Shown here: piece after piece, positions 1 to 22,701 of the stretch
How positions within the stretch are numbered: the first letter of the stretch is position 1
Layout: the number at the start of each line of letters is the position of its first letter
Virus record (IMG/VR): IMGVR_UViG_2061766007_000832
Origin: an uncultured virus (IMG/VR IMGVR_UViG_2061766007_000832)
Lineage: Duplodnaviria > Heunggongvirae > Uroviricota > Caudoviricetes
Strand: one strand, 5' to 3'
DNA: 22,701 bases
Notes under the pieces: generated by a model
Databases searched by the model: none
The model's input: the letters and a program-made list of their open reading frames with translations, nothing else
Told to the model about the DNA's origin: nothing
Position numbers and translations under genes: made by a program

Positions 1-918
1 GGCAACAACATCACGTATGATTTCCTCCTGCTCTGATAACCAACAGTGCTGTGCCCTGTACCGCATCATATCTACCAGCTGTGCTTCATTCCTTGCAGTA
101 AGTGAGCAGTACTCATGCGGATACTCATAGTACATGCCACGGGTTTCAGTGTAGCCACGCTCTTTCTCAAACAGTACTACAGGTTTGTCGAGAAGGTAAG
201 CATCGAACATGATTGAGGAGTAGTCTGTGATAACAACGTCTGCATCGTAGAGGTATGGGGTGGTAGGTTCTGTGGCTGAGATAACTGCAATGTGCTTGTA
301 AGGCATAGTGTACAGATTCATAAAACTGTTTAAGTCACCATGATCTGCTTCCCACGGGTGAACCTTGACTGCCAGGACCTCATTATCAGTGAGGTTGTCA
401 TCGATCAGCTTCCAGTTAATATTAGGATACGGTGTTTCTCCACTATCCCTGAATGTCGGAACAAATAGGTACGCAACTTTGTTTGCAAGCGTTGTGTTTC
501 CGTCGCCTTTCTTTTTCCCAATGTACTGATCAGTGCGGGGAAATCCGAGGGAAAGAATGTTATCAAGCGATACGCCTGTGCATCTGTTCCACAGCATTTC
601 TGCACCGACACCTGCGGAAATAATATACGTCATTCTCGATGCGAATGTCGGGTGATAGTATGGATGATTTGGCTGGTCGAGACAGATCTTCTTCCCACCC
701 TGTATCCCATGCCAGATCATGATGCACTTGCCTGGGGTGATTGAAGGGATGTCATCAGTCACCATGATGTCATACTTGTCCTGCTCTATGTCAGTGTATA
801 GCTTGTCATCTGTTGACAGCATGTGTACCTTCGGACCCGGGTATGCATCATATATAGCCTTGAGATTTTCTGCTCTCTCAAGAGGACGGAAGCTTACGAA
901 CAGTACAGGCTTAGTCAT
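1..918 (-). CDS. CDP-glycerol glycerophosphotransferase (TagB/TagF family), 3'-truncated by the window edge
   Basis: Not in the ORF track; translated by hand from ATG at 918 (MTKPVLFVSFRPLERAENL...). Open to base 1. Family motifs IWHG..GGKKI, GFPRTD, YLFVPTFR, VKVHP and ADVVITDYSSIMFDAYLLDKPVVLF. Confidence 0.9.
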   Translation of the reverse strand, partial: MTKPVLFVSFRPLERAENLKAIYDAYPGPKVHMLSTDDKLYTDIEQDKYDIMVTDDIPSITPGKCIMIWHGIQGGKKICLDQPNHPYYHPTFASRMTYIISAGVGAEMLWNRCTGVSLDNILSLGFPRTDQYIGKKKGDGNTTLANKVAYLFVPTFRDSGETPYPNINWKLIDDNLTDNEVLAVKVHPWEADHGDLNSFMNLYTMPYKHIAVISATEPTTPYLYDADVVITDYSSIMFDAYLLDKPVVLFEKERGYTETRGMYYEYPHEYCSLTARNEAQLVDMMRYRAQHCWLSEQEEIIRDVVA

Positions 919-1270
919 CAGCTTCCACTTCCTTCTTTTCGAGCAGTCCGTACTCTTCCATGACAATTCTGTTGGCCCTGCGGATTACGATCCATATGAC
1001 GTTGGTCGGGATGTTCTTCTTCAGGGAGTAGTCTTCCACTGCGTACTGATCGTCACCCCAACGGGTATTGAAGTACATCCTCAGGATATCCTGATCATTC
1101 TGAATGAACCTGTGGGTGAATATGTGGTTACAGATCGCATAGTTGTTTCTCTTTACAACAGAAAGCTTTTCCCATTCATAGCCAGGTTTGTCCACACCTT
1201 CCCGAATCAGTGCGAAGTACGTACGCCATAGGTGATTGGCTGCACTCCTCCACCATTCGACTGTTTTCAT
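911..1270 (-). CDS. Hypothetical phage protein (119 aa)
   Basis: ORF overlaps both neighbours (ATGA coupling at 1267-1270), with an upstream GGAAGGTG RBS. Confidence 0.75.
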   Translation of the reverse strand: MKTVEWWRSAANHLWRTYFALIREGVDKPGYEWEKLSVVKRNNYAICNHIFTHRFIQNDQDILRMYFNTRWGDDQYAVEDYSLKKNIPTNVIWIVIRRANRIVMEEYGLLEKKEVEADD

Positions 1271-1446
1271 TCGCTTTCACCACCTTCCATCATGATCGCA
1301 ATCCGTTCATCAAATTCCTCGAGCCTGTCCGCAGCCTGGCGTACTGCTTCGATTCTGTCCTTTGTCAGCATCCCGCCGGCGGAAGCCATCAGACGCAGAC
1401 GGCGGATTAACTCGTTTGTATTGATTTGTGGTTTTACTTTGCTCAA
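1267..1446 (-). CDS. Hypothetical phage protein (~59 aa, probable TTG start)
   Basis: MSKVKPQINTNELIRRLRLMAS...; GAAAGGTGG upstream of TTG at 1446; fills the gap between two genes. Confidence 0.6.
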   Translation of the reverse strand: MSKVKPQINTNELIRRLRLMASAGGMLTKDRIEAVRQAADRLEEFDERIAIMMEGGESE

Positions 1447-1450
1447 TGTT

Positions 1451-2134
1451 TCATTCCACCTTTCTGATGTTTGTTTTATCGAACACAGCTGTACCGATGT
1501 GTCCAAGGTATATTGACGGGTCGCACAGAATCTTCTTGCCAAGTTGTTTTACCCTGTAGCAGAATGACATATCCTCGCTGGCCCACGGATATGGGCTGAA
1601 TGCAGGTCCGAACTTATCCCACACCTCCTTGAGCAGAGGCACTGATGTGAGTACGCATCCGAATCCGCAGCCTTCCACGTCGAATAAGGTGTCTGGTATA
1701 TCTGTCGTGGTTTGGATCTTCTTCTGCACCTGCCCGTCTTTCAGTTCCGGTTCCGAAATCGTTTTGTACAGCACAGGTGTGTGCGGTTCTTTGCGCATGT
1801 AGTAGACTCCGGTGAGCATGTCGTATGCTTGTGCTTCTGTGCAGAACTTTCCCTTCACAGTATGAAGCGATGATCTGAGAGTGTTCAGCATACTTGCGAG
1901 CGTGTCAGGGTTGAACACCATGTCACTGTCCAGCCACAGGACGTAATCGAAGTCCTGCTCGATTGCTGTCAGTGACAGTAAGTTACGAGCGTCATAGATC
2001 AGCGAGTTTGTCATCGGGCACAGGCGAATCTCATCTTTCATAAATTTCTGTGAATACGTAAGCATTTCAATCAGTGATAACCCAAACTGAACAGGCCATG
2101 TGTCCATACAAGGTATTGCTACGAGGATTTTCAT
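1451..2134 (-). CDS. GT-A fold glycosyltransferase (GT2-like)
   Basis: KILVAIP start, IYDARN, DYVLWLDSD (DxD), GCGFGCVL, SEDMSFC and LGHIG motifs; GAAAGGAG RBS. Confidence 0.85.
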   Translation of the reverse strand: MKILVAIPCMDTWPVQFGLSLIEMLTYSQKFMKDEIRLCPMTNSLIYDARNLLSLTAIEQDFDYVLWLDSDMVFNPDTLASMLNTLRSSLHTVKGKFCTEAQAYDMLTGVYYMRKEPHTPVLYKTISEPELKDGQVQKKIQTTTDIPDTLFDVEGCGFGCVLTSVPLLKEVWDKFGPAFSPYPWASEDMSFCYRVKQLGKKILCDPSIYLGHIGTAVFDKTNIRKVE

Positions 2135-2156
2135 ATTTGTCTCCTTTCATACGATC

Positions 2157-2446
2157 TGTATACGGTCGTATACGGTGGTGTTTTCCGACCGTATACACAA
2201 AGAAGTGAGGAAAATCAACGCTTTGAGGTATGCTGTATACGGTGTATACGGTGTATACGGTGGTAAAATACGTTTACGCGCGCGTAACGCTTGAGTGTTT
2301 TTACTGAAATTAATCGTTTTTTACGTCTTTTATATATGTGTATGTTCCAACACCGTATACACCGTATACGCACCCTGCAACCGTTGATTTATAAGGCGTT
2401 GAGGGCGTATACGGTGCTGATACCCCACCGTATACACCGTATACAG
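2157..2446. repeat. Iteron array / putative replication origin
   Basis: 11 GTATAC-cored repeats (GTATACGG/CCGTATAC) in two ~100 bp inverted arms around an AT-rich core. Lies directly downstream of the DUF927 helicase. Confidence 0.8.
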
Positions 2447-2451
2447 GAGTG

Positions 2452-4365
2452 TCAGAACGGCAGATCCGGAACATTAACAGCGACGTAATCACGATAGGCA
2501 TCCTGCTCTGTTTTCTCCTCCTCTTCCGGAAGCTTCAGCACAACATGCTGTACAGGCTTCCCATTCACTCGTACTTGTAATGTGAGCTTGTTGTTCTTGT
2601 TTCCAGGTCCGTAATACTTATGCTTAAGAATCTCTTTTCGTTTTGCCCAGTCAAGAAATGCTCCGGACGAGAAGCCTTTCTGTTTTAACTGCTCGTCAAA
2701 AATGGACTTGTTGATATACACATATCCATCTTCATACTTGCCCCACACCTCGCCGTTTGCGGAGTCTACTGAGTCAAATCGACGGGGATTGGCAGCGCAG
2801 AACTCGATCAGCCATTGATAGCACCGGAGGTTTACATCTGTTTCAGATCTGCTCGCAAGGTAAGGCTTAATGTCATCAATCGTCAACGCACGGTCATCTT
2901 TAAAGATAGCTTTGGTTGCGATAATGTCTGCAACAATCAGAAGCGCAGCCGACATAACCTGTTTGTCCTGTATGTCACACTTGATCAGTTCCCCGTATAC
3001 TTTTTTGTACAGAGCCTTGACAGCATCCATTGTTCCTTCTTTTTGCAGGGCCTTAATGTACTTCGGACCGATGTGCCCGTAGTTTTCTTTCAGGGTGTTT
3101 GCAACGTCACGGGCATTCTCAAACAGCGGTATGCCACCATAGTTTACGTCAATGGTTCTTGCGACAGCGCCACCTCCGGAGTTGCCTTGGATGATTGGCA
3201 TTTCTCCGTTTGTGATAATGCATGTAAGCCATCGCTTCTGAATCTGAAGCCCGCCTTCTTTTGCGCCACGCCCCTTGCTTGCACCCTCAGTCAGCATATA
3301 GATAAGATCGTCATATTGTTTCCTGTCAGCTATTACCTGAAGCTCATCAAACTGAACCGGAAGGTTGCAACAGAACGCAGCGTATAACTCCATACTTACC
3401 TTTGTGCCGGAGAATGTCTTAATGTATCTTCCGATTTCGGGGTTAGCGTACACGGACGCAGCCAGCATGGAAGCAACACTCTTTCCGCAACCTGTATCGC
3501 CCCAGAAATGCACAAAGAAATTAAGACAACCCAACGGCTGAACCAATGGCGCTGCAAATGCCGCCGCCAATGCTATTCTTGCCGGCACAGAGCTTCCGGA
3601 GCGTACTTCCTTCGCAAGGTTAAGCCACACTTCCTCGCTTCCGTACGGTGCAATCTGGTTGTATATGTTCTGAAGCTCTGTACTCTCACCATCGTAGTTT
3701 ACGTCCTTAACGTATGGCATGAACTGCCCGTCTTCCAGCCAACCCATGTGCGATACAGAGTTTTGTTTCGGCAGGTTATCGTAGTTGATGCTTTCGATAA
3801 TACCGAGGAATTTTACAACCTCTTTGGCATTTTCACTGTTAACGTGTATGCCCTGTCTTGCAAGCCCTATGATTTTCTGCGCTGAAGCCAGCTGCTCACG
3901 TGTTACGGTGATGGTTTTCCATGGATCCTTGCCCCTTCGGTACGCAATCTCAAGCTTTTCCTCGTAGGTTTCGATATTAGTTACACGCTTAACGGGCAGT
4001 ATCGGATGTGATATAACCGTTACATCCTGCCCCATTTCATTGACGTAATTTACGCCGTAATCGTCGCACATATACTTGCCGGACTTAAGTTGGACAGGCT
4101 GTTTTGTGTAAGCTGTATCGTAATCGCCGAGGATGGTAACCTTCGGGCTTTTTGATTCAAGATATGCTTTCCAATAATCATTAAACTCAGAAAATTTCAG
4201 GGACTTGGCTATGTTTTTCATTGCTGTCTTGGTCTGTTGCCGCATGAACTTATCCGTCTGAGAATAGATCCATTCATACGGTTCCAGTCCCATAAAGTCT
4301 TCATACTTCCACTCTTCAGGTGGTTTCTTTGTGAGTGGAATTACTGTGGAGATACTTGTATCCAC
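2452..4365 (-). CDS. DUF927-domain replicative helicase (P-loop NTPase)
   Basis: 637 aa; Walker A HFWGDTGCGKS, Walker B PVQFDELQ, GASKGRG and ITNGE motifs; N-terminal ISHPILP...EKLEIAY typical of DUF927. Confidence 0.9.
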   Translation of the reverse strand: MDTSISTVIPLTKKPPEEWKYEDFMGLEPYEWIYSQTDKFMRQQTKTAMKNIAKSLKFSEFNDYWKAYLESKSPKVTILGDYDTAYTKQPVQLKSGKYMCDDYGVNYVNEMGQDVTVISHPILPVKRVTNIETYEEKLEIAYRRGKDPWKTITVTREQLASAQKIIGLARQGIHVNSENAKEVVKFLGIIESINYDNLPKQNSVSHMGWLEDGQFMPYVKDVNYDGESTELQNIYNQIAPYGSEEVWLNLAKEVRSGSSVPARIALAAAFAAPLVQPLGCLNFFVHFWGDTGCGKSVASMLAASVYANPEIGRYIKTFSGTKVSMELYAAFCCNLPVQFDELQVIADRKQYDDLIYMLTEGASKGRGAKEGGLQIQKRWLTCIITNGEMPIIQGNSGGGAVARTIDVNYGGIPLFENARDVANTLKENYGHIGPKYIKALQKEGTMDAVKALYKKVYGELIKCDIQDKQVMSAALLIVADIIATKAIFKDDRALTIDDIKPYLASRSETDVNLRCYQWLIEFCAANPRRFDSVDSANGEVWGKYEDGYVYINKSIFDEQLKQKGFSSGAFLDWAKRKEILKHKYYGPGNKNNKLTLQVRVNGKPVQHVVLKLPEEEEKTEQDAYRDYVAVNVPDLPF

Positions 4366-4383
4366 GAAGCAATCACACTCCTT

Positions 4384-4683
4384 TTATGTGTCGTGATAGT
4401 ATGATCCTTTAGGTATTCCGTAGCATGTGCCGAACTTTCTTGCACACTCGTCATACACTTCTTGCGGAAACCTGCATGCTTCTGCTCCCTGTTTGAGCAG
4501 CATCTGTCTGTAACGGTAATAAGTAGGATGCCCAGGGCGATCACCGTATGCGCCGATACTGCGACAGAACCATGCAAACATGATCCAGTCAGCTGCTTGC
4601 ACACGATCATCAAGGCTTAACATTTCGTCCTTTACTTTGGGCCAGTTTTCTGCCTTGAGTTGTTCTCGTTCTTCATATGTCAT
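4384..4683 (-). CDS. Hypothetical phage protein (99 aa)
   Basis: ATG at 4683 with an AGGGAGG RBS, downstream of a sigma70-like promoter. Confidence 0.7.
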   Translation of the reverse strand: MTYEEREQLKAENWPKVKDEMLSLDDRVQAADWIMFAWFCRSIGAYGDRPGHPTYYRYRQMLLKQGAEACRFPQEVYDECARKFGTCYGIPKGSYYHDT

Positions 4684-4734
4684 TAGAAATTTATCCTCCC
4701 TTGCACAAGGTCTAAGCAACTACATCATAAAGAT

Positions 4735-4763
4735 ATTGTACTACTTTTCAGAGTAGAATACAA
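4735..4763 (-). promoter_or_regulatory. Sigma70/sigmaA-type promoter with overlapping 17-bp operator-like site
   Basis: TTGTAT-N17-TACAAT; TACT-N9-AGTA at 4739-4755. Confidence 0.65.
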
Positions 4764-4773
4764 CAAATAAAAA

Positions 4774-5073
4774 TCAGTATCCGTGGAAAGTAATGCCAAC
4801 TTCTATCTTGTTTTCCCGCACAACTGCCAAAGGAGTGAACGTAATATCTGTTACAAGCGAGGAGTCGTACCCCATGGTTATACTTCCAAGGGTCGGGACT
4901 GCTTTCATTGTGACAACACCATTACATCCTGGCAACCGGAGACTGAGGACGCACGGTGTTCCGGATTCAAGATCTACGCTGGTAAAGTCCAGATATGTAG
5001 TCCCGCAGAACGGACACTTAATGGCATCAGGATCCTTGCCGTGTCCGCAGTTAATGCAGTTAGTTTTGCTCAC
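4774..5073 (-). CDS. Zinc-ribbon protein (99 aa)
   Basis: CINCG...CPFCG; GAGGTGG RBS and GTG start. Confidence 0.75.
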   Translation of the reverse strand: MSKTNCINCGHGKDPDAIKCPFCGTTYLDFTSVDLESGTPCVLSLRLPGCNGVVTMKAVPTLGSITMGYDSSLVTDITFTPLAVVRENKIEVGITFHGY

Positions 5074-5076
5074 AGT

Positions 5077-5370
5077 TTACCACCTCACTTTTTCAAAGTG
5101 CGTTGCTTTGCCGAGAAACTTTTTATATACGTTTGGAAGTGTCGGTTTCTGCGCCCAGCATTTAATCTTTGTTGACCATCCAAGAGAACAATAATTAGCA
5201 ATCATTATTCCCCATATCGCATCCGGATCACCATTATGATCAGGTATGTATTGTTTTAATCCAAGCACAAGGTAATCACCGCTTCTTGGAGGATTATCTG
5301 TACGTGGATGCCATTCAATAATTGGAAACCAATTTGTGGCTTCATAAAACAGATTCTTATGTTCTGTCAT
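5077..5370 (-). CDS. Hypothetical phage protein, DUF551-like
   Basis: EWHPRTDNPPRSGDYLV...IKCWAQKP pattern. Confidence 0.6.
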   Translation of the reverse strand: MTEHKNLFYEATNWFPIIEWHPRTDNPPRSGDYLVLGLKQYIPDHNGDPDAIWGIMIANYCSLGWSTKIKCWAQKPTLPNVYKKFLGKATHFEKVRW

Positions 5371-5472
5371 GCGTTATTTTTCATCCTTTCAAATAAGATC
5401 AATTGTTGAAGCGTATTCATATCCCTGTCATACATTTCACGGAAACGCTCATCTATTTTTTTATCAAAGCCT

Positions 5473-5913
5473 TTAGTATGCTCCTTCCTCCACATACTGC
5501 CAGCTTTGCGGTGCTTTTTTCAGTCCAAATTTAGACAGTGACTTTGGCTCATCATAAGCAATAGGATTCTCCAAAGCCATGAAAGAAAGATTCTTGTTCG
5601 TGCCGGCGTATTCATATAGTTCCTTTGGTGATAAACAACTGCCACAAGGCGCATTCCGGAACGGAGGATTAACCTCGGTAATGCTTACGCACGTTGCTTC
5701 ACCGCAGACCATGCCGTTTCTCCGATAATGCCATATGCTTCCGGCTTTGTAGACACCCTTAGTAAACGAGACATCACCTTTTGTGCAATATAAATACACC
5801 TTAAATGGTGTCTGAAGAAGCGGTGCCCGTTTCCGCACTTCCTTTGTTTTGGCTCCACAAAGAATCATGTTTAACCATTTAGGATTCAGGCTCATCAGTA
5901 CTGCTTTGCTCAT
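5473..5913 (-). CDS. ASCH/PUA-like domain protein
   Basis: KAVLMSLNPKW...GAKTKEVRK (GxKxxExR), VYLYCT and APQSWQYV motifs. Confidence 0.85.
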   Translation of the reverse strand: MSKAVLMSLNPKWLNMILCGAKTKEVRKRAPLLQTPFKVYLYCTKGDVSFTKGVYKAGSIWHYRRNGMVCGEATCVSITEVNPPFRNAPCGSCLSPKELYEYAGTNKNLSFMALENPIAYDEPKSLSKFGLKKAPQSWQYVEEGAY

Positions 5914-6146
5914 ATTTCCATCCTTATCTGCCCATACGTTGGCTCTTCTTTTTGTTCTTTTCTCGGTCGATACATTTTCCCAGTCTCCACATCTCCGAGC
6001 GGAGAGAGGTTAAAATTGGGACAGTGGTTTGGTCTGTTAATTTGTTCTCGTGTCCAGTGCGGTTGCTTTCCTTCCGGATGGTCGCTGCACCGGAAATCAT
6101 CGGCTTCAAAGCAATGGGAACAATACCTGCAATATTGTTTCATCAT
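5910..6146 (-). CDS. Cys-rich hypothetical phage protein (78 aa)
   Basis: KQYCRYCSHC...RPNHC; ATGA-coupled on both sides. Confidence 0.75.
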   Translation of the reverse strand: MMKQYCRYCSHCFEADDFRCSDHPEGKQPHWTREQINRPNHCPNFNLSPLGDVETGKMYRPRKEQKEEPTYGQIRMEI

Positions 6147-6445
6147 ATACCAGACTTTAGTCTGTTCCTCCTTCTCTTTTCCTTCATGCGCTTCTCATGC
6201 CGGATATACCGTCTGGCTGCCGGCGTATCTTTCCCTGTCATTACATCCATGATCCCTTTGTTTATCTTGGCTTGAATGGTAAAAGAAAATTCGTTTGCTC
6301 TTTTGAGGTCTGCATACATTCCATCCTGGTCGTAATCTATGTCACATGGTTCCTCAACAACTTTTGTTATTGGAATAAAATAATCCGGCATAATTAAAGG
6401 CCCGATCACACCAATATGTAATCGTTCATGATAATCTTCTATCAT
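6143..6445 (-). CDS. Hypothetical phage protein (100 aa)
   Basis: AAAGGAG RBS; basic C-terminus. Confidence 0.7.
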   Translation of the reverse strand: MIEDYHERLHIGVIGPLIMPDYFIPITKVVEEPCDIDYDQDGMYADLKRANEFSFTIQAKINKGIMDVMTGKDTPAARRYIRHEKRMKEKRRRNRLKSGI

Positions 6446-6459
6446 ATCAATCTCCTTTA

Positions 6460-6488
6460 TTGCATATCACTTCATTATGTGATATAAT
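6460..6488 (+). promoter_or_regulatory. Plus-strand sigma70/sigmaA promoter with extended -10 and internal inverted repeat
   Basis: TTGCAT(6460-6465)-N17-TATAAT(6483-6488) with TG at the extended -10 position; ATATCAC-N8-GTGATAT at 6464-6485. Confidence 0.7.
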
Positions 6489-6494
6489 AACTAC

Positions 6495-6583
6495 AACAAG
6501 CAATTGCTTGTTAAATGTACCTTGACAATTTCAGGGTTACGTCGCATGCTGCGGGCCGTATCGGCACCGCAGCTTAATTTTTT
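6495..6583 (+). ncRNA. Candidate small RNA (~90 nt, three hairpins)
   Basis: Lies between a consensus promoter and an intrinsic terminator, with no ORF. Hairpins AACAAGC/GCTTGTT, ACCTTGA/TCAGGGT and the terminator stem. Confidence 0.55.
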
Positions 6584-6584
6584 T
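6548..6584 (+). terminator. Intrinsic terminator
   Basis: GCTGCGG...CCGCAGC stem with an inner GCCG/CGGC stem, followed by TTAATTTTTTT on the plus strand. Confidence 0.7.
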
Positions 6585-6807
6585 CGATCATGTTCCTGAT
6601 CATCCTGTCAAATCCGTCAGACTTTACCCTGTACTTGTTCCGTTCAGCAGACAGATACTGAAGCAGGTGCTTGCGTACTTCCTTCTCAGGATAATCATTC
6701 GTCCGCTCCCGGGTCTGCACTGGAAACACATGCGCTGAAGCTTTAACTACAATGTTGTATGGAATATCATACTTCTCAGCTATCGCTTTCAGAGTCACAA
6801 TACTCAC
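6574..6807 (-). CDS. Hypothetical protein, possible HTH (77 aa)
   Basis: VTLKAIAEKYDIPYNIV resembles an HTH; GTGA overlap with the upstream gene. Confidence 0.65.
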   Translation of the reverse strand: MSIVTLKAIAEKYDIPYNIVVKASAHVFPVQTRERTNDYPEKEVRKHLLQYLSAERNKYRVKSDGFDRMIRNMIEKN

Positions 6808-7241
6808 CTCTTGTTGATCCGGTCATACATTACAATACTTCCGGCTACCGATACATTCATGCATGCATCCCCTGGAAGCTGGACGATTCCCTGACATTCA
6901 TCGAGAATTCTTTTCGGAATGCCATGGTCTTCAGCACCAAGCAGATAAATGCACCGTTCCGGATGAGCAAAGTACTTGATCGGCTCACTGTTTTCGTCAA
7001 GTTCAATGGCAACAACTGGACAGTTATACGGGATATGTTTCTTAAAGTCTTCCCAGCTTTCAAAATTGAACAGCGGAATATGCCGTGGTGTTTGCATAGT
7101 GTCGGATGATTGTTTCTTGTACCGCTTACCGATTGTGAATATAAAGTCAGCGCCCATAATATTTGCGCTGCGCCACAGTGTTCCGATGTTCTCCTCAGTC
7201 TTTCCGTGGAACACGCCGATCCCAAAATATCCTCTCTTCAT
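6804..7241 (-). CDS. SPOUT-family (SpoU/TrmH-like) RNA 2'-O-methyltransferase
   Basis: Motif 1 ENIGTLWRSA, motif 2 YLLGAEDHGI, motif 3 VQLPG..CMNVSVAGSIVMYD. Confidence 0.9.
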   Translation of the reverse strand: MKRGYFGIGVFHGKTEENIGTLWRSANIMGADFIFTIGKRYKKQSSDTMQTPRHIPLFNFESWEDFKKHIPYNCPVVAIELDENSEPIKYFAHPERCIYLLGAEDHGIPKRILDECQGIVQLPGDACMNVSVAGSIVMYDRINKR

Positions 7242-7244
7242 TGG

Positions 7245-7571
7245 TTACCTCTTCTTTCTGATAATGTACTTTCCTTTTTTGGTAATCCATGCTTTGCTTT
7301 TCCTATCATAAGAAAGCGTTTCGTGCGCAATGCTGTCACGAAGCTTCGATCCGGAGCTTGTCTTAATGTATCTATCTGTCTCTGAATCAAAGATGTCATA
7401 TGACTCACGGCTTAAAATTTGATTCGATGACGTAATGGCGTTTGATCTTGCCACCGTTTGTTTTCTTTCTTCCGGCTCATCCTTCTGCGCTGGTTGCGCT
7501 TGTTGCTTCTGCATTGCAATAGACTTCCTGTACTCACTCATATATGCTTTACTCTTTGCCATGTCTGTCAT
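7245..7571 (-). CDS. Hypothetical phage protein (108 aa)
   Basis: AGGAGG RBS; follows DUF4417. Confidence 0.7.
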   Translation of the reverse strand: MTDMAKSKAYMSEYRKSIAMQKQQAQPAQKDEPEERKQTVARSNAITSSNQILSRESYDIFDSETDRYIKTSSGSKLRDSIAHETLSYDRKSKAWITKKGKYIIRKKR

Positions 7572-8196
7572 ACCTCCTATGCTGGAACGTTTCTATTGGC
7601 ACTATGTTTCCTTCGCACTCGCTTGGAATGGATCCGTAGAACAGAATTGTCTCCGGCTCCAATACTTCAAGCATCTTGTCATACCCACGCATGAACAATA
7701 CCTTGTCCTCTTTGCGTTTCATCATGCCGACACTGCTGATCGCAACTGTTGAACGATACGGTTCTCCGTCAAAGCACCAGCGATAACTGTTCTCGTCTGT
7801 CCAGGTCACCGTTGGATATACCCTGCAACCTATTGACTGCATCCATGCACCGAGCAGATGCTTGCGGTAGTGATTCCATATCTGCACCATAAAGGGCCAG
7901 TCAATATAAGGTGAAAAGTCCGGAGACAGTACAGCATTGAACTGTTTCAGCATGTCAGCGTACTTCTCTTTGTTATTCCACAACCGCTCAAAGTGGTAGT
8001 CATGGATAAAAAAATGTACGCCTTTCTCGTTTCGCTTGTTCCAGCTGGACCCTGCTTCATTGAACGGAATGTATTCTGCCGGCACATATGGTTCCGGTTT
8101 AATGAACGGAATCTGAAACTCGCCTTCAACGTATTCAGGAATAAAGTCTACGTTGTTGGCGAACTGTTCCATGGCGTACTGTCTGCGGTCACTCAT
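7549..8196 (-). CDS. DUF4417 domain protein
   Basis: GVHFFIHDYHFERLW, VLSPDFSPYID, WNHYR, WCFDGEP, VAISSVG and ILFYG motifs. Confidence 0.85.
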   Translation of the reverse strand: MSDRRQYAMEQFANNVDFIPEYVEGEFQIPFIKPEPYVPAEYIPFNEAGSSWNKRNEKGVHFFIHDYHFERLWNNKEKYADMLKQFNAVLSPDFSPYIDWPFMVQIWNHYRKHLLGAWMQSIGCRVYPTVTWTDENSYRWCFDGEPYRSTVAISSVGMMKRKEDKVLFMRGYDKMLEVLEPETILFYGSIPSECEGNIVPIETFQHRRYDRHGKE

Positions 8197-9100
8197 TGCG
8201 TTTTAACTCCTCTGCGATTCTTCCTAATACGTCAGCTGCGCACGGTAATGCAATACCGTTTCCCCACATTTTATATTGTGCTGAATCGGAGCCATTTACT
8301 CCGTCACACCACCAGTCTGGGAACCCCTGAAGGCGGGCACACTCGACCGGCAAGAGACGGCGTAATACATATTTGCGTTGTTTTACTTCCATGCATGCTC
8401 CCCCTGTTTTTTCGGGTACATAGTTGCCAGTGGATCCCCGAATTTCTTGAAACGAATGTAATGCTTGTTGCAGTAAGTCAAGCCTTTTAGCGGAGCACCA
8501 CAAATCGAGCAGGTTCCCTTCCTCCTGTGAATTAGATTGTGGCAACTTCTGCATAGTCTCTGAAGATTTTCCGGTGCATTGTTCTGAGGGTTGTGATCGA
8601 TATGATGCACATCCGTCTTTCCTGCTTTCCCGCAAATCTCGCAACAGCCTTTTTCCTTCAATGCTCTTGCATACTTGTGAGTAACAGTCCAACTCGTCCC
8701 TGTTTTCGGTTTGCTTCTGTAATCCGCTTTCAGGCATTCCTTGCTGCAATATACACGTCTGTTGTACCAATTCCAACATTCCAATTCCCCATTGCTGTAC
8801 CGCTTTCTCTCCATAGGTTTCCCACAGTATTTGCAATATCGGATCTCGTGTGGCTGATATTTCATTTGCGTCCTCCTGAACGACATCAGTAAAATCTTTA
8901 TAATCACGATTTTTCAATGCGCTTGATACCCCCCCCTCAGAAATTCGGAGTGGNNNNNNNNNNNNNNNNNNNNNNNNNNNNNNNNNNNNNNNATCTCTCC
9001 TTATCACCGGAAGCATATCGTTGAATGCATCCTGTCCTGTGTAGCTCCCCGGATGGCTGTTCGCACATAAGGCTCCGGTTCTCGTTGGATATACTTTCAT
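8189..9100 (-). CDS. C5-cytosine methyltransferase, distal target-recognition modules plus C-terminal motifs IX-X (the C-terminal part may initiate separately at ATG 8392)
   Basis: RRLLPVECARLQGFPD (motif IX) and QYKMWGNGIALP (motif X); modules TGALCANSHPG and SALKNRDYKD. A 39-N gap at 8954-8992 makes frame continuity uncertain. Confidence 0.75.
   Translation of the reverse strand: MKVYPTRTGALCANSHPGSYTGQDAFNDMLPVIRRDXXXXXXXXXXXXXPLRISEGGVSSALKNRDYKDFTDVVQEDANEISATRDPILQILWETYGEKAVQQWGIGMLELVQQTCILQQGMPESGLQKQTENRDELDCYSQVCKSIEGKRLLRDLRESRKDGCASYRSQPSEQCTGKSSETMQKLPQSNSQEEGNLLDLWCSAKRLDLLQQALHSFQEIRGSTGNYVPEKTGGACMEVKQRKYVLRRLLPVECARLQGFPDWWCDGVNGSDSAQYKMWGNGIALPCAADVLGRIAEELKRNE
8383..8865 (-). 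CDS. HNH endonuclease nested in the MTase reading frame
   Basis: CAGGAGG RBS then ATG 8865; CEICG..DVHHIDHNPQNNAPENLQRLCRSCHNLIH plus extra Cys clusters. Confidence 0.9.
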   Translation of the reverse strand: MKYQPHEIRYCKYCGKPMERKRYSNGELECWNWYNRRVYCSKECLKADYRSKPKTGTSWTVTHKYARALKEKGCCEICGKAGKTDVHHIDHNPQNNAPENLQRLCRSCHNLIHRRKGTCSICGAPLKGLTYCNKHYIRFKKFGDPLATMYPKKQGEHAWK

Positions 9101-9648
9101 AAATCACGTATCCTCTGCCCCCCCCTTGGCCAGCGTACAGTGTCATCCATGCACCATCAGCGGTGTATATCTGTCTGCTCTGTACATCCCACGGTGTCAT
9201 GCAATTCGTTTTTTTCATCGTTACTCCTTATCAGTACTAACGGTACGTTGCCCCCCCCTGTACCCATGTGAGCTTCCATCGTAGGAAATATGTCCAAAGG
9301 CTGGTAACTGTGCCGCCTACTGTGATCTATGACAACTACTTCATAGCAGACGGCGTGGTGGTCAATCGTGTTCAATGTGTACGATGCCCCCCCTCACTCC
9401 ATCCGCAGCCGTTGCAGCCATCGGTGTCGCATCGGTCTATGCCGTTGGCTTGCAGACATATAACCTTCTTTTCTTCAAGTATCAATGCTGCATCGCCCCC
9501 CCACCATAGTGATAACCAAGTGTCAGCGTTGCGCTTTTATCGTCCTCTGTGTATTCAGTGCAATTCGCCGTCTTTGGTCTGAAACAGGCAACAGGAATTA
9601 CCACATAATTCCTTGAGTCATTGCTCAATGTATGGCACACCCCCCCCC
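8929..9648 (-). repeat. Six poly-G tracts (G9, G7, G7, G8, G8, G8)
   Basis: Plus-strand C runs at 9640-9648, 9496-9502, 9387-9393, 9251-9258, 9118-9125 and 8929-8936. Confidence 0.95.
8937..9218 (-). CDS. MTase target-recognition module as a separate ORF (3' end uncertain because of the gap)
   Basis: AAGGAG RBS; MTPWDVQSRQIY...WMTLYAGQGGGRGYV. Confidence 0.6.
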   Translation of the reverse strand: MKKTNCMTPWDVQSRQIYTADGAWMTLYAGQGGGRGYVIYESISNENRSLMCEQPSGELHRTGCIQRYASGDKERXXXXXXXXXXXXXXTPNF

Positions 9649-9722
9649 ACCGGATTTGAATAGTTCAGCGGTGAAGTGATTGAATCTCCACGGAAGCAAG
9701 TTGGTTTTACTCTGTCATCCAT
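9157..9722 (-). CDS. MTase target-recognition array (4 modules), frameshifted at three poly-G tracts; 188 aa if all tracts are G8
   Basis: Hand translation: ITSPLNYSNP-[G9]-CHTL; SATLTLGYHYG-[G7]-DAALIL; CLQANGIDR..GWSE-[G7]-SYTLNTIDHHAV; FPTMEAHMGT-[G8]-NVPLV. As given, it stops after 34 aa at 9618. Confidence 0.7.
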
Positions 9723-10435
9723 CTGAACCAACCACTTCCATCAGGGCATCCTGCAACATACTTGGCAGCGTTTTCCCTCGCTTTTCTGCTCTCCGCAGGA
9801 TTCCAGCACACGCTTTCTGACTTAAAGAGTATTTCTCCGGCACGTTCGCTTGCAAAATCTGCGATAAGGTAGATTCTCTTACGACGCTGGGGCACTCCCC
9901 AGTATTGAGCATCGTAGAGTCTCCAGGCAATGCTGAAACCGTTTCCCACAATGGTTCCTGAGTGAGACCACCTGCCATGTGGAGGTTTAGGTACAAGAAT
10001 GTCGGATCCTGCTGCTTCACAGAAAGCTTGCAGGACTGCCCTGAAGTCTTCCCCTTTGTTTGAGCTGAATGCTCCTGGGACGTTTTCCCAGACAGCAAAT
10101 CGAGGATACTTATTTGCTGATACCCCTCGCATTTCTCTGATAATTCTAATTGCTTCAAAGAACAAACTGCTCCTTTCTCCGTCATGTAGTCCCGCCTGTT
10201 TCCCAGCGACTGAAAGGTCCTGACATGGGCTGCCGAATGTGATGATGTCAACAGGTTCAATGTCGGCACCGTTTATATCTGTCACGCTTCCAAGATGTTT
10301 CATGTTCGGGAAGCGTTGCGTTGTTACAGCTATTGGAAATGGTTCAATCTCGCTTGCCCATACAGGTTCGATTCCATACATGGCACCGGCAAGAGGAAAA
10401 CCACCGGATCCATCGAAGAGACTTCCGAGTTTCAT
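9707..10435 (-). CDS. C5-cytosine DNA methyltransferase, catalytic N-terminal polypeptide (motifs I-VIII)
   Basis: LFDGSGG, ASEIE, FGSPCQDLS, WENVPG and GVPQRRKRIY motifs; ends before the TRD and motifs IX-X. Confidence 0.95.
   Translation of the reverse strand: MKLGSLFDGSGGFPLAGAMYGIEPVWASEIEPFPIAVTTQRFPNMKHLGSVTDINGADIEPVDIITFGSPCQDLSVAGKQAGLHDGERSSLFFEAIRIIREMRGVSANKYPRFAVWENVPGAFSSNKGEDFRAVLQAFCEAAGSDILVPKPPHGRWSHSGTIVGNGFSIAWRLYDAQYWGVPQRRKRIYLIADFASERAGEILFKSESVCWNPAESRKARENAAKYVAGCPDGSGWFRWMTE
9715..10269 (-). CDS. Overlapping-frame MTase accessory polypeptide, M.EcoHK31I-beta-like (start uncertain)
   Basis: Alternative frame inside the MTase gene ending ESTLSQILQANVPEKYSLSQKACAGILRRAEKRGKTLP, resembling the EcoHK31I beta subunit. 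Confidence 0.7.
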   Translation of the reverse strand: MPTLNLLTSSHSAAHVRTFQSLGNRRDYMTEKGAVCSLKQLELSEKCEGYQQISILDLLSGKTSQEHSAQTKGKTSGQSCKLSVKQQDPTFLYLNLHMAGGLTQEPLWETVSALPGDSTMLNTGECPSVVRESTLSQILQANVPEKYSLSQKACAGILRRAEKRGKTLPSMLQDALMEVVGSDG

Positions 10436-10659
10436 TGACTCACACTCCCTGTGATCGGATTGAATTTGACGGCTTTACCGCCTGAAGCTTTTGCTACCTT
10501 TTCAGCTTTCCGAAGATCGGGAATGCGCAAGGCATCGTATTTGTTTTCGGACAGTCTGCACATTCCCGTATCCTCGTACGCAACGGATATCAGATAGACA
10601 TTCCCGTATTGGATGATGTACGTATCAAAGTCTTCTACTTTCATTTGCGGTTGTGTCAC
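10432..10659 (-). CDS. Hypothetical phage protein (~75 aa)
   Basis: ATGA-coupled to the MTase; KYDA...AEKVA...FNP pattern. Confidence 0.7.
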   Translation of the reverse strand: MTQPQMKVEDFDTYIIQYGNVYLISVAYEDTGMCRLSENKYDALRIPDLRKAEKVAKASGGKAVKFNPITGSVSQ

Positions 10660-10673
10660 TCTTTTATGTAGTA
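10657..10673. promoter_or_regulatory. 17-bp operator-like site
   Basis: CACTCTTTTATGTAGTA; matches the TACT-N9-AGTA family. Confidence 0.5.
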
Positions 10674-10689
10674 ATAGTTTTAAAAAAAA

Positions 10690-10857
10690 TTACTTCTTCT
10701 TTTCTTCCCTGATCATTTCGTTCCACTTGTCTCCGGCTTGTTCAAGTGTCTCTCCGGGCATCTGTCGAAAGCACGATGGGCATTGAACCCATACGATGGA
10801 GTCCTCTTCCCATACTTCGGGCTTTGTTCCGCATGTACATTTCATCAACTTACTCAT
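10690..10857 (-). CDS. Lar-like (restriction alleviation) zinc-finger protein
   Basis: LMKCTCG..P...VQCPSC...EQAGDKWN pattern. Confidence 0.6.
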   Translation of the reverse strand: MSKLMKCTCGTKPEVWEEDSIVWVQCPSCFRQMPGETLEQAGDKWNEMIREEKKK

Positions 10858-10880
10858 AGGTTGTTCATTTCCTTCCTTGT

Positions 10881-11063
10881 TCATACGCTCATTATCCTTA
10901 CGACTGCGAATATAAGCAGCCCAAACAGTGTGAGCGGAACAATCCAACTGTCAACCCAGTACTCGACGATGTCCCAGCGCTTTGCTTTCTCTTCGCATAT
11001 AGGGCAGACCTGCCGTCCCTCTGGGATGATCCGTCCACAGCATACACAGCGATTGTCATTCAT
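10881..11063 (-). CDS. Small zinc-ribbon protein with C-terminal TM helix (60 aa)
   Basis: CVCCGRIIPEGRQVCPIC; hydrophobic tail; AAAGGAAG RBS. Confidence 0.7.
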   Translation of the reverse strand: MNDNRCVCCGRIIPEGRQVCPICEEKAKRWDIVEYWVDSWIVPLTLFGLLIFAVVRIMSV

Positions 11064-11101
11064 GCGTCACACTTCCTTTCATAACAAAATACATGCCTGA
11101 A

Positions 11102-11182
11102 TTATTTTTTGCGATTTCTGCTCAATAATGCAAATGCATAGATCGGGGAAAGAATGAAAAGGATTAAAAGTATTTTGTCCAT
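11102..11182 (-). CDS. 26-aa hydrophobic membrane peptide
   Basis: GAAAGGAG RBS; MDKILLILFILSPIYAFALLSRNRKK. Confidence 0.65.
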   Translation of the reverse strand: MDKILLILFILSPIYAFALLSRNRKK

Positions 11183-11199
11183 TGTGTTGTCTCCTTTCA

Positions 11200-11496
11200 T
11201 CAGTCACACGATGTGCCGACATTAATGTACGCATACTCGTTGTCAAACCAGAACCCGTACACTCCGTACCCGCACTGCCATGTTGTTGCGATCCCTTTGT
11301 TCCGCCTGTCGAGCATGTCCATCAGCGTGTCGCCGGCTTCATGGTGTTCCATGCTTTTCAGTTCAGATAACTCTCCTTCCAGAAAGTTGCCGATCCGCAT
11401 GACTCGCATCCGGCTTCCGCTTGCCAGAGATTTCGCTTCCTCAATTGACAGCGGTTGTACTTCAGAACCTTCAACGAATGCTTTGTTAACCACCAT
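11200..11496 (-). CDS. Hypothetical phage protein (98 aa)
   Basis: GAGGAG upstream; overlaps the preceding gene. Confidence 0.65.
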   Translation of the reverse strand: MVVNKAFVEGSEVQPLSIEEAKSLASGSRMRVMRIGNFLEGELSELKSMEHHEAGDTLMDMLDRRNKGIATTWQCGYGVYGFWFDNEYAYINVGTSCD

Positions 11497-11722
11497 TTTC
11501 TTTTCTCCTCTTCATGTTCTCATCGTTCAGATAGTCCATGATTCCGGCGAGCAGGTATATTGCGAGCTTATTTTCACCTGCTTTTACGCTCGCATCACCG
11601 CAGTCCTGGGCTGTCTGCTTCCACCACTCGTCTGTGTCTTCAGGCGGGAAGTGTGCGTTAAGAAAATCAAAAGCCACCCTGAACATCTTGGGATGCAGAG
11701 CAGCGTACTCTTCCGGTGTCAT
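11486..11722 (-). CDS. Hypothetical phage protein (78 aa)
   Basis: AGGTGA RBS; MTPEEYAALHPK... Confidence 0.7.
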   Translation of the reverse strand: MTPEEYAALHPKMFRVAFDFLNAHFPPEDTDEWWKQTAQDCGDASVKAGENKLAIYLLAGIMDYLNDENMKRRKENGG

Positions 11723-11782
11723 CCGGTATCACCTACTTGTAAACTCATCGTACGATGCCTCCTATAACTTTCTTGTGTGGTA

Positions 11783-11811
11783 ATTATACTACATTAAACA
11801 GTAAAATAAAA
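11783..11811 (-). promoter_or_regulatory. Putative promoter with 17-bp operator-like site
   Basis: TTTTAT-N17-TATAAT; TACT-N9-AGTA at 11787-11803, in the same register as at 4739. Confidence 0.6.
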
Positions 11812-11834
11812 GTTAAAAAAGTGTTACGTGGCAG

Positions 11835-12158
11835 TCACCTCAAGTCAACCTCTCTTCTGTGCAGTCTTCCTTTTTCGTCACGGATTGCAATTGCCTGTTT
11901 GAACGGCTTTTCAGGAATCTCACTACATATGACTGTAATTCCTTCCGCTGTTATGCTCATGCTGGACCGGAGTGCCCCGGTAGAAGATCTCAAATTCTTT
12001 TCCTCTTTTACGATTACACCGTTTTCTGTATCGCAGTACATGCACCTGCCATGCTTCGGAAGAGGAGCACCACAGTTCTTGCAGTTGGTTCGTAGCACTT
12101 CTTCATTATCGTTAGGATATTGAGCAATTATTTTACCATCTGCATACAGCACGTTCAT
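11835..12158 (-). CDS. Zinc-ribbon protein (107 aa)
   Basis: AAAGGAG RBS before ATG 12158; TNCKNCGAPL...CMYCDT. Confidence 0.7.
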   Translation of the reverse strand: MNVLYADGKIIAQYPNDNEEVLRTNCKNCGAPLPKHGRCMYCDTENGVIVKEEKNLRSSTGALRSSMSITAEGITVICSEIPEKPFKQAIAIRDEKGRLHRREVDLR

Positions 12159-12163
12159 TATGA

Positions 12164-12337
12164 CTACTCCTTTAAAAATGCTTTTCCGCAATGTCTGCAT
12201 ACAAGGCAAGTCACTTTCTGACACTTGTTGAACGTCAGCCATATGTTAAACTCTTTAGATTCAAGGTCATGCCCATACATAAGGCACTCCAGTTTCTTCC
12301 ATGCCCGGTTGATCCTTTGCCATATCAGCTTCAGCAT
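12164..12337 (-). CDS. Small Cys/His protein (57 aa), DUF1660-like
   Basis: GGAGGTG RBS; hand translation MLKLIWQR...ECLMYGHD...VCRHCGKAFLKE. Confidence 0.65.
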   Translation of the reverse strand: MLKLIWQRINRAWKKLECLMYGHDLESKEFNIWLTFNKCQKVTCLVCRHCGKAFLKE

Positions 12338-12897
12338 TGTTTCACCTCCACACAGTCCATCATACAGTCTTCAGCAAATTGTCTTGCGGTCGGTAGTAAT
12401 TCCACAGCCTTGCAGAAGTCCTCATCCCACTCACCGTATGTCCTCGGTCTCTTCTCGTCACGTATATCCTCCAGCCGACGAACAATATCGTCAGCCAACA
12501 GGGCCATGTTGAACAGCATACGCTTTACCCAAGCTTCATGCTCGACTGCATTCTTTCGCATTTTAAGGGCGTTTTTAGCTCGTTCGGCTTCAGCTGGGCT
12601 GATCTTCGTTTCAAGGTCGAGACCGAGACGGAAGGTATCAGAGAACCACTGCAAGCATTGCTTATACGACATATCCGAGTAATAGTTTCTAACTAAAGAA
12701 ATTACATCGCCAGCTGACTTACATACCCAACACATATATCCACGATTTCCGGAATATAATTTCATGTTATACCCATCGCCGTTATGTAATGGGCATTTAC
12801 ATCTACCATGGCGAATGTCCCATCCAAGAGCCTGTCCAACGTCCAGGGCGGACACAGATTGCTTGATGGTATCTGCGAAAAGATTGTACTTATTCAT
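12331..12897 (-). CDS. CHC2 zinc-finger primase-related protein (no TOPRIM domain)
   Basis: CKCPLHNG...YMCWVC..AGDVISLV. Confidence 0.85.
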   Translation of the reverse strand: MNKYNLFADTIKQSVSALDVGQALGWDIRHGRCKCPLHNGDGYNMKLYSGNRGYMCWVCKSAGDVISLVRNYYSDMSYKQCLQWFSDTFRLGLDLETKISPAEAERAKNALKMRKNAVEHEAWVKRMLFNMALLADDIVRRLEDIRDEKRPRTYGEWDEDFCKAVELLPTARQFAEDCMMDCVEVKQC

Positions 12898-13672
12898 ATA
12901 TCTGTTGCCATCTCATTCCATAGGATACACGATTTAATCGAGCAGCTTTTGCAATACAGCTTACGTTATATCCATATTTTTCAGCAGCAGCTGATGCACT
13001 CGGAAAAACTTCTCCTGTATCAACGCAACGAATTGGGATGCCATGTCCACCATTTCTGTGAGTTCTTTTTTTTAATGCATCAACAATATTCATTCCTTTG
13101 CTTACTCTTGTTTGCACTGTTCCGGGATTCAAACCATATTCTTCTGCCCATTCTGTCATACTTTTTGTTACACCATTGATTGTGAAGAATCTACATCTAC
13201 TTGTATTATTATGTTGCTTTTTCTCTGTAACCCATCTGCAATTGTTTGGTTCATAATTTCCATCATTATTAATTCGGTCTATGGAAAGACCGTCAGCATA
13301 TCCATTTGCAATTGCCCATCTTGCAAAAGGAACATAGTCTTTCCATTCATCACATACAGTAATTCCTCTTCCGCCATAACGACTATAACATTTATGATTT
13401 GGGTCATTGCATCGTTTAAGCATACCGTGCCATATATAGCGTAATCTTTTGATTCTCACATCTACAGGATACTTTTGTGTTTGGTTTTTTACGCATTCAT
13501 CTCGTAAACATCCGCAACTTCTTGTTGCACCTCTCATAAGATCGAAACCTTTTACTATTTTCTCCTTTCCGCATTTACATTTGCATAACCATAACGTTCT
13601 ATAATTTTTGCTTCCTGCATATTGAATTACGGTAAGTCTTCCGAATTGCTTGCCAATCAGTGAAAGCTTCAA
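12890..13672 (-). CDS. Free-standing HNH homing endonuclease with C-terminal NUMOD1/IENR1-like domain
   Basis: FGRLTV, WLCKCKCG, RSCGC, YGGRGITVCDEW, SIDRINNDGNYEPNNCRW, IRCVDTGEVFPS; probable TTG start at 13672; AT-rich. Confidence 0.9.
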   Translation of the reverse strand: MKLSLIGKQFGRLTVIQYAGSKNYRTLWLCKCKCGKEKIVKGFDLMRGATRSCGCLRDECVKNQTQKYPVDVRIKRLRYIWHGMLKRCNDPNHKCYSRYGGRGITVCDEWKDYVPFARWAIANGYADGLSIDRINNDGNYEPNNCRWVTEKKQHNNTSRCRFFTINGVTKSMTEWAEEYGLNPGTVQTRVSKGMNIVDALKKRTHRNGGHGIPIRCVDTGEVFPSASAAAEKYGYNVSCIAKAARLNRVSYGMRWQQIYE

Positions 13673-13673
13673 A

Positions 13674-15074
13674 TCAAACACCTTCCTCCATTTCAGCACC
13701 AACTTTCCGGTATGTTGTCTTCCGTTTCTTAAATATTCCACAACACATACCAATGTTTTCATCCACAAAATCGTACACTACAGGAATTTCTGTTTTGCTT
13801 TCATGCACACGTCGGATTCTTCCAACGCTTTGTTCTACAATTGCAGGGTCTTTTACAGGGGAAGCCATAAACAAACGAGATAGTCTTGGAATGTCAAGTC
13901 CTTCACGGGCGATTTTATACGATCCGAATAGGTACATTTTTCTGCCGACCCGCATGTCTTCCTGTATTTTCGCTCGTTCAGTCTTTGCCTTCTTGCTCTG
14001 CATTTTCCCATCAATATATCCGACCTTCTCTTGCATATCATCCGGGAGCAGTGCAATGATTTCCTTCAGTTGATCAAGCCTGTCTGACAGAATTACGCAA
14101 CTCTGATCTTTTTCTTCGATGATCTTGCTTGCAATCAACTTGTTTCTTGTTCTGTCTGTGACAATATGCTTTAGCAGTTTTGTGTAATTAATTGTACCGT
14201 CAGGGTTCTGGCACTCATCAGTAATTTCTGTTTCAGTCAGAATCTGACGAATCTTTACCCCTGTTACTCTGCTCTGTACTTCTTCTGGAGGAATCTTATA
14301 TGCCACATTGCCAATTAATGCAAATGTTGCCTTGATCAGGCCGTCAGACCTATAATCTGTTGCAGTTAATCCAATCTTTGATCGAGCTGCAAGATGGTTC
14401 AGCACCTTCTCATACATGGTAAATGAATCATCTGACACGCATACGTTGTGTGCTTCATCAACTATGATTACATCCCAATAATCACGGAACTGTGTAAGCT
14501 CAACCTTGCACATTGTCTGGACAGTAGCGAACGTAACACCTACACCTACATTTATCCGGCCTTCTGTAATTGTACCGAACAGGCTTGGATCGATGAACTC
14601 TCCAGCAACATCCATGCTTTGTTTTATAAGGTCATGCTTGTTACACAACCACAACGTACGTCTCCGGAGTGCTTTTATCAATGCGATACCGCAGCGTGTC
14701 TTGCCGGCACCACACGGGGCCTTCAGTATTCCGTACTTGGCTTCGACCATTCCGTTTACGGCAGCTTGTTGGTAGTCAAACAACTCCATATCCTTATCGC
14801 CGTAATCAATCACCGTATCCTGCCGGAAGTCACAGAAGATTCCGGTGCCTTTCAGCATGGGCATCAGTTCCCTGATCACCCCGAACGGCAGGATCAGTGT
14901 GTTGCCGTTCCACTCATACATCCGGATGGTTCTCGGAGTCTTTCCAACCCAGAATCCCATGCGTACTTTCTTCTCATATACAGGGTTTGGGAAGTCCAGG
15001 TTCTCTTTCGCCCATGATATGATTTCCTTTGTCGGTTCATTTATGTAAATGCGATTCGCAATTGTTGTATTCAT
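13674..15074 (-). CDS. Superfamily 2 (DEAD/DEAH-like) helicase
   Basis: APCGAGKT, IVDEAH, GLTAT, EGLDIP and QSVGRIRR motifs. Confidence 0.95.
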   Translation of the reverse strand: MNTTIANRIYINEPTKEIISWAKENLDFPNPVYEKKVRMGFWVGKTPRTIRMYEWNGNTLILPFGVIRELMPMLKGTGIFCDFRQDTVIDYGDKDMELFDYQQAAVNGMVEAKYGILKAPCGAGKTRCGIALIKALRRRTLWLCNKHDLIKQSMDVAGEFIDPSLFGTITEGRINVGVGVTFATVQTMCKVELTQFRDYWDVIIVDEAHNVCVSDDSFTMYEKVLNHLAARSKIGLTATDYRSDGLIKATFALIGNVAYKIPPEEVQSRVTGVKIRQILTETEITDECQNPDGTINYTKLLKHIVTDRTRNKLIASKIIEEKDQSCVILSDRLDQLKEIIALLPDDMQEKVGYIDGKMQSKKAKTERAKIQEDMRVGRKMYLFGSYKIAREGLDIPRLSRLFMASPVKDPAIVEQSVGRIRRVHESKTEIPVVYDFVDENIGMCCGIFKKRKTTYRKVGAEMEEGV

Positions 15075-15526
15075 TCATCCTTCCCCCATACGGTTGCGGA
15101 CTCAAGCCAGTCATCGAGTCTCCATGTTTCAGTGTCAAGCATCTTCGGAGTCAGCCGTTTATGCGAACGATTCTCCAGCGTTTCAATCCTGCTCATGGAG
15201 ATTAACCGGATATCGGACAGCGGATCCTCACCTTCATCGACCGGAAGCTTCAGCGCAAAGTAGCACAGTTCGTTGCACTTCTTGGTGAACATCTTCATCG
15301 CAAGACGCTGATTCTCTTCACACCTTGTGAACGGGAATCCGTCTGACAGGTCACTGATTTCCTTGCAGTCGATCAGCGTATGGAACTTCCCCTTTACGGC
15401 GACAATGTCCGCCGGCTGTCCTTCCTTTTTCTGCTGCATTACGTGTGCCCAGAATCCGTTCTTTGCGAGGATGTTGGCAAAGTCATTCTCAAACTTATTT
15501 CCGGATGTCTTGTTGTTGTTCGGCAT
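15071..15526 (-). CDS. PD-(D/E)xK nuclease, probable Holliday-junction resolvase
   Basis: GNKFE...GFW...QPADIVAVK...LIDCK; start probably ATG 15528-region overlap with the upstream ORF. Confidence 0.8.
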   Translation of the reverse strand: MPNNNKTSGNKFENDFANILAKNGFWAHVMQQKKEGQPADIVAVKGKFHTLIDCKEISDLSDGFPFTRCEENQRLAMKMFTKKCNELCYFALKLPVDEGEDPLSDIRLISMSRIETLENRSHKRLTPKMLDTETWRLDDWLESATVWGKDE

Positions 15527-15647
15527 TCACATCACCTGCTTCTTTTTGTCTTTGTTTATCCCAGTACCTTTGTTCCATGGCTATCAACAAGTCGAGATAG
15601 CTTTCATTCATCGGAGCATTGTCTTCGTCATCAAACAGATAAGGCAT
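15495..15647 (-). CDS. Small acidic hypothetical protein (50 aa)
   Basis: AAAGGAG RBS; MPYLFDDEDNAPMNESYLDLLIAMEQRYW... Confidence 0.65.
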   Translation of the reverse strand: MPYLFDDEDNAPMNESYLDLLIAMEQRYWDKQRQKEAGDVNAEQQQDIRK

Positions 15648-15752
15648 GGTGTACTCCTTTTTCAAAGGATGCCGGATGGCAGCTCACTGTCTGCATTAAT
15701 CCGGCGAATGTTGTGATTACTAATATCAAACAACATTGTTTGTCGTAATCGG

Positions 15753-16298
15753 TTAAATGACAGTGTACTTTTCTCCACCAATTGATGATACTTTCCTGTG
15801 TTTTCGCTTGCAATTTGAAATATAACTTGAACTTCTCCCAATACTTCTTGATGCTAATGCTTGTGACATGAAGGATGTTTTAGTGCCATTTTCATCAATA
15901 AGAATGCATGGTTTTTGGCAATGGAACAGCCCTGTTTTAAATCCATGTTGAATGTTTTCTTTTAAACTTATCCATTCAAGATTATTTGAATGATTGTTTA
16001 AATAATTACCATCTATATGGTTAACTGTAAGACCATCTCTATACCCATCACACCACGTAATAGCTATAAGTCTCGATACAAGCCAAGTTTTGTGACTGTT
16101 TCCTTTCCACAATTCAACACGAAAATCAGTTCTGCCCTTGCTGCTCTTGTAACATTTTTGTTTCATTATTCTTTGCTTCCACACACGTTTCTCGAATCTT
16201 TTACTGCTTGTTGTTTTACCTTCGCAAGTCCTGATTCGTCCATGTGTTGAAGCTTGATACAAACCTTCATATCCAGGGATGTCTTTCCACTGTTCCAT
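15753..16298 (-). CDS. NUMOD4-HNH homing endonuclease
   Basis: EQWKDIPGYEGLYQAS..GRIR; VNHIDGNYLNNHSNNLEW...ENIQH; AT-rich. Confidence 0.92.
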   Translation of the reverse strand: MEQWKDIPGYEGLYQASTHGRIRTCEGKTTSSKRFEKRVWKQRIMKQKCYKSSKGRTDFRVELWKGNSHKTWLVSRLIAITWCDGYRDGLTVNHIDGNYLNNHSNNLEWISLKENIQHGFKTGLFHCQKPCILIDENGTKTSFMSQALASRSIGRSSSYISNCKRKHRKVSSIGGEKYTVI

Positions 16299-16315
16299 AC
16301 TTTTATGCCCTTTTG

Positions 16316-16756
16316 TTACGAGTAGGCTAACTCATGGTCAAAAGGGAGTTCATCCGTTTCCACAGCGGTGAATCCGCCTTCTGTTGCAATCGGCTGGCTC
16401 ACACTGTTATCGCTGTCCACAGGTTCAGATTCTCCACGGGAAGATAGAAACTCAACCTCATCAGCGGTGATTTCCAGCTGGGCCTTGGTTGTTCCGTCGT
16501 TTGCCTGATACGTTCGGACAGACACAGGTCCGATCACACACACCTTCTTGCCTTTCGACAGATACTTGGCGCACAGCTCACCACGCTCACGCCACGCAGC
16601 GACGTTGAAGAAGTCTGCACTGGGCTGGTCATTGCCCTGATCGCCACGCCGTCTGCGATTGACGGCGATTGTAAAATTACACACGCTGGTTCCGTTTCCG
16701 GTCTGCCGGAGTTCAGGGTCTCTCGTAAGATTGCCTATGATAATGAGCTTATTGAT
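16316..16756 (-). CDS. ssb: Single-stranded DNA-binding protein
   Basis: (I/M)NKLIIIGNLTRDPELR..., ADFFNVAAW, YLSKGKKV, acidic DELPF tail; start appears to be ATC at 16756. Confidence 0.92.
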   Translation of the reverse strand: MNKLIIIGNLTRDPELRQTGNGTSVCNFTIAVNRRRRGDQGNDQPSADFFNVAAWRERGELCAKYLSKGKKVCVIGPVSVRTYQANDGTTKAQLEITADEVEFLSSRGESEPVDSDNSVSQPIATEGGFTAVETDELPFDHELAYS

Positions 16757-16770
16757 GGGGATCCTCTCCT

Positions 16771-17157
16771 TTACTTTATGTATTCAAGTTCTTTCTTAAT
16801 GTCTTCCGGAACGTTATCTTTCCATACGTAGCTGTTCTTCAGTACAAACTCGTTGTAGCTTGTGGCTGTACTGTTTGCCCGCATTTTCGCCTGATCAGAC
16901 CAGCTGCGTTGTTCTTTGCTGTCGCTGTCCTTGTACTGCTCGTAGATCAGTTTGTCTTCGGTATAGCTGGCGATCATCGCACGGCAGTTGTCCTCGACTT
17001 TCTTCAGCGTTTTGTAGTTTGTCGCATCGTCGGTCTTATGCACTGCGTACATGTTCGTGTTCCAGATGCTCCGACCGATGGGAGTGAGGGTCATAAAGAC
17101 GATCACTCCCAGCACGATCAGCGCAATTGCAAGCCATTTTCTTTCTTCGCTGTCCAT
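16771..17157 (-). CDS. Membrane-anchored phage protein (128 aa)
   Basis: N-terminal TM WLAIALIVLGVIVFMTL; abuts the lipoprotein gene. Confidence 0.75.
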   Translation of the reverse strand: MDSEERKWLAIALIVLGVIVFMTLTPIGRSIWNTNMYAVHKTDDATNYKTLKKVEDNCRAMIASYTEDKLIYEQYKDSDSKEQRSWSDQAKMRANSTATSYNEFVLKNSYVWKDNVPEDIKKELEYIK

Positions 17158-17721
17158 TTACTTCACCTCATACTGCACAACGGGATTGTCAACCTCGAAT
17201 GGGATATCACTGTACAGATATTCTCCGGTCCACTCAATGTAATTGCCGTTCGGTGTGAAGAAGAAAATACCGTTGTCGTTTTCACCGTAACTGCCGTCAA
17301 CATCGGCGAGCCAGTTGTTCTTCGCTGAATAACTTCCACCATACGCAAGTTCGTAATACTCACTGTCCGGAGTCAGATAACTGTTCAAACTCGACACCTT
17401 ACCGTCAACTACGAATCTGCCGGCAACCGTATTCCCTGCGAACAGAACCACATATCCGAGCGGTTTCTTTATGGGACACTCAACTGCTTTCGCCTTTTCT
17501 CTCATGCCGTTCACCCAGTACGTACGCCTGATCAGGTTGTATCGTTCAAGCGAGTAGTCGATATCAGTAGGTGTCGGCTGGTTTCCGGAAAGATTGTCGG
17601 CAATCTCCATCGTTGCCACCTGATCGAGTTTTGCACTTCCGGCTGATGTGTTCATATCACAGCTTGCGAGAGCGAACACGCACACAATGAGAACAACAAT
17701 AATTACAATCTTCTTTTTCAT
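17158..17721 (-). CDS. Lipoprotein (187 aa)
   Basis: MKKK plus hydrophobic stretch plus LASC lipobox; GGGAGGTG RBS. Confidence 0.8.
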   Translation of the reverse strand: MKKKIVIIVVLIVCVFALASCDMNTSAGSAKLDQVATMEIADNLSGNQPTPTDIDYSLERYNLIRRTYWVNGMREKAKAVECPIKKPLGYVVLFAGNTVAGRFVVDGKVSSLNSYLTPDSEYYELAYGGSYSAKNNWLADVDGSYGENDNGIFFFTPNGNYIEWTGEYLYSDIPFEVDNPVVQYEVK

Positions 17722-17735
17722 TTAATTCACCTCCC

Positions 17736-18389
17736 TTACTTCTCTGCTTCTGCCATCAGCTGACCGGCAAGATCATTCTGCGGTTCTTCTGCCGGCGCTG
17801 TCTGCTCAGCCTGTTTCTGCTTTTCCTGTTCTGCTTCAAGCGCTGCCTTGGCTTTCTGTCCGCACTCGACGCACAGGCACTTGCCGTACTTTTTCTTGCT
17901 GGCTGATGCGAGCGTCTCAGCCGTAAACGTACTCGTGCCGACAATATCTTTTCCGCACTCTTCGCATTTCGGAGCGACGTACTTCTGTCCGGTCGGAACC
18001 TTGTCACGAATCCGGATACCGTCCACCTTTTCTCCGGTGCTGGGGTCACGAACGTCATGCACGATGTACAGCTGGATCTTCTTGCCGACCAGCGTCTCAG
18101 CGTCCACTGCCTTGAACAGTTTCCGCAGCGTCTTCCGGTTCGTGGCGTTCACCACCAGCGGACGGACGTTGTTGATGCCATCAACCTTTTCTTCGGCGAA
18201 TACCATCACGTCGTGGTTTTCCTTGCCACGGGCCAGCGTGATTAAACCATTGTACAGGTTCTTGATCGTAAGGATCGGCTCGGTATTTGGTTCTATGTCT
18301 TCAGCGCCAAGATATTCACTGGTGCGGTGAGCGCCGAGACGTTCCTTCCCTTGCATGGGTTTGAGTGACTGAAGTTCTTTCGGGATCAT
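17736..18389 (-). CDS. Putative recombination/ssDNA-annealing partner protein with C-terminal Zn finger
   Basis: Directly after the RecE-like nuclease; LVVNATNRK, DGIRIR, CEECG...CVEC. Function inferred from position. Confidence 0.6.
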   Translation of the reverse strand: MIPKELQSLKPMQGKERLGAHRTSEYLGAEDIEPNTEPILTIKNLYNGLITLARGKENHDVMVFAEEKVDGINNVRPLVVNATNRKTLRKLFKAVDAETLVGKKIQLYIVHDVRDPSTGEKVDGIRIRDKVPTGQKYVAPKCEECGKDIVGTSTFTAETLASASKKKYGKCLCVECGQKAKAALEAEQEKQKQAEQTAPAEEPQNDLAGQLMAEAEK

Positions 18390-18403
18390 AGGTGTATACC
18401 TCC

Positions 18404-19219
18404 TTATTCTTCTTCCCCTTCAAAATTGATATAGCCGGGGATATAGGCTTCATTGGGGACATCGTCACAATATCCAGGCCATAGATCGACTTCCTTACAT
18501 TCATGCAACTTGCCGAGCAGATCATGATATACGTTCACGCCGTACTGCATTACGTCCGGAGTAACCTCGATAACGTTCACACTGTACGGTGGTTTCTTCT
18601 CCTGCACAACGAACAGAAACAGAGGACGATAGTCAATGTCGTAGTTGTGCATGACCGCTTCGGTATAGTGAGCAGATTGGAGAGTATAGCCGAGGTCGAA
18701 CATCTTCCGGATGAACTTGTCCGTGTCAGCATTCAGCGCCGTCTTGTAGTCCACCACGGCAATCCGTCCATCAAGGCATTTGATCAGTCGGTCAAGCTTT
18801 GCCTTGCACTTCTCGCCTGTCTCCGGATCGGTCCAGAACAGCGGGACTTCTGTCTCACCGTCCTCAGTCAGCAGACTATGCGCAAGCGTACACTTATGCA
18901 GTGCATCTGACATTTCCTGAATCGTCTTCAGATCCTCGGCAGAGATAATGGTCTTGCCTTCACTCTGTTCGAGGAACTGTTCATACATGGCTTTACCTTC
19001 TTTGGTCCGGCGGTCACATGCAGGAGCGACTGCATACTCATCGAAGAATGTGTCCGGTTCGAGAATCATCTTGTGCGCAGCGGAACCGAACGTCAGGGCC
19101 GGAGACGTTTCTTCCTGCGGGTTGTCGAGAAAGTACTTGTACTTCTCAGGGGAATCGTGCATCCGCCACAGGTCTGTTCTGCGGATGCCTTCTGCCAGGT
19201 TGTACTCTTTTTCTGTCAT
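18404..19219 (-). CDS. DUF3799 / exodeoxyribonuclease VIII (RecE)-like PD-(D/E)xK exonuclease
   Basis: FGSAAHKMILEP, DRRTKEGK, EVPLFWTD..TGEKCKAKLD, VVDYKT, Y.LQSAHY, QEKKPPY. Confidence 0.9.
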   Translation of the reverse strand: MTEKEYNLAEGIRRTDLWRMHDSPEKYKYFLDNPQEETSPALTFGSAAHKMILEPDTFFDEYAVAPACDRRTKEGKAMYEQFLEQSEGKTIISAEDLKTIQEMSDALHKCTLAHSLLTEDGETEVPLFWTDPETGEKCKAKLDRLIKCLDGRIAVVDYKTALNADTDKFIRKMFDLGYTLQSAHYTEAVMHNYDIDYRPLFLFVVQEKKPPYSVNVIEVTPDVMQYGVNVYHDLLGKLHECKEVDLWPGYCDDVPNEAYIPGYINFEGEEE

Positions 19220-19626
19220 GCGTTTTCTCCTTCGTATTCCTTATTTTCAATAATCTCCTGCATGCGTTTAAACATGTCATTAAACGCACGGGAGTTATTA
19301 CCGCACAGCTTTTTCAGGTGGCACAGGAACAGTCCCATGCGCTTACTGTACTTGTCACGATGGTCACGCTTTACAACGGTCTTGGTGCCGTCCGTCCAGT
19401 AGACGATGGTGGCGGGACCGTTATAGATAACACGTTCCGATTTGATAGGAGCTTTGGACTTTTCGCCATGCTCCTGACCTTTGCTTTCCTGACGAGAACA
19501 CTCATCATACATAAGGCCATCAATGCGTATTTTCCTATCCACGGAAAAAGCAATGTCATAACAAACCTCCGTAACGAATACCGTTGATCCGTCAGGTAAA
19601 AGAATTTTTTGTCCAGCATGAATCAT
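19216..19626 (-). CDS. Hypothetical phage protein (136 aa)
   Basis: AAAGGAG RBS; VIYNGPATIVYWTDGTKTVVK. Confidence 0.75.
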   Translation of the reverse strand: MIHAGQKILLPDGSTVFVTEVCYDIAFSVDRKIRIDGLMYDECSRQESKGQEHGEKSKAPIKSERVIYNGPATIVYWTDGTKTVVKRDHRDKYSKRMGLFLCHLKKLCGNNSRAFNDMFKRMQEIIENKEYEGENA

Positions 19627-19643
19627 TTGTTATTATTCTCCTT

Positions 19644-19660
19644 TACTCTTTTAAGTAGTA
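19644..19660. promoter_or_regulatory. 17-bp operator-like site
   Basis: TACTCTTTTAAGTAGTA adjacent to the RBS of 19216-19626. Confidence 0.5.
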
Positions 19661-19664
19661 GTAA

Positions 19665-19850
19665 GGGGATTTATAAAAGCCGGCTATCCCCGACCGGTTG
19701 GCATAGTTCCTCTTTCCATTGTGTTCCACCTGAAGAAAAGTTGTTCACGGGAAGGGTGAAGCTTTTCGAGAGGAACACATTCAAGGAGGGGTGGAATGCT
19801 CTGGCTTATAGCCATTGCCTGTATTATTTGCCGTCACTCTGTACGGCAGA
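19665..19850 (-). ncRNA. Candidate structured RNA
   Basis: Longest gene-free stretch of the operon, with many 6-8 bp complementary pairs and two possible pseudoknots. Confidence 0.45.
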
Positions 19851-19853
19851 CTA

Positions 19854-20399
19854 TCATTTTGCGTCCGGTCCGATGCGGTTCCGCACCTGATTCCGGCAGT
19901 ATCTTTTATCACGCCACTGTTTACGTTTATGGTCTTCGCTGATCGTAGTCACCGTTTGGTCACGTACTGCCTGGTTTTCCTGATCAAGCTTTTTTCTCCA
20001 TTTGGCATATCTTAAACANNNNNNNNNNNNNNNNNNNNNNNNNNNNNNNNNNNNNNNNNNNNNNNNNNNNNNNNNNNNNNNNNNNNNNNNNNNNNNNNNN
20101 NNNNNNNNNNNNNNNNNNNNNNNNNNNNGTAATAAACCTTAACGGTTGCCAGTGGTTTCAGCCAGCGCAATCGGTCACCGTTCACACGATTCCGGGCAGC
20201 GAGNNNNNNNNNNCCACTGTTTCCGCTTGTGGTCTTCGCTGATCGTGGTTACGGTTTTATCACGTACCGCCTGGTTTTCCTGATCAAGCTTTTTTCTCCA
20301 TTTGGCATATCTTAAACAAGTACTGTGACATGTGTCGGTTCGTTCAGAACACACCCTCGTGCATGGGCAATCCTTTCTCATTTTCCCATTAAACGACAT
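19854..20399 (-). CDS. Small Cys-rich phage protein (~81 aa), split by an assembly duplication
   Basis: MSFNGKMRKDCPCTRVC...CHSTC...KRKQW; the true C-terminus RDKRYCRNQVRNRIGPDAK* is in the duplicate copy ending at 19854. Confidence 0.65.
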
Positions 20400-20548
20400 T
20401 ATTGATCACCCGCCAGTTCAAGATACTGAGACTGTAGATACCCGCAATTGGTAACGCACCATTCGTCTGACCAATAATAAACCCTTACGGTTGCCAACGG
20501 TTTCAGCCAGCGCAATCGGTCACCGTTCACACGATTCCGGGCAGCGAG
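19914..20548. other. Haplotype duplication across N-gaps (probable assembly artefact)
   Basis: 19914-20018 ~ 20214-20318 and 20129-20203 ~ 20474-20548; differences mostly synonymous; bounded by gaps 20019-20128 and 20204-20213. Confidence 0.8.
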
Positions 20549-20929
20549 TCTTCCTTTGCTGACAATGGTAGCGGATTCATTTGTCCAGATCGGCTCGTCA
20601 TAGACAATATATCCGGAATGGATCCACCCTTCGTCTTCCTCAAGTCCCAGGTCAACGCAGTGCAGGAAGCCATTCTTTGATTTACCATCGAGTGTCAATT
20701 CGTCACCGCATTCAAATCTTCCGATTACGTCTGACTGCCTTGAAGGTGACTTCCGGACGTTAACATAGCTGTCACACAGAACGTAAGCTTCGGTTGTTTC
20801 GGATCTTGCGATAGATTCCAGCCAGCCCCACACAAGAACCATAGCGATGATGGCCAGGATGACTCCTGCCATCTGGATCAGAGTGCGAATCCACTTCCAC
20901 AGTTCAGTGTCACGAAATCTTTTCTTCAT
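20399..20929 (-). CDS. Membrane-anchored SH3b-domain protein
   Basis: N-terminal TM helix; YVNVRKSPSRQSDVIG...GWIHSGYI followed by a second SH3-like repeat. Confidence 0.8.
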   Translation of the reverse strand: MKKRFRDTELWKWIRTLIQMAGVILAIIAMVLVWGWLESIARSETTEAYVLCDSYVNVRKSPSRQSDVIGRFECGDELTLDGKSKNGFLHCVDLGLEEDEGWIHSGYIVYDEPIWTNESATIVSKGRLAARNRVNGDRLRWLKPLATVRVYYWSDEWCVTNCGYLQSQYLELAGDQ

Positions 20930-20956
20930 TGGTACCTCCTTTGTTAGCCGTGATAA

Positions 20957-21385
20957 TTAATCATTTTGGGACTTTGTTTGTGAAATAAAAGAGCCTTCAA
21001 ATTTCGTGAGTACAAGTGGCATAATCACAGGATCTGAACCGGCTGTCATGTGTTCTCCAAAGATGTTCATAAACTGCCAAAGTTGAAAGACCGTGTACCC
21101 TTCACTGTCTATTTCTGGCATACAATTCTTGATAATCCCTCTGTCATACTTGACATTGACTTCGTTCATGTAATTGTAGTAAATCTTTACCGCATCAGGA
21201 GTAAGCTTCACTTTGACAAAATCATTGAGGTCAATCGAAACCGTCACCTTTTTTCCTTCTTCGCTTTCTCCTTTGACTTCTTTGATGATATCCAACGCCC
21301 AACTTTCAATCATCAATTTGTTCCCTTTGTTTACTGCCATTTCTTTTATGTCCTCGCACAAGGAACATACTCTTGCGTAGTCCAT
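20957..21385 (-). CDS. Hypothetical phage protein (142 aa)
   Basis: GGAAGGTG RBS; IDLNDFVKVKLT...FQLWQFMNIFG. Confidence 0.75.
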   Translation of the reverse strand: MDYARVCSLCEDIKEMAVNKGNKLMIESWALDIIKEVKGESEEGKKVTVSIDLNDFVKVKLTPDAVKIYYNYMNEVNVKYDRGIIKNCMPEIDSEGYTVFQLWQFMNIFGEHMTAGSDPVIMPLVLTKFEGSFISQTKSQND

Positions 21386-21435
21386 TTACTCACCTTCCTT
21401 TCTACTGATGAATATCAGCCTATACACGGCTTCCG

Positions 21436-21603
21436 TTAATCTGTTACTTCCCACTCAATCTTTTCGTTCATGCATTTTGTACATTGTTCCCTTTGGCAAA
21501 TCTCAACAGGACAATCTATTGATGCAAGAAGCGGACATAGTGTACTTTTCACTATTGTTTCAATGAGCATTTCTTTTTCTTCCTGTGTGCAAACGATCTT
21601 CAT
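21436..21603 (-). CDS. Small Cys-rich hypothetical protein (55 aa)
   Basis: Hand translation MKIVCTQEEKEMLIE...CTKCMNEKIEWEVTD; ATGA-coupled. Confidence 0.65.
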   Translation of the reverse strand: MKIVCTQEEKEMLIETIVKSTLCPLLASIDCPVEICQREQCTKCMNEKIEWEVTD

Positions 21604-21888
21604 TCCTGCTCACCGTCCATTCGCCTACCATCAGCACAGAAGAATGTTTCTTCCTTTGGTCTTGGTGATTCGTTTTTNNNNNNNNNNACACCGGATGATC
21701 TCGTTATCTCTGTCCGCATATCCTTTTTCATACTGTTCTCTGTCATATGCCAATGCTTTCAACAGTTCAGCCTTATTGACATTTACACCAACCTTTTGAA
21801 CAGCTTTTATGATTTCCTTGCCCATATGTATTTCACTTGTTATTCGCATCTGGCTTGCAATTAGTTCAACCGGACTTTCATAGCACAC
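21600..21888 (-). CDS. Hypothetical phage protein spanning a gap
   Basis: ...ELLKALAYDREQYEKGY...EIIRC [gap 21678-21687], resuming in another frame as ...FFCADGRRMDGEQE*. Confidence 0.65.
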
Positions 21889-21977
21889 TAACTGTCACCT
21901 TCTTTCATGCCGTGAATACCGTCAGAAAGCTCATTTTCGCTTCTATCGCCATGTAAATGGCCTCCTTTAATATGTTG

Positions 21978-22241
21978 TTATATCCCGCTCCTCTCAAACG
22001 ACCGGAATAATTCATTGCTTGATACAACCTGCATGACTGGGATCATACCCTTTGCCCAGTTCAGAAAGCCTTCTCGTGGGATCCTGTAACTGCGACCGAT
22101 CTTGGTAATTGGAAAGCCGAGATACTTTGGGTCCTTTCCGGCTTCATCACGGATCAGCTGTGGTTCACAGTGAATGCAATCAGCTACTTCCTGCACCGTA
22201 AGGAAGTCACGATTCAGTCTTTCGATTTCATGAATAGTCAT
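21978..22241 (-). CDS. Excisionase-like winged-HTH DNA-binding protein
   Basis: FLTVQEVADCI...GFPITKIGRSYRIPREGFLNW (HTH_17-like). Confidence 0.8.
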   Translation of the reverse strand: MTIHEIERLNRDFLTVQEVADCIHCEPQLIRDEAGKDPKYLGFPITKIGRSYRIPREGFLNWAKGMIPVMQVVSSNELFRSFERSGI

Positions 22242-22658
22242 GTCCGTGTAACCATGTCCTGTGGACGGCGATACGTAACGGTTGCATGGTTGACAGTCAT
22301 TTTTCCATGTTCATATCCTGCCATGTTTTTGCCGTCCTGTTCGCTAATGATCGGTCGTGGCTGTTCCGGAAAGTTCTTCTTGTACTCTGCCATAAGCATT
22401 TCCACCCGGCGCTCATTGGTGAGGTATGGTGCATTGAGGGTCAGATACGTGATGGATTCCTCAAAGGTGTCTGTCTTCTCGCCGATCAGTTTGTAGATTC
22501 CATCGGCGACGTTCATGTAGTTCGTCCAGAAAGGGTTGTTCGGATNNNNNNNNNNACGGATTCTCCATATACCCACATTCAGCCATCGCATCGTGCAGTT
22601 TCAGCATTTCCCTGCAAGCATCTACGTCACGCAGTAATGCGTCTCTAATGTTCTGCAT
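22238..22658 (-). CDS. Hypothetical phage protein spanning a gap (~135 aa)
   Basis: AAGGAG RBS; MQNIRD...MENP joins PNNPFW... if the CGGAT flanking the 22546-22555 gap is an overlap. Confidence 0.65.
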
Positions 22659-22681
22659 CTTACTCTCCTTGTTGTTTATGT

Positions 22682-22698
22682 TACTCGTTTAAGTATTA
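22682..22698. promoter_or_regulatory. Degenerate 17-bp operator-like site
   Basis: TACTCGTTTAAGTATTA upstream of the first gene. Confidence 0.4.
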
Positions 22699-22701
22699 AT
22701 C

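Follow-up and report, generated by a model that had tools for sequence, protein, structure and literature searches.

The window, a stretch of 22,701 nucleotides of DNA from an uncultured virus (IMG/VR IMGVR_UViG_2061766007_000832), carries a C5 methyltransferase whose motifs and recognition modules are distributed over several overlapping ORFs in different frames, which raises the question of whether these pieces are parts of a working enzyme or the remnants of a broken gene. A preliminary description of the locus had proposed that the TRDs may be exchangeable subunits supplied in trans.

Layout of the methyltransferase locus

The following features were identified in the region.

9707..10435, minus strand: alpha cistron, catalytic part of a C5 methyltransferase with motifs I-VIII (242 aa; stop TAA 9709-9707)
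10420-10397, 10234-10211, 10087-10073 and 9889-9875, minus strand: motifs I, IV, VI and VIII of the alpha ORF, respectively
9715..10185, minus strand: embedded +1-frame ORF of 156 aa, first ATG at 10185, open from 10272, wholly inside alpha
9599..9722, minus strand: start of the TRD array (ATG 9722-9720) and module M1, split by tract G9 at 9640-9648
9471..9535, minus strand: module M2 ('..SATLTLGYHYGGG/DAALILEE'), split by tract G7 at 9496-9502
9340..9458, minus strand: module M3 ('CLQANGIDR..GCGWSEGG/ASYTLNTIDHHAV'), split by tract G7 at 9387-9393
9229..9285, minus strand: module M4 ('MGTGGGNVPLVL'), with tract G8 at 9251-9258, in frame here
9096..9229, minus strand: M5 cistron with the 'CMTPWD..' module; ATG 9218, A7 run 9215-9209, tract G8 at 9118-9125, in frame
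8189..9100, minus strand: C-terminal cistron of 303 codons, start ATG 9100 (PF00145, E 4.3e-10)
9100-9002 and 8935-8879, minus strand: modules M6 and M7 of the C-terminal cistron, the M7 tract G8 (8929-8936) being in frame
8362-8309 and 8263-8243, minus strand: motifs IX and X of the C-terminal cistron; internal ATG at 8392
8383..8865, minus strand: HNH endonuclease gene of 160 aa, in another frame of the C-terminal cistron; SD AGGAGG 8877-8872

All six PF00145 motifs (I, IV PCQ, VI ENV, VIII QxRxR, IX and X) were located, distributed across two different ORFs. The alpha ORF matches PF00145 in Pfam with an E value of 7.6e-35 over profile positions 1-132 only, in agreement with the catalytic ORF that had been described as ending at 9707 with no TRD. 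The second-frame ORF to 9715 and the third-frame ATG at 9722 that opens the module array were likewise found, the ATG overlapping the stop of the +1 ORF (GATGGATGA), as were the restarts at 9218, preceded by the SD sequence AAGGAG (9229-9224) with a 5-nt spacer, and at 9100. The region from motif VIII to motif IX holds seven recognition modules; M3-M7 match modules of relatives in tblastn, and M1 and M2 were assigned by pattern. The TRD array is spread over three frames, and the core and the modules are not in one polypeptide. Elsewhere on the minus strand of the window, the long genes (a 637-aa primase/helicase, a 466-aa helicase and an exonuclease) are intact.

Motifs IX-X had been given a start of their own at 8392. 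An ATG does exist at this position, 7 nt before the HNH stop, but a separate piece is not needed since the frame is free of stops over the 303 codons from 9100 to 8189. A run of 39 N at 8954-8992 inside this last ORF masks 13 codons, and a further break could sit within it.

The linker of the C-terminal cistron is the other frame of the stretch that holds the HNH gene, and is read through. The HNH ORF (8865-8383), overlooked in the preliminary description, matches Pfam HNH (PF01844; 1.9e-5) and phrog_1271 (1.1e-16). Across it the methyltransferase frame contains no stops, whereas permuting synonymous codons gave 12.35 on average and left the frame free of stops in none of 2000 permutations. 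The same HNH/methyltransferase layout is found in Staphylococcus phage CUB-EPI_14. The HNH is not an intein, since its frame differs from that of the host ORF. Free-standing homing endonuclease genes are known to split or invade phage genes, and the HNH gene resembles them in having its own SD and in lying just upstream of the highly conserved motif IX. It differs from them in that the host frame stays open through it and in that neither a group I nor a group II intron is indicated around it, positions 7500-11000 having no Rfam match at E<=1.

Conservation of the cistron borders and of the embedded gene

Alpha-like ORFs were found in 80 viral loci (60-76% identity). An alpha stop 65-74 codons past motif VIII is present in 8 of 78 related sequences, and the combination of alpha stop, embedded +1 ORF and third-frame ATG within ~15 nt of those stops recurs in the four nearest relatives (L003-L006). 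The 'M(K/E/R)xVYP' start of the C-terminal cistron is a fresh ORF with a conserved Met in all four lineages having the module. M5 has its own start in two of eight lineages (the window and L006) and lies within a longer ORF in the six others. In contigs of other samples, 9100 is directly adjoined by 9347, 9362 or 9715, so that 9100 appears as a constant border and the middle modules as cassette-like; the presence or absence of modules also varies between samples. Single-ORF relatives of 605-763 aa hold homologous modules.

Selection acts on each of the frames. The module peptides are 82-89% identical to those of L003 and L005, each in its own frame. Five of the seven substitutions at 9026-9068 are synonymous in the frame of the C-terminal cistron, and in M1 only the downstream frame makes the substitution at 9632 synonymous, and only the upstream frame the one at 9705. 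Read in the frame assigned to each stretch, most substitutions of the other samples leave the amino acid unchanged, and some of them would make stops in other frames. The preliminary description had suggested examining the stops and restarts in homologues; they recur beyond the window, and these comparisons support the multi-polypeptide layout as a lineage feature rather than one-off decay.

A decaying pseudogene, in which an unused recognition part gathers frameshifts, would account for the many frame breaks within 1.5 kb; tract-less broken relatives exist (L006, L016 and L074), and the +1 ORF of the window does not begin at the usual start. We nevertheless consider decay very unlikely, as every break coincides with a tract or with an ATG-bearing module border, all listed indels fall within tracts, the module peptides have kept their identity to L003/L005 with mostly synonymous substitutions, and the methyltransferase frame has remained stop-free through the HNH gene (0/2000 permutations).

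The embedded ORF is open in 78 of 78 relatives, and in 78 of 80 sequences its motif follows motif VIII at a distance of 30-31 codons; the main frame never holds it. Among 69 unique sequences, codon-position entropy indicates that beyond codon 28 the variable position of the main-frame codons is the first and no longer the third, and amino-acid entropy is ~0.1-0.2 in the +1 frame compared to 1.3-2.9 in the main frame. Other samples carry 12 substitutions at 9792-9844, nine of which are silent in the +1 frame. Judged by these sequence patterns, the embedded +1 ORF is a real gene under purifying selection. That the +1 frame is reached from alpha by programmed frameshifting was rejected, because codons 10-27 are conserved in both frames and sequential reading would not require such dual conservation.

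Homologues of the +1 ORF comprise 3354 representatives, the best 120 of which come from ENA, Logan and JGI metagenomes, and the ORF is also present in annotated phage methyltransferases of Pseudomonas, Streptococcus, and P1-like plasmids. Of 56 unique sequences, 41 share its ATG, and 44 of 49 have an SD-like site; the ORF of the window is without the usual ATG and SD, and starts 23 codons further upstream with no clear SD. The cluster look-up and the homologue search returned no functional name beyond 'hypothetical protein' for the homologues, and the protein profile had no match to PDB sequences at E<=10. The conserved helical core (9742-9873) resembles the post-motif-VIII segment 'LxxIL..V.EKYxLS', as compared with L085, and this segment is absent from the main frame of alpha. 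In the AF2 model, pLDDT is 93-96 at residues ~121-150 and 51-62 over the first ~105, so that two thirds of the model are of low confidence and only the C-terminal part is confidently folded.

Poly-G tracts in the recognition modules

All 11 overlapping occurrences of GGGGGGG in the 22.7-kb window, which make up six tracts, are located at 8929-9648 on the coding strand. Shuffled sequences contained 1.0 on average, and none of 100 shuffles reached 11. The tracts of M1 (G9), M2 (G7) and M3 (G7) would each be in frame at G8, and their modules are presently split into halves. M3 is continuous in L027, L052 and L058, and the downstream half of M2 is homologous to relatives in a shifted frame.

The lengths of the tracts differ between contigs assembled from different samples. 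One contig of run X3 is one G shorter at tract 9640, which gives G8; tract 9387 is G8 in X6 and G9 in X3; and the M4 tract (9251) is G9 in one X3 contig. All four indels listed against contigs of three other samples are within tracts. A contig of run X5, 5% diverged, has the same OFF lengths as the window (G9, G7, G7), which fast random switching would not predict. The exact pattern around tract 9387-93 gave no matches in metagenome_contigs. Using a degenerate pattern for M4 in public contigs, 13 copies with at least seven G were found in frame and 15 out of frame, compared to 19 in and 2 out at G5-6; G7, G9 and G10 all occur, and the flanking peptides are kept on both sides in all copies. Seven of the eight G7 copies are one G short, which fits contraction bias or programmed -1 slippage on G7.

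Among the related loci, all 12 with a G>=7 tract between motifs VIII and IX have broken frames, and none of 59 intact genes carries such a tract there. Relative to motif VIII, most G/C>=7 tracts of these loci (42/49) fall between -600 and +2000 nt; on the coding strand, 48 of the 49 read as G. The DNA of L009 and L013 shows one G6/G9 difference, the modules elsewhere being too divergent to inform. Such tract-length polymorphism, with in- and out-of-frame states both common, is what a phase-variable locus would show, as is the enrichment of homopolymer tracts within the reading frame over chance.

Errors of sequencing or assembly in the homopolymers, the true gene having fewer and longer ORFs, might be suspected, since all within-module breaks are at homopolymers and the window is a draft with N runs. 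However, an independent assembly of the probable source runs is identical at every base of 8993-10500, and the borders outside the tracts (alpha stop, 9722 and 9100) are conserved in independent contigs. The consensus error rates of short-read assemblies are also far below the out-of-frame level of M4, which is 15 of 28 among G>=7 copies from many studies versus 2 of 21 among interrupted copies. Errors of this kind are therefore a highly improbable source of the breaks.

Fixed tracts on which RNA polymerase or the ribosome slips at a set rate would yield a ratio of full-length to truncated product that is fixed per genotype. In its favour, a run of seven G has the form of a slippery heptamer. 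The two G7 tracts of the window would be put in frame by what amounts to a -1 shift, as would seven of the eight M4 G7 copies, which are one G short of frame, and the lengths in X5 are the same at 5% divergence. Such programmed slippage is still quite unlikely in our estimation, as the lengths vary among samples and contigs (G7, G8, G9, G10) and the G9 tract needs the opposite shift.

The three breaks at 9640-48, 9496-9502 and 9387-93 cut modules that are continuous in relatives and lie in length-polymorphic poly-G tracts; part of the 'atomisation' described earlier therefore appears to be the OFF state of a switch. Of the proposed exchangeable TRD subunits, the conserved multi-polypeptide layout and the cassette joints stand, but these three within-module breaks are not subunit borders. 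If every piece, each middle TRD fragment included, were an exchangeable in-trans subunit and the present layout the designed working state, conserved restarts and cassette-like joints in other samples would be in keeping with it. M.AquI and M.EcoHK31I are natural two-chain C5 methyltransferases, and fragments separated from monomeric enzymes complement one another (PMC3404938, PMC2836561). The three breaks inside continuous modules would, however, leave half-modules of 14-25 residues, and the own start of M5 is confined to two of eight lineages, which makes this design rather improbable.

Proposed working of the locus and comparison with known systems

We consider it fairly probable that the locus encodes a rumen-phage multi-cistron, multispecific anti-restriction C5 methyltransferase with phase-variable recognition modules. 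Instead of one ORF, it would consist of a series of cistrons that overlap and are probably coupled in translation, each piece being translated and the pieces assembling into one enzyme. The first cistron, alpha, would contribute catalytic motifs I-VIII and the second, the small +1-frame protein, the post-motif-VIII segment. One or two middle cistrons would hold M1-M5, and the constant C-terminal cistron would supply M6-M7 and motifs IX-X, with the HNH homing-type gene overprinted on its linker. Each module would have its own specificity, and six of them encode a Gly-Gly-Gly loop as a run of 7-9 G, in which slippage would change the length and switch the module in or out of frame. In the window, three tracts are OFF (G9, G7 and G7, each needing G8) and three ON. 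The restart codons at 9218 and 9100 would shield the downstream parts, above all motifs IX-X, from an upstream OFF state, in line with the earlier suggestion that the enzyme could survive a poly-G switch going OFF. The benefit may be bet-hedging between those host restriction systems that methylation blocks and those attacking methylated DNA.

A further possibility, which we regard as unlikely, is that putative free-standing, poly-G-gated and cassette-exchangeable recognition polypeptides are taken up in trans by a core that stays constant and consists of alpha, the +1 product and the IX-X chain of the C-terminal cistron. If this combinatorial reading were true, one phage genome could show dozens of methylation patterns across a population.

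The multispecific C5 methyltransferases M.SPRI, M.Phi3TI and M.Rho11sI of Bacillus phages, which are presumed to protect from host restriction, combine a single catalytic core with several target-recognising modules placed in tandem after motif VIII and before motif IX. The locus of the window is similarly phage-borne, with tandem recognition modules at the same place. To our knowledge, the Bacillus phage enzymes are single polypeptides without repeat tracts, whereas the gene of the window is cut into overlapping cistrons and six of its modules have G7-G9 tracts.

M.AquI is described (PMC3404938) as an alpha chain with motifs I-VIII plus a portion of the variable region and a beta chain with the rest and motifs IX-X. 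As in M.AquI, the variable region is where the catalytic part and the IX-X part of the window come apart, each on an ORF with its own start, and this split is a conserved state (alpha stop in 8/78 sequences, C-terminal start in 4/4 lineages). In contrast to M.AquI, the window has more than two cistrons with a long out-of-frame overlap among them, many recognition modules, and poly-G tracts. The beta chain of M.EcoHK31I is encoded entirely in another frame within the alpha gene and is said to carry motif IX (PMC2836561). The layout of the window is similar, a second small protein lying wholly inside the catalytic gene in another frame, but its embedded ORF has the post-motif-VIII segment, and motif IX is in the C-terminal cistron.

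Simple-sequence tracts within ORFs of bacterial Type III mod and Type I hsdS genes ('phasevarions') give reversible ON/OFF switching and mixed populations, and receptor-binding genes of Campylobacter phages carry poly-G tracts. The window shares with both a homopolymer tract within an ORF and putative ON/OFF states. Unlike in phasevarions, the switches, of which a gene may have as many as six, would each act in a single recognition module within one C5 enzyme of a phage, and their output would be combinatorial specificity instead of whole-gene on/off.

A limited literature search found no description of poly-G-switched modules in a phage C5 methyltransferase, nor of the embedded +1 gene beyond M.EcoHK31I. 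Routine annotation misses this conserved gene in a large phage gene family, even in P1-like elements, assigns the alternative frame of the HNH gene to the methyltransferase, and would call phase-OFF copies pseudogenes. Phage methyltransferases are a main counter to restriction-modification. Module-by-module switching of the tracts would give a phage population mixed methylation patterns, a hedge between enzymes blocked by methylation and cutters of methylated DNA, and the poly-G runs probably turn single modules on or off, which would leave the population free to vary the set of sequences shielded from host restriction.

Layout of the methyltransferase locus and its conservation

All long ORFs of the window are carried by the minus strand, and the stretch has the appearance of a phage replication module, with PHROGs matches to a primase/helicase, a helicase, an exonuclease, a DUF4417 nuclease and several HNH endonucleases. 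Among annotated phages, those of the gut 'Ca. Heliusvirales' are its closest relatives, and the public runs containing it are gut metagenomes, bovine and other. The coordinates of ORFs, stops and ATGs that the preliminary description had assigned to the C5 methyltransferase were all recovered in the window sequence.

Elements of the methyltransferase locus
10435-9707, minus strand: alpha ORF, 242 aa, with motifs I, IV, VI and VIII
10272 (first ATG 10185) to 9715, minus strand: second ORF, in the +1 frame
9722: ATG in the third frame, overlapping the stop of the +1 ORF
9218: ATG with AAGGAG 5 nt upstream
9100: ATG starting a 303-codon ORF with motifs IX and X, which ends at 8189

Alpha matched the Pfam DNA_methylase profile (E 7.6e-35) over positions 1-132 of 324 only. 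Motifs IX-X had been presented as a piece of their own, but their frame is stop-free all the way from 9100. The first reading had overlooked this open frame, as well as an HNH gene at 8865-8383 and a run of 39 N at 8954-8992, which lies inside the C-terminal cistron and masks 13 of its codons; other N runs of the window are at 20019-20128 (110), 20204-20213 (10), 21678-21687 (10) and 22546-22555 (10).

A scan of viral contigs yielded 546 related stretches, the best 80 of which (60-76% identity to alpha) were analyzed. The motif VIII pattern was matched in 78 sequences among these 80 and the window; 59 were uninterrupted with motif IX in frame, 16 were broken and 3 could not be judged. A stop of alpha 65-74 codons past motif VIII was found in 8 of the 78, namely the window and the related loci L003-L006, L017, L024 and L026. 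In the window and L003-L006, alpha and the +1 ORF stop a few codons apart and a third-frame ATG follows within ~15 nt, with an ATGA overlap in L004 and TGAATG in L005, an arrangement that coupled cistrons would be expected to show. The module 'M(K/E/R)xVYP..TGxLCA', which begins at ATG 9100, is preceded by a stop 3-14 codons upstream and has a Met at its head in all four lineages that carry it (the window, L003, L005 and L052), while the 'CMTPWD' module of ATG 9218 starts independently in only 2 of 8 lineages. The split into several polypeptides is thus not peculiar to the window, and since the breaks recur in near relatives, the locus is not a lone interrupted copy among single-ORF homologues.

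The gene embedded in the +1 frame

When the C-terminal peptide of the +1 ORF was compared with phage records by tblastn, 131 records matched. In each of the four annotated methyltransferase CDS that were inspected (from two gut phages, Pseudomonas phage D14E and Streptococcus phage Javan422), the match lies one base off the annotated frame, with 130-152 codons free of stops in the +1 frame. The +1 ORF was located at 1219-1674 of L083, 1255-1644 of L084 and 2159-2647 of L086, all related records. Among sequences with a match to the motif VIII pattern, the +1 motif follows motif VIII at a distance of 30-31 codons in 78 of 80, and it is never in the main frame. Across 69 unique sequences, nucleotide variation through motif VIII falls on position 3 of the main frame. 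Codons 10-27 vary little at any of the three positions, and over codons 28-57 the variation falls on main-frame position 1, which is position 3 of the +1 frame; over these last codons the amino-acid entropy is ~0.1-0.2 in the +1 frame versus 1.3-2.9 for main-frame reading. Twelve substitutions at 9792-9844 were seen in near-identical contigs from other samples: 9 are silent in the +1 frame, 1 is silent in the main frame, and one makes a main-frame stop.

Of 56 unique sequences, 41 have an ATG 9 codons before 'WENV', and a Shine-Dalgarno-like site was found at 44 of 49 unique starts. The window does not have this conserved ATG, and its +1 ORF must start further upstream.

HMMER retrieved 3354 representative homologous proteins, 984 of them with E<=1e-10. 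The ~130-residue +1 region forms the N-terminus of the homologues, either alone or followed by recognition modules and motifs IX-X; L017 is a clean case of this two-ORF form. No family covering the region was found in Pfam or NCBIfam, and the annotations of +1-ORF homologues gave no functional name, 'hypothetical protein' at most. In an AF2 model of the +1 product, the first ~105 residues are of low confidence (pLDDT 51-62) and residues 107-153 form three confident helices (pLDDT 93-96 over 121-150). The conserved core resembles what comes after motif VIII in conventional single-frame enzymes, as in 'TRLVDILEKDVDERYYLSEEK' of a Staphylococcus phage enzyme. P1-type plasmids carry the same +1 ORF inside their Dmt-like gene (531 plasmid records matched, one inspected), and it is unannotated in every record inspected. 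By these comparisons the +1 ORF is a genuine gene, conserved far beyond the phage of the window. A known precedent for an embedded other-frame protein is M.EcoHK31I, whose beta chain is described in passages of two reports (PMC2836561, PMC3404938) as wholly encoded in another frame of alpha; the likeness to the window lies in the gene layout.

Some homologous proteins are arranged differently. P0048 (420 aa) is a natural form with motifs I-VI passing directly into +1-frame sequence within a single ORF, either as a fused isoform or through a frameshift in this copy. In P0016 (462 aa) and P0104 (605 aa), the +1-type N-terminal region, modules and motifs IX-X are followed by a terminal motif I-II segment ('MASLFDGIGGFPL..SEIEEF'), which looks like a circular permutation or the fused start of a neighbouring gene. 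P0104 also has an in-frame HNH_3 and HTH insertion between motifs IX and X.

Poly-G tracts and turnover of the recognition modules

The window contains six G7-G9 tracts, all within the methyltransferase gene, and 11 matches to GGGGGGG compared with a mean of 1.0 in shuffled sequences (0 of 100 shuffles reached 11). The breaks at 9640-48, 9496-9502 and 9387-93 all sit in poly-G tracts. According to tblastn with the ORFs of relatives, the recognition module M3, 'CLQGNGIDR..GCNGxGWREGxMYTLNTIDRPAV', is one unbroken module in L027, L052 and L058 and is interrupted in the window at G7 9387-93; M1 shows the same pattern, broken at its G9, and M2 is broken at its G7. By frame arithmetic each of the three broken tracts is restored to frame at G8, and the other three tracts, all G8, are in frame.

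Contigs of four public runs were aligned to 8993-10500. The probable source run is identical to the window at every base, and the four indels listed for the other three samples all fall within tracts.

Indels in the poly-G tracts of other runs
9640: -1, giving G8, in frame (run X3)
9387: +1, giving G8, in frame (run X6)
9387: +2 (run X3)
9251: +1 (run X3)

The tracts are also points at which X3 contigs begin or end. Against switching, however, an X5 contig that is 5% diverged retains G9, G7 and G7. Among the related loci, every one that has a tract of G>=7 between motifs VIII and IX is broken (12 of 12), and such a tract occurs in 0 of the 59 intact genes; 48 of 49 G/C>=7 tracts have G on the coding strand, and 42 of 49 are in or beside the gene. 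Viral and metagenome contigs contained 96 unique matches to a degenerate pattern for module M4 ('MGTGGGN.P'), of which 49 were kept by a flanking-peptide filter and 47 dropped. Copies with a G run of at least 7 were in frame in 13 cases versus 15 out of frame, with G7, G9 and G10 all present, and copies with interrupted runs of 5-6 were in frame in 19 cases versus 2. Frequent out-of-frame copies with intact flanking peptides are as expected from a contingency tract, unlike decay or consensus error. The poly-G breaks are thus probably switches rather than subunit borders.

An A7 run (9209-9215, minus strand) directly follows ATG 9218; A6 would fuse M4 in frame to M5, and the run could therefore be a seventh switch. 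Some relatives have G7-G9 tracts in the alpha/+1 overlap (L005 4480, L009/L010 4467, L013 2679, L024 3728, L052 4482, L025 4427 and L080 4447), where a change in length would strike both overlapping proteins together.

The modules themselves appear to be maintained. A pseudogene was considered and rejected, because substitutions are mostly silent in the assigned frames and the module peptides are conserved. In M6, which is 82-89% identical to L003 and L005, 5 of the 7 substitutions found in other samples are silent in the assigned frame, and two would introduce stops if read in the other frame; changes in M3 yield residues present in relatives. For substitution 9632 the only frame in which the change is silent is the one read downstream of the G9 tract, and for 9705 it is the one read upstream. 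In contigs of other samples, 9100 is joined to 9347, 9362 or 9715, and 9212 to 9342; one variant is devoid of any middle modules. The C-terminal cistron is therefore constant, with M1-M5 gained and lost as blocks.

The overprinted HNH gene and the proposed working of the enzyme

A further gene overlaps the C-terminal cistron in another frame.

8865-8383, minus strand: HNH ORF with its own AGGAGG and an HNH motif

Across it, the methyltransferase frame has 0 stops versus a mean of 12.35 in synonymous codon permutations, none of 2000 being stop-free. Staphylococcus phage CUB-EPI_14 has the same arrangement (HNH gene at L085 2462-2953), its annotated 601-aa methyltransferase reading through the other frame of the HNH gene; identity to the window is 50.7% in the HNH frame and 33.6% in the methyltransferase frame. 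No intron model was matched in an Rfam scan of 7500-11000 (E<=1). ATG 8392, 7 nt ahead of the HNH stop, could be a further restart. Another HNH endonuclease ORF, of 292 aa, shares 95 nt with the 3' end of the helicase gene (12890-13768 and 13674-15074, minus strand), and one more HNH gene lies near the helicase region (15753-16298, minus strand); HNH genes seem to have invaded the replication module extensively.

The anatomy of the locus, its conserved borders, the frame-specific selection and the polymorphism of the tracts are direct observations. As to how the enzyme works, we propose that alpha, the +1 product and the C-terminal chain may assemble into an M.AquI/M.EcoHK31I-like enzyme using M6-M7. 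The middle modules would contribute specificities while their tracts are in frame; their polypeptides may act in trans, or may be of use only once joined by recombination or fusion. The restarts at 9218 and 9100 would keep motifs IX-X from being lost through an upstream OFF state.

Follow-up and report, generated by a model that had tools for sequence, protein, structure and literature searches.

Poly-G tracts in the recognition-module region of a split phage C5 cytosine methyltransferase locus as candidate contingency tracts

The window, that is, the whole stretch of 22,701 bases analysed here, is a phage replication and recombination module with genes on the minus strand and PHROGs matches to an exonuclease, a single-strand-binding protein, a helicase, a primase/helicase, and three HNH endonucleases. 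It also contains a C5 cytosine methyltransferase locus (10435-8189), which on the evidence of its reading frames and family matches is a same-strand operon of pieces, comprising four cistrons and two nested genes; all genes and G tracts described below lie on the minus strand. ORF1 (9707-10435, 242 aa, stop codon TAA at 9709-9707) encodes the methyltransferase core, with motifs I-VIII visible in its translation. It matches profile positions 1-132 of PF00145 (E 7.6e-35) as well as the DNA methyltransferase family phrog_116 (E 1.7e-62), and it contains no long G run. ORF2 (9157-9722) overlaps the ends of ORF1 and of a nested ORF, its ATG at 9722 being 13 bases ahead of the ORF1 stop codon, and encodes four short modules marked by the motifs CHTL, SATL, SYTL, and FPTM, together with tracts 1-4.

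ORF3 (8937-9218) is a small cistron with an AAGGAG ribosome-binding site, an ATG at 9218, and an A7 run (9215-9209) at its start; it encodes the WMTL module and tract 5, and towards its 3' end it shares sequence with ORF4, in a different frame, and enters masked bases. ORF4 (8189-9100), which starts with MKVYP from an ATG at 9100, encodes the C-terminal part of the enzyme, including the modules TGAL and SSAL, motifs IX and X, and tract 6. It matches profile positions 187-322 of PF00145 (E 4.3e-10). In a PDB sequence search, its homologue in L163, the nearest relative of this module array, aligns to M.HaeIII residues 268-319, with only motifs IX-X aligning. Motifs I-VIII and IX-X therefore lie on separate polypeptides, since ORF1 stops at 9707 and ORF4 begins at the ATG at 9100; their assembly into an active enzyme is a prediction. 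L163, L003, L005, and L007 show the same separation. A block of 39 bases inside the array (8954-8992), falling in ORF4 and in the tail of ORF3, is masked as N.

Translation of the locus gives seven T-L type motifs, and the tandem recognition domains between motifs VIII and IX are putative. A search of the module pieces against Pfam returned no family, and in an AlphaFold2 model of a fused homologue, L014 (81-row alignment), the core is confident and the module array, at about residues 216-420, has a pLDDT under 50. In homologues further removed, the enzyme is one continuous chain, 382-768 residues long, that contains many T-L modules.

Apart from the three tract breaks, coding passes to another frame at three more points that the sequence-only reading does not mention, near 9722-9707, 9218, and 9100, and an ATG is present in each new frame. 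The split between ORF1 and ORF2 and the ORF4 start also occur in L163, and comparable frame hand-overs and starts are found in L003, L004, L005, L007, and L052. The MKVYP start is conserved in L003, L005, and L163, with a variant form in L007 and L052. Because these splits and starts recur in relatives, we interpret the three frame changes as gene junctions rather than damage. Two-piece C5 methyltransferases occur naturally in M.AquI and M.EcoHK31I (PMC3404938, PMC2836561), in which, as in the present locus, core and C-terminal parts are found on separate polypeptides. Unlike those enzymes, the locus has at least four cistrons plus a nested ORF, as well as module-only polypeptides that are not known from either.

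The nested ORF (9715-10269) lies in the +1 frame across motifs VI-VIII and comprises 184 codons from GTG to stop (TGA at 9717-9715). Its conserved tail reads ...VPEKYSLSQKACAGILRRAEKRGKTLP..., the same +1 frame is open in the relatives' loci that were translated, and it has more than 1,000 called homologues. Codon-phase entropy identifies the +1 frame as the constrained frame over the tail of the nested ORF, which by this measure is under its own selection. The arrangement resembles the nested beta subunit of M.EcoHK31I, likewise encoded in another frame of a larger gene.

Six G runs (G9, G7, G7, G8, G8, and G8, numbered as tracts 1-6) occur within 720 bases on the coding strand of the locus. 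A run scan of the window agrees with the sequence-only reading that no other G or C run reaches 7: the next-longest in all 22,701 bases is 5 (two C5 runs, on the plus strand), and the longest plus-strand G run is 4. The translation likewise bears out the placement of one run beside each of the six motifs CHTL, SATL, SYTL, FPTM, WMTL, and SSAL, and three-frame translation finds none in the TGAL module. In ORF2, tract 1 (G9, 9648-9640) precedes CHTL, tract 2 (G7, 9502-9496) follows SATLTL and codes for the glycines after SATLTLGYHY, and tract 3 (G7, 9393-9387) precedes SYTL (SYTLNTID); all three are out of frame. The fourth tract of ORF2 (G8, 9258-9251) is in frame and follows FPTM, where MGTGGGN is spelled GGG GGG GGC. 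Tract 5 (G8, 9125-9118) follows WMTL in ORF3 (AGQGGGRG), and tract 6 (G8, 8936-8929) precedes SSAL in ORF4 (SEGGVSSALK); both are in frame.

These tracts are not a product of chance. Across the window's 22 other ORFs (4,722 codons), GGG accounts for 38 of 298 glycine codons (13%) and GGG-GGG for none of the ten Gly-Gly pairs, while the lone Gly-Gly-Gly is written GGA GGT GGC. Given this rarity of GGG elsewhere in the window, six sites all built of GGG runs do not reflect drift in codon use. Selection or hypermutability, rather than accident, seems to account for the tracts, and the codon counts give substance to the earlier impression that the homopolymers look selected, glycine runs elsewhere being of mixed codons.

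Homopolymers are error-prone, and with an assembly depth of only 10-14 the tract lengths could in principle be sequencing or assembly artefacts. For the probable source sample, two runs yielded contigs (depths 10.6 and 14.1) that each span 8993-9880 with 0 differences and 0 gaps, so that five of the tract lengths are a reproducible consensus. Both continue uninterrupted across these tracts, and heterogeneity within the population, which defines phase variation, is not apparent at the contig level. Tracts also recur in many independent assemblies, including two different records, L024 and L026, that are identical with their tracts included, and an error of this kind could alter a length but could not create the runs. 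The tract lengths are thus probably not due to assembly error, and we consider an artefact extremely unlikely. The public runs found to hold the stretch (20) are bovine gut metagenomes represented by contigs, which cannot show minority tract lengths; the contigs of four of them, two from the source sample and two from other studies, were compared with the window. In the two runs of other studies, contigs of relatives carry other sequence between about 9067-9104 and 9711-9799, replacing the array.

Long G runs are common among related loci. A G run of at least 7 is present in 16 of the 80 IMG/VR loci found with the core protein, concentrated among the closest loci, and a G or C run of at least 7, nearly always G and on the coding strand, is present in 104 of the 160 loci found with the module peptide, with a maximum of ten in one locus (L086). 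Over the 94 unique loci with both gene ends placed (other unique loci, with one end not found, were left out), 54 tracts lie inside the gene (0.36 per kb) and 13 outside it (0.028 per kb), and no C run of at least 7 lies inside. A T-L type motif adjoins 148 of 238 tracts, compared with 317 of 1,190 control positions. Tract-bearing loci include records from human gut metagenomes (L187, L212, and L226), a metagenome-assembled genome (MAG) from sheep rectum (L247), and the bovine sample analysed here. Among the 80 homologous loci from bacterial genomes, three contain tracts, all of them MAGs; no cultured isolate with a tract was found in this set. The scarcity of tracts there weighs against a contingency-tract reading.

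The lengths of these tracts vary at homologous positions. The site ending in SSALK is G7 in L007, G8 in L009, G8 in the window, and G10 in L163, and the ARGNG site is G6, G8, G9, and G9 across loci. L127 and L132, with 0 mismatches between them, are distinguished by one G in a single tract (G7 versus G8). Within a nine-locus group (74-100% identity), in-gene indels not divisible by 3 are confined to three tracts. An alignment of homologues, suggested in the sequence-only reading as a way to see whether G runs persist with variable length, shows that they do: relatives carry tracts of G7-G11 that differ in length and are frequently out of frame. A near-identical allele of the window's own array was not found in IMG/VR or in the metagenome collection when the module peptide encoded at 9375-9157 was used as query; the best match was L163, with 80% identity over residues 12-55 of 72. 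This result, too, counts against the contingency-tract reading.

The same reading had held that non-homopolymeric glycine codons in homologues would count against it. Such codons are found in part, in L163 and in distant intact homologues; tracts recur in others. L163 spells MGTGGGN as GGT GGC GGA at the site where the window has GGG GGG GGC, indicating that the protein does not need the homopolymer, and L014 has no glycines at the site homologous to tract 3. From these two cases it appears that tracts come and go in the DNA independently of any requirement of the protein, and we read the non-homopolymeric glycines of some homologues as such gain and loss. The presence of same-site tracts of other lengths in relatives, the single-G difference at identical flanks, and the mixed codons of L163 together point to the runs most likely acting as slippage-prone contingency tracts. 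With moderate confidence, we propose that the six runs are hypermutable slippage tracts lying among the recognition modules of a phage C5 methyltransferase operon and that they end translation by frameshift, whereby they would probably turn portions of the enzyme on and off.

What the tracts can switch is constrained by the reading frames. As assembled, ORF2 is broken at tracts 1-3 and stops after 34 codons, at 9618. With every tract set to 8, it is open for 188 codons from the ATG at 9722 to 9157, with no stops other than those of the tract breaks; recomputation gave the same result as the earlier observation that the three G8 runs are in frame and that the G9 and both G7 runs break the frame. 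Only 27 of 343 tested length combinations of tracts 1-3 keep ORF2 open, those in which each tract is separately 8 modulo 3, so neighbouring tracts cannot compensate each other. Frame compensation between neighbours that would skip a single module was considered as a mechanism and rejected, owing to stops in the alternative frames. For the same reason, the four tracts of ORF2 would form an AND gate or, at best, a series of nested truncations. ORF3 and ORF4 are in frame at their tracts as assembled. Translation of motifs IX and X depends on tract 6, which would thus control the enzyme as a whole. The locus may nevertheless retain some independence, as ORF2, ORF3, and ORF4 are separately started and each has its own tract or tracts, giving, on this frame analysis, at most three independently variable units.

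These constraints bear on the stronger proposal that each module has a fully independent on/off switch and that the phage population samples all combinations of specificities. The occurrence of one tract beside each of six T-L modules and the enrichment of tracts beside T-L motifs in relatives are what such a system would produce. However, four of the tracts share one ORF, in which loss of frame at any one leads to a stop only a few codons later, as the few open combinations indicate; tract 6 gates motifs IX and X and thus everything; and only ORF2, ORF3, and ORF4 could vary independently. We therefore regard fully independent switches as improbable. Of the per-module switch put forward in the sequence-only reading, the position of tracts beside T-L motifs and the existence of separate cistrons survive, but the independence of every module does not, because four tracts act in series in ORF2. 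As judged from the frames, the locus can give whole-enzyme on/off, ORF2 and ORF3 on/off, and at most nested truncations of ORF2, but not free combinations of six modules.

With three tracts out of frame together, ORF2 resembles a decaying gene as much as a switched-off one. If the gene were dispensable and being lost, the tracts would be mutation-prone by-products without function and the frameshifts would be permanent. In favour of decay, ORF2 has three frameshifts at the same time, the locus is fragmented and contains an inserted HNH gene, only one member of the nine-locus group is fully in frame (lengths 8-8-8-9) and the other eight are out of frame, and many homologues manage without tracts. 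Against decay, neutral loss does not make six GGG-GGG sites where GGG is 13% of glycine codons, and tracts recur at homologous sites in lineages that are hundreds of substitutions apart and free of other frameshifts or stops. Moreover, the cistron junctions have start codons and recur in relatives, and the host frame has been kept open through the HNH insertion. On balance, we think decay without function unlikely.

A further alternative is recoding, in which an in-frame product arises regardless of the length of the DNA tract because RNA polymerase slips, or the ribosome changes frame, on the G runs. About half of the relatives' tracts are out of frame and most of one group is broken, a situation that would be tolerable if length were immaterial. 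In the frame tally underlying this proportion, which had A runs and T runs as controls, 73 tracts are in frame and 76 out (89 of 238 were dropped as ambiguous), but the tally is blunt and carries little weight because the measure also counts gene junctions (A runs: 24 out of 65). None of the analyses performed here gave evidence for recoding, and three rescues in series, as ORF2 would require, would leave very little product. The known cases of rescue by slippage mostly involve A or T runs. We consider recoding very improbable.

Under the favoured reading, that of slippage-prone contingency tracts, slipped-strand mispairing during replication would add or drop a G in this phage's population, and the changed count would shift the frame and end translation of the tract-bearing cistron within a few codons. 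The genotype assembled here would represent one state of such a system, with ORF2 off at three tracts and ORF3 and ORF4 in frame. The population would be mixed both for whether the enzyme is made, through tract 6, and for which module-bearing pieces accompany it. Provided that the separate pieces assemble into an active enzyme, the methylated motifs may change with tract state. Such a mixed population could serve as a bet-hedge, trading escape from host restriction against avoidance of methyl-dependent defences.

A more specific and rather doubtful version of this model is a multi-piece modular enzyme consisting of the core, the nested beta-like subunit, the C-terminal subunit, and docking module-only polypeptides, in which the tracts would gate each module-bearing cistron and create a graded, heritable yet reversible, and hierarchical methylome. 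The tracts of ORF2 would then set the number of modules translated before the first out-of-frame tract. To our knowledge, there is no precedent for module-only polypeptides working apart from the core. If this version were correct, the methylome would be hierarchical rather than freely combinatorial, and systems of this kind would be widespread in gut and rumen phages.

The enzymes of the Bacillus phages SPR, phi3T, and rho11s, studied in the Trautner laboratory, are multispecific C5 methyltransferases. Like these, the present locus has one catalytic core and, between motifs VIII and IX, several tandem modules that are putative recognition domains; it differs in having the array split into cistrons and supplied with poly-G tracts. 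The likeness is to the general description of those enzymes, and the specificity of the modules here is putative.

Hypermutable poly-G tracts have precedents in other phages, in receptor-binding genes of Campylobacter Fletchervirus (Sorensen et al. 2021) and in the Bordetella phage BPP-1, where a methylase gene contains poly-G (Liu et al. 2004), both as cited in bioRxiv 10.1101/2025.10.21.683753 and in PMC12823448. The likeness extends to frame-shifting runs of about 7-11 G, variable in length, within phage coding sequence, and to a proposed role in population diversity against host defences. The differences are that up to six tracts here (and ten in L086) occur in one methyltransferase locus beside recognition motifs, that the present tracts are known from sequence alone, and that the phages come from gut and rumen hosts of the Clostridia type.

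Among cellular enzymes, hpyAVIBM of Helicobacter pylori is a phase-variable C5 methyltransferase with AG repeats (PMC3411764), and the Type I and Type III phasevarions are phase-variable bacterial DNA methyltransferases (PMC12707154). In these, as in the present locus, a simple repeat lies within the methyltransferase ORF, and its expansion or contraction truncates the enzyme. There, one repeat occurs per gene and the systems are cellular, whereas here several tracts occur per locus, are phage-borne, and are tied to putative tandem recognition modules. Our search of the literature, outside which most subscription journals fall, turned up no account of phage C5 methyltransferases with poly-G arrays in their recognition modules.

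Phage methyltransferases decide survival of host restriction or attack by methyl-dependent defences. Should arrays of tracts control the recognition modules, built-in and reversible variation of the methylation pattern would exist in many gut and rumen phages, with consequences for host range and for the matching of phages to hosts by methylation motifs in metagenomes. Gene calling would be affected as well, because such loci look like broken genes. Contingency loci, most of them known from small numbers of host-adapted bacteria and cultured phages, would in that case extend to uncultured phages of Clostridia-type hosts.

The HNH insertion in ORF4 (8380-8870, 491 bases, with limits set by blastn against L163) is missing in L163 and contains an entire HNH endonuclease gene, which runs from an ATG at 8865 to a stop at 8383, has an AGGAGG ribosome-binding site, and lies in the +1 frame of ORF4; the ORF4 frame itself stays open throughout the insertion. 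The HNH gene matches PF01844 and phrog_1271 (E 7e-17). In layout, it resembles the hidden HNH of the ShiLan type in mycobacteriophage methylases, where a complete out-of-frame HNH ORF likewise leaves the methylase frame unbroken (PMC11855218). The cultured Staphylococcus phage CUB-EPI_14 has the same out-of-frame HNH layout.

The core of the C5 cytosine methyltransferase (ORF1, with motifs I-VIII) is overlapped across motifs VI-VIII by a nested ORF in the +1 frame (9715-10269, minus strand). This ORF is about 135-185 codons long in the window and in homologous methyltransferase loci (L001-L082 and others), its frame is open in the loci that were translated in three frames, and its matches among called proteins number over 1,000. 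Its tail carries the motif VPEKY..LS.KAC.GILRRA..RGK.LP; 113 of the 244 sequences have this tail motif (96 unique). Entropy over the tail is 0.87, 0.84, and 1.41 at the first, second, and third codon positions of the +1 frame, respectively; the third position is the most variable, and therefore it is the +1 frame that is under selection there. By analogy, the nested ORF probably encodes a subunit comparable to the beta subunit of M.EcoHK31I, a split C5 methyltransferase in which beta is likewise nested in another frame of the larger gene.

Three reading frames change over within 16 bases at window positions 9707-9722, where the ATG of ORF2 (9722), the TGA of the nested ORF (9717-9715), and the TAA of ORF1 (9709-9707) occur together. 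This arrangement suggests coupled translation. Some relatives (L005, L009, L013, L014, L025, L041, L052, and L080) contain a G7-G9 tract in the stretch coding for the catalytic N-terminal domain, around residues 133-166 (as in KGKW[G7]GAG); the window has only G4 at this position. A frameshift at the tract in these relatives would lead into the frame of the nested ORF.

Judged by sequence comparison, the array of recognition-type modules is a mosaic (window 9067-9799 compared with contigs of relatives in runs X3 and X4, and the window with L163, the nearest relative of the array). Relatives with similar flanks in X3 and X4 carry different sequence in place of the array, which in X4 amounts to 752 letters between window positions 9104 and 9799, and the DNA-level similarity of L163 to the array is limited to single modules.

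ORF4, the C-terminal part with motifs IX and X, contains a complete HNH endonuclease gene in its +1 frame (8380-8870, minus strand; AGGAGG ribosome-binding site, ATG at 8865, stop at 8383), and the frame of ORF4 itself is stop-free across it. The 491-base stretch containing this gene is an insertion relative to L163. The same arrangement (also given for L243 2501-2944) is found within the annotated 602-aa methyltransferase CDS of the cultured Staphylococcus phage CUB-EPI_14, whose HNH is 50.7% identical to the window HNH query (92% query coverage). The ORF4 HNH also resembles the published ShiLan hidden HNH of mycobacteriophage methylases (PMC11855218). Because two more HNH endonuclease genes, both free-standing and on the minus strand, lie within the replication module (12890-13768, phrog_374, E 1e-70; 15753-16298, phrog_59, E 2e-35), the region is rich in homing-type nucleases.

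Five stretches of the window are N-masked (8954-8992, 20019-20128, 20204-20213, 21678-21687, and 22546-22555), the first of which lies inside ORF4 and the ORF3 tail, so that 13 ORF4 codons, as well as the ORF3 end, are masked.
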